This document shows, piece after piece, positions 1 through 64,000 of a stretch of DNA of 64,000 bases. This DNA comes from Chiloscyllium plagiosum (taxonomy: Eukaryota). The stretch spans positions 76,712,129 through 76,776,128 of the forward strand of contig NC_057718.1 in assembly GCF_004010195.1 (NCBI RefSeq), read 5' to 3'. Under the pieces are notes generated by a model that saw nothing but the letters and a program-made list of their open reading frames with translations, was not told the DNA's origin and ran no database searches. The position numbers were made by a program, and so were the translations under genes. The first letter of the stretch is position 1. Every line of letters begins with the position of its first letter.

Positions 1-515
1 CCTTCCTATCGGAAAGATGTTGTGAAACTTGAAAGGGTTCAGAAAAGATTTACAAGGATGTTGCCAGGTTGGAGGATTTGAGCTATAAGGAGAGGCTGAA
101 CAGGCTGGGGCTGTTTTCCCTGGAACATCGGAGGCTGAGGGGTGCCCATATAAAGGTTTACAAAATTATGAGGGGCATGGAGAGGGTAAATAGGCAAAGT
201 CTTTTCCCTGGGGTCGGGGATTCCAGAACTAGGTTTAGGGTGAGAGCAGAAAGATATAAAAGAGACCTAAGGGGTAACTTGTTCACACAGAGGGTGGTAT
301 GGGTATGGAATGAACTGCCAGAGAAAGTGGTGGAGGCTGGTACAATTGCAACATTTAAGAGGCATTTGGATGGGTATATGAATAGGAAGGGTTTGGAGGG
401 ATATGGGCCAGGTGCTGGCAGGTAGGACTAGGTTGGGTTGGGATATCTGGTCAGCATGGACAGGTTGGACTGAAGGGTCTGTTTCCATGCTGTACATCTC
501 GATGACTCTATGACA
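1..515 (+). mobile_element. CR1-type LINE 3' end (ORF2 C-terminus, 3'UTR, tail)
   Basis: LSYKERLNRLGLFSLEHRRLRG...FTQRVVWVWNELP is the typical CR1 ORF2 C-terminus; ATGACTCTATGAC tail; closely similar to 27193-27718. Confidence 0.9.
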
Positions 516-1250
516 TTTGGATACGTACACGAATAAGAAATGTTTGGAAGGATATGGGCCAAGTGCAGATACGTGGAACTAGTTTATTTTGGGATTATGG
601 TTGGCATGGACTGGTTGGATCGAATGACTGTTTCCATGCTATATGACACTATAACTTACCCACCACCAAAGTCAGACTCACAGGTCTATAGTTTCCAGGT
701 TTGTCCTTATATCCCTTTTTAAACAAAGCACAACATTAGCCATTCTCCAATTATCCGACACCTCACCCGTAGTTATAGATGATACAAATATTTCTGAAAG
801 GGGTCCCACAATTTCCTCCCTGTCTTCCCCAATGTCCTGGGATACACTAGACCTGGACATTTATCCACCTTTATATTTTCTAAGGTGAGAGGGGATCACA
901 TATAATTTCAGCAGGGCTGTACAGATTAATGCAGGGAGGATGTCTTCCCTGGTTGGGGAGTGTAGAACCAAAGTCTCAGGATACAGGATAGACTATTTAG
1001 GAATGAGATGAGAGAAGATGTCTTCACATAAGGGTAATGCACCTGTGGACATCTCTACCACAGAAGACCATGGATGTCAAGTCACTGAATATTTTTGAGC
1101 TAGGTACATTTTTAGATTTTAAATAGATCAAGAGATATGTAGAGAAAGCAGCATTGAGGTACAGGAGCAATCATTATCATAATGAATGGTAGAGCAGGCT
1201 TGAAAGACTGAATGGTCTACTCCTGCTCCCAGATTCTATGTTTCTATGTT
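516..1250. mobile_element. Stack of decayed CR1 fragments in mixed orientation
   Basis: Second CR1 3'UTR at about 516-650, minus-strand RT piece (WRMANVV, 678-860), and another + 3' end with CTATGTTT tail at about 885-1250. Confidence 0.7.
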
Positions 1251-3659
1251 AGATATAGTGTCACCAGAATATTACACTATGGAGGATTTAAAAGTGTTCT
1301 CACTCTGTATCTTTGCAAATATTTTTAAGTAGGGATCCATAAACAGCAATGAAGAACAGAAATCCTGACAAATATTCTTCCCTCCAGACACCCACCATTC
1401 CTCCCTCCTGACCATGAATGAATCCTGGATCTTCCTCATCTGCAACACCAGATGATGCCTTCAGTTAGTGGACCATTTGAGGGGTTATTATTTATTAGAT
1501 TTTTGCAAGTTCTTTTTGGGGGGGTACAATTTAAATTTATTTCAATGATCATTGCCATTTATGTTATGTTAAACAATCAACCAGAAGTGTGTTCCTGCTT
1601 GTATTTGATGGTGATGCATGCATAAATCTGGCCTGATTTATGGAAAACGTTGTTTGCATTGTTATTGACACTTGAGGTCACAATTCTATGGGAAGATGCC
1701 TCAAAATTTCAATATTCTAAGATAGATTAAATAATTCTGGACTAGCCTTAAAGGAATTTTATGTAGCCCCGTGGCTCAGAATCAGTGAAATTTCAAAGAT
1801 AAAATGTAACATTTTTAATGGAAATATAAGCAATTTAAAAGGTTAGAAACATAATTAGATATGTCAGCATCTGAATAGAATAGAATAGCAAGTTAGATGT
1901 GACTGTTTATTGATGAACCAGTTAACTGGCGTTGCACTTTCAATTTTTATGCTTAATTCCCAAGTTCATATTTTTCTTTATATAACAACGTGGAGCCCTA
2001 CAAGAAAGAGATACTCTGTCATTCAAAGTTGCCACTCTTTTTAATGCACTAATCATACTTTTATTCCTCTTTTTGTAGAAAGCATAGTCATTCATCAGGT
2101 ACAGATGACATCGGCATGATGGTCCTCTAATTGTTGGGAGCGTGCCTGTGATTTTATTGCACTGCATTACTGCTGGTTGAAAGAAACATTGCCCTAGGCT
2201 GCAGCCTCCATGGCTCTGATTCCAGTCTTGTATGCTACTGACCACTACGAGAGAGACACTGTAATCATAACCTGTATATTTTTTGAAGAAATTGAAAATT
2301 TCATTTTATGTGCATAGAATTAGCTCATAATTTTTCCCGCGTTGTAAGAAAAGAGGAACAGAGGCACAATGTCAAGATTTGCTGCAATTTGTTTCATTAC
2401 ACGGAAGTGTATATTTTAGAAATATCCTCTTAATTTGTACATGGCCAATGGTATCATGGGTTCATTTATCACAACACGCTGATCAACTCTTCTCCCTTGA
2501 CAAGGGACAGAATAGCATCGCTTTGAAATTCAAAGAAGAGGGATAAATGAAACATCTGTTAATCTGATATAACCTCATTCAGAAATTAAGACAATTAATT
2601 TTCATATATCGATTGACTTTTAATTTACCTTTTAGTTCTGCTTGGTATTTAATGTGAATCATTTTGATTCTGTAGCAACACTTCAATCTGTACCTAAATA
2701 AAGAAAAGTAAACTAATTTTTTTTTTTACACTTCAGAAATGTTTAAGTTCTTTTGAATTTGAAATTTTAAAACAAGATTTTTCATTTTCAAGGACTTCTC
2801 CATTTTGAAACAAAACTCCTTGCTGCAGCGATGATTCTAGACTTGAAGCTGTGGTCAGATTAGCTAGTTGGCACTGCCCTGCCTTGGTTTGTTCTTCTAG
2901 CAGCGTTATACTGCAAAATAACATACCAGTGTTTTGAGATGTAATTTTAAAGTTGACTATCAAAACGGCTGATAAGCATCCTATGTTCTCCTAGCCATGG
3001 TGCTGCACAATGCTGATGAATTGTTAATGAATATGATGCACATCTTACATTCTGGTTTTAAAAATCTACAGCACCATCTGACCGATTGCAAGTGCAATTC
3101 AAGTTTTAAATAATTAAAGACTATATATTTAATTCAGCACATTGGTCTTTTTTTTCTTTCGTCATTGCAGCGTGTATTTGATTATCCTTTGGTTCAAACA
3201 ATAGTATTAACAATTGGCTTTATTTCAGTTAAAAATGACTTTTCAGAAACACCTTTTAATGTTTCCATTTGTCAAAGTGATCGTCCGCACAAAACAAAAA
3301 TGCAGACTGAAAATTAACTACTTGCCTTTTGGGAATGGAGGCAAAGCTCTTCTACAAATGGTCCACTTTGGAGGAAGACAAAATTCACTGTGTTTCTATA
3401 CCATCCTACCGCAGATTTATTAAAATCAATAGAGATAAACAGCTAACTCATTTGTCCATCTACCTTTAGGTGCGTTTTACATATTCCTGTTCATGAGAAA
3501 AGCATAGAATGACTCAAAAATCAGTTATCAATGTGATCAATTTGCCTGCATTAAAAAAAACACTTCAGAAGTTATAGATTACATGAAGAGGCTTGAAACA
3601 TTTTGCTTTATCCTGTGTTTAAAACCAACACAATTACCTCACATTGAAACACTAAAAAA

Positions 3660-4340
3660 AAGTTGCCCTCATGTCCTTTTCAAATCTTTCTCCTCTCACC
3701 TTAAAAATATGCCTCTGAGTTTTGAATTCCTCACCCTAGGGAAAAGACCCTTGCCATTCACCTCATCTATGCCCCTCATGATTTTATGAACCTCAATAAG
3801 GTCACCCCTCAACCTCCTACGCTCCAATGAAAAAGGTCCCAGGCTTTCCAGTCCAATTTTACATCTCAAACCCTCCATTCCCGGCAACATCCAGGTAAAT
3901 TGCAACAGAAACAGGAGTAGACCATCTGTAAGATCATATCTCTGATGTGGGCTGGAATCCACATTCTCAGTTATCTCTGATAACCATTGATACGTTTGTT
4001 CATCAAGAATCTATTTGTCTTTGTCTTAAAAATATTCAATTACACTTCCATCACTCTCAGGAGAAGAGAGTTTGAAAGAGTTATGACCTTCTAAGAGGAA
4101 AACATTCTTTTAATTTTCGACTTGAAGTGGCGATACTTTATTTTTTAACTCTGTTGTCTAGTTCTAGCATCTCCCAGAAAAGGAAACATCCTCTCAGAAA
4201 CGACACTGTCAAGTCCCCTCAGGATTCTGCATGTTTCAATTATGTCACCTCTCATTCTTTGAAACTCATTGGGATACAGGTGCAATCTGTACAACCTTTC
4301 CTCATAAGAAACCTTTTGACCTACATTGTCCCAATTGTCT
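3660..4340 (-). mobile_element. CR1 3' fragments
   Basis: FSLERRRLRGDLIEVHKIMRG in ORF 3696-3962; an adjacent second 3' end. Confidence 0.8.
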
Positions 4341-4344
4341 AACT

Positions 4345-4893
4345 GTCTTAACTACGTAGTCTTGGTAATGATTAACATCATTAATACTGTTATCACAGTT
4401 ACTAACATGATCACCATCTCTACATCAAAGCCTCAAAGTCAAAACCTGACAAGTTGAGATGATCTGAAATTCTGATTGGATATCCTGGTCTAGATTGCTT
4501 GAGTTTAACACAAGGATGATGGTATTGAACCATGTCTACAATAATGGTACCATTCTGTATATTGTCTGACGAATACTCATGGCTGACCCATATACCTTGA
4601 TAATCATACTTCATGTCACTTCTTGTTCCTCCTGAATGCCCCTTCAGCTGTTCTGACAGTATAACATCTTGGCTGATCTGTTTTTTTATGATGACCATGG
4701 CTTCTGACTTTGTCTCCCCAAGCCCTGGCTTTAATGTCGATAGAGGTTTGGCCCTGTATCTATAGTTGTACCACGTCTGCTGCAATTTCTTGTGTCTTTG
4801 CTGTAGTTGTTTTACTTTTTTGTGGTCTTGAGAGATCATGTTTAGTTCAAAGTTGTGTTTTAAAGCAGGAAATTCTATTTTTAACGTCCTCAC
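4345..4893 (-). mobile_element. Gypsy-type LTR retrotransposon, integrase C-terminal remnant
   Basis: QQTWYNYRYRAKPLSTLKPG and SRPGYPIRISDHLNL resemble the Gypsy pol tail (Q..Y.....K.L..LKPG; TRSGR.I..P.RLNL). Confidence 0.55.
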
Positions 4894-5559
4894 CATCTGC
4901 TGACAAGATATAGGAGCAGAAGTAGACCAATCAGCTGATTGGATCTGTTCGACCATTCAATGAAATCTCGTAATCCTCAACTTCACTTTCCTGCTTCCCC
5001 CATACTCTTGATTCCCTTCCTGATTTAAAAATCTGTCTGTCTCAGCCTTGAATATACTTAATGACCTAGCCTCTTGTATTATTCAAAGATGTTATATAAG
5101 AACATAAGATTTAGGAACAGGAACAGACCATTCAGCCCCGCAAGCCTGCCCACCATTCAATAAAGACCTGAAATCCTCTTTTATATTTTATGTTGCTTTA
5201 TAAGTGAACAGAGCTAAATCCTAGTCTGGCTTCTTATGCATCAGTGACCTCACAGCCTTGACTCCTCTTTTTGCCTCTCTGTTCAACAGAGGATACAATA
5301 CTTGTTACCAGCATGGTGGCTGCCTCCAAGCAAACCTCATGAAATCCTCATTCATGAACTGAGGTCTATTGTCTAATACTGATTCTTCTGGAAAATCACA
5401 TATTGCAAAGGTCATGTTCAGTTCTCTGACTACTGAGCACAGTGTAATTGAATTAAATCTTGAAATCTATTGTAGGATTGAGCAAAAATCCCCATATTCT
5501 GAAATACTGGACCAAAATCCTGGACTTCTCAAATCATTTTTAAAAGGGAAAAAAGGCAG

Positions 5560-6800
5560 CTGGCTATGATCTGGGAAAGTTATACAGACACAGAGATAGC
5601 TGCTTGGAACTAAAGTTCAGCCCGAAAATCCAATGCACACCTCGACTCTAAAAGATAAATCAACCAGACCTAACACTTTAGACTGAAACTCACTTTTACC
5701 TTTTGGGCTACCCCAACCTAGACATTATGGAGCCTATACAGACACCAAGACATTCAACTTCAATCAATACTCATTCAGAGAGATATCGGGCATTCAACCT
5801 CAATCAAAGCACATTCACTCATACTCTTAACTGTCAGGAAGCCAATTGACCTCAAAGGGAACACAAGTAACGCAATGGCAAGTGCAGATTTGGTATGAAG
5901 ATAAAAGGCCTACAACTAGTATGATTGAAGGATCCAACCTCACCTGACAGAATTACTGTCCCGAGTGCTATCCCTGCAACTACCACTAGGAGAGGGATCC
6001 CACAATGATTCACTCAGAAAGCTATCTACACAGCTATCTCCAGAAGTGGAATCCCGACGGAATCTCAAAACCTACCGGCACAGGCCTGTTCCGTACAGGA
6101 AACCAATGACGACCGACCACAACCAGCAGACCTGTGAACTGACAACCTCCATAAACTACCGACCTGACCAACACCACAAGGCCTCAGACACAACCTGAAG
6201 TGAAAACAGGCTCGCAAAAACCACCAGAAAGTAAGGAAAACTAAGTACTCACTTGGTAGATCCAATGCACGTCCTACCACATCAGCAGACTCAACCCAGA
6301 CTGAAGATCTATACCATCCGAGGTCTTCATCAAGGCACCAGGTATGGCAACTGGGAACAACGACCTGTACTTCAAAATCACGAGTTCTTCCCAGTGGTGA
6401 GCTTAAATTACCAAGACCCCAAAGCATCCAACCTAGCTAGCAGGGAGGGGGGAAGGTAGGTGGTGACAGTGCAGGAACCCCCAACGGTAGAAAGCCTGAT
6501 GAAGGTTTCTGTGACTAAACCGGTTGCTTAGTTCTAATAGCGCTTAATCTGTATTTGATTTAACAGTGTATTTAGTTACAGTCCTCTGAATAATTGTGTC
6601 AATTTCACTGTTTTTATTGCATTTGCCTTTTGTTTCTTGTATTATACTTACCTTTTTTTGTATTTAAATAAACTCAGAGCTTCTTTTGCCCTGAAACATC
6701 TGTCTCCTGCCTTCTTCATTTCACATTTCCTAAATTAGTCCAGTGTCAGAACCAGGGATCTGGGGTGATTTGAACCACTTAAAATCAGCAAACTACTGAT
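5560..6800 (+). mobile_element. Possible solo LTR or ERV-like remnant
   Basis: A/C-skewed body with a 40-nt periodic repeat (5751/5791), then a T-rich segment with AATAAA near 6667. No TG..CA ends or TSD confidently identified. Confidence 0.3.
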
Positions 6801-7520
6801 CACAAATCAGAATCCTACACTATCTTGAGTAGCAGTCAACTAGAACTAAATGCCTCCTCCTTACAAAATTGAACAAAATCCATTGCAGGCATTTTCCATG
6901 ACCTTTCTGGAAATTTTGATGGAATGGTTGGCTCTGAAGCAGTTGGCCGTAAATGGCGTATGATCACACAATGAAATGCAATGCTGTTTGTCCTTCATAA
7001 TGCAGGGTTACTACAGCTGTGCTCTTGATCTGCACTTTGTGATACCTGGATGTCCTCTGTGACATTTCTGTGGGATTTCTCTTCACAATGAGATTGGTAT
7101 CAACAACATGGAGTTAAATTCATGCAAGCCAAATCAGGTCAATATATCAGGATTCTAGATTATCGCTATCTGAGAGATTCAGATGACAAGGAGGTTGGGA
7201 GGTGTGGGTTGAAGGTGAAATGGAGATGGTGATCACAGTGATAACCATTCTGTGCTCATACGCCAATAAATCTTCTACTACTATTTTTTGCTCATAGTAA
7301 CGTTTCAGCACTTAGTTTGCCAACTATATTTCAACCTCTCAGAGATCTAGACATGCATTTCTGCTCAGTAATTAGGTATTTTGCTTCTTCAGTATGTATA
7401 TAATGTTTCACATACTTTCAATCTTCTGTGAACAAGCTTCATGATTTGCTTACATATGAAGATCTAAGCCCTCGGACGCAGGACTTTTAAGTTGCATAGT
7501 CTGACTTTCACAGACTTCAA

Positions 7521-8800
7521 AGCTGAAAAATGTGTTGCTGGAAAAGCACAGCAGGTCAGGCAGCATCAAAGGAACAAGAGAATCGACATTTCTGGCATAA
7601 GCCCTTCTTCAGGAATGAGGAGGGTGTGCCAAGCAGGCTAAGATAAAAGGTAGGGAGGAAGGACTTGGGGGAGGGGCGTTGGGAATGCGATAGGTGGGAG
7701 GAGGTTAAGGTGAGGGTGATAGGCTGGAGAGGGGTTGGGGGCGGAGAGGTCAGGAAGAAGATTGCAGGCCAAGAAGGCGGTGCTGAGNNNNNNNNNNNNN
7801 NNNNNNNNNNNNNNNNNNNNNNNNNNNNNNNNNNNNNNNNNNNNNNNNNNNNNNNNNNNNNNNNNNNNNNNNNNNNNNNNNNNNNNNNNNNNNNNNNNNN
7901 NNNNNNNNNNNNNNNNNNNNNNNNNNNNNNNNNNNNNNNNNNNNNNNNNNNNNNNNNNNNNNNNNNNNNNNNNNNNNNNNNNNNNNNNNNNNNNNNNNNN
8001 NNNNNNNNNNNNNNNNNNNNNNNNNNNNNNNNNNNNNNNNNNNNNNNNNNNNNNNNNNNNNNNNNNNNNNNNNNNNNNNNNNNNNNNNNNNNNNNNNNNN
8101 NNNNNNNNNNNNNNNNNNNNNNNNNNNNNNNNNNNNNNNNNNNNNNNNNNNNNNNNNNNNNNNNNNNNNNNNNNNNNNNNNNNNNNNNNNNNNNNNNNNN
8201 NNNNNNNNNNNNNNNNNNNNNNNNNNNNNNNNNNNNNNNNNNNNNNNNNNNNNNNNNNNNNNNNNNNNNNNNNNNNNNNNNNNNNNNNNNNNNNNNNNNN
8301 NNNNNNNNNNNNNNNNNNNNNNNNNNNNNNNNNNNNNNNNNNNNNNNNNNNNNNNNNNNNNNNNNNNNNNNNNCGGTATTGGAATTGGTCCTCCTGGGGG
8401 CAGATGCGGTGGAGGCGAAGGAATTGGGAATATGGGATGGCGTTTTTACAGGGGGCAGGGTGGGAGGAGGTGTAATCTAGGTAGCTGTGGGAGTTGGTTG
8501 ATTTATAATAAACGTCTGTGTTGAGTTGGTCGTCCAAGATAGAAATGGAGAGGCCTAGGAAGGGGAGGGAGGAGTCTGAGACGGTCCAGGTAAATTTGAG
8601 GTCAGGGTGGAAGGTGTTGGTAAAGTGGATGAACTGTTCAATCTCCTCGTGGGAGCGCGAGGTAGCGCCAATACAGTCATCGATGTAGCGGAGGAAAAGG
8701 TGGGGGGTGGTGCCAGTGTAGCTGTGGAAGATGGACTGTTCCACATATCCGACGAAGAGGCAGGCATAGCTGGGGCCTATGCGGGTGCCCATGGCTATTC
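7521..8800 (-). mobile_element. Penelope-like element: RT fragment plus 3' terminus, spanning gap 7788-8373
   Basis: MGTRIGPSYACLFVGYVE...LRYIDDCIG...FHPDLKFT...DVYYKST is a PLE-type RT; the terminus matches other PLE ends in this window; possible CTTCAA duplication at 7515 and 8801. Confidence 0.9.
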
Positions 8801-11204
8801 CTTCAATCCTGGCCAGCTGTCAGTGAGTCTTGAAAAAGATGCTCTTGTATCAAGTTTTAATTTCATTTGAAACCCATTGACTAAATCCTTATATCTTCAA
8901 GTGGATGGTCCAAGACCTGTTTCAGCGCTTGATGATCTCTCCCTGGAATGTTACCTTCAACTTTTGTTCCATATCCCTATTTTTCTGTATCTCTCCTTGT
9001 TGCATAAATTCCATTTCTCTGGAAATGGTCCTTTTTCAGGTCTATTTTTTTGTTTTTCATTGATGAAGGTGCTGTTAACTTGTTTTGTTAAAGTTCCCAA
9101 CTGGCCACTTTCAACTTCACCTGCTGGACATTAATTGAACTTGAAACTGCATTTGAAGTCACATCATGTACAGCCTTGTTGACATTGTTTCCCAAACTTT
9201 TGGCACTTTGATGGGCTTTCAGAAGGATGGAAAGGCCATCTTGGACTAACCTATCTGGCCACTTCAAAAGAATTCCTGATGTTTCCTTGCAGTCCAATTT
9301 TGGACTGTGATTTCAGCCTGCATAATGAATTGATTTACCTGTTCTAACACTAAATTTGGATTTAAATAAATTTGACAATGTGAGAAACAAAGCTCACTCA
9401 CTTCAATAATTTCAGTCTGAGACAAGATCTGAAGCAGTAGTATCGTTTATTACGCTCTTGAAAGAGGGGTGTGTGTCTACTGTTTACAAAGGCAGTCACA
9501 CACACACCGAGTCTAATGAGTAACACAATATGTAACTCGTTTCTCTTCCCTCTTCCCATTGCTCCTCCTCTGTTTACATTTCCCACTACTCTAAGCCCAC
9601 TACTCTTGTTTATCTCTGAACTTGTCCGTGGCAAAATGTTTATCTCTCGCTTCACAAGGCCGTTTGACCACCTCCCTCTGTGATCTTATTGTTAAATATC
9701 CTTCTTCACTACCATCTGTTTCCCTTGCTTGTAACATTTCCTCCCATTTCTCATCCATATTGAGCCTCTTGATTGTGCTTTTGTTCTTGTTTTTGCAGAA
9801 GCGGGAAACAGATGCTTATAACTACTGTTTGTACAAGCATATCTCGCTTAACCCCTCCCCTCACAGCACCTTATCTATTTGTCTGTAACATTTACCATTG
9901 TTTGCAGGCACATTTCATTCTTGTATGCATATTTTAGCTAATACAAAAACAATTACATATTTCCTTCACATAGTTTTCATTCTTGTTAACTCAGCTCTTG
10001 GCTGAAACAATTATACACTGGTGTGAGTTCATTTACCCTGCATAAGTAATTATGATTGCAGAAGTAACACTGCTTTACCTGTATCCCACAACAATTTCAT
10101 CCCTCGCACAAGCTACTATTCAGTCCGATTAATTCATTTTTAAAATCTCCTTAACTGCAAAACAATATAAATCAACTTAAAAAGGCATTGATTGATTCTC
10201 TCAAATGCAGAGATTATTGATCAAGCCTTGCCAGTGCTCTCAATAAATTTGTTTTGGACTAAAATGTGCATTGGGGGCTTTAATCAATACATCATACTCT
10301 ATAATACTTCCATCTTTTGTCTTTCAAAGTGATCATCCATTGGACCAACAGTACTGCTGTTTTGAATGTAAACCTAAAGCCATTTTATAGCATTGAAACT
10401 GCTACATTCAGAACCTTCCACTCTACATGGCTCATTGTAGGCTTTCTGTAGTATCAAATGATTGAGGTAATGGCAAGTTTTCCATCAGAGCTGCCATCGT
10501 ATGACGTACATATTTGATTGACCTGGATGAGTTCTGGGGGTTTTTCCTTTTACTGTTGAAGCATTCTAATATTCTGTTTTTCTTCTCCATAGAATTGCTG
10601 TTTCAAAGTCTTCCAAGGTTCTTTTTCCTGCCCTTTGGAATCTTCCTACTTTTCAATTAGTTACACCTTTGAAGTCTGTCGTGGTCCTTTCCTGCCTTTG
10701 GAGTCCTCCCTGTTCAGCTATGTCCTTGTACTTTATTTTAACTTCAGAATGTGGCTCTAGAGTTTGTTTCCTAAGCTGCTACCAGGCTTTATCATGGCTT
10801 TCAGCCAGTACTGCTATCTGTATGTTCAGATACCAGTTTGAAGTACCTCAGGATGTGCATATCTGCACATCCACTGTCCAGAGGGTGCTTGCCCCCTAGC
10901 CTTTTAACTCTTCTGTAGACCAGACTTCTGTAAAATTCTTTTAATTACATCTATACATGGCTGATTTTCAAATACAATTGTCTGGTGTCATGTCTAAAAT
11001 CAAGACCACTCTCTCCATATGCTCATCCTAGACTGATGTCTTCTCTCTTACTGATGTCACAATAATGTGATCCGTTACATCAGCATGATTTAATAAATCT
11101 CATTTTACCACACATTTCAACATAATCAAGCAATATTCAAATTTTGTCATAAAATACATGGGTTTTTTGATGATCTACATATAGCTCTCATACATTGTAT
11201 CTTA

Positions 11205-11815
11205 GACATAGGAGCAGAAGCAAGCCATTCAGCCTATTGAGTCTGCTGTGCCATTCAATGAGATCATAGTCAATCTCATATTCCTCAACTCTACTTTCCT
11301 GCCTTTTCTCCACAACTGTTGACTCCCTCCTGACTAAAAATCTGTCAGCCTTGATTTTGATTAATGACTTACACAGCCTACTACGATAAAAAATTCCACA
11401 GATTCAGTAACCTCTGAGTGAAAACATTCCTCCTCATCTCTGTTTTAAATGAGTGGTTTCTTAATCTGAGATTATGCCCTCTGGTCCTAGATTCTACCAC
11501 AAGAGGAAACAATCTCTCCATATCTACCCTGTGAAACTTACTAAGAATCTTATATGTTTTAATAAGATTGCCTCTCATTCTTCTATTCTCCAATTGAGTA
11601 TAGGCCCAACCCACTTAACCTCTTCCCATTAAAGAAAACCCTCCATACCTGGGATCAACAAGGTGAACGTTATCTGGACTGCTTTCAATGCCAGTGTACA
11701 TAGGCGACAAAACTGTTTGCAGTATTCTGGGTGTGGTACAACTAGTGCCTTGCATAGTTGTATAAAGACTTCCCTATTTTTAAACTTCATTTGCTTTGAA
11801 ATAAAGGCCAATATT
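11205..11815 (-). mobile_element. CR1 3' fragment
   Basis: ORFs 11381-11614 and 11629-11811 (LENRRMRGNLIKTYKIL; ALVVPHPEYC). Confidence 0.85.
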
Positions 11816-11824
11816 TGATTTTTT

Positions 11825-12460
11825 TGATTTAATTAGATTTATTATTGTTACATGTACCCAGGAACAATGAAAAGTTTTTTTTTGTGTGTAGTAAAATCAT
11901 GCAGATTACACCACACAAAGTGTATTACAGTAATAGAACAGAACAAAGGATATGATGTTACAGTTTCAGAGAAGGTGCACAAAGAGAGAGATCGATATTA
12001 AATCTAAAATTTGAGATGTCCATTCAGAAGTCTAATAAAAATGTGAAAGAAGCTATTCTTGAATCTGTCCTGATCAGCATTACATCACAGCATTAGAAAA
12101 ACAATCAAAAACGTCATTCTATTCAGCCCCTTATCAGTAAAGAACCGCCTTCTGCTATAAACAGGTGGTGAATGCATGCCTAGCAGTAGCCACTGGCCTG
12201 CAGAATTGACACAGAATGATAACATGCTATCTGCATAAACTAGAATGTGTATTTGATTCAGGTCAGAAAATCTTCTATATTGTATGGTAACATGTCTGAA
12301 CAGGTTGAATAAAAATATTTATTCAGCCTGACCTTGAAGATGGTTAGAAACAAAAGCAAACTGCAAAGCAATATGGCAGAGGTTCATGAAGGGCGAAGTC
12401 ACAGCATCTCTGATGGCTAGCATGTGTTTAAGCTTTTGTATCTTGCCTTGCCTATTATCA
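11825..12460 (-). mobile_element. L2-like 3' fragment interrupted by an approximately 355 bp insert
   Basis: GAAGCTATTCTTGAATCTGT before 12070 and TGTTTAAGCTTTTGTATCTT after 12424 read as two halves of one recurrent repeat segment (from recall). Confidence 0.5.
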
Positions 12461-12850
12461 CTTCCTAACTTCTCTCACATTGGACATGAAATATTCCTAA
12501 TGATGGGGAGTTGTCTTAGTAGAGAGCAGCAAATTACATACACCAAAAAGGGAAAAGATTATCTTGAGGGGAATTCTGCTTTCTGCAGTAATTTTCAGAA
12601 AATTACTGGCAGAGAACCTGGAAGTAGTTGACTGTCTCCTTGGCTAAGGTTAACATGTGGAAAACGGAGACTAAAGAAAACAATGCAATTCAATATAAAT
12701 GTTTTTAAAAAGCCTAGATCATCATGCGTCCATGTAATAATATTGCTGCCATAGAATAGACTCTCATTTACAAATAAGTATTTTATTTGCTTTTTTGCTT
12801 GAACAATGACACATTTATGATTTAGGTGGAATCAGTTTTGAATTATAAAC

Positions 12851-13120
12851 AATAAACCTACTTCTAGGGCTATTGTGCTGCAGTGGTAGCATCACTACCT
12901 ATGGACCAAGGGACCCGGATTCACATCCCACCTGATCTATAGGTGTGCAATTATATATCTGAACAGGCTGATTACAAAAATGTTAAATAAACCTACTCTG
13001 AGGGCTCTTGTGGCACAGTGGATAGTCTCTACCTCTGGTCCAAGAGAGTCAGGTTTGGGTCGCACCTGCTCCAGTGATGTGTAATGACATCTCTAAACAG
13101 GATGATTAGAAAAAATATAA
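12851..13120 (+). mobile_element. Two tandem short tRNA-derived SINE-like copies
   Basis: Both are preceded by AATAAACCTACT (12851, 12986), have decayed A/B boxes and end in AACAGG.TGATTA; relatives at about 19540-19730 (+) and 33750-33858 (-). Confidence 0.55.
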
Positions 13121-13780
13121 CAAAATTATTCATCACCCTTCAGGGAATCTTTGAAGGCTGCACTCACTGGCTGGTTGAGAAACCTGTAGGATTCCATAAT
13201 TGTCCCCTGGAGCTTCCCATTGCCCCATACAGCAATTCCAACAATGTAGGAAAAATAGGAAAGATTTTTGAAAATAGTCAGTGTAGTAAGTAGCTACATG
13301 AAAGTAGGAAGACACAACAAAGTGGTACGAACATAAAAAACTTAAGTAGAGAAGGAATTTTCGTTTAAAACAGTCTTGCCAGTACTGGTACCTAATCTAC
13401 GTTGAGAACTATTGAATGATGACTGTGCACAAATTATTGCGAACAATGATATTTAGTTTGAGTCAGTATTAAACAAAGTCATTATGGTAGTGCGTTGCCA
13501 GGTCCATCTGTGTCCAAACTATCATACTGATTTACTTGTAGCTACAGACTCACTGGTATACAGGATATACTTTCAAACATGTCGACAATGATAGTAAAAG
13601 AATATATTTGAATTATTTTTACAGGGAATTCTTCACCTACTTGAAAATATCTTTTTAAAAATGGATTTATAAGTTAAAAATTGGATAGTGCCCAAACAAT
13701 GACATTTGTTGTATGAACAATACTTTGGTGTATGTCTTCATCACACTTGCTAGGATACAAAATACATTCTGATCAGCATT

Positions 13781-14530
13781 CCAACCCAACCACCCCGTGG
13801 CTCAACACTTCAACTCCCCCTCCCACTCCACCAAGGACATGCAGGTCCTTGGACTCCTCCATCGCCAGACCATAGCAACATGACGGTTGGAGGAAGAGCG
13901 CCTCATCTTCCGCCTAGGAACCCTCCAACCACAAGGGATGAACACAGATNNNNNNNNNNNNNNNNNNNNNNNNNNNNNNNNNNNNNNNNNNNNNNNNNNN
14001 NNNNNNNNNNNNNNNNNNNNNNNNNNNNNNNNNNNNNNNNNNNNNNNNNNNNNNNNNNNNNNNNNNNNNNNNNNNNNNNNNNNNNNNNNNNNNNNNNNNN
14101 NNNNNNNNNNNNNNNNNNNNNNNNNNNNNNNNNNNNNNNNNNNNNNNNNNNNNNNNNNNNNNNNNNNNNNNNNNNNNNNNNNNNNNNNNNNNNNNNNNNN
14201 NNNNNNNNNNNNNNNNNNNNNNNNNNNNNNNNNNNNNNNNNNNNNNNNNNNNNNNNNNNNNNNNNNNNNNNNNNNNNNNNNNNNNNNNNNNNNNNNNNNN
14301 NNNNNNNNNNNNNNNNNNNNNNNNNNNNNNNNTTCCAATGCCCCTCGCCCAAGTCCCTCCTCCCTACCTTTTATCTTAGCCTGCTGGACACACTTTCCTC
14401 ATTCCTGAAGAAGAGCTTATGCCCGAAACGTTGATTCTCCTGTTCCTTGGATGCTGCCTGACCTGCTGCGCTTTTCCAGCAACACATTTTCAGCTCTGAT
14501 CTCCAGCATCTGCAGTCCTCACTTTCTCCT
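13781..14530 (+). mobile_element. Penelope-like element 3' part (GIY-YIG C-terminus plus terminus with tail), spanning gap 13950-14332
   Basis: VAQHFNSPSHSTKDMQVLGL...LEEERLIFRLGTLQPQGMN; the terminus has CTGAAGA...GAAACG and tail GATCTCCAGCATCTGCAGTCCTCACTTTCTCC. Confidence 0.9.
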
Positions 14531-14652
14531 TGAAGAGGTTCATGAAGGGCAAAGTCCCAGCATCTTTGATGGCTAGCATGCTTTAGTGGGATGCTGGTCC
14601 TCCCCTGAAGTATTGCCAGTAAGAGTCATCCAGTTAAGGAGGTTGGCAGACT

Positions 14653-14985
14653 TTAGATTAGATTAGATTACATTAGATTAGATTACATTACAGCGTGGAA
14701 ACAGGCCCTTCGGCCCAACAAGTCCACACCGACCCGCCGAAGCGCAAACTACCCATGCCCCTACATTTACCCCTTACCTAACACTACGGGCAATTTAGCA
14801 TGGCCAATTCACCTGACCTGCACATCTTTGGACTGTGGGAGGAAACCGGAGCACCCGGAGGAAACCCACGCAGACACGGGGAGAACGTGCAAACTCCACA
14901 CAGTCAGTCGCCTGAGGCAGGAATTGAACCCAGGTCTCAGGCGCTGTGAGGCAGCAGTGCTAACCACTGTGCCACCGTGCCGCCC
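14653..14985 (-). mobile_element. Full-length HE1/V-SINE
   Basis: tRNA-like head (GGTGGCACAGTGG, GGTTCAATTCC), V-domain GTGGAGTTTGCACGTTCTCCCCGTGTCTGCGTGGGTTTCCTCCGGG, CR1-like 3' end and (TCTAA)n tail. Confidence 0.9.
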
Positions 14986-16568
14986 ACTTCTACAGTGCTA
15001 GCCCAATAAGAGGGCTGACAGCTCTTGCAGTCTCAGAAGTAACATTGAGACAGGTGACCACTAGTGTGGCAACAAGGAAAGTGGGAAGTCTCCTCCTCGT
15101 AGAGGTAGCAAAGCTTTTAATTTTGCTGGGACCATCAGTCAGGCTCCTTCCATGCGCTATAAACTTTCTAGCTGGCTTATGCCCTGCTGGGGAGGGAACC
15201 TCTATGCAATTTGGCAGGGAGCTACGCCATCAGAAAAAAGCCAGCAGTCCATGAACTTTGGCCTTTAATTTTTCAGATTGGTCTGTGGGCAGCTGCAGCA
15301 CTGCTGTACCCAACAGTGAGATACTTTTCCAGTAGCACGGCTGCATGCAGCTGTTCCATTGCAACTACCTAGCATTTTATCCATCTGGTTGTCCCAAGGC
15401 TGTTAAAATCCTAACTGTTTTAGTTAGAAATGAATGAATGATCTTATTATCAAGTGTATTTTACAGTGAGAAAAAAAAAGTAAAATACAGTGAAAAGCTT
15501 TTCCACTATCGCCATGATCCAGCAACCTTTGAATAGCTTTGAGAATAAGAAAATAAATAAAGATATAGCTTGAAGTGAATCCATTAGTCCTGAGCCAGCT
15601 CATCATCAATGATAGCTTGCTGCCAGCTCTCTTCCATTGACTCGCTACTGTCTACACCAGACCCAACCAACATTGAAGTCGCTGCTCATCAGATGGCATC
15701 TCTCACTGCTGGGCAGATTCTCCTTCATCATCAACCTCACTACTGCCTGCACCAGACCCACCAATGTCAGAGTCACATTGTGCAGATTTTGCAGCTGATG
15801 ATGAAGGCTGCTGGAGAATAGTGAAAAGTGGGTTAGGGTAATGGCATCTCTAGTATCTCATTGTTGTTGAGTAGTTCGAAGGTCTGATTACAGTTATTTG
15901 CTACTGTAATCAACCATTGGATTCCTGTATATCGAGTACTGAGATAATTTTGTATCAAAAGAAAAGGTTGATTGTTCATAATGTGGTTTAAAGTTTAAGT
16001 TACCAACAAAGATAATGTTATATCAATAGCACTTTTAGTCTTTTGTCTTAAAAATGAAATCACAATTTTTCATCCTTTTAGCTTTAGTTGTCAGTCTCTT
16101 CAGATATTTAGAAAGTATTATGTGTTAAGTGGTCACAATTTTCTCACCAAGTTCACAGCAACCAGTAGGTCGTCTGCATGCACCACATGTTCCAAAGCAT
16201 GATGAATTCAATTCCATTCCTCTTATGCCTTGACTTCCATCTGATCCCTTTCATGTCTTAGCTGACATTCTTCCAATGCACCCATTATGTTAATCCACAT
16301 TAGCTGAGCAGGTCATTGGTCATGATGACATTTTGGATGGACTCCTATGCTTTTTAATAGCCTTGCTGTGCTCCACCTCGCTGATGCTCCCGTGATCTTT
16401 CCTCCTCTGCTTCCACTACCTCTTCTTCCACAGTCATTTCCTCACCACTTCCTCTGAGGTTAGGGATGCTTCCTCATCCTCCTCTGCCTTAAATGCCAGA
16501 GCCTTTGGAAGCACCAAGTTATGAAGGATACTGCAAACAATAATAAACCTTGCTTACTGCAAAGATTT

Positions 16569-16765
16569 GAGGAGAAAGTGAGGTCTGCAGATGCTGGAGA
16601 TCAAAGTTGAAACTTTATTGCTGGAACAGCACAGCAGGTCAGGCAGCATCCAGGGAACAGGAGATTCGACGTTTCGGGCACAGGCCCTGTGCCCGAAACG
16701 TCGAATCTCCTGTTCCCTGGATGCTGCCTGACCTGCTGTGCTGTTCCAGCAATAAAGTTTCAACT
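16569..16765. mobile_element. Fold-back Penelope-terminus mini-element with perfect 80-bp arms and TSD
   Basis: Arms 16605-16684 and 16686-16765; TACTGCAAAGATTT at 16555-16568 and 16765-16778. Confidence 0.9.
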
Positions 16766-17419
16766 ACTGCAAAGATTTCCCTAAGCAGTGTGACATCTGA
16801 AGCACAACTTCAGAAGGCCAATGCTGCTAAATGAATGTTCCTGCGTGACGGGAGCACTCATTATACCTTCACTGTGTGCCGTTTAAATTTGATGGTGTGA
16901 GCAGCCAACTCCTTGGATGATGTCCCCTCTCCCCGAGGATCCATCTGTCCAATAATGGGGTTGGTCTGAACAGTCAAGTAATCTGATTTCTTATTGATTA
17001 AAGAATCATAACAACTATCAGGTTAACAGACACAAACATATATGTACATTCAAAGAGGAAGGTTTTTCTGTTGATATAGTAGTCTGGATTCTTTGCAGGA
17101 GCTTTTATTGTAACAAGGATGCCCAATACCTATGCAAGTTCAGACAGTAAATTGGTTGAAATTTGAGTTTTGAAATTAAGGCTGCATTATTTTACTGTTT
17201 CGCATTTTGCAGAAGATGAAGTCTGTCCCATTACCTTTCTGTGGTTAACAGCTCCACTGGTGTTATAGGAAATTAGTTCACTAACCCTGGAGAAAAGCTA
17301 TTGATCACAACACATTCATATAGCAACATCTTGGGGAGTTGACTACATTAAATATAGTGTGAATCTTCACAGAGTCCTCACAGATCTGCACAAAAACAAT
17401 TTGGAGGACTGAGAGGGAA

Positions 17420-17750
17420 GGGTGGTATGATGGCTCAGTGGTCAATACTGCTGCCTCACAGTGTTAGAGACCTGGGTTGTACTCCACCCTTGGCTGACTG
17501 TCTGTGTGGAGTTTGCACATTCTCTCTTTGTCTTTGTGGGATTTTGCCAGGTGCTTCAGACTCCCCCTCCCCAGTCTAAATATGTGCAGGTTAGGTGGAT
17601 TAGCAATGATAAATTGTACGTGGTATTAATGATGTGCAGGCGAGGGTTATGGAGATAGATTGGGAGAATTAGGCCTAGGTGGGATACTCTTTGGAGGGTC
17701 AGTGCAGACTTGTTGGGCTGACTGGCCTCTTTCGGTTGGGATTCTATGAT
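17420..17750 (+). mobile_element. Older HE1/V-SINE
   Basis: TGGCTCAGTGG head, GTGGAGTTTGCACATTCTC V-domain, ATTCTATGA end. Confidence 0.8.
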
Positions 17751-18459
17751 AAATATATATGCATATAACTCATTTTGTTTTCAGATGTTTCATACACTGT
17801 AGAAGGTTTGGAAAAATAAGTTTGGAAGTGGATTATTTTCCATGAACTGTATCCATGCATTTGGTTTTCAACCTTATGTTCCTGCCACAAAACCTGAGAG
17901 TCCTCATTAAAATTAAAGTTACACTAAATTGCATAAATCTTGAGTTATTAACAAAAACTAGAGATTCTGATTTAGGATTTATCCATCAGTGATGCTGAAA
18001 TGCTATAAATGGTTCCAGGCATACAAAAATCATACTAGACCAACAAGCAAGACAATGGAATCACCAGAGTTAGGGAAACAATGTATCAGCATTCTTTGCA
18101 GCATTGGTTCAGTAATAACAATATTAAGTAAAATAAGTAACATTTGGAAATAACTGATACTGGTACGAATTAGAGTTCCACTTTAATGTATAGAAGATCA
18201 GTTCAGGCCCTTAGCAGTAATTTTCTAGCTTTAAATTTGTGTATCAAGGAATCATGTCTGTCAAGCAGAAACATCATTGCCATGTCCAGATCTAACTCAT
18301 GCAACTCACAACTTTATGCAAAAATTGTAAAGCTAATGAAAAATAGTTGAAGTGATCAATAACATTTTGGAGAGCAGGAAAGGTTTAAAGAAGTGCCACA
18401 GATTGTAGTATTGCCAATGTCTCAGTTCATGATGGACCCGACAACTTAAAAGACAAGGC

Positions 18460-19420
18460 GTCAAAGAGTCATCCAGCATAGAAACAGGTCCTTTGACCCA
18501 TAATGTCTATCCCCACCAACAAACATCAAACTACACTAATTCCACTTACCTGTACTTGATCCATAGCCTACTATGGCCCAACATTTTACATACTCATCCA
18601 CACGTTTCTTAAATGCTGCAGGAGTATCTGCCTCCACAACCCTCATGGTTGCACGATATCAGCCTTTGGGTGAAAGAAACCTTTCTCTTCACCTTAAACT
18701 TATGCCTCTAGTCTTAGACACGTTTGCCATGGGAATGATTCTCCCCATCTACCCTGTCTATGACTCTCATAATTTTGTATACCTCAATCAGATCTTCGCT
18801 CAACCTCCTCTGCTTCAAGTAAAACAAATCCAGGCTATCCAGTCTCGCCTTATAACTGAGATTTTTCTTCCCAGGCAACATCCTGGTGAATCTCCTTGTG
18901 CCCTCTCTAATGCAATCATGTCCTTCTGATAGTGTGATGACAAGGACTGCACATTGTATCCCATCTGTGGCCTAACAAATGTTTTAAAAATTGTAACAAG
19001 CTCCTATATTCTACACCACAATTAATGAAGCCCAAGCATCCCAAATGCCTTCCTCACCACACAATCAACCCACTCTGACACCTCCAGGGATCAATGGACT
19101 TGTACACCCAAGTCACTCTGTTTCTCAGTACTCCTTAGGGGCTTACCCCCATTGTGTATAACCTTCCTCAAACCTTCCAAATTGCATCACCTCACACCTA
19201 TCGGGATTAAATTCCACCTGACATTGCTCTGCCCAATTTACCAACTGATCAATACCAGACTGTAGTCTGAGACCATCTTGGTCTCTATCAACAATATCCC
19301 TAATTTTCCCTCATCTTTCCTATAGAACAGCGATCAGAATTGTACATGGTATACCAAAAGTGGCCTCACTGATGTCCTGTACAGCTGCAACATGGCATCC
19401 CAATTGCTATATTCAAATGT
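18460..19420 (-). mobile_element. Decayed CR1 3' fragment(s)
   Basis: Reverse complement resembles CR1 ORF2 C-terminus and 3'UTR as at 1-515. Confidence 0.7.
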
Positions 19421-19732
19421 TCCCACCATTGAATATGCAGGTGACTGCATGCAACTCAGCACTCGTGCTTGGACCACACTTGTTAAGCTGGATTGAATAA
19501 TTGAGTCCTAATCATTCATCTTCCCTTAAAAGCAGTCTTTGAGGGTATTTACGGCACCCTGGTAGTGTCCATAAGCTTGGACTGGGAGGCCTGGGTTCAA
19601 ATCCTGATAACATCTCTGAACAGGCTGAATAGAAAATAGGTTAAATTAAAAAAAAATATAAGCAGTTTTTGAAGGTTCTTGTAGTACAGTAATAGTGTCT
19701 CCAACTCTGGACAAGGAGGCCCAAGTTCAACC

Positions 19733-20310
19733 AGGGGCAGCACGGTGGCTCAGTGGCTAGCACAGTAGCTTCACAGCGCCAAGGACCTGGGTTCAATTCC
19801 AACCTCGGGAGACTCTCTGCATAGAGTTTGCATGTTCTCCCCGTATCTATGTGGGTCTCCTCTCACAATCCAAAGATGTGCAGGTCAGGTGAATTGGCTA
19901 TGCTAAATTGTCCATAGTGTTCAGGGATGTGTAAGTTAGGTGCATTAGTGAGGGGTAAATATCGAGTAATTGGGTAGGGGAATGGGTTTGGGTGGAATAC
20001 TCTTCGGACTTGTTGGGCCGAATGGTCTGTTCCAAGCTGTAGGGATTCTATGAACTGTCAGAAAAAAAATGGGATGGCATGGTGGCTCAGTGGTTAGCAC
20101 TGCTGCCTCACAGCGCCAGGGACCTGTGTCTGTGTGGGTTTCCTCCGAGTGCTCCATTTTCCTCTCATAATCCAAAGATGTGCAGATTAGGTGAATTGCC
20201 CATAGTGTTAGGTGCATTAGTCAGGATAAATCTGGGTGGGTTACTCTGTGGAGGGTCAGTGTGGACTTGTTGGGCTGAAGGGCCTGTTTCCGTACTGTAG
20301 AGAATCTAAT
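19733..20310 (+). mobile_element. Two tandem HE1/V-SINEs nested in a short tRNA-SINE
   Basis: Heads at about 19733 and 20070 (GGTGGCTCAGTGG); tails ATTCTATGA and AATCTAATCT; the host SINE is split at about 19730/20311. Confidence 0.8.
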
Positions 20311-20479
20311 CTTCCACTTGCTCCAGAGGTTTATAATAACAGGTGGATGAAAAAGAAAGCAGTCATTGATGGAAAAGAAATACTCCAAGGAGCATTTCAA
20401 TCCACAATTCTTGATTTACTATTACCCTATCTGAACATATTGATAAGGAAACAGTCCTTCCACTGCAAAACATGCTACG

Positions 20480-21170
20480 GGCACAGAAAAGAACAAATGC
20501 TGGAGATCACAGCTGATCAGACACCTTCCGTGGAGAGAAAGTCCAGATAACTCTTTTTCAGAGCTAAAGTGACATATGGAGGGCGAAGCATTTACGCTGT
20601 AGCTGAGTTGGGGGGGGGTGATTGTTGGAGGAAGGGAGTCAGGATGCAAAGTGCTTCTGGAGAAAATATGTTGCTATTTCACATTAAGTGACTGCAATGT
20701 GAGAATGGCAGAACAATGGTTGTCTAACTGCCAGACTTTAAAGAGAATATAGTCCTGTTGGAATGGGGGGAGGGAAGATGTGATTCACTGGAGCAATGAA
20801 GCATGCCAAGGACAGACAAGTTGGCATGCGAGCAGGACACTGTGTTGAAAAGACCAGCTACGGGAAGGTCAGGGTCATACTTGTGCACAGACCAGAGGTG
20901 TTCTGCAAAGCAGTCACCCAGACTGCATTTGGTTTCTCCAATGTAGAGTAGGCCACATTGGGTGCAGTGAATGCAATACCCAAGATTGGAGGAGGTACAG
21001 GTGAAATGCTGCTTCACCTGGAAAGACTTGGATGGTGAGCAGGGAGGAGGTGAAGGGGCTAGTGTTGCACCTTCTGCGGTTACATGGGAAGGTGTCCTGG
21101 GAAGAGAAAGTGGTGTTAGTGGTCATGGAATGGACTAGGGTATCCCAGAGGGAACAGTCCTGCGAAATGC
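20480..21170 (-). mobile_element. Penelope-like element GIY-YIG fragment
   Basis: FPCNRRRCNT...FTCTSSNLGYCIHCTQCGLLYIGETK: CxxC followed by YIGET, the PLE endonuclease layout. Confidence 0.88.
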
Positions 21171-21344
21171 AGATCAGACATGATTATGTTTTGGCTCAAA
21201 AGGCCATATTTCCTGCTTCTGATAGCTGTGACCCTATGTTTCAAGCTTACATGAAACAACATCAAAGCCATTCATGTACTTATGACCCTATCTAACATGA
21301 AAGCATTGGCATTGTTCTTCAGCACTAATAGTTAGGCTAGGGGC

Positions 21345-23720
21345 TCGGGGCAAATGTGCTAAAGGATTGTAAGGACCAGAGGGGATTCTTGACACAATAC
21401 GTAAACAGTCCAATCAGGAAAGGGGTTATACTGGACCTAGTTTTGGGAAATGAGCCCAGCCAGATGAGTGAAATTTCAGTAGGGGAGCATTTCAGGAGTA
21501 GTGACCATAATACCATGAGTTTTAAGATACTCATGGATAGGGATAACAGCAGTCATCGGGTGAAGGTGTTAAATTGGGGGAAGGCAAACTACAACAAAAT
21601 TAGGCAGGAACTGGAGAATTTTCATTGGAGGCAGCATTTTGAGGGCAAATCTACATTGGACATACAGTATTGGAGCATTTCAAACAGGAGTTGACAAGAG
21701 TACAGGCATGGCACATTCCTGTGAGAGTGAAGGATACCTTTGGCAAGTTACGTGAACCTTGGATGACCAGGCATGTTATGACCTTGGTCAGAAAGAAAAG
21801 GGAAGCATATGTAAGGTCTGGGAGGATGGGAACTGATGAAACCCTTGAAGTATATATGGAAAGTAGGAAACAAATTAAGCAGGGAATTAGAAGGGCTAAA
21901 AGGGGTCATGAAAAGTCATTAGCAAACAAGATTAAGGAGAATCCCAAGGCTTTTTATATGTATATAAAAGCAAGAGGATTGCCAGGGAAAGAATTGTTCC
22001 ACTCAAGGACAAAGCAGGGAATCTATGCGTGGAGTCAGAAGAAGTAGGTAAGGCCCTAAACGACTACTTTGTGTTTGTATTCACCAAAATAAACAAATTG
22101 GTGGAGGATGATCTCAAGGAAGGGAGTGTCGAGTTTCTCAGCCAAGTTGCTACTAAAAAGGAAGAGGTATTATGCACCTTAAAAAGTATTAATGTAGATA
22201 AATCCCAAGGGCCTAATGGGATCTATCCTAGAATATTGAGGAAGGCAAGAGAACAAATTGCTAGAGCATTGACAGACATCTTTGTATCCTCTTTGGCCAC
22301 ACGTGAGGTCCCAGAGGATTGGAGAATAGACAATATTCTCCCATTGTTTAAGAAGAGTAATAAGGATAATCCTGCAGATTACAATCCTGTGAGTATCTTG
22401 TCAGTGGTAGGGAAATTATTGGAAAAGATCCTCAGGGACAAGATCAATATGCATTTAGAAGCAAATGGACTTATTAGCAATAGACAGCCTGGTTTTGTAT
22501 GGGGAAGGTTGTGCCTCACTAACTTGATTAAGTTTTTTGAGGCGGTGACGAAGGTAATTGATGAGGGAAAAGTGATTGAAGTTGTCTGCACGGACTTCAG
22601 TAAGCCCTTTGACAAGGTCCCTCATGGCAGATTGGTACAAAAGGTGAAGTCATGTGGTATCAGGTATGAGCTGGCAAGATGAATACAAAACTGCTTAATC
22701 ATAGGATACAGAGGGTAGCAGTAGAAGGATATCTTTTGGAATGGAGGGCTGTGACTAGTGGTGTTCCACAAGGACCAATGCTGGGACCTCTGCTGCTCGT
22801 AATCTACATAAACAAATTGGAGGAAAACATAGTTTGTCTAACTAGTAAGTTTGCAAATGATCAAAGATTGATGGAGTTGCGGATGGTGAGGAGGATTGTC
22901 AGAAGATACAGCAGGATATAGACGTGATGGAGTCATGGGCAGAAAAATGGCAGATGGAGGTTAATCCGGACAAATGTGAGGTGAAGCATTTTGGAAGGTC
23001 AACTACAGGTGGAAATTATACAATGAATGGCAGAACCCTCAGGAGTATTGATATGCAGAGGGATCTGGATGTGCAGTCCCACAGATCACTGAAGGTGGCA
23101 GTGCAGTTAAATAAAATAGTAAAAAGGCTTATTGCATGCTTGCCTTCATTGGAAAGGGCTCTGGCCATAAGGGTACACAAGTTATGCTGCAGCTTTATAA
23201 AACTTTAGTTAGGCCTCACTTGGAATATTGCATACAGCTCTGGTCACCAGAAGGATGTGGATGCTTTGGAGAAGGTATGGAAAAGGTTTACCAGGATGTT
23301 GCCCAGGGGACTTTAGCTAGGAAGAAAGGTTGGCTAGTCTGGGTTCATTTTCATTGGAATGCAAGAGATTGAGGGGCGTCCTGATCGAAGTACACAAGAT
23401 TGTGAATGGCATGGATAAAATGGAAATTGAGGCTTTTTCCCAGGGTGGATGGGTCAATTATTAGAGGACATAGATTCAAGGTGTAAAGGGGGAGGTTGAA
23501 AAGAGATATATGAGGCATGTTTGTCACACAAAGATGATGAATACCTGGTGGAACGTGCTGCCAGAAGAGATGGTGGAACCAGCATTCAAGAAGCACCTGG
23601 ATGAAAACAAATAGAAAGAGAATAAAGGGGTGCGGATCCTGGAAGTGAAGACAGTTTTAGTATGGAAGGGTAAAATGTGTGGCACAGGCTTGGAGAGCTG
23701 AAGGGCCTGTTCTTATGTTT
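21345..23720 (+). mobile_element. Long 5'-truncated, frameshifted CR1 LINE (APE endonuclease end plus RT)
   Basis: Successive ORFs: QYVNSPIRKGVILDLVLGN..SDH, IKENPKAFY, PEDWR, DFSKPFDKVPH, SGVPQG, KFAND, VRPHLEYC. Confidence 0.93.
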
Positions 23721-26056
23721 TGTTTTTTGTTACTGTATAAAGATGCACAACAGGAATGGGAAAAATGCGCAGCAAAAATGTACAGCAAACAGCATTTGAC
23801 ACAGTTAAGGCAAGGCATCTCTGATAACTCTGAGCATTTCAAACCACAACTCAGAAATGTATTTTACAACAGATATGCCAAGAAATGTCATGCTCTCATG
23901 GTACATTGAAGAAAGTGAATGATCATTATTAGAAACTGAATCCAAATACTTTATAGAACAGTGAGAAATATTAACCTGAATCTACGTTTGTGAACATTAA
24001 CAATATGGTAGAAAGTTTATTCTCTGCATCGACATTCAAATGTTGACTACTTTGTGAGCCATGTCAAGATTTGCTCATTAATCTCTAAATGTCTATACAC
24101 AGCCAAATCATCTTCATGAGGTATGGTGAGATTTGGTGCAGCACCAGATGAGAATTCTGGTGAGGTCCAAGTGAAAGCATCTTGCTACATCTTTTATGCA
24201 TTTGCCGTGTGGCAAGGTATGTTTCTTGCTAGTCAGCAGGGACTTACCAAATAAAGGGGACTATTGCTTGTTAAATGCCCTATTAATGGCCCGATTCACC
24301 TCATTAATGTTCAGCTTCTTATCTTACCAAACACACCAAAGAAGCCAGACATTGAGAATACTCAACATTGAAATCAGAGCAGATACCTGGAAATTTCAGT
24401 TTACTGCTTGCTTTGAAGGACCTCCATGTTGGACAGTAGGCACCAACATCTCAGATCATGTTCCATGGGCACTGGCCATATTCATCGCATTTTTATGGAC
24501 ATTGGCATCTGATATGTGCCAGCCTCTAAGAACCTTATTGCACATCGTGGATTCACTTATAGTATACTTCTGCACTTCAAAGCTGCATCTATGGCTTCAC
24601 CAGCAAATATTATGTAAAGCTGCTAAAACAACACTTTATGCTCAGGGTCATGAACCCAGCTCATAGACTGGACTAGGCTCATAGTTTTCACAAACTGTGA
24701 GCCTATATTGATGTCATAGTATCTTGCTTTGCAGTGCTTTTTCTTGCCTTTTTGCGCTTTGTCCCCTCAGCCAGAGATATCAGGCTTAAATACTTCTGTC
24801 TTGCTTTGCTGTGAGGCCCAGACACATAGTCTGGAAGCTTGTCATAGTTGTCATGAGGCTTTAATCAAGTCAATGTAAACAGGTTCATTCATGGAGTCTA
24901 GCTCATTAAGTCAAGGGCAGCCTTTGATACAAGTACAGCGGACTGGACACAGTCGCTAAGCCAGCCAGACTCAGGATGCTCACCACATAATGGGTGAAGA
25001 CCCAAACGTCAGGAAGACCACCATTTATCTTGATGCTTTTGCTTTACTGGGGGCGGTTTCCCTTTAGGACAGAGAAAGGGGGAAGGAAAGGAGATGAAAG
25101 TAAGTGGCACAGCTTTTAATATTGACAGCTGTGTAGGTTACATGAGCAAGTGAGTAGGCAGTGCAGAGTTAGTGGTGTTGGGAGTTGGGGTAGGTGATAG
25201 TGAATGAGGAATGATGTTGCAGGCAATTGTAGAAGTGGTGGAGCATAAGCCTTGGTGGGAGGTCGATATAATGGTAGAAATAGGGGAAATGTGGCAAGTG
25301 GGAGAGAAGATGGTGACACGCTGACGGAGTGGCTTACATTGCTACATATTTCTCCAGATGGCTGAGACTGCATAGGCACGGGTAGCCTTGAACCAGGTTG
25401 GGACAATCTGGTGTCGTGGCTTCTGCTCCTGGTTATCAGAAAGAAGACATGACTTATCTGCACCACCCCACCAGTAGGACTTTTGTTCCCTAACTGCAGA
25501 GCAGGGTGCCTCTTCCTCCTTGTCTGCCATGTCTATGACATGGGCTGACAATGCTTGTCCAGGTACACAATGGCTTTTGAAGATGGTGCAAGTGTGAGGC
25601 ATGGCATTTTTTTGGTGGATATCTGATGAGTTGTTGCGTGAGTGTTGCGTGGTAAGACAGGGCTACAATCAGAACTGAGGGATGCCATAGGAGCAGGGTA
25701 ACTAGATAATGTGATGATTTTGGTAAGATACAGTGAGAAATCTCACTAGGCCTCTCAGTGAGAATCCATTCAAAAACGTAGATGCTGCTCAAACATAAGA
25801 TTCAGCCTTATGTGATCAGGGCAATTTCGTAAATGATCATAATTCTTGTTACATGAGTGGACTGGTAACGAACTATGCACAGCAGAGAAGAGGCTAGTAA
25901 CATAAAACTGAGTAGTTGCATGAAATAGAGGAAGAACTGGTTCTACACTACACAATACACAATGAACTCACGTTGTTTTTGATAATAACTACACTGCACG
26001 TGAAACTTGAATGGTTATTGCAAAAACAACATTTATTATATCATGCCTAGGAAGGA

Positions 26057-27718
26057 GCATAAAGGTGGATAAATCCCCAGGGTCTTTTGCCCGAAACATT
26101 GATCTTCCTGCTCCTCGGATGCTGCATGACTTGCTGTGCTTTTCCAGTACTACTCTAATCTTGACTCTGATCAGATGTACCCTAGAACTCTGTGGGAAGC
26201 TAGGGAAGTGATTGCTGGGCCCTTTGCTGAGATATATATATATCATCAATAGTCATAGGTGAGGTGCTGGAAGTCTGGAGATTGGCTAACATGGTGCCAC
26301 TATTTAGGAAAGATGGTAAGGAAAAGCCAGGGAACTACAGATTGGTGTGCCTGACAGTGGTGGTGGGCAAGTTGTTGGAGAGAATCCTGAGGGACAGGAT
26401 TTGCATGTATTTGGAAAGGCAAGGACTGATTAAGGATAATAAATATGGCTTTGTATATGGGAAATCATGCCTCACTAACTTGATTGAGGTTTTTGAATAC
26501 GTAACAAAGAGGGTTGATGAGGGCAGAGCAGTGAACGCGATCTATATCGACTGCAGTAATGCACTTGACAAGGTTCCTCATGGTAGACTGGTTAGCAAGG
26601 TTAGATCTCATGGAATACAGGGAGAACTAGCCATTTGGATGCAGAACTGGCTCGAAGGTTGAAGACAGAGAGTAGTGGTGGAGGGTTGCCTTTCAGTCTG
26701 GAGGCCTGTGACCAGTGGTGTGTTGCATGGCTTGGTGCTGGGTCCACTGCTTTTCGTCATTTATATAAATGATTGGATGTGAACGTAAGAGGTATCGTTA
26801 ACAAGTTTGTAGATGACACCAAAATTGGAGGTATAGTGTACAGCGAAGAAGGTTACCTCAGAGTACAACAGGATGAGCCAATGGGCTGAGGAGTGGCAAT
26901 TGGAATTTAATTTAGATTAATGCAAGGTGCTGCATTCTGTAAAGGCAAATCAGGGCAGGATTATACACTTAATGGTAAGGTCCTGAGGAGTGTTGCTGAA
27001 GAAAGAGACCTTGGAGTGTAGGTTCATAGTTCTTTGAAAGTGGAGTCGCAGGTAGGTAGGATAGAAGAAGATGTTTGGTACGCTTTCCTTCTTTATTCAG
27101 AGCATTGGTTATTGGTTTTATATATATATCATTTTGCGGCTAGATAGAACATTGGTTAGGCCACTTTTGGAATATTGTGTGCAGTTCTGTTTTCCCTCCT
27201 ATCAGAAGGATATTGTGAAATTTGAAAGGGTTCAGAAAAGATTTACAAGGCTGTTGCCAGGGTTAGAGGATTTGAGCTATAGGGAGAGGCGGAATAACCT
27301 GTGGCTGTTTTCCCTGGAGTGTCGGAGGCTGAGGGGTGACCTTATAGAGGTTTATAAAATCATGAGGGGAATGGATAGGGTAAATAGACAAGGTATTTTC
27401 CCTGGGTTGGGACAGTCCAGAACTAGAGGGCATACGTTTAGGCTGAGAGGGGAAAAATTTAAAAGGGAACAAAGGGACAACTTTTTTCACCCACAGGGTG
27501 ATGTGTATATGGAATGAGCTGCCAGAGGAAGTGGTAGAGGCTGGTACAATTACAGTATTTAAAAAGGATCTGGATGAGTAGATGAATAGAAAGGTTTTAA
27601 ATGGATATGGGCCAAGCACTGGCAAATGTTACTAGATTATGTTAGGATATTTGGTCGGCAGGGACAAATTGGACTAAAGGGTTGGTTTCTGTGCTGTACA
27701 TCTCTATGACTCTATGAC
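26057..27718 (+). mobile_element. CR1 LINE RT plus 3' end, with a PLE terminus inserted at about 26081-26167
   Basis: WRLANMVPLFRK..KPGNYR, SCLTNL, DKVPHGRL, VRPLLEYC; CTATGACT tail. Confidence 0.92.
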
Positions 27719-28659
27719 ATCTGGGTATCATTCGATAAAACTACAATCCTATGAAAGAGTCTGGTGGTCAACAACAGAGCACCATCATCAAAGACCTTTA
27801 CATCTCAAAGACTATTTCTATTTTTAGAGAAAACAAACAAGCTGAACTCCAAAGGACACCTTGATGAATTGTACACATTTGTTGTTGAGGTGATTTAATT
27901 TGAAATAAGTATTTTAGTGTTATCAGATAGAAATGTAATATTCAATTGTTTGGTGTTTGATTTGTGTGTCCAGTAATGTTCTTTATATATAATTAGTTAA
28001 ATCATGATGTGGACATTAAACTGAGGCAAGCTGTTAAAAGCATGAGAGCAGATACTTTAAAGCTTTGAATAAAGTTCTGCTCAGACAGTAAACCTGAAGT
28101 GTATCATCATATCTCTGAAGCAAAGAACACAACAAAAAGGACAAGGAGGAATCCTAAGCAGGTAAAATAAAAATAGAGGAGAACATGCACATACAAGGTG
28201 TGCCACCAACTCACTGCATGTGCTTCTGCCAAATTGCCATATCTCAAAGCCTAAGGTGGGTTGTCCTCAGTAAAATTTATGGAGAATGTTGTCAGTCAGA
28301 ATTAGCAGTTATCGGGGCCTTTGCTGTGCTCGGAAAGTTGTGAAATCAATTGTGGGGATTAGCACATTCTGGGATTTGGAGGAATAATAAAGGGGCAACG
28401 CAACATGAAAGAGTGGGAAGTGATAGTGCTTTGAAGGACATGGATTACTGCGTAGGTGGGGGGGGGGTTCATTGATGGTCACAACTAGTCTGGCTTCAAT
28501 GGGGAGTCAATGCTACAGTGTGATTGGCATGGCTAAGCTGGAAACCTGGGGCTTAGGGTTAATGTTGATAGATGAAGATGTTTGGAGTTGACAAGGATTG
28601 TGAGGAAGAAAGGAACATGGGATTTTGAGGAGGATGGGGATGACAATGGTAATGAATGG

Positions 28660-29010
28660 ACACAGTAGACAGCAAGAAACTTTTTCTCTTGGTGGACCAA
28701 TCAATGGTTAGGGACATAGATTTAAGTACGGTGGCAGCAGGTTTATATGGATGTGAGGAAATATCCTTTCACTCAGAATGGTGGGAATCTGGAAGTCACT
28801 GCCTGTAAGGATGGTAGACACAGAAACTCTCATAACATTTAAGAAGTATTTAGATATACTGTACACTTTTGATGCCAAGTCATACAAGGCCCTGGGTCAA
28901 TTGCTGGAAAATGGCATGAGAATAGTTAGGTAGTTGTTTTTTGACTGGGGGTGTATACTCAATGTGTTGAAGAGACTTTTTCTGTGCTTTTTTTGATTGT
29001 ATGAATCTAA
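28660..29010 (+). mobile_element. CR1 3' end, decayed
   Basis: Resembles the 3' ends of the other CR1 copies. Confidence 0.55.
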
Positions 29011-29539
29011 CCCCCTGCCTGAGGCCGAGTACAGATTCAGTGCAACCCATTCTTTGACCAGCGCTACCGTGGAGTAATGACAGGTCTCCTGAAGGTGAGG
29101 TTCCATTGCTTGGCAAGGTCTGGGGAGGGAGCCAGTGAGGCTTGCAGTACACTCTGCACAGAGTGTGGTTCACAGACCTGTAATGCTCTGCTCAACACAA
29201 CTGAAGCAGCCAGATTAGGAATGTGATGATTGCTGAAGAACTGACAGAGCAGCAACAAGGAGGAAGAGAAGGACCTTGAGTAGCACAATAGAACAGTGCA
29301 GCATTAGGTACAACAAGCCAGACATGACTTAATTAACACCCAGTTCCAAGAGATATGAGCTGAAAGTTGTGATCATTTGTCAACTATAAATTTATTGTTG
29401 ATTGAAAGATAAGTGATCCCTCATTAGTCCCAGAAGCAAATGCAGTATTTTTTCTTTGCTATTTTTCTTCTTCACTTTTGCTGATCTTCAACAAAAGTTA
29501 AAATTTTCAGCCTCTCAAGTATGTAATGACCCAGGTTCC

Positions 29540-30485
29540 CACACCTTTGCCCTTGAACCCTACCCCTCCAACCGCAACAAGGATAGAACGCCTCTGGTCC
29601 TCACCTTCCACCCCATTAATCGCCAAATACAGGGCATTATCCTCCACCATTTCCACCAACTACAATCAGACTCCACCAAAGATATATTTCCCTTTCCACC
29701 CCTATCTGTGTTCCGCTGAGACTATTTCCTCCATGACTCCTCATTAGGTTAACCCCCACCAACCCATCCTCCATACCTTACACCTTCCCCTGCCGCCGCA
29801 GGAGGTGTAAAACCTGCACCAACACCTCCCACCTCACCTGCATCCAAGGTCCCAAAGGATCTTTTCACGTCCAGCAGAGACTTTCCTGCAAATCTACCCA
29901 CCTTATCCATAGCTCTCAATTTGGTCTCCTCTACATCGGGGAGCCAGGATGTCAATTCACGGAGTGTTTAAGGGAACATCTCTGGGACACATGCACCAAA
30001 CAACCCTACCGCACTGCGGCCAATCACTTCAATTCCCCCTCCCACTCCCCTAAGGACATGCAAGTCCTGGGCCTCCTCCACTGCCAAATCGAAGTCACCC
30101 CACCAACTGGAAGAAGAATGCCTTATCTTCCATCTTGGGACCATTCAATCACACAGCATCAACACTGCCTTCACCAGTTTCCAAATCTCCCCTCCCCCAA
30201 CCTCATCCCAAATCCAACCGTCCAACTCAACACCACCCTCTTGACCTGTCCATCTTCCTTCCCACCTATCCGCTCCACCCTCCCCACCAACCTATCACCT
30301 TTACCTCATACCCGCATCCACCTATTGCCTTCTCAGATACTTTTCCCCCAGCCCCACCTCACCCACCTATTTATCTCTCAGCCTTCTTCCCCCTACACAT
30401 TCCTGATGAAGGGTTTATGGCCGAAACATTGACTCTCTGTCCCTCGGATGCTGCCTGACCTGCTGTGCTTTTCCAGCGCCACACT
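29540..30485 (+). mobile_element. Penelope-like element 3' part (thumb, GIY-YIG, terminus)
   Basis: NKDRTPLVLTFHP, CTCTACATCGGGGAG (LYIGE), DMQVLGL; terminus CTGATGAAGGGTTTATGGCCGAAAC. Confidence 0.88.
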
Positions 30486-31429
30486 TATCAACTCATTCTG
30501 CCAAGCATGATGTGCATTTCTTTTATGTTTTCTTGATTTATAAATGTGAACAATAAATTGGAAATGGCTGTGACTACACCTGGTGTAGTTAGAGTTAGTG
30601 TTTGTTTTCTGTCCCAACATTTGAGCTTTACTTCTGATGGATAAGGGACCCTACAAGGGCCAATAGCTTGACTGCAACCACTGCACAACTATGAAGCATG
30701 CAAATACCAGTCTAAAGAAATCTCAACCATGTCAATTATCATTGCATATTGAAGTCTTTTCTGAGAAGCACAGTAGTCACAGGTGATCTTAAAAGTAGCA
30801 CTCTCAGGCCACAAAGTGCAAAGCTAATGCAAGGTTTCAGGGGCATGGATCTGGTTTCCTAACACCTTGAACTGAAGTATAATGCAACATGCAACAACTG
30901 GATGCTTTTCCTTGGGTGGTGTCGGGCTGGGATTCATGCAGCAATTCCAAACTCTTACAATATCTTTGAGACATGACTCCTGATGTATTTTTCAGAATAA
31001 GGTCCCATGTCAAAGTACCATGTAGAAGCACTCCTTGCTAGAGTGCTCTATGTCCCACCGTTTGTTGGAGTATGATAAACCATCATTTGTGACTAATTTG
31101 AATTGCTAATTGCTCACATTACTGAAGACATGTACTAAAGACTAAATAGGGTTGTTACAATCATGACTGATGGATCCAGCAGGGGTTATCAGTTGCTACT
31201 GCAAGCTCAGGACTAGCAGCAACCTTCAGGAGATGCTGAATAGCCTTCACATTAAAGAGGTCTTAGCTGAAGGGTACCTCAGGATGCTAAGGAGATATAG
31301 AAGGTCAGAATGTAACATCTTCAATGCCATTTTCTCCAGATGACAGAGACACTGTCCTATGACACTGTCACAGGACTAAGCCAGGTTTTGTGGTGGGACC
31401 GATCATCTGAGGGAGTGGGTGGCCATCTT

Positions 31430-32120
31430 TCATTTATTCATTCACAGAATGAGAACTTCACTGGCTAGACCAGCATTTATTTCTCATCCCTAATTGCCCA
31501 GAGGGTATTTACAAATCAATCACTTTGCTCTGCATCTGGAGTCACATCCAGGCCAGACCAGGTAAGGATCCTAAAGGACATTAGTGAATCAGATGAATTT
31601 TTCCAACAATCAACGATGATTTCACGGTCATCATTAGACTTATTTTCTTGAATTCAACTTCCATCACCTAACATTAGATTAGATTAGATTAGATTACAGT
31701 GTGGAAACAGGCCCTTCGGCCCAACAAGTCCACACCGACCTGCCGAAGCGAAACCCACCCATACCCCTACATTTACCCCTTACCTAACACTACGGGCAAT
31801 TTAGTATGGCCAATTCACCTGACCTGCACATCTTTGGACTGTGGGAGGAAACCGGAGCACCCGGAGGAAACCCACGCAGACACGGGGAGAATGTGCAAAC
31901 TCCACACAGTCAGTCGCCTGAGTCGGGAAATGAACCCGGGTCTCTGGCGCTGCGAGGCAGCAGTGCTAACCACTGGGCCACCGTGCCGCCCACGAGCCAC
32001 CGTGCCGCCCACGAGCCACCGTGCCGCCCACATGTTGGGATTTGAACCTGCGACTTCAGAACATTACCTGGGTTGTGAGATTAACAGTCTAGCAATAATA
32101 CCACAAGCCATTGCCTTCTC
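31430..32120 (-). mobile_element. SacSINE1/Deu-SINE-like element interrupted by an HE1 SINE
   Basis: Deu-domain-like CCAGACCAGGTAAGGAT..CTAAAGGACATTAGTGAA; continues after 32030 with GGGATTTGAACC (B box, minus strand). Relatives at about 56555-56850 and 37010-37140. Confidence 0.7.
31674..32031 (-). mobile_element. Young HE1/V-SINE with triplicated 5' head
   Basis: Near-identical to 14653-14985; 19-nt unit repeated three times at 31977-32031. Confidence 0.9.
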
Positions 32121-32149
32121 ATATCTCGAAGACCATCAAGGTGACACCT

Positions 32150-32950
32150 GAATTGACACTGATTTATATACAAATTACTTCTACCAAGAATCCACTGGAT
32201 ACATGCATGGACCTCTCAATCACCCACCCACAAATGTAACTAGGCTATTACTGATGCCATTTGTGCCAGATCAACGTCGCATTTCATTTCCCTGAGATCA
32301 GTGCTGCTCTTGGGTAATGTCAACATGGGAGTTGGCTTCTCCCATGTGCATGGCATGATAGATTGTACACCCATTTCTCTTAGAGCCCTATAACACAAAG
32401 CAGCTGAGTTCATAAACAAAAAGGATTCCATTCCACCAATTCATAAGTCATCTATGTTCATCGATATCACATAGAAGATGCCCTGGTGTTTATATCCTTG
32501 ACAGTTCTTGGTGTTCCTACTGTGTTTGAAGAGTCAGGTGCCTTAGAAGGATAGTTACTGGTGGTCAAACACTACCCTCTGTAATCACAACTGATGATTC
32601 CATTACAACCCCTTGAGTGAGTCTGAGCATAGACACAATGCAGTTCACTCTTTGACCCAGAGCTATGGTGGTGTATACAACAAGCCTCCTGAAAATGAAG
32701 TTCTGATGCTTGCATCAGTCTGTGTAGCCTCAGAGTGTACACCAGATAGGGCATGCTGCATTATCCTTGGATGCTGTGCTCTGAAACAAAATGTCCGGCA
32801 AAAAGTGGTTGTAATGGATACTGATGAGCTGGGAGAGTGGGGGAGGTCTACTGAGGAAAATGAGGACATTGAGTAGGAGGAACACCACCTTCAGCATGAT
32901 AAAGTGCAGCAATGTCAGACACAAGCCAGACAGAGTTTAATTGACACCTT
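32150..32950 (+). mobile_element. PIF/Harbinger (HARBI1-like) DDE transposase remnant
   Basis: Reads GFSHVHGMIDCTPISLRAL*..EFINKK, G*LLVVKHYPL*SQLMIPL, EHRHNAVHSLT, CTPDRACCIILGCCAL, matching the Harbinger motif order GAIDCT / NRKG / GDKGYPL / YN..H / CC.LHN. Confidence 0.8.
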
Positions 32951-33220
32951 GCTCAAAAAGATGTAAGTTGGGTGCAATGATCATTCAGATACTGCAAAAA
33001 TTTTGTGCTCAAAAGACAAGCAGTTTGTTTCTATTCCAAAAGCTAAATGCAGCTTCCTTGTTTATTTTCTGTTAGTTATTGCTATGATTAAATATAAGGT
33101 TAAAAGCTTTCCTACATGTGATCAGCCCACATTGAACAATATGAAGATACTAGGCGAAAGTGGGCATTGTGGAAAGAGGGGCAGTCACTTGGCCACATCT
33201 CATCTTACTATCACTCTAAT

Positions 33221-33656
33221 GTCAGAAAGTCACAAGACACCAGGTTATAGTCCAACAGGTTTATTTGAAATTGCAAGCTTTTGGAGAATTGTCCCTTTAT
33301 CAGGTGGAGTGAAGAGAAGCACTCAGGCACAGACCTTATAATCAGAGAGATCAAACATCACACAAATGATGTGAATGGAGTGATGACCAGCTGAATAATA
33401 GGTCCCTGCAGGTGATTGAGAGTGTCAGACTGTGTGAGTAGAGTGTCAACAACTGAATAGCAGGTGAAGGGATGACCTATAATCTGATTAATTAAGGTAG
33501 AGAGATAATTACAAAATTCTTCACTCCACCTGATGAAGGAGCAGTGCTCCAAAAGCTTGTGATTTCAAATAGACCTGTTAGACAATAACCTGGTGCCATG
33601 TTACTTCTGACCTTGCCACCCAAGTCAATCATCTGCACCTCCACATCATGGCTACC
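33221..33656 (+). mobile_element. Second-family Penelope-like fold-back element
   Basis: Imperfect inverted arms at about 33221-33315 and 33518-33611 plus a 3' tail; CTGATGAAGGAGCAGTGCTCCAAAAGCTT at 33530-33558. Confidence 0.7.
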
Positions 33657-35260
33657 TCTTGAAGATGTGTTTTGGTGATTAAACAGTGATAGATGGTGGA
33701 ATCTGAATAGAATTAGAATCTGAAATGTGTCCCCAAAGGATACAGTCAAATCAACCTGTTCAGAGATGTTATTCTGCACCTCCGGAACAGGCAGGACTTG
33801 AACCCAGGCTTCCCAGTCCAGGGGTAGAGACATTACCACTGCACCACAAGAGGAACCCCACTGGGTCTAATTTATTTATGTTTACAGGGGTGGGGAAACT
33901 AGAACTGTGCTACTGACTTGGAAACATATTGCCTTACCTTCATTGTCATTGGGTCAAATCCTGGAATTCCCTCCTAAGGGCATTGTGGTCTACCTACAGC
34001 ACATGGACTGCAGCAGTTCAGAAATACAACCCACCACCTTCCCAAGAACATCTAGGAATAGGAAATAAATGCAGTGATGCTCATGTTCCACAGATGAATG
34101 AAAAAATGGATATTAAGGTGGAAAATGTAACTGCTAGCAATAGTTTGTGGGTGGTTAAAGTACAAGTTGTCATAGAACTGACAGAAGAGGTTATGCAGAC
34201 CTCTAAAATGTCTGCCAGTAAGCAAAATTGCTTTTCCTCTGACTGGAAAAGAACTCAGGCAAAAATCCCCGTCCGACTGAACCAGCTACCAAATTGAAGA
34301 TCACAAAAGTTGATAACAATGTGATATAATTGACAAAGATGTAAAAGAAACTGAGAAAGTCCACCTCATTTCTCCTTTGTAGTTTGGTCTTTGATCCACA
34401 GACTTGGTATGTTTTTGCTTATACTTTCCACCCACAATACTTCTGCTTGAACTGGTTGTCTCATCTGCCTTGCTCATCCAATGAGTGAACAAATGTGTGC
34501 TTAGATTTATAGGTACATAAAGAGGACATCTTTTTATTTTCTTTATTTTTGGACTGTTGACCAGAACTAAAAAGGAAGATACTGCTTTAACCAAGGAGAT
34601 AGCAGCAATGTTTTTGCACAGTTTTAAAAACCATATTTACTGGTTGTGAGTTGCACACACGTTACGTTTTTCCTGGAACGGAAGTAGAAACCATGGAGCC
34701 GATAAGGTCTGAACGAAAGGAAACCTGATTGACAGTGATGTTCTGATTGGATTTTGAACAAGTGACCATAGCTTCTATGAAACCAAGTAAAGCAAAGAAT
34801 CACCTAGCCTACAAACGGAAAACATGAAAAAAAACTCTCTTGTGTGAAGGTATAAGAAAATCTCCAGGAACAGTTAATTATCTTCAACTCACCTTTCTCT
34901 GCCAATCTCTTGTAGAAGGAGGAATAAAATGACTTTAACACCAGTGAAAGGATGAATTCTCAACCAGTGAATGAGTGTATCAGTGTGCAAAAGACCATGT
35001 GTAAACGACAAAGAATTAGAAAGGAAGTGAAAGTAAGAGAAAGAAAGCAACTTGGTGTCTTCTGGTGCCATTGAACTATGTTTCCCTGATTGTTTTTTAC
35101 TTTTTCCACCTTAATATCCATAGACCCACAATGCCTTTAGGGAGGGAATTCCAGGAATTTTGACCCAGTGACAATGAAGGAAAGGCAATATGTTTCCAAA
35201 TCAGGATAGTGAGTGGCTTGCAGGGGGGCTTGCAGGTGGTGGTGTTTCCAAGTATCTATG

Positions 35261-35814
35261 ACAATAGACAATAGACAATAGGTGCAGGAGTAGGCCATTC
35301 TGCCCTTTGAGCCTGCACCGCCATTCAATATAATCATGGCTGATCATTCCTAATCAGTATCCTGTTCCTGCCTTATCTCCATAACCCTTGATTCCACTAT
35401 CTTTGAGAGCTCCATCCAACTCTTTCTTAAATGAATCCAGAGAGTGGGCCTCCACTGCCCTCTGGGGCAGAGCATTCCACACAGCCACCACTCTCTGGGT
35501 AAAGANNNNTCCGTCAATAGCCAGAATGTCTTTCCTCAGATTTGGAGACCAGAACTGCACACAGTACTCCAGGTGTGGTCTCACCAGGGCCCTGTACAGC
35601 TGCAGAAGCACCTCTTTGCTTCTATACTCAATTCCTCTTGTTATGAAGGCCAGCATGCTATTAGCCTTCTTCACTACCTGCTGTACCTGAATGCTTGCCT
35701 TCAATGACTGGTGTACAAGAACACCCAGATCTCTCTGTACTGCCCCTTTACATAATTTGAATCCATTGAGGTAGTAGTCTGCCTTCCTGTTCTTGCTACC
35801 AAAATGGATAACCA
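35261..35814 (-). mobile_element. Young CR1 3' fragment
   Basis: Open ORF 35354-35815 (QRDLGVLV, LYRALVRPHLEYCVQFWSP); (CTATTGT)n tail; TATCTA on both flanks; small N gap at 35506-35509. Confidence 0.9.
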
Positions 35815-36271
35815 TATCTACTCCTCTTGTCCTTCTAGATTGAAGTAATCATGAGTTTGGAAGGTGCAATCTAAAGATCTTTGGTGAATTTCTGCAATGC
35901 ATCTTGCAGATAGTACACACTGCTGCTACTGAACATCAGTGATGCTTGTGAATGCTTGAGGATGTGGTGCCAATCGAGTGGGCTGCTTTGTCCTGAATAG
36001 TATCAAGCTTCTCAAGTGTAGAGCTGCATCCATTCAATCAAGTGTAGGGTATTTCTTGTGTCTTATAGTGGTGGACAGGACTTGGGAAGTCAGGGGGTGA
36101 GCTACTTGTCACAGTATTCTAGCTTTTGACCTGCTCTTATATTCATATGGCACCAAGTCTAGTTGCGTTTCTGGTCAGCCGTAACCCCAGGATGTTGATA
36201 ATGAGGAATTTAGTTATGGTAATACCATTGAATGTCAAGGGTTGATAATGAGATTGTCTCTTACTGGACAT

Positions 36272-36464
36272 TGAGAGAAAGTGAGGACTGCAAATGCTGA
36301 AGATCAGAGTCAAAGAGGGCAGTGCTGGAAAAGCACAGCCAGTCAGGCAGCATCCGAGGAGCAGGAGAGTTGATATTTCAGGCATAAGCCCTTCATCAAG
36401 TCGACTCTCCTGTTCCTCGGATGCTGCCTGACCAGCTGTGCATTTCCAGCACCACACTCTTTGA
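36272..36464. mobile_element. Fold-back Penelope-terminus mini-element
   Basis: Imperfect inverted arms; TSD CTCTTACTGGACAT at 36258-36271 and 36465-36478. Confidence 0.88.
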
Positions 36465-37179
36465 CTCTTACTGGACATAGCCCAGCATTTGCGTTGCATG
36501 AATGTTACATGCCACTTGTCAGCCCAGGCCTGAATATTGCTATTGATCTTGTTACATTTGAAAATGGACTGCTTCAGTAACTGAGGAATCACAAATAGTG
36601 CTGAACATTGTGCAATCATCAGCGAACATCCCTACTCATTGAACGTTGTGGTGGGAAGGTCATTGTTGAAGCAGCTGAAGATGGTTTGACCTTGGACACT
36701 ACCCTGAGGAACTCCTGCAGAGATATCCTGAAGCTGAGATGACTGACAAACAACAACTAATCACCTTCCTATGTGCCAGCTATGACTCCAACCAGCAGAG
36801 AGTTTTGCTCTAATTCCCATTGACAAAGGGTTTGCGAGGGCTCATTGGTACCACACCTGGTTGAATGCAGCCTTGATTTCAAGGGCAGTCATTCTCACCT
36901 CTGGAATTCAGCTCTTATGTCTGTGTTTAAACTAAAGCTGTAATGAGGTCAAGAGCTGAGTTGCTGTAGTGGAGCTCAACTGAGTGTCAGCGAACTTGTA
37001 CAAGATGAGGAGACAATAGCCTAGTGGTATTATCGCTGTTGACCCAAGGACGTAGGCAATATTCTGGGGACCTGCTTTCGAATCTTATCATAGTACATGG
37101 TGGAATTTGAATTCAATAAATACCTGAAATTAATGAGGGGCTTTTATGTCTTGACTGTGAATACTTGCCAATTGCTCTG

Positions 37180-37468
37180 GGTGGCACGGTGGCTCAGTGG
37201 TTAGCACAGCTGCCTCACAGCACCAGGGTCCCAGGTTCAATCCCAGCCTTGGAGTATGGAGTTTGCACATTCTCCCCGTGTCTGCGTGGGTTTCCTCCGG
37301 GTGCTCTGGTTTCAGTTCAAGGATGTGCAGGTCAGGTGAATTGGCCATGTTAAATTGCCCATAGTGTTACGTTCATTAGTCAGAAGGAGTGGTGGGTTGC
37401 TCTTCGGAGGGTCAGTGTGGACTTGTTGAGCCGAAGGGCCTGTTTCCACTCTGGAGGGAATCTAATCT
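37180..37468 (+). mobile_element. HE1/V-SINE
   Basis: GGCACGGTGGCTCAGTGGTTAGC head, V-domain, AATCTAATCTA tail. Confidence 0.88.
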
Positions 37469-37470
37469 AC

Positions 37471-39212
37471 ACAGAGCATAGAATGTTACGGCACAGCACA
37501 GGCCCTTCAGCCCTTGATGTTGCACCGACCTGTGAAATTAATCTGATGCCCATCAAACCTAGGAGAAAGTGAGGACTGCAGATGCTGGAGATCCTGCTCC
37601 TTGGATGCTGCCTGACCTGCTGTGCTTTTCCAGCAACATATTTTCAGCCCATCAAACCTACACCATTCCATTATTATCCACATATATGTCCATGCCCATT
37701 TAAATGTCCTTAACGTCGGCGAGTCTACTACTGTTGCAGCAAGCTGTTCCATGTCCCTACTACTCTCCGAGTAAAGAAACTACCTCTGATATCTGTCCTA
37801 TATCTATCAACCCTCAATTTAAAGCTACGTCCCCTCGTGTTAGCCTTAACCATCAGAGGAAAAAGGCTCTCACTGTCCGCCCTATCTAACCCTCTGATTA
37901 TCTTATATGTCTCGATTAAGTCACCTCTCAACCTTCTTCTCTCCAACAAAAACAGCCTCAGTTCCCTCAGCCTTTTCTCATAAGACTTTCCTTCCATACC
38001 AAGCAACATCCTAGAATCTCCTCTGAACCCTTTGCAAAGCTTCCACATCCTTCCTATAATGTGGTGACCACACTGTAGCAATACTTCAGGTGTGGCCTTA
38101 CCAATAGTTTTGTACAGCTGAAGCATAACCTTGTGGCTCTGAAACCCAATTCCCCCTACCAATAAACACCATCACACCATATGCTTCTTAACAACCCTAT
38201 CAACCTGGGTGGCAACTTTCAGGGATTTATGCACCTAGACACCGAGATATCTCTGTTCATCTACACTGCCAAGAATTTTACCATTAGCCACTCTGCATTC
38301 CTGTTATTTCTTCCAAAGTGAACTGCCTCACACTCTTCCGCATTAAGCTCCATTTGCCACTTCTCCACCCAGCTCTGCATCTTATCTATGTCCCTTTGTA
38401 ACCCACAACATCCTTCCGCACTATCCACAACTCTGCCTACCTTAGTGTCATCTGCAAATTTACTAACCCATCCTTCTACACCCACATCCAGATCATTTAT
38501 AAAAATGACAAACAGCAGTGGCTCCAAAATAGATCCTTGCGGCACACCACTGGTAACTGAGCTCCAGGATGAACATTTCCCAACTACCACCGCCCTCTGT
38601 CTTCTTTCAGCTAGCCAATTTCGGATTCAATTCGCGAAATCACCTTCAATCCCGAAACTCCATATTTTGTACAACAGCCGACTGTGTGGAACCTTATCAA
38701 ATGTCTTACTGAAGTCCATATACACCGCATCAACCGCTTTACCTTCATCCACCCGTTTTGTCACTTTCCGACGAACTCAATAGGGTTAGTTAGGGTTAGT
38801 TAGTGACCTACCCTTCACAAAACCATGCTGACTGTCCATAATCAAATTATTCCTTTCCAGATGTAAATCCTACCTCTAATAACCTTTTCCGACAGCTTAC
38901 TCACAACTGAAGTAAGGCTCACTGGCCTATAATTACCTGGGTTGTCTTGACACCCCTTCTTACACAAGACATTTGCTATCCTCCAGTCTTCTGGCACTAC
39001 TCCTGTTGACAATGATGACATAAAGATCAAAGCCAAAGACTTTGCAATCTCCTCCCTGGCTTCCCAGAGGATCTGAGGATAAATCACATCCAGCCCAGGG
39101 GTCTTATCTATTTTAGATCTTTCAAAATTGTTAAAACCTCCTTGTTGTCAACCACAATCCCACCTAATTTAGTAGCCTGTATCTCCATATTCTCACTAAC
39201 ATTGCCCTTTTC
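37471..39212 (-). mobile_element. CR1 LINE RT plus 3' end, containing a PLE mini-insert at 37562-37646
   Basis: PEDWRIANV..NPGNYRPVSLTS, SGVPQGSIL, SKFADDTKV, ERRRLRGDLIETYKI; the insert is flanked by GCCCATCAAACCTA at 37548-37561 and 37647-37660. Confidence 0.92.
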
Positions 39213-39514
39213 CATTGTTATTGCTGAGCAGGTGCTGCTTGACAGCACTGCTGATGACACTTTTCATTGATTTGCTGATGATGAAGAGTAGACTGATGGG
39301 GCAGAAATTGATTGGGTTCGATTTCTCTTGCATTTTTTGTGTACAGGACATCACATTGTCAGGTAGATGCCAGGACTTTAGCTCAACTGGAAGAGCTTGG
39401 CTGGAGAGTGGCATATTTTGGAGCACAAGTCTTCAGTACTATTGCCAGAATGTTGTCAGTACTGTACTGTATCAAATGTGTTCTGATCATCCATGTATAC
39501 TACTATATCAGTAA

Positions 39515-39725
39515 AATCACCACAGTCCCAAAGGACCATAGAGCTGCTCTCTCATGAGAAAGACGACTGGTGGGGTGTTTAACCAGAGTTTCATCATGAC
39601 TCGGGCAAAGGACAAGATCAAGAAGGCAGGACCTTTATGGTGGCCTCAGCGAGTGAGGGAATTGAACACGCACTATTAGAAACAGTCTGTGTTGCACGCC
39701 AACCACCCAGCCTGAGCTAACCACA
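39515..39725 (-). mobile_element. Short tRNA-derived SINE-like element
   Basis: Minus strand begins GGTTAGCTCAGG (A box) with GTTCAATTCC (B box). Confidence 0.55.
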
Positions 39726-40025
39726 TCAATCCTTTCTGTTGTCTTTTCAAAAGACTCCAGCGAGTTCGTTCAACAGGATTTTCCATTAGGGGAGTGCAAG
39801 GTGCCACAAACATGAGACTGCCACTAAATCCAATGAGGAAGTTCGGAAAAATTACCCAGACAGCAATTAAAATATAGAATTTGGTCAAGCAAGGAGTAAA
39901 TGAGGTTTTTGATCGCAATGCATTTACTGTGAAGCCTAATTAACCACACGAAATGAAAAGCCATTCCTATAAAAGTATACACATGAAGAATTGTTTGGAC
40001 ATATTGCCTTAGAAGCCTGACTAAA

Positions 40026-40217
40026 GGTAAGTGGGATACCTGGGGGGTGGTGGTTAGGCAGCTTCGGCTTGTCTGAGCCAGTCTCCCGTTCGCAGTGTGA
40101 GCTGTCCAGGCCCTGATCTTGTGGCTGCTCTGACTGGGGTTCTGAGCCGAATTGGCAACTAAGTATTCCCCCAAAGGCGACGACAATGACCTGGACGAGG
40201 AGCAGGAAACCGGGTGA
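40026..40217 (+). pseudogene. Diverged partial duplicate of TMEM30A exon 1 (5'UTR plus about 20 codons), ATG changed to TTG
   Basis: Aligns by eye to 40683-40860; reads TTG-ATKYSPKGDDND then frameshifts to TGA at 40215-40217. Confidence 0.85.
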
Positions 40218-40299
40218 AGATTGAAGGAGGCTTATCTGAAAATGACCACTAGTTAGACGGAATAGGCTACTTCAGTGCTAATTTATCAGTAATATAATT

Positions 40300-40799
40300 A
40301 CGGGAACCGTTTGCTTTGTTTGTCTCAGCCCACAGTGATTCACCGCGTTCAGCTCCACGACTTGCCACCTTCAGACATTTCCTCAATTATACCTTCCAGG
40401 CTGGAATATCAGTAAAGTCCTCGTGTTAGTCGGGCCCCTGAGGCTGTACGTCCAAATAATTCTTCCCACATTAGACTTCTTTCAACTCAACGCAGACCAG
40501 CCGACAACACTGCGCTCTGGAAACTAACCTCCTGTCGTCATGGAAACAGAGTGGCCCGTTATGTTCGTGAACGTCATGACGTGTTTTGAACGTGTTCGTG
40601 CGATGACGTGTGTTGGAGGCGTCAGCGCGCTCGGGATTTGGTTTCCGGGCTTGGTTGCTTCTCCTCAGGGTTTGGTCCGAGTGCTAAGTCGGACGTTGGG
40701 GGGAGGTTAGGCAGCATCAGCTTGTCTGGGCAAGTCTCTCCCCCTACGTTCGCGGTGTGAGGTGTAGAGGTCCTGATCTTCTGGCCGCTCTGAGCTGAA
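40300..40799 (+). promoter_or_regulatory. CpG-rich, apparently TATA-less TMEM30A promoter and 5'UTR
   Basis: CpG density clearly above the flanks. X-box-like GTCGTCATGGAAAC at 40534-40547, palindromic ACGTCATGACGT at 40571-40582, TGACGT at 40604-40609, ETS TTCCGG at 40643-40648. TSS cannot be placed. Confidence 0.75.
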
Positions 40800-41012
40800 A
40801 TGGCAACTAATTATTCCGCTAAAGACGACGACGGTGACCAGCAGAAGAGCAGGAAACCGGACAACACAGCGTTCAAGCAGCAGCGCCTCCCCGCCTGGCA
40901 GCCCATTCTCACCGCAGGCACTGTCCTGCCCGCTTTTTTTATCATAGGCCTCATTTTCATCCCCATTGGCATCGGTCTCTTTGTCACCTCTAACAACATC
41001 AAGGAATTCGAG
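40800..41012 (+). CDS. TMEM30A: TMEM30A/CDC50A coding exon 1 (71 codons, includes first TM helix)
   Basis: Translates [71 protein letters not shown], the CDC50A N-terminus ([11 protein letters not shown] motif). ATG in GAAATGG context; donor GAG|GTAAGG at 41013, phase 0; lies in a CpG-rich region. Confidence 0.97.
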
Positions 41013-41829
41013 GTAAGGCCCGCGGCGGGAGCATCGTAAGGTTTTTTTTAGGCTGAGGACAAATGAGGAACAGCACCAATCAAGACATACACTTGTGAAC
41101 CTAATATTATTGGTTTACGTAGGATACACCCCAGATACTAGTACGATCAGCTTTTTTTTTGGTCTGTGTAAATATTTAATTCTGTGGTTATCTGAAAAAT
41201 TGCACATCTGCGAAGTAACATTTCTTTTGGTCTTCGCATGTATCCTTTTGTAGGTGTGCCGTTCCATAATACCTAATGTATACTGAACTAATCTGTAAAC
41301 ATAATTGAAATGTCAATCAATTCCTATTGTCCCCAGTTATGATTGGGGACATTTTTAGGCATTGTTGTGGTGACACCCTGCTTTTAAATGTGAGCACTTT
41401 TTGTACATGGGATCTGGATTGCAGATCCTAAATCTGGATATTTTTAGGTTCCATTTGGAAAGATATTTTCTTCATGGAAATTCTTGCTTTGTATTATCTA
41501 GCAATAGTTTTAATCAAAAATTATCCTCACATTTTGCAAACTACATTTTGTTATTGTTTTTCCTTTTATCAATTGATGCTTCTTTATGTTGGCATTGTTT
41601 TGCAAATTGTTGGCAAGATCAGCAACACAGATAAGGGCAAGGTGTACCATATAAATCTGTATAAATCTTAAATGTAACAATTTTTAAACTACTGAATGTT
41701 TTCAGCCAAATTAATAGTTTTATTGACGTAGTACCTCTTTACAGGATATGTAGTTATTCTTTCACCAACTTTTGGAATTAAACTACTTAAATCATTCCAT
41801 GTGTGAACATGGTCTAGAAGTACTTTTCT

Positions 41830-41987
41830 AGCAGAAAGTGAGGACTGCAGATGCTGGAGATCAGAGCTGAAAAATGTTGCTGGAAAAGTGCAGCAGGTCA
41901 GGCAGCATCAAAGGAGCAGGAGAATCGACGTTTCGGGCATAAGCCTGAAGAAGGGCTTATGCCCGAAATGTTGATTCTCCTGCTCTG
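41830..41987. mobile_element. Fold-back Penelope-terminus mini-element in TMEM30A intron 1
   Basis: TSD GAAGTACTTTTCT at 41817-41829 and 41988-42000; short inverted arms around CTGAAGA. Confidence 0.88.
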
Positions 41988-42129
41988 GAAGTACTTTTCT
42001 GTCAAGGGTCTGACCATTTCATTTGTTAGTAATTATAGAATGTGGGAGTCTAGTTGGGAACTGTTTTCTCCTATGTTGAAAAGTCAGTGGGCTCAATATT
42101 ATTTGATGAATGTACACTCTTTGAAATCT

Positions 42130-42565
42130 ACTAGGTGAAAGTGAGGACTGCAGATGCTGGAGATCAGAGTCAAGACTAGAGTGGTGCTGGAAAAGCACAG
42201 CAGACCAGGCAGCATCCAAGGAGCAGGAACACTTCAACCCCAGGGCATCACTGTGGACTTCACCAGTTTCCTCATTTCCCCTCCCCCCACCTTACCCCAG
42301 TTCCAACCTGCCAGCTCAGCACCATCCTTATGACCTATCCTACCTGCTAATCTTTCTTCCCGCCTATCTGCTTCATCCCCACCTCCATCCACCTATTACA
42401 CTCTTAGCTACCGTCTCCAAAGCTCCACCCCCTTCCCATTTATCTCTCCTCCCGGTAGGCTCCCTGCCTCATTCGTGATGAAGGACTTTTGCCCAAAACG
42501 TTGATTTTCCTGCTCCTTGGATGCTGCCTAGCCTGCTGTGCTTTTCCAGAACCACTCTAGTCTTG
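42130..42565 (+). mobile_element. Penelope 3' fragment with inverted 5' copy of its terminus, in intron 1
   Basis: TSD ACTCTTTGAAATCT at 42116-42129 and 42566-42579; the interior is PLE ORF end plus C-rich 3'UTR. Confidence 0.88.
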
Positions 42566-44493
42566 ACTCTTTGAAATCTGTCTATTATAATTTTATCATC
42601 TATCATTGGGGGAAAAAAACAGCATGATGGTCACTCTTTAGGTTTCCTGTTTTGAAGCAACATTATAACTGATCCTTCAATTTGTTTGTGTGATGGCATT
42701 CTCTTTCGAGTTAGGTTGTGTATGATAAGCATATGCACTCTTAGCTTCATCTGTTGAAACAACACTTTTAATTCATCCGACATCTTTTCCAAACCATAAA
42801 TCTAGTGAATCTTCAAGATTAACATCAAAAATAACTTTGAGTACATTGTATTAAATAGTTGTCCCTTTCATTTGACGCACTTAACAATTCCGTCATTTCA
42901 TTATTCCTTTCCATGCCTATCCTTATCCTAATCTCTAATCCCTCCTGTGTCATCCCTAACCATTTGTTGCCAATCATGTCCATTCCACCAATCACATCCA
43001 TTCCTCACAAAACAATCTCTTCAGGATAATTTTGATGTTGGGCTCTGCTTACCGTCTGCTGTTTTTGTTCTCTACCAAGCCCCCCACCTGGTGCCACCAA
43101 CTATTGGCAGCTGCATGTGTGTCATGAGCTCTAGTGCTCTACTTTCCTCATGTGTCTGTGTGCTAGTTACTGCCCGGCAAATAGTCTCACCAAGCACTGC
43201 ACCCTTCAACTACTGAATCTTAAAACCGAGTTTGATTGCAGATTTTGATAGGAGAAAAATGATCTACTTTACATTAGACTAAGTATTACCGAGTGTCAAA
43301 TTGTACATCTCATTCTGTATGTAAATTCTTTGCAGATAAATTTTGAGTGTTCAGCGCCAAACTGAATAGCAGAGTGCCATCAGTTCTTGGAACTTTATGT
43401 CCTCTAATCATGAAGATATATGGTTTCATGCCTCCACAAGAATTAACTCATTTCTGTCAGACTATTATGGAAAAATAGTTTCCACCCAAAAATAGGTTCC
43501 TTTTCCTCCCTCATCTATGGAGAAGATGTTTTAGTTACTTGGACAGTAATTGAGCAAGTATCAGATATGACACTGGCAAATTCCTGCAAATATATTGCTT
43601 TATTATCATAAACCTTTTATCCCAAGTACAATATGGTGCATAAAAAGGAAGGGAATGAAAAAAAACCTTGAGATAAAATTATAGGATTTTGTTCTGATGG
43701 AATCTTTTCATCTTCAAGTTCAATGAATCTGAGTAACTGTAAAATAATCCATTAAAACGTATGTTTTGCAAGCCAAGGTCTGTTTTATTAGCCCTTGAAA
43801 GCTGAATGCAAGATCTCTCTCATGACTACTGGTCAGGAATCTTCGGTTTAAATTATCTTTGTTGAGTCTGAATGGTATCTTTTATCATTTTTATTTTGTT
43901 TTGAGGTGTTATGGAAACTTTTATTTCTGATAATTTTATTAAAGTAGACTAGTATGAGTTTGGTGGCAAACATTTCATCTGCTTGAAGAGCAAGATAAAT
44001 TCTTGTTCTCTTGTTTGCTTTTAGCTATAATATTGTAATGTTAAAATCGCACCAGTTTTGGAGATAAAATTCAAATATCAGATATAAATGCTTTAACTTT
44101 AAATGAACTATGTTTTCATTTGTCTTTCTAAAAAGGTATTTATTTCTGTTTCTGCTTCATGAATTTTGATAGGAGAAAAGCTAGTTGAAAACAGTTGTTT
44201 TATTTCATTGTTTTTCTTTTACAAATATAATTTCTTCTACATTCATCCTGTACGTGTTTATCTTTAGTTTTTCTCATTTGTATGGGTTTCCAGTGTATGG
44301 TCAAAGCTTCCCCTGGAATGGTGGTAAATGTTGCTGAAGCTTCCCACTGTGTTAATTTGTCTTGAAAATGCATGTTTTATGGGATTTGAAACACAGAAAA
44401 AAATGATGCCAGATGAAGAAAAGCAGATGCTTTTGGGCTATGATTCTATTGGAGAAGTAACAGAGAACTCCAAGCAATGTAATGGATGTTAAT

Positions 44494-44698
44494 AAAAGAT
44501 GCTCGAATCTTAAACCAAAAGATAAAATGCTAGAAAATCTCAGCAGGTCTGGCAGCATATGTAAGGAGAAAAAAGAGCTGAAGTTTTGAGTCTAACTGAC
44601 TCTTTGACAAAGGGTCAGTTCAACTCGAAATGTCAGCTCTTTTCTCTCCTTACAGATGCTGCTGGACATGCTGAGATTTTCCAGCATTTTCTCTTTTG
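44494..44698. mobile_element. Third-family fold-back PLE-terminus element in intron 1
   Basis: Imperfect inverted arms (AAAATGCTAGAAAATCTCAGCAG / TGCTGAGATTTTCCAGCATTTT); TSD ATGGATGTTAAT at 44482-44493 and 44699-44710. Confidence 0.8.
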
Positions 44699-46528
44699 AT
44701 GGATGTTAATCTTTGACTTATTTCTGATATCAAACAGGAAGACTCCCCTGGGGCCAGACAAGTAAATACATTGGTAGCAAACAAAAGGGTTTTCCCTGGA
44801 TGAGTAAGTTCGCATCATATTGTAGGTTAATAGAAATGATTTTGGGTATGAGTGAACTATATTCCCACTGCCTAGATGAGTGGTTATTCACAAATGTTTG
44901 TTTCCAAAATTGAATCTAAAACCACACTATTCTCAAATTTAAGTTGTTATTTGATGTGATCAACACTTAAAAATAGACAGTAACCACAATCCTAAAACCA
45001 CTAATTATGACTATATGGTTGAAAATGTGTCAGTTAAGCAGATGGAATACAGGCCTACTGAATAGACTATTTCGAGAAATGGCATCAGATACTATTCAGA
45101 AGAGCTGATGTGTTTGTATAGAGTGGGTAGGGATTACTAAACCATAATTGAAGGGCATGAGCCATTCTCAGAGCAGTTTATAACTGGTTGCCTTCAGAGT
45201 AATTTAACCAAGACTAGAGTTAATTACTAGGAAACGCAGAGAAGCTTAAAATATTTGGATGACTAAATCCAACTGGGTGTTTAATAAGTTCTGTATGTTC
45301 TAAATAATGAAATGCTCTATTTATTTAAGGTGTGTCTAAATTCAGTTGTGTCCCACTCTTGCCATTCTCTGTGTTGTGTGTAAACTCTAAAGCGTGTTAG
45401 TTTTGTTAGCTGTTCTAACATGGCCTTATGGAAGGTATTACTTCTGCTTCAACTCTTCATGATAAAAATGTTTAAATGTTAGAGAATTGGTTTTAGAAAC
45501 TTATTTGCTACAACTCTTCAAACAGATTGGAAAGTTTAGCATTACTATATGAAATTATCATATAGAATTGGAGCCAATTGTTAAGATGCACAGACAGTAC
45601 ACCTATACTTCATTGTCACTATAAAAGAAAATCAAACCTTTGTTTCATTTTCTTTCACTTGTATCATTGAAAGATTGTGCATTCTTGACGACTACCTCAC
45701 TGCTTTCAATACAGTTATTACATTCTTACTAACCCCCTAGTCATTAACATTCAGTCTTTTGTTTTAAAAAATGACTTTTGTTTTACTTACCTTTGTTCTT
45801 TACCTTTCATCATACAAGAGGTGTGACAAGTTAATAATAAAGCTTCAATTTTAAAACATTTTACAAAGAAAACCTTGAAATAATTGAAAAGCAAGTGTTT
45901 ATGTCAGATAAGACTTTTTTAACTTCTCTAAATGCTGGAGATGAGATTTGAATTTAGGAAAAGGTATTGTAATCCTTGGAATGGGCATACATAGATTTCC
46001 CTGAGTAAACTGATCTGCACGTGCTGTGATACTGTGCAGACCATAATGGGCAGCCAGTTGTGTCTCCATCAATTAAGAGACAGTTTCATCCATGATATGT
46101 AAGGTGAAGTAGATTGTATTTGAGGGGATCTTTCTTGAGGAGAACCACCTGGTCTGGGCTCAGCAGTTCGTCCACAGATGTATTAGAGAAGACCTGGGGA
46201 GTGAGACCTGTTATGATCAGCAGACTGGGCATGCACTTCGAGGTGGGTCTGACTGTGTAAAAGATAAATGACATTTTATATTGAATTATATTTTATGTTT
46301 AATGGATGGGTATTCTGCTTTGCAGCATAGAAAAATTATGGAGGTTGTTCCCAGAGAAATGTCTGTCAGTTTCTTTATTTAATGAGTCCTTTGACTTCTG
46401 AGTAAGTTTTGAAGCCTTTGTTCTATGGACATTGAATGTGGTTGATTTTAGAACTGTCTCCCCCAACTCACTTCATTCTGCATATGATGTTTCAGGAATT
46501 GCATTATATATTTAAATTTTTTTTTCAG

Positions 46529-46642
46529 ATTGATTATACTGGCATTGAACCATATTCTCCCTGTCATAGCTGTGCTATGAATAGTACATGGAATACTACA
46601 TGTACCTGTGAAGTTCATTTTCAGCTGGATCAACCATTTGAG
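46529..46642 (+). CDS. TMEM30A: TMEM30A coding exon 2 (114 nt)
   Basis: Poly-T tract plus CAG acceptor; IDYTGIEPYSPCHSCAMNSTWNTTCTCEVHFQLDQPFE continues exon 1 in frame (E|IDYTG); donor GAG|GTATGA. Confidence 0.96.
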
Positions 46643-47559
46643 GTATGAATTAACTACCTATATATAATTAGTTATAAAAACAAAGGTGCTACATTTAGAA
46701 CTATTATCTACTCTGGTTAGGTTGGGAGAAAAACAGCTGTTGTACCTCTCAACTGATCAGTTCTCTGGTATGATGTGTATGCACTTGGTGGTTAAAACAA
46801 AAGTGGAATTGTATTTTCATGTTTTATGGTAAGTTGTGCTCCTAGATATGCTGTTGTTGCTCTTAATACTGGTGACTGCTGCCTATCTAATAAGAACCAC
46901 CTAATCCATACATGCCAGATGTACAATGGCTGCTAGCAAGTAGCCTCGTGACAGTATAAGGGGTAAATAGATGCTCTGTAGGATTAAGCTGGCTGAAAGA
47001 TGATATACCTGGAGATGAAAGCACAGAATTAAATAGAATCATGTGGTGGATTCGGTAGTCTGATGTCTGAAATAAACAGATTTACATTGCACTACAGTAC
47101 TGAATATGATTTAGCAGTTAAGTGGAATGTCAAGGAGTAGGCCTGTTATTGGAGGTTGGAATTCTTCTCATTGGTTCCAGTTATACCTACTAGTCAATGC
47201 ACTTAAAAGTAAGGTAGTCATGGTTGAGCATAAATGGAAATTTATCAGTGCTCTGCAATAAGTTCCAATGCATCACTTTGTTAAGTCCCAGCAACAGTCT
47301 GTTTTGCCAGACTGCATCAACGTTTTCAGGACTTGGGTCTCTTGGCTGCACCTTTGGAGTGGCAGGGCAATGCATGGAAGGTGGAGGTAAACTTTGCTTG
47401 TTGTTTTGACAAATGTGCAGTTTATTAGTACTGGCTTTGAAAAGTTTCAAATATAAGAGGGGGAAAGTTTACGTTTTTAATTACTTCTACAAATATTGGA
47501 ACAGCATATAGTGAGCCCATATCTCTAATACTGTATGTAGCAATAATCTCCTTCAGAAA

Positions 47560-50500
47560 AAATGTAAGTGCTTTGGAGGTTCAGAGGCAGTTTACTGCAT
47601 TTGATTCCTGGAATGAGTGAGTCATCTATTAGCAGCATTCCCTAAAATAATTTTTGTTGCTGCATAGACCTACATGAAGGTCATGCATGGTGGCAGGGTC
47701 TGGGATCTAAAGCCAGTGTGTTGGTCTCCCTGCTGACATGCGTGGAACTGCTAAGTGGCCACACAGCCATGTAGCTTACAGGAAATGTTCCTCATGAAAA
47801 TAGATTGGACAGGCTCAGTTCGTTTCCACTGGAGTTTGTAAGAATGAGGGATGACTTGATTGAAATGTAAAAATTCCTGTCTGGTGTTGACAAGATGAAC
47901 TTGAAAGGGATGTTTCCTTATGTCAGTCCAAAACTGGGGAGCACTGTTTTAAAATTCAGGGACAAAAGAGAGTGATGATCCCACTCAGTACGCTGGTCCC
48001 ACTTCTACCCCATACCCTTTCATCCCTCTTATATTTAACTCCTTCTTGAAAACATTCAATGTTCTGGCCTTAACAGCTTCCTGTGGCAGAGAATTTTGCA
48101 GCTCACCACTCTTTCGGTGAAGAAATTTCTCCTAATGAGTCCTAAATGACATACCCTAAATTAGATTGTGATGCTGTTCTTGACTCTCTGGTTATTGCCC
48201 TTCCCGCGTTTACCCTTTTTAGTCTTTTTGCTGTCAAAGTGGATAACCTCTCATTATTCAATATTATACTTCATGTCCACTCTCTCAACTTGTCTAAATC
48301 ACACTGAAGCATCTCTGCATCCTTCTCGAATGTCAATTCTACCAGTTAATCAATGAAAAATTCCAGTAGATTCATCGAGTGTGTTTTCCCTTTCGTAAAT
48401 ACATGCTGGCTCAGTCCAGTGCTGTCACTGTTTTCCATGCAGTCTGCCATCAAATCTTATTATAATGGACTCTCTTGTTTTCCCTCATACTGATGTTAGG
48501 CTAACCGATTCGCAATTCTATTTTTTTCTATATCTATTTTGAAATAGTGGAGCTACAATAGCTATCCCTCAATCCATAGGAACTGTTTCAGCTTGTATAA
48601 AATCTTGAAAGATGACCAGCAATGCATTCACAGTTTCTAAGGCCATTTCTACAAGTACTCTAGGATGTAGATTGTCAGGGCTTCGGAATTTGATGGTCTT
48701 TAACTCAACAATTTCTCCAACACCATTTCCCTATTAATATTGATTTTCTTCAATTCCTCTCTCTCATTAGACCACGCATTCCCCTACATTTTTGAGATGT
48801 TATTTGTATACTTTGTGACAACAGAATCAAAATATATATTTCATTGACCTGTCAACACTTTGTTCCCCAGTATAACCTCCTGCTTCTGTTTGTAAAGGAC
48901 TTGTGTTTGATTTTTACTTTCTTCCTGTTCACGTACCTATAATGGCTTTATAGTCAGTTTGTATTTTCCCTGTAAGCTTACTGTTGTACTTTCTCCGCCT
49001 CCCCCCCAACCTTTCTTAATCCATTCCTTTTGTCCTCTAAACTGCTCCCAACTCCAATTTGTATGGTCCTTCCTTTGATCTAACACTTAATGTTAGCCAC
49101 AGCGGGCCACCTCTCCTGTTTTATTTTTGTGTAAGATAGGAATGGCCAATTATTACAGATTCTCCATGCACTCTTTAAGTGTTTGCCATTGTTAATCCAC
49201 TATCATCCCTTTAAGTAGCTCTGTCCAATTTATCATAGCCAGCTTGCATGTCATTCCATCGTAGTTTCCTCACTTTAGGTTTGGACCTCAGTTTCACAAT
49301 CAACTATGTCACTGTCCATCTTACTGAAGAATTCTGTCATATTATGGTCATTCTTCCCAAGGGACCTTGCATAGCTAGATTGCTGGTTATTTCTTTCTCG
49401 CTCTATAAAATCCAGTCTAGGATGGCCTGTCCTGTAGTTGGTTCCTCAATTTATTGATCGAGAAAACCATCGCATACATATTCCAGGATTGTCTCCTGTG
49501 TTGGCATTGTTACTGATTTGATTTATCCAATCTATATGCAGTTAAAGTTACAGCTGTACTTTCATTGATTTTGGCTCTAATTTCATGTAAAGTGCCTTCC
49601 ACAACATGATCACGGCAGTTTGGTGATCTATATACAACCCCCCACTATCATTTTCTGCCACTTGGTGTTTCTAAGCTCTATCCTTGCAGATTCCACATTG
49701 TCTGAGCCAAAAGCTTTCCTCACTATTATGTGAATGTCCTGTTTAACCAGTAATACTACCAATCCTCCTTTATCTCTTTGTTCGTCCTAAGTTCCCTTGG
49801 ATATTTAGTTCCCATCCCTCTTCACCCAGCCCCAACTCCATAATTCTAACTATAAGCTGTTTATATCTATTTGAAATAAAAACAAATCAACCATGATCTT
49901 ATTCATTGGCACAGTAGTCTCAAAGAGCTGAAAGGTATACTTCTCCCATTTTGTATGTTTGTAACAGAAATGAGCCATTTGGTGTCTGGAGTCAATTTCA
50001 CCATTCAGTGAGATTGCAGTTTTCACAACACTTGAGTTTGAGATTGTTTTTGCTATATTTTAAAACTGATTTTGAATGAATTGTTGTTTACAGAACAGAA
50101 TTGCAAACTTGAATTTTTTGCACGAATAAATGTTTCATAATTTCACTCCTAAGAGATCTGGTATAATTTATTTTATTTCTAGTCTACTCTTTTGTTGTCC
50201 TTTAATATCTTGAAACTTGGAATAAATGCCTCAATTTATTAATTTCCAGGGATTAAAACCTTCGTTTGTTTAGTCTGTCTTTGCAGCCTTCTCCTTGGTG
50301 TCCGGGTATCATTGTAATAAGTCTAGACCGCACAGGCTGAGATGTCTAGGATTCAGATTGTGGTCTAATTGTGATTTTGTATAGCTGAACATGACTTCTC
50401 CCCTCTTGTATTCTTTCTCTCTCATTTCCTCAAAACTCCTCAAAATTTCATTATTTTTTGATCATGAAATCATGAAATTTAAAAGGTCAATGTGTTGGAA

Positions 50501-50880
50501 CCTAATCCTTCTTTGACTTCTCACTTATTTACAAAATGTCTCTTTTTGCCTATGTTGAAATCCACTTGTTATGATTTTGCACATTCAATTAGTCTATATC
50601 TCTTTGTAATTTTAGCTTGCATATACATACCTTAAAATTTCGAATCTTTGTATCATTGGAAAATTTGCATGTGTTGATTTCAATTCCATCATCTAAATTA
50701 TTAATGAATTGAGTGGATAGAGCATGGAACCTAGAAGGAGATCATTCATCATATTCTGTCAATCGGAGTATCTACTGATAACCCTATGCTTTGTTTCTTG
50801 CCAATATTTCAGTTTGTTAACCAGGTAAATAATAATCTGACCTCATTTCAAAGAGCTCAGACTTTAGCTGACCATCTCTT
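47560..50880. mobile_element. Cluster of heavily decayed CR1 fragments in intron 2 (mostly minus strand)
   Basis: CR1-like 3' segments and RT/endonuclease remnants with no intact ORF. Confidence 0.55.
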
Positions 50881-52975
50881 GCTAGACAAAATCTACGTTG
50901 TACAAATTCTTGCTACTTTTCTCTGATCAAAGTGTTGAGTATTTGTTTTTTTAAAATTTTTTTTAAGGATCGTGAGCATGAAAATGTTGTAGAGAGCTGC
51001 CTGGCCTTAATTATAGACTGTTATAACGTCTTTATTAAATCTTGATTGAATTGGTCTGGAACTGATTTTCAGTTGTCAATGTTTTTATATAGTGGAGCAC
51101 CATGCAAGCACCATTCTCCAATTCAAATGACCGTTGTCTAACAGAGAGAACCGTATAGATGTCTGAGCTATAAAATTCCAAAGTTCTGTGTAGTCCTGAG
51201 GGTTTATCTGTCTTTGATGCCATTAATTTATCAATTATTGTTGTTTTGCTTATATCATTTTGAGTCCCTGTCCCTAATTCAATAATGGTTTCAATGTGAA
51301 TAATGGATACTTAAATAAGTGTTTCTTCCTACATTATTTCTGTCCCTCAAATATAACAGGCAGCAGTAGATCAGATTGAAATTTCAGTTGTGGAAAATCT
51401 TTAGCTCTATATATTATTTTGTTTTTGTTGCACAGCAATTTAATTAGCTTTCCTCATTTTTAAGCATGCTAGTAATGTCAGATTTGGAATATTTGCAAGG
51501 CAATTTTGAACGAGTAATTCGCCTTCCTTGATATACAGACATGTTGGACATGATTGGTTAAAGATTTAGTTAAGAGTGTTTGATTGATTTTAGTTGAAAA
51601 TAAAGATTGAATGGAATTAATATAGTTATTAGACTATTTAACTAGGATTCTAAACACAGACTAAAGATCATGGTTAAATTTTAAATGAAAGTAGATATTA
51701 GAGAGTTGAGACTTTTAAACACTCCAGACTTCTTTTTGCTGGTGGGTAATGGAGTGTTTGTAGATGCTTGCCTGGGTTGAATTTTGGTTAGACATGCAGT
51801 AGGAGGTCAAGATTGTTCATGCCCTTCAAAATAACTTCATGTTATTACACAACTTTGACTGCAGAAATCAAGGTTATACTCAGTTGAAACCCAGACCTGG
51901 GGTCTGATGCTCTGATCAACTGTTTGCTAAGTAGTGATTGTATTTTCTTCCTTCTGCTGGAAGGGAATGACAGGTGAAGGAGATGGTGATGTTCTTTGCT
52001 CCTGAGGACAAAGATACTGTGAAAGAATGCTTAAGTAGATTGTTAGTTTGATGCAATGTTGCTTATTTATACTTTGGGACAGTCAGGATCTTTTGGTTTC
52101 ATTGGAAATATTTCTTCAGTAGTTACACAAGATGACGTAGAAATGGTAGTATGAGCAAAATATTTTTGACTAGTTTCTTGAGACTTTTCAGTGATAAACG
52201 TGTCTGTACACCAGATCCGAAACCATTCAAGAATAACATAAAATTAACATTTTTTGTTTAGGAAGAGATAATGTAATGAATCCACAAGTGTCATTAACAC
52301 ATTATGACATCTTGAAATTCTTGTATATTATTAGGCTCAGAAGCAATGAAGCATCTTGACATGATTTTAATGACCCGTGTGATAGTAGAAACCAGATGCT
52401 TTTTTGTTGCAGTAACTTTTCAAATTAAATGGTAAGAAACAGCAATAGAAAGTGGCTCTATGCAATAAACCCAGTGGCGTAATTAGGTCAATTTCTACTC
52501 TGTAGGGCTTCCATTATGCCAAGCAGGGCTCTTAATAGCATAAGGCATTCATAGCCAGATAAGAACATTAAATATGACAGGAAATTGTACAGTATAGAAA
52601 GATAACCTCATACAACTTGCTGTGTCAAACTACCATTTTTTTTTAAAAGACATTGTTCTGTCTGGCAAAAGAGACCAGTCTCCATAGAATTATTTTGTAA
52701 ACCTAACTCGGTTACTGAAAAGTAGGAGGATGGGCAATCATATTAGTCTTGAATGTGTCCCATGTTTTCATTGTAATTTAGTTTGTTGGTCACACAGAGC
52801 AAAAAGTGATTATACTATATACCTATATACTAAATAAAGATTGATTGTGTTTACCTTAGTAGTGTTTGTGTTAGCAACCTTGTACAATGTCCTGTTCAAA
52901 CTTTCCTAAAAATGAAAGTAGCTTTCTGTCCAAAGCTTGTAACTGAACCTTGTTTAAACTGAATATATTTTGCAG

Positions 52976-53083
52976 GGAAATGTTTTTATGTATTATGGAT
53001 TATCAAATTTCTACCAGAACCATAGACGATATGTCAAATCAAGAGATGACAGCCAGCTTAATGGTGATAAGGCTTCTTTAAAA
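52976..53083 (+). CDS. TMEM30A: TMEM30A coding exon 3 (108 nt)
   Basis: TTTTGCAG acceptor; [36 protein letters not shown] contains the CDC50 signature [13 protein letters not shown]; donor AAA|GTAAGT. Too short for the ORF track. Confidence 0.97.
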
Positions 53084-53324
53084 GTAAGTGAATGTTCTTT
53101 TGGAATATAATTGTAACAACTGAGTGTTTATACTGCAAACTTTGTTTTAACTGGCACTTATGAACTGGTGCTCTTGATAAGCTGGCAAAAATTATATACT
53201 TCAAATATTGTGAAGTTTACTGTATTATTTTGCCCAATTATCATTGAGGTAAATAAATTTTTAAAAACAATGTAAATATACTTGTTCAATTGATTGGCTA
53301 CATGAAATATCAACAGTTGGATAG

Positions 53325-53640
53325 CAAGAGGCTTGTTCCCCAAAGTGGGGAACTTGATTATTAAAGGTCACGAGTTCACGGTGAGAGGGGAAAAGTTTAA
53401 GGGGGATATGCATGGAAAGTTCTATGCAGAGGAGCGTGGGTGCCTGGAACGCTTTACTGGTGGAGGTGGTAGGGGCGGGCACGATAGCATCATTTACAAT
53501 GTATCTAGACAATACACGAATGGACAAGGAGCGGAGGATACAGATCCTTAGAAAATAGGTTTAGATAGAGGATCTGGATCAGCACAAGCTTGGAGGGCCA
53601 TATGTCCTGTTCCTGAGCTGTAATTTTCTTTGTTCTTTGA
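53325..53640 (+). mobile_element. CR1 3' end
   Basis: LFPKVG..KGHEFTVRGEKFKGD; TTTGTTC tail. Confidence 0.8.
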
Positions 53641-53775
53641 TTCAATTTTGAGTCAATTTCTCCTCATACTGCAATTTACTGTAGTGTCAGAGTAGTCAGT
53701 TGCCAGAGTGAGAAGGTTCTCTGCTGATTTTATTTAAGGTAAGTTGCATTTTTTTTTCCCCGAAGTGATTTATGT

Positions 53776-53920
53776 TGTAAATAAAGTATAAGTGATGTGT
53801 GTTATGTTTATATTACTTAGTGTGTGTTTTTACATTGATTGTGTGGACCGTTTGGTTATCTGGAATAATTGATCAATTGGCACCCTCCTGGTCCCATAGC
53901 TGCTGGATAATTTTACTGTA
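53776..53920. mobile_element. Tc1/mariner Tigger-like non-autonomous end
   Basis: Ends GGATAATTTTACTG|TA; homologous to about 61524-61750. Confidence 0.55.
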
Positions 53921-53994
53921 CTGTCAATTTCATTCTGTAAGTAGCACAGTATTAAAGACTGCAATACAACTCTGCTAGCATTCGAGCAAGAAAT

Positions 53995-54855
53995 TCAGAA
54001 GATTGCAGACATTGCCATGCAGAGGATACTTGTAAGCTCAGATGATATAGATGGGCTGATGGAATGGGTAGGAAGTGGCAGATGGAGTTCAACCCTGATT
54101 AAGTGTGAGATAATGCATTTAGAGAGATCATAGGGCAAAAGGAATACATGGTAAAAGGGAATATATTCAGAGGGATAGATGATATGAGAGATCTTGGTGT
54201 GCAAGTGAACAAGTCCCTAAAAGTAACACTGCAGGTAGATAAGGTGGTAAGGAAGGCATATGGAATGCTCTCCTTCGTTGGCAGAGGTATTGAATACAAA
54301 AGTAGGGATAAAAATGAAAATATAGAAGGCACTGGTGAGGCCACAACTGGAGTAATGTATGCAGTTCTGGTCACCACATTTCAGGAAGGACCAAATTGCT
54401 CTGACGAGCGTGCAGAGAAGGTTTACTAAAATGATGCCAAGGCTGGAGAATTGTATCTATGAGACATTGGGGTTGTTTTCCTTGGAACAGAGAAGGCTGA
54501 GGGCTGATATGATTGAGGTACCAAAAAATGGTGTGGGATGGGGATAGAATAGACAGGAAGAACCTGTTTCCCTGGGCAGAGTTCAAAAACCGGAGGTCAT
54601 AGATTAGAGCTAACTGGCATAAGAATTAGAGGGGATGTGAGGGAAACCGTTTTTACGTAGAGGGTGGGAGGCATCTAGAATTTGATCTAGTTGGTGGTAG
54701 AGGCAGAGACACTAAATAGTATGTGGATTTGAACCTTAAGTACTGCAAGGCTATGGGCCAGTTGCAAAAAGTGGGATTAGAAAAAGTGTCTTTGGCTTGG
54801 CATTGACAAGATGGAGTCAATGTCCCCTTTCTGTGCTGTATCATTTCTATGTTCT
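53995..54855 (+). mobile_element. CR1 3' fragment
   Basis: RDLGVQV..SLKV, QFWSPHFRKD, LGLFSLEQRRLRADMIEV. Confidence 0.88.
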
Positions 54856-55834
54856 GTGGAGTGACGCTTGAACAATTTCTAACTTCTGTTCATTTCAACC
54901 ATGAAATGAAATTCTTGTCAATTTACCTATTCAGTTAATGAAGTACATAATAAAGGTCAGGAGGAATTTAATTCCGTTTGTGGATTTTTTTTTTGTTGAC
55001 CAGAATGTAACTGACCAGCTGTTATATAATTGCGAAATTAGATGAGACAGAGGGTGATTGGGTGAGGGGCATGTGTCTGGTGATTGGGGATGTCAGGCAG
55101 TTTGTTGGGCAAGATGTGAAGTGAGTCATTAGAAAGGGAAGAGAAGTGAGAAGCGATTGGTTGTAAAGAGAAGAGAGCAGAATGCTATCAATGGTTGCCT
55201 TTTAACGCAGGGATAGCTAGCAAACTGCGAAATAGGAAAACTTAATCACAGGTAATGAAGTTTGTTTGTTATCGTTATCAAAAAGAAAATTTTTACATTT
55301 AACTTATAGCTGTTGTTTTGTGCCAATTTAAATTCTGTGGTGTCAAGGAAATTTATGCTGTCCTTGTGGCTTTAAGTTTAATAGAAGGTTGATAATTGTT
55401 GAGGTATTACTGAAACATTTTTATTCTAATTGAGGGGCCAGATACCCATGTGTCAAAGTAAGTATCAAAGATAATGTTACTATATGATTACATAATGAAG
55501 GAGTTAGTAAGAATAAAAAAAAATTAACCCTTGAAGTCTCACGAGCTGTTGGGTGTGGATGTTTGATCACTGTAGCATAGCCTTAGGGTTAATTTGTGAT
55601 AATTACCTTTCTGTAGAGATGAGAACTCAGTCATTTGTGGATTTCAGACTTACGGAATATTGGACTTGACTGTTTGATTTTCTTTTCATCTGACCTTTGT
55701 CTGGCCTAAAAGAACTGACGCTCTTCTGGTCTCTATTTAAAGTGCCATCAGTTTGACCAGGCTTTCGCTTATTTGTGTGATTGTAAGATGCAGAGGCTAT
55801 GGTGGCATGTTGTTCCCATAAGTACCCTGACAGG

Positions 55835-56046
55835 TTAGATTAAATTAGATTACTTACAGTGTGGAAACAGGCCCTTCGGCCCAACAAGTCCACACCGACC
55901 CGCCGAAGCGCAACCCACCCATACCCCTACATTTACCCCTTTAATCTAACACTACGGGCAATTTAGCATGGCCAATTCACCTGACCTGCACATCTTTGGA
56001 CTGTGGGAGGAAACCGGAGTGCTAACCACTGTGCCACCGTGCCGCC
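55835..56046 (-). mobile_element. Young HE1/V-SINE with an approximately 106 bp internal deletion
   Basis: Matches 14653-14985 but joins AAACCGGAG to TGCTAACC. Confidence 0.88.
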
Positions 56047-56869
56047 TCTTTGCTGGAGGATTCTGTGCTGTTGGTTGAAAATAGCTGGATTTTCTCAGCC
56101 AACCTGAGGCTCATTACAGGTGGAGTAACCACTCCAATCGAATTGCGTTGGGCTACTGCTTCTGGCTCCAGCCCTGGTAAGGAGAGTGATTCTAGCTCAC
56201 TGTGGTCTCAGACATGCTCTGTTCTGAGCAGCAGTAGTTGCTTTGCACTGCTTCTGGCTTAATCTGTCATGGACCCTGGTGCTCTCATAAATATTGGGTA
56301 TGATTGTGCTCTCTAGCCTGCCATGCTTGCGTTGACTCTTGGAACGAGCAGTCCTGCTTAATCCTGTATTTCCTGCTTTTTGTCTGTAACCCTGCAAGTT
56401 TGACTTCCTCAACTCCCATTTCTTCAACTCACTTCAGAATTATTTATGAGATCAGAGAGCATTCCAGAACCCGACATTGTTGAATGAAAGAATTTTCTCA
56501 ATTTAAGAACATCATAAGTGTTGCATTTAATCTTGCAACTCTTTTTATTGTTAATTTGTAGATGTGGATGTTGCTGGCTAGGCCAGCATTTAATACCTGA
56601 CCCTAATTGCTTGGAGGCAGTTAAGAAACAGGCATGTTGCTTTGGGTCAAGTTTCATAAGTGGGATTTTCTTCCCGAATAGATATCAGTGAACCGGGTGG
56701 GTTTTTATGTCGATCCATAGTGGTTACACGGTTGTCATTTGGCTAACTTGTTGTTCCAGATTTATATTCAATTCAAATTTCACCATCTGCTACGGTGAGA
56801 TTCGGACCAATGTCTCCAGAATGTTAGCCTGGGGTTCTGAATCATTAGTCCAGTGACGGTTAGCATTTT

Positions 56870-59010
56870 GGGTCCAGTGACTGTTTGTTTTTTCAGAACT
56901 GAAAATAACAGGGAAAGTCTGGTATTTATTTATGTTGGTGGGGGAGGGGCAAGTGAATAGAGTACATGGAGAATGTGTCCAGAGAGAGAGTGAAGATGGG
57001 GCTAGGCAACCGGAGATTGCTGCTGATAAACTGAGAAAAATGAATGTTAGGTAGGGTACTAAGAGAAGTGTAAATGGTTGAAATTGGGTTGGATGTGCTG
57101 GGGACAAACCAATGAAACGGGATTTAGATGTGTGAGGTAGTTAACAAACATAGAGGACGATGTTCACATTCTGAAATTGTTAAACTCAGTAAGTCCTGAA
57201 GGCTGTAAAGGTGCTGAGGTGGAAGATGATGTATTGGTCCAGATTGTGTTCAGTCTTGCTGGAACAATGCAGCAGGCCTGAGACAGCGATGTTGGAATGG
57301 GAACACAATGGTGCTTTGAAGTGGCAGGCAACTGTAAGCTTGAGGTCATTTTTATAGGTAACGCTTAGGTGTTCAGCAAGCAGTAATCCTGTCTGCGTTT
57401 CATCTCCCTTATATAGAGGAGATCACATTATGAGCAGCGAGTATTGTTTTGGATGATATAATTAAAGGTGGGTCTGGGACCTGGAATAGTGAAAAGGAAG
57501 AAGGTAAATGAGCAACTGTTGCACCTTCTACGATTGCATGGGAAGTGCCATAGGGATGTGATAGTTGCTAGGAGTGGAGGAGAATGGACCAAGGTGTTCT
57601 GAAGGGAATGGCCCTGTGGAATGTTTTCAAGGAAGGGAGGGGGATTTGTGTCTGGCGGTGGCAGTGACAGCTTATGATCCTTAGGGTATGGTGGCTGGTG
57701 GGATTGAAAGTGAGCATCAGGTGGACTTATGGGCTGAGGGCAGAGAAGGGGTGAGGGCAGAAGTGTTGGAAATGGGTCAAACACAGCTGAAGGCTGTCAA
57801 CCACGGTAGGTCTGTAAGGGAAAAAAAGGTAGACGTTTCTTCGGCATTTATTGAAATGGATGCATAAGAGAAACTGAGAGAATGGAATGGAGTCCTTACA
57901 GGGAGCAGAGGGTGTAAAGATGTATAGTCAAGGTAATTGTGGGAATCTGTGGGTTCGGTAATGGATATTGGTGGCCAGTTTATCCTCAGAAATAGAACCT
58001 GAGATATCAAGGAAGGGAAAGGAGGAATCTGAGCTGGGTCAGGTGAAACTGAGAGCAAGGCAAAAATTGGAAGCAAAACTGATAAATTTTCCAATTCCGA
58101 ATGAGAGGTGGTATGGTAGCTCAGTGGTTAGCACTTCTACCTCACATTGTCAGGGACCTTCGGCAACTGTCTGTGTGGAATTTGCACGTTCTCCCCGTGT
58201 TCCATGTAACCCACAAAGTCTCAAACTGAGGCCCATGTGGATTCCCGTGACTGCACATTTGACATTGAGAAAGTGAGGGGAGTCAAAGGAGTTGTTGCTC
58301 AAAGTGGGGACGAGTTTGGCAAGGTGAAGGAAGTTGCTGGTGGATGGGGATGGTTCAGGATTTCTCTCATAGAAGAATTGGAGAGCCCTCAGATCACCTT
58401 GATGGGGGATAGATGTGAAGAGGATGTGGCGGGTGTCAGATGAATCATAGATATACGTGGAAAGAAATGGACAAGGGAAGAGAAAATCAAGTCAAGGTAG
58501 AAAGAAAAAGGTTTTATGGGGCAGGAACAATCTGAAAACAATGAGTCTGCCTGGGCATTCCTGTAGATGTCCCTAAATGAGATTAAGTTAGTCACAGTTG
58601 TGGAAACAATAGCTTGATGTTTGGAAGAGAAAATCAAGTCAAGGTAGAAAGGAAAAGGTTTTATGGGGCAGGAACAATGAGTCTGCCTGGGCATTCCTGT
58701 AGATGTCCCTAAATGAGATTAAGTTAGTCACAGTTGTGGAAACAATAGCTTGATGTTTGATGGTAAGATCATAGGAGGAGATGTCAGAGAGCTGTTGCAC
58801 AGCCTCCGCAAGGTATTTGTCAGTACAGCAGACAACATCAGCACCACCCTTGTCAGCAGGTTTGATTACAAAGTCAGGGTTGGATCCGAGAACTCATGGA
58901 AAAATAAGTTACAAGGACATTAAGTTAAAATGGGTCAGGGGAGTAGAGAAATTTAAGGTGGCTAATCTCTCAACTACAGCTCTCAATCGACATGTCAACT
59001 GCAAGTAAGG
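56870..59010 (-). mobile_element. Old Penelope-like element (RT to GIY-YIG), with HE1 fragment at about 58105-58200 and an internal tandem duplication
   Basis: PTDSHNYLDYTSLHP, FPCNRRRC, LQPSGL..EFNNFR. Confidence 0.75.
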
Positions 59011-59186
59011 GACCCAGCTGGAGAGAGAGTAAGAGGTGGGTAAAGCATTCTGTGGGATGGGGAGAGGACTCGTGGGCATGGATGCCAAAACATTGAAAGA
59101 AGAGTTTGAAGTCATGGTTTGCCTGAAATTCATTGTGGTAGGCGTATAAAGGGATAAAATCACATCCTTTGCTGAGTACAGATGCT

Positions 59187-59650
59187 TCAGCATCCAAGGA
59201 GGAGGAGAATCGACGTTTCAGGCATAAGCCCTTCTTCAGTAATGAGGAGGGCATGCCAAGCAGGCTGAGATAAAAGGTAGGGAGGAGGGGCGTTGGGAAT
59301 GCGATAGGTGGAAAGAGGTTAAGGTGAGGGTGATAGGCCGGAGAGGGGGTGGGCGCGGAGAGGTCAGGAAGAAGATTGCAGGTCAAGAAGGCGGGGCTGA
59401 GTCCGAGACTTGGGACTGAGATATGGTGAGGAGAGGGGAAATGAAGAAGCTGGAGAAATCTGCATTCATCCCTAGGTGTTGTGTTGCCATGGTCTGGCGA
59501 TGGAGGAGGCCAAGGACCTGCATGTCCTTAGCGGAATGAGAGGGGGAGTTAAAGTGTTCAGCCACGGGGCGGTTGGGTTGGTTGGTGCGGGTGTCTGTTC
59601 TCTGAAATGTTCCGCAAGTAGGCGGCCTGTCTCCCCAATGTAGAGGAGAC
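59187..59650 (-). mobile_element. Young Penelope-like 3' fragment (GIY-YIG plus terminus), in intron 3
   Basis: LLYIGETGRLLAEHFRE, AEHFNSPSHSAKDMQVLGL; the 3'UTR is closely similar to 7560-7787. Confidence 0.9.
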
Positions 59651-62600
59651 TTCTATAGAGTACTTGATCCAAAATTGTTCTCTGGGAACTGTCTGCCACA
59701 CAGTCTGAAAAACATCCATCTGCTGCCAACCTTTTTCTTCTTGTCACTAGCCAATTTTAAATTTATGCTGCAACTCTTCCTTTAATTCTGTGGTCTTCCA
59801 TATTCTCAATAAAGGCCTGTGTGGTTCTTCCAAAAGTTAGTGCATCCATCAACTGTACCATCTTGATTGGGCTAATCATATGAGATTTTCCTTTACCAAA
59901 TACACACTGGAACCCCTTAGTTAAGCAGGGTTTTTTGAATGAAAGCTTATTTTGTCTCTGAAATGGTTTCAACTAACTTTCCTGCCACTGACACATATAG
60001 CTGACTGCTCTGTATTTTGGGTCTTATGTTTTGCCCTTTCCTCGAATAGTGCTACAACATCAGCTCAGTCTTTAGTACTGTTCTGGTATCCATTGAGGAC
60101 TGAAAGATTTTGACCAAAGTCCGTAAGTGGTTTTAGCTATCAAAGAGGAATTTCTCAGTGGACTGGATGAGTTACTAACTTAAATTATTATTTTTAGTGT
60201 GTATTTTCTATTGATTATCATCATGTCCATAACTTTTGTCTCTCCTTTTGTAATATTACATTCACATCGTAGAATCAGAATGGTTACACCACAGACCAAA
60301 ACCATTTGAGTCTTTGCTGTCTCACTGTGGTAGTAATTTGCCTGGACTCAATCCTGTCTTTCCCCTATGACCCTGCAATTCTATTTCCTTCAGGTGCTTA
60401 TCTAATTCCCTATTGAAAGCCACAATTAAATCTATTCCATTACCCCTTCAGGCTGTATATACCACATCGTCACTATTTGCTAACCAAATTTTTTTTTTAA
60501 CTCGTATCTGTTCTTGTTCTTTTGCCAATTTGTCCCCCTTTTTTCTTAGCCCTCTACCATTGGCAATATTTTCTTCTGTCAATTTAATCTGGACTCCTTA
60601 TGAGTTGAATACCTCTGCAACCTTCTGTGTGGAACTTCCCAGCAGTTGTTGGCTGAGGTGACCTGTAGCATTCTTCTTGCCAACTTGAGGTTGCGGGAAC
60701 CCCTGGTGGCAAACTGACTATGGGAGAGTTTCTTTCGGATTTGGCAAGAAGGATGTTGTATAGAATAGTCCTGTACAATACATGGATTTGCAGGCTGCCT
60801 GGAATTCTTGCGGCCTTGTGTCAGTGTTTCCTGTTTATGTTGAATGCGTAGTGTTACAGGACCCAAATTTCAACCTTTATCTTCAAGCTTTGGCTGCACC
60901 ATAGCAACACACTCCTGACCTTTGGTAATCCAACATGGAGAGGGTAGGCAAAGAGAGGAATTTTTCCTAATCTGCTTCTGGGCCTGGCCATGCTGGTCAG
61001 AAACAAGTTCAGGCAGTGAGTAGTTGAGGTGGTAATTTAACCCAGCTGCCTGCCTGTCTTTTATGGCTAAATTCATGCCTGGATCTCCCTGGTGAAGAGA
61101 ATTTGGTCTTCATCAGTACACTGAATTCCAATAATTTGCCCACCACAGAGAGAAGATTAGCGTATAATTATTTGGCTTATCCCTAATATCATTTTTGAAT
61201 AATGTATAATATTTGCAGAATTCCAACCTTTTTTTATCTTGCCTGTAACAAATGAGGGTTGGATCCTCTGAGAATCCGTATTTCCTCTCTAGCTTCCTTT
61301 ATCTCATCCTAGATTACAAGTCATCTACCTTCAAGGACATCAGTCCCTCCATTGGTTCTCTTGTCTAATATTTCACACTCTCTTTAATGAGAGTGCCCAC
61401 ATCATCCCTAACTTTGTGAAGTTAGGAACAAACTGTGCCTGATCAACCTGCACTCTTAATAAACAGTCAAAAAATTATATACCTCAGATACCATGAACTA
61501 ATGTGATGTCCAAGCAGTTACACTGTAAATAAAGTATAACAGTGATATGTATACCTCCTGAATTATGTTTCTATTACTTAGTGTGCTTTTACATTGATTT
61601 TAGGAGATGTGTTGATGTTTTTACATAGATTTTTTGAGGAATGTGGCTGCCTTGAAACTTTGCTTGGTCAGCGTTACTGCAGTTATGCGGACTGTATCTT
61701 CTGATTATCCTGAATATTTGAGCAACGAGCACACTCCTGGTCCCATAGTGTCAGGGGATCATATTCACTTGCCTATTATTTGCTACCTTATCAAAGAATG
61801 TCCTGGAATCTCTTATAGAACCAGATTAAAACCGGCATTTCTTCAAGTCAACCACAGTTCAAAAATGGCCCCAGCAGGGGTTTACTTCAAAGCCGTATCA
61901 ACAGTCATGTGATTTGCAGGCAGACATTTAAAACAAAACTATGCCCTCTTTTCAGTGACGTCTTTTTAAGGAAATCCACTTCCCGAAGCTTGAAATAATT
62001 CAATTTTCCATAATCTTTTAAAACTTGGTCGTTCAAGCCATTGTTAAATATAAAATGTTTTGGTGACACTATCCATTCTGCTATCTGTCAGCATGGTGTC
62101 AGGGGATCATATTCACTTGCCTATTATTTGCTACCTTATCAAAGAATGTCCTGAAATCTCAAATGTATTTATCTACTACATTATCTCTGACTAATCCCAT
62201 CTTTCTGTACCACCCATCTGTAATTTTTGTCATAAGGTAGGAACAGGACTTTCATTTTCATATTTACATGGTTGTAGATCACTTGCTATTTTATTTTTTG
62301 TTTCTTGATTTTTTTTTATAGAACTTCTGTAACTTATCTCAAGTCTCTTTGTATTTTCCACATATTGTCTCTTGTTGTCCCTGTACTTAGCATTATCCTT
62401 GATTTTTCTTTTATGTTGTTAGTTATGGTGTTTCAGTAGAGTTCTGAAACGGATATTCTTTTTCCAGGCTCATGTTTCCCATTGCTGTTTTGTACCATTA
62501 TTTGCCTGTTTTAACTTTCCCAGTTAACTGTTCCTCTGTTGGATTTTCTGCACTTCATTTATTTTTTTTTTGTCATGCTTGTATTTTTAGGTTTGCACAT

Positions 62601-62970
62601 AAATTATAGTATATTGAGTACTGTTGCCTTGCTGTTGCCCATACATTCACTTTCCTCCTATCTGCTTGACTTCACAATCCATTCCTAAATTTAGTGATGA
62701 ATCTTCCCTGTTTGGGCTTCCTGCATAGTCGGTTTATATACTGGAGTAATTTCACTCCCTAGTCCACTTTTTAAAATTCTTCAGATCAATTAATTTCAGG
62801 GTACCTTTATGCATTTATTATAAAATGGAAAAGTAAATGAACGCAACTGCATCATTTCAATATCCATTTACAACCAATATCTAGGTGAGGCTTTTTCAGC
62901 ATCCTTCATACAAAAATCTTTTTGTTTTTTCAGTACTACAATCTTAAATCTTTGTTCTCTACCCACTCAG

Positions 62971-63058
62971 GATCCAAGCAAAGAGTGTGACCCATATCGA
63001 ATGTCTGATGGATTACCTATTGCCCCTTGTGGAGCGATTGCAAACAGTCTGTTTAATG
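62971..63058 (+). CDS. TMEM30A: TMEM30A coding exon 4 (88 nt, ends phase 1)
   Basis: Pyrimidine tract plus CAG acceptor; [29 protein letters not shown]+G contains the CDC50 motif [11 protein letters not shown]; donor G|GTATGT. Confidence 0.96.
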
Positions 63059-63800
63059 GTATGTAAGCACCTTTTCTGTGTAAGTAAATTAAAAATCAGA
63101 TTGCATAGCTTATATACAACATGCTTTGATTTGGAACAGTCTGTGAATGTACATCACCTCTGTGTGTTAGAAAGAATACTACTTTGTAAAAATATTTGTT
63201 AGCCTGGTGGCACAATGTACCAAGACAACAAATACTCAGACATATTTAACCTCCCTGTGGAAGAAAGTCACTTAGAATGAAGGTAGAGTGTCAGTGAGGG
63301 TATATCTCAGAAGTGCCATTCAAAGACCTCATACAGAGCCGTGGGGCAAATTGCTGGTACATACTCCCAAGTTGAGTGTGTTGGTACCTCCAATCAAAAT
63401 AAGGAAACTATTCAATTCTCAATTAATGCAATGAACATATTTTATTCAGTTAGTGTTTGTTCCAAATCATTATACTATTCAGCCAATGATTTGTTTTAAG
63501 AAATGAGCAATGGCATTCAGGTTATTGACAATTAAGAAATTGTAAATAATTCAATTAGTGTAATTTTGCTGATGGCCTTAAGTAAGAATGACATACATCT
63601 CTTGTCACTAATTCTTTTCTGTTTGTGTATCCTCTCTCCCATTCCATTGCATCACTTGTCAATGAATCTTGCTAATATTCTTTGACTTATTTCAATCAGT
63701 CACTCCTGTTCTACATGTTCTGTGTGTATTACTGATTTGTATGTTTGAAATATTTTAAGTGATAATAGAGGAATACATACTGTTTTTCAAAAACAAAATA

Positions 63801-64000
63801 CAGGTACACAATTCTTTGTCCGAAATTCCAAAATCTGAAAAGCTTCCAAATTCCGAATGTTTCTTGTGGAGTGTGGAGCATCATTTAGGATACAGGTGAC
63901 CCACCTCCACACCCACTCAAACCACGTCACTCAGATGTGAGGTGGCAGCATGGCCCAGCATTGGCAGGTGTCAATTGAGTCTCAGTGCTCGTACTATTCA
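63801..64000. mobile_element. Tigger/MER46-like DNA transposon left end
   Basis: TA|CAGGT start followed by TCCGAAATTCCAAAATCTGAAA subterminal repeats. Confidence 0.55.

What the first reader, a model, noticed from the sequence alone, without database searches (positions are those of the whole stretch)
59212..59239. Minimal hammerhead-ribozyme-like core in Penelope termini, recurring across the window
Seen: the minus strand reads CTGAAGA-A-GGGC-TTAT-GCCT-GAAA-C-GTC. That is CUGANGA, a 4-bp stem II, GAAA, a loopless palindromic ACGU stem III and a GUC cleavage triplet. Related copies lie at 7585-7612 (-), 14405-14432 (+), 30403-30430 (+) and 41945-41972 (+), with decayed ones near 36372-36399 (-) and 42475-42502 (+). 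Established: PLEs carry minimal type I hammerheads with a very short stem III that can cleave as dimers, and an extra A after A9 occurs in a natural viroid hammerhead. Inference: this shark PLE family uses self-cleaving RNA to define its template ends. Caveat: predicted stem I is weak.
Basis: partly seen in the sequence, partly recalled or inferred. Interest (0 to 1): 0.75.

Follow-up and report, generated by a model that had tools for sequence, protein, structure and literature searches.

The report
Penelope hammerhead with U6-marked cut site
This is a decayed copy of a known tiny self-cutting-RNA motif in the end repeat of a very common Penelope-type jumping gene; ordinary copies run straight through the predicted cut site, but nine fusions to the small RNA U6 join exactly there, which likely records the ribozyme cutting in living cells.

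Summary
The motif is real. It is a minimal type I hammerhead in the pseudo-LTR of a Neptune-like Penelope element: a GIY-YIG remnant lies upstream, and one 43-mer has 8,782 exact genomic hits. This class was described in 2014 (PMC4209133). Across 12 family representatives the core is fixed while stems covary; one family has a compensatory U3-A8 pair. The idea that cleavage defines template ends is not supported for ordinary copies. In 1.22 Mb, 136 of 153 copies span the predicted cut, 0 of 106 end there and 4 of 139 start there. 3' ends sit about 62 and 98 nt downstream (the PLE tail). 5' ends cluster about 4 nt upstream of the core, often after an extra G, probably a capped start. However, 9 of 11 U6-Penelope fusions that I identified join exactly at the predicted scissile bond, in three families. 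This fits ligation of a ribozyme-made 5'-OH end and is indirect evidence of cleavage in vivo. Earlier scan reports on other windows of this genome noted the U6 and cap signals; I re-tested both. The focal copy has lost its first stem I pair and is probably inactive.

The parts
59212..59239 (-). Minimal type I hammerhead core: CUGAAGA, extra A, 4-bp stem II with UUAU loop, GAAA, loopless ACGU stem III, GUC triplet; predicted cut between 59212 and 59211
59240..59243 (-). 5' strand of stem I; position 2.1 (59240) is A where the family has C. 59243 corresponds to the family's predicted transcription start (32 nt upstream of the cut)
   Evidence: start inferred from pile-up of 5' ends and an extra G
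59188..59211 (-). First 24 nt of the pLTR after the cut (59208-59211 = stem I 3' strand); this copy lacks the rest and the tail (family ends at about +62 and +98)
59244..59477 (-). Pyrimidine-rich 3' UTR / upstream part of the pLTR of the same element (limits approximate)
59478..59651 (-). Broken C-terminal GIY-YIG endonuclease remnant (YIGETGR), 80% identical to a family ORF that hits PF01541 (E 3.6e-4, just under the cut-off) and carries a CX5CXXC linker
57955..59194 (-). Older, divergent Penelope RT remnant (34-45% aa identity to the family ORF) abutting the truncated pLTR at a short shared GATGCTG stretch; not the same subfamily
7585..7612 (-). Family copy, 10.1-11.1 pair broken
14405..14432 (+). 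Family copy, stem II mismatch, GUU triplet
30403..30430 (+). Older subfamily copy with upstream endonuclease and RT remnant
41823..41985 (.). Fold-back insertion: inverted arm 41823-41944 (-) joined to the hammerhead 41945-41972 (+)
36275..36458 (.). Fold-back insertion: decayed hammerhead 36372-36399 (-) and inverted arm 36400-36458 (+)
42475..42502 (+). Decayed copy (G3, A12)
16570..16765 (.).
44604..44634 (+).

Best explanation
The motif is a minimal hammerhead in the end repeat (pLTR) of a high-copy Neptune-like Penelope element, and it likely forms the first 36 nucleotides of the element's capped RNA and likely cuts only a minority of transcripts, so that it would trim or inactivate RNAs rather than set the ends of most inserted copies. 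SHOWN: the motif lies downstream of the GIY-YIG remnant and, in longer copies, just upstream of the ORF's N-terminal part. Copies end about 62 or 98 nt past the cut. Short copies begin about 32 nt before it, often after an extra G. U6 fusions join at the scissile bond. INFERRED: transcription starts at the first base of stem I. Reverse transcription is primed internally at the two tail sites on uncut RNA, as shown in vitro for the Anolis element, and either runs off the capped end (short copies, many with fold-back arms) or continues through a read-through second pLTR into the 3' UTR and ORF (copies like the focal one). When two RNAs pair through the ACGU palindrome, probably with help from the element's protein, the ribozyme cuts after GUC. 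This would remove the capped 32-nt head, or cut a read-through RNA upstream of its priming sites, and leave a 5'-OH end. An RtcB-type ligase would occasionally join that end to the cyclic-phosphate end of U6, and the chimera would be retrotransposed.
For: PLE identity: RVT_1 (E 3e-8) and GIY-YIG hits in family ORFs; CX5CXXC linker and YIGETGR; tail-type double 3' ends and inverted 5' arms (73 of 139 copies). Selection on the ribozyme: 12 family representatives keep 2.1-1.1 paired 12 of 12 with three pair types, although stem I was not in the descriptor. Positions 15.2-16.2 read CG in most families and GC in another (76 and 14 hits). One family has U3-A8: 1,712 matches, 99 of the first 100 with A8; U3 in 4 of 4 sample hits and 4 of 5 motifs in four loci. 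Within the focal family, 0 of 11 core positions against 4 of 5 free positions (N7, loop II) carry a common second allele (p 0.003). Ends. Extra G: 61 of the first 100 of 6,885 matches, counted by eye, or 48 of 79 after removing ambiguous fold-backs. U6: a pattern allowing 31 junction positions gave 7 matches at 6 loci, all at the first base after GUC. In total 9 independent loci join at the cut, 2 inside the endonuclease region and none at the -32 start; binomial p about 7e-13 against the 4-of-139 background. RtcB needs U6>P and a 5'-OH (PMC6789731 passages). Anolis ribozyme mutants do not affect insertion and cleavage needs protein (PMC11167929 part 2).
Against: No cleavage was measured. Core versus 3' flank conservation within the family is only suggestive (0 of 11 vs 12 of 50, p 0.07). 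Stem II pairing in the family table is partly circular because the descriptor required it. The predicted active dimer is 5-25 kcal/mol above the dimer minimum in all 7 cases folded, and this family's stem I has only 2 contiguous pairs. About 20 of some 60 U6 ends are followed by a SINE head, so U6 also joins ends that a ribozyme did not make, and template jumping may contribute. My PLE library was partial, so U6 fusions inside other families' RT regions may have been missed and 9 of 11 may be an overestimate. Two of the nine junctions need a caveat: L234 is at the cut only for the GTGTGC subfamily, and L242 has one ambiguous T and a short U6 piece. One single-cell poly(A) run (2,325 laid reads) showed no pile of starts or ends at the cut or at -32; such reads come mostly from host transcripts and are a weak test. 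The regulatory purpose of cleavage is inference only.
Confidence: 0.68

Rival explanations
1. Cut and circularise: tandem transcripts are cut at two successive pLTRs, and the unit-length RNA is ligated into a circle, which regenerates an intact hammerhead at the junction. The circle is the template for copies that extend upstream into the 3' UTR and ORF. Cleavage would then define the unit, but invisibly.
For: Proposed in PMC4209133 (part 2). RtcB circularises hammerhead-cut retrozyme RNAs in vitro (PMC7229834 passages). The U6 fusions suggest that ribozyme-made ends are ligated in this genome. About a quarter of copies extend more than 40 nt upstream of the cut, and a circle would look the same as a read-through RNA.
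Against: It cannot explain the largest class, which starts at -36 to -24 (60 of 139) with an extra G. A search for cross-family chimeras joined at the cut found 0 (one family pair only). Anolis ribozyme mutants insert normally in vitro.
Confidence: 0.2
2. One reading: cleavage directly sets the 5' or 3' end of the linear RNA that is copied into the genome.
For: A pattern for copies starting at the cut gave 157 matches against 38 at -2 and 50 at +2. U6 chimeras begin at the cut.
Against: 136 of 153 copies span the cut; 4 of 139 start within 2 nt of it; 0 of 106 end within 3 nt. In the 30 loci examined, the excess at the cut came mostly from fold-back junctions using a GA microhomology, one-base insertions and internal duplications.
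Confidence: 0.04
3. The motif is kept as a promoter or protein-binding structure and does not cut in vivo; the U6 junctions come from reverse transcriptase stalling at the structure and jumping to U6.
For: It sits right at the probable start site. Predicted stability of the active fold is poor. Published minimal hammerheads cut weakly in vitro, and no RNA-seq reads began at the Anolis cut site.
Against: Stalling should also leave ordinary copies starting at that base, and they are rare. The junction is at the same phosphodiester bond in three families with different stems. It avoids the nearby T-run that offers more microhomology to U6 and the far more common -32 end. The U3-A8 swap and stem III covariation are signatures of catalytic geometry.
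Confidence: 0.08

Closest known systems
Minimal hammerheads (min-HHR) in pLTRs of metazoan Penelope-like elements (Cervera and de la Pena 2014, PMC4209133; parts 1-2 of 4 read)
   Same: Type I topology, no loop 3 with palindromic 15.2-16.2, extra nucleotide between 9 and 10.1, G10.1-C11.1, short helix I, many families per genome, mostly dispersed single motifs, opposite-strand pairs, a U3-A8 variant family.
   Different: This family's helix II is only 4 bp and its helix I 2-4 bp. No cartilaginous fish is named in the parts read or in 2 of 3 supplements searched. Copy number is far higher (roughly 4e5 pLTR pieces by extrapolation from 153 in 1.22 Mb).
PAc, Poseidon of Anolis carolinensis (Frangieh et al. 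2024, PMC11167929; parts 1-2 of 4 read)
   Same: Hammerhead at the pLTR-ORF junction; two reverse transcription start sites downstream of the cut that give the 30-40 nt tail; uncut RNA as the main template.
   Different: The element here is Neptune-like (zinc-finger linker). PAc activity was shown in vitro with protein, and no reads starting at the cut were found. Here the only evidence of cutting is genomic (U6 fusions).
U6/LINE-1 chimeric pseudogenes made by RtcB ligation (Moldovan et al. 2019, PMC6789731; passages read)
   Same: U6 ending in a T-run joined to a retroelement RNA and then retrotransposed; needs a 5'-OH partner.
   Different: For L1 the nuclease is unknown and junctions vary; here they fall on one bond that the element's own ribozyme is predicted to cut.
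Non-LTR retrozymes (PMC7229834, passages; bioRxiv 10.64898/2026.07.22.740005, abstract and passages)
   Same: Type I hammerheads related to pLTRs; reported in the one chondrichthyan sampled.
   Different: Retrozymes are tandem arrays that give circular RNAs; the copies here are dispersed ends of an autonomous PLE, often with inverted arms.

Membership tests
Minimal type I hammerhead of PLE pLTRs | Core CUGANGA ... GAAA ... NUH in type I order | tested here: met
Minimal type I hammerhead of PLE pLTRs | Helix II with G10.1-C11.1 and covariation between families | tested here: met
   (11 of 12 G-C, one G-U; different stems per family; pairing partly required by the descriptor)
Minimal type I hammerhead of PLE pLTRs | Palindromic 15.2-16.2 without loop 3 | tested here: met
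   CG 76 and GC 14 of 129 descriptor hits; most others are CpG decay
Minimal type I hammerhead of PLE pLTRs | One extra nucleotide between 9 and 10.1 | tested here: met
   125 of 129 hits
Minimal type I hammerhead of PLE pLTRs | Short helix I | tested here: met
   2.1-1.1 paired in 12 of 12 families with three pair types; 2 contiguous bp in this family, 4 in the CTGT subfamily, 0 in the focal copy
Minimal type I hammerhead of PLE pLTRs | Self-cleavage as a dimer or with protein help | not testable with these tools
   indirect only: U6 junctions at the scissile bond; folding energies do not favour the active dimer
Endonuclease-bearing Penelope-like element | [quoted passage not shown] | tested here: met
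   PF00078 E 3e-8 in L149; PF01541 E 3.6e-4 in L141, just under the cut-off; order
Endonuclease-bearing Penelope-like element | pLTR with a 30-40 nt tail, 5' truncation, inverted 5' arms | tested here: met
   3' ends at +56..68 and +97..101; 73 of 139 with inverted arms; features as listed in bioRxiv 10.1101/2021.04.23.441226 passages
Neptune clade | CX2-5CXXC zinc-finger linker between RT and endonuclease | tested here: met
   CNHKTCKTC in L141; also present in Nematis
Neptune clade | RT phylogeny | not tested
   no tree built
Non-LTR retrozyme | Head-to-tail arrays of short non-coding units with canonical loop 1-loop 2 contacts | tested here: not met
   window and sampled copies are dispersed or inverted pLTR ends linked to PLE ORF remnants

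The most novel reading that the evidence does not exclude
U6 fusions act as a fossil trap for 5'-OH ends. They record that the minimal Penelope hammerheads, weak in vitro and not shown to cut in vivo in the papers I could read, do cut at the predicted bond in the germ line of this animal, in at least three families. Because the ribozyme occupies the capped head of the RNA and needs a partner RNA, it could be a concentration-sensing decapping switch that limits the element's own activity while uncut RNA is copied.
Probability: 0.45. Interest if true: 0.75.

Novelty: new member of a known kind. Interest (0 to 1): 0.5.

Why it matters
The motif class is known, but its role is open: one review of PLE clades calls hammerhead function in these elements unclear, and the only in vitro system found it dispensable for insertion, with no reads starting at the cut. 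This genome offers hundreds of thousands of copies whose ends can be counted. They argue that ordinary insertions come from uncut RNA, and a handful of U6 chimeras pin an RNA 5' end to the scissile bond. That gives a precise, testable prediction (5'-OH ends and U6 chimeric RNA in gonads) and natural variants (2-bp versus 4-bp stem I, C3-G8 versus U3-A8) for biochemistry.

Tried and rejected
Rfam scan of the window: no hit at gathering threshold. Folding of five single motifs: none stood out from shuffles (z 0.44 to -1.06). Pfam scan of the 41-aa window peptide: no family; identity came from longer family ORFs. Cross-family chimeras joined at the cut (GGAGC-stem 5' half, focal-family 3' half): 0 matches. 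Excess of ordinary copies starting at the cut: 157 vs 38 and 50 at -2 and +2; rejected as evidence because, in 30 of the 157 loci examined, most were fold-backs with GA microhomology, one-base insertions or internal duplications. RNA: no RNA holder listed. Of two raw single-cell runs, one laid 0 reads (no test) and one laid 2,325 with no start or end pile-up; uninformative for 5'-OH ends. Whether U6-pLTR chimeric RNA exists in reads remains untested. Literature: no paper held for U6 snRNA + chimeric + RtcB + hammerhead, Penelope-like + U6 snRNA + chimera or Penelope + hammerhead + elasmobranch. Hammerhead ribozyme + Penelope + shark gave one review (listing only). A cap / untemplated G / strong-stop search gave one unrelated paper. 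Lunse et al. (dimer cleavage) is not held; I rely on its title and on a review's passages (PMC6765202). One supplement of PMC4209133 and all bioRxiv supplements could not be seen and may list shark elements. No covariance model or RT tree was built.

Full report
OBSERVATION. The loose core pattern occurs 17 times in the window against a shuffle mean of 6.1. A strict descriptor (core, paired stem II, GAAA, NUH) finds 64 hits in 640 kb of genome against 0-1 in five shuffles. A 43-mer of the family has 8,782 exact matches in the 3.56-Gb genome, with 0 for the control. Rfam has no model that reaches threshold. All seven window copies are damaged. The focal copy has lost pair 2.1-1.1, so it has no contiguous stem I, and it lacks the pLTR beyond 24 nt after the cut. 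It is best seen as a fossil of an active family.

THE ELEMENT. Upstream of the motif lie a pyrimidine-rich UTR and a broken GIY-YIG remnant at 59478-59651. Relatives found with that peptide contain an RT (PF00078, E 3e-8), a GIY-YIG domain (PF01541, E 3.6e-4, just under the cut-off) and a CX5CXXC linker. That linker marks the Neptune and Nematis clades (bioRxiv 10.1101/2021.04.23.441226, passages); no tree was built. In L028 and L151 the sequence after the hammerhead and tail runs into the ORF's N-terminal region, so the motif sits both at the end of one unit and at the head of the next, as in PLE pseudo-LTRs.

IS IT UNDER SELECTION AS A RIBOZYME? In 1.22 Mb a relaxed descriptor gave 129 hits: 109 with C3-G8, 125 with the extra nucleotide after A9, and 15.2-16.2 reading CG in 76 and GC in 14, most of the rest being CpG decay. 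Among 12 family representatives (single real copies), stem II differs in length and sequence. Pair 2.1-1.1, which the descriptor did not require, is intact in 12 of 12 as C-G, U-A or A-U; 2.2-1.2 and 2.3-1.3 are paired in 9 of 12 each. One family replaces C3-G8 by U3-A8: 1,712 matches, 99 of the first 100 listed with A8, with U3 in 4 of 4 sample hits and 4 of 5 motifs in four loci. Within the focal lineage (112 copies covering the core), common second alleles occur at 0 of 11 core positions, 4 of 5 free positions (p 0.003) and 12 of 50 flank positions (p 0.07). Folding gives no support on its own: z-scores are near zero and the active dimer lies above the predicted minimum in all 7 cases, in line with the low activity reported for this class.

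DOES CLEAVAGE DEFINE THE ENDS? I mapped ends in 120 ten-kb stretches chosen by coordinate plus the window (1.22 Mb). With a downstream anchor, 212 hits were found and 153 passed the family filter (identity at least 0.85, score at least 60; 59 dropped). Of these, 136 span the cut. Of 139 usable 5' ends, 4 lie within 2 nt of the cut and 60 lie at -36 to -24. 3' ends cluster at +56 to +68 and +97 to +101. With an upstream anchor, which would catch copies ending at the cut, 0 of 106 end within 3 nt of it. The two 3' clusters match the PLE tail, which in Anolis corresponds to two internal reverse transcription starts on uncut RNA; there, ribozyme mutants insert normally (PMC11167929 part 2). Among copies beginning at -32, the preceding non-templated base is G in 61 of the first 100 of 6,885 matches (counted by eye), or 48 of 79 after removing ambiguous fold-backs. 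I read this as a copied cap at a start 4 nt before C3. That is inference; the TCATTC resemblance to an initiator is recalled, and an internal Inr/DPE promoter is reported for Drosophila Penelope (PMC2377424, passages). A three-pattern test showed more apparent starts at the cut than at -2 or +2 (157, 38, 50), but in the 30 loci inspected most were fold-backs with GA microhomology or small duplications, so I discard it. A cut-and-religated circle remains possible for copies extending upstream, because ligation rebuilds the same sequence.

DOES IT CUT IN VIVO? Earlier scan notes on other windows of this genome pointed to U6 fusions and to the RtcB paper, and I tested this. A pattern joining the U6 end to the pLTR with 31 possible offsets returned 7 matches at 6 loci, all at the first base after GUC. 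I then examined 76 loci gathered from an Rfam U6 search (48 matches) and two patterns. The script listed 62 U6-like ends, two of them doubtful. Eight independent loci join at the cut: seven in the focal lineage, of which L154 has this family's GATTCTCC, and L234 in the GGAGC-stem family. A ninth (L242, inverted arm, short U6 piece, one ambiguous T) is in a third family. Two fusions fall inside the endonuclease region. None falls at the -32 start, where ordinary copies most often begin. The rest are apparent U6 genes, SINE junctions (about 20) or unassigned, and my library may have missed RT-region fusions. Against a background of 4 in 139, 9 of 11 has p about 7e-13. U6 ends in a cyclic phosphate and RtcB joins it only to 5'-OH ends (PMC6789731, passages), which is the end a hammerhead leaves. 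Ligation or template jumping would both need an RNA end at that bond. Stalling at the structure is less likely because ordinary copies do not pile up there and a nearby T-run with better microhomology is unused. This is indirect evidence. One single-cell poly(A) run showed no start or end peak, which is a weak test, and chimeric RNA was not examined.

MECHANISM. Most likely, the pLTR starts a capped RNA whose first 36 nt are the hammerhead. Uncut RNA is primed at the tail sites and copied back to the cap (short copies, about half with inverted arms) or, from read-through pLTRs, into the ORF. A minority is cut, probably as a dimer with protein help. That would remove the cap or the priming sites and leave a 5'-OH end that is occasionally captured by U6. 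Confidence 0.68; circle model 0.2; no cleavage 0.08; linear end definition 0.04.

NOVELTY. The motif meets every sequence feature of the minimal PLE hammerheads of Cervera and de la Pena (PMC4209133, parts 1-2), including opposite-strand pairs and a U3-A8 variant; it is a new member of a known kind. My searches found no paper on U6-Penelope chimeras or on elasmobranch PLE hammerheads, though a 2026 preprint reports retrozymes in one chondrichthyan and some supplements were not visible. The added value is the genomic evidence on where RNA ends lie and that the bond is likely cut in vivo; the scan had noted this before on other windows of the same genome. Interest 0.5.

Noticed in passing
window 44604-44634 (+); L217-L221: A separate hammerhead family with U3-A8 in place of C3-G8 and a 4-bp AGCU stem I; 1,712 exact matches of its core pattern genome-wide. 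Its ORF was not looked for.
   Followed up: partly
window 57955-59194 (-): An older Penelope RT remnant directly follows the truncated pLTR and shares a GATGCTG stretch at the junction, suggesting microhomology-mediated deletion or insertion into an old copy.
   Followed up: partly
L028:1500-2030: Hammerhead, tail, about 290 nt of the ORF's N-terminal region, then a second hammerhead and tail in the same orientation: a short internally deleted tandem. The distal tail end is a pyrimidine run followed by AG, resembling a 3' splice site (untested).
   Followed up: no
U6 loci L091-L120, L222-L259, L074: About 20 of some 60 U6 3' ends are followed within a few bases by the head of a tRNA-like SINE (name HE1 recalled, not from a call), a second common class of U6 junction.
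   Followed up: no
G000:C16:42817618-42817924: Six matches at about 47-base spacing, each beginning at the predicted cut site: a small tandem array of post-cut pLTR units.
   Followed up: no
window 59660-59760 (-): Fragment that translates like a CR1-type LINE reverse transcriptase (resemblance recalled, not tested), directly 5' of the focal element.
   Followed up: no
L151:1150-1530: A U6 fusion at the cut that continues at least 374 nt into the ORF's N-terminal region, so it was primed far downstream of the tail sites.
   Followed up: partly
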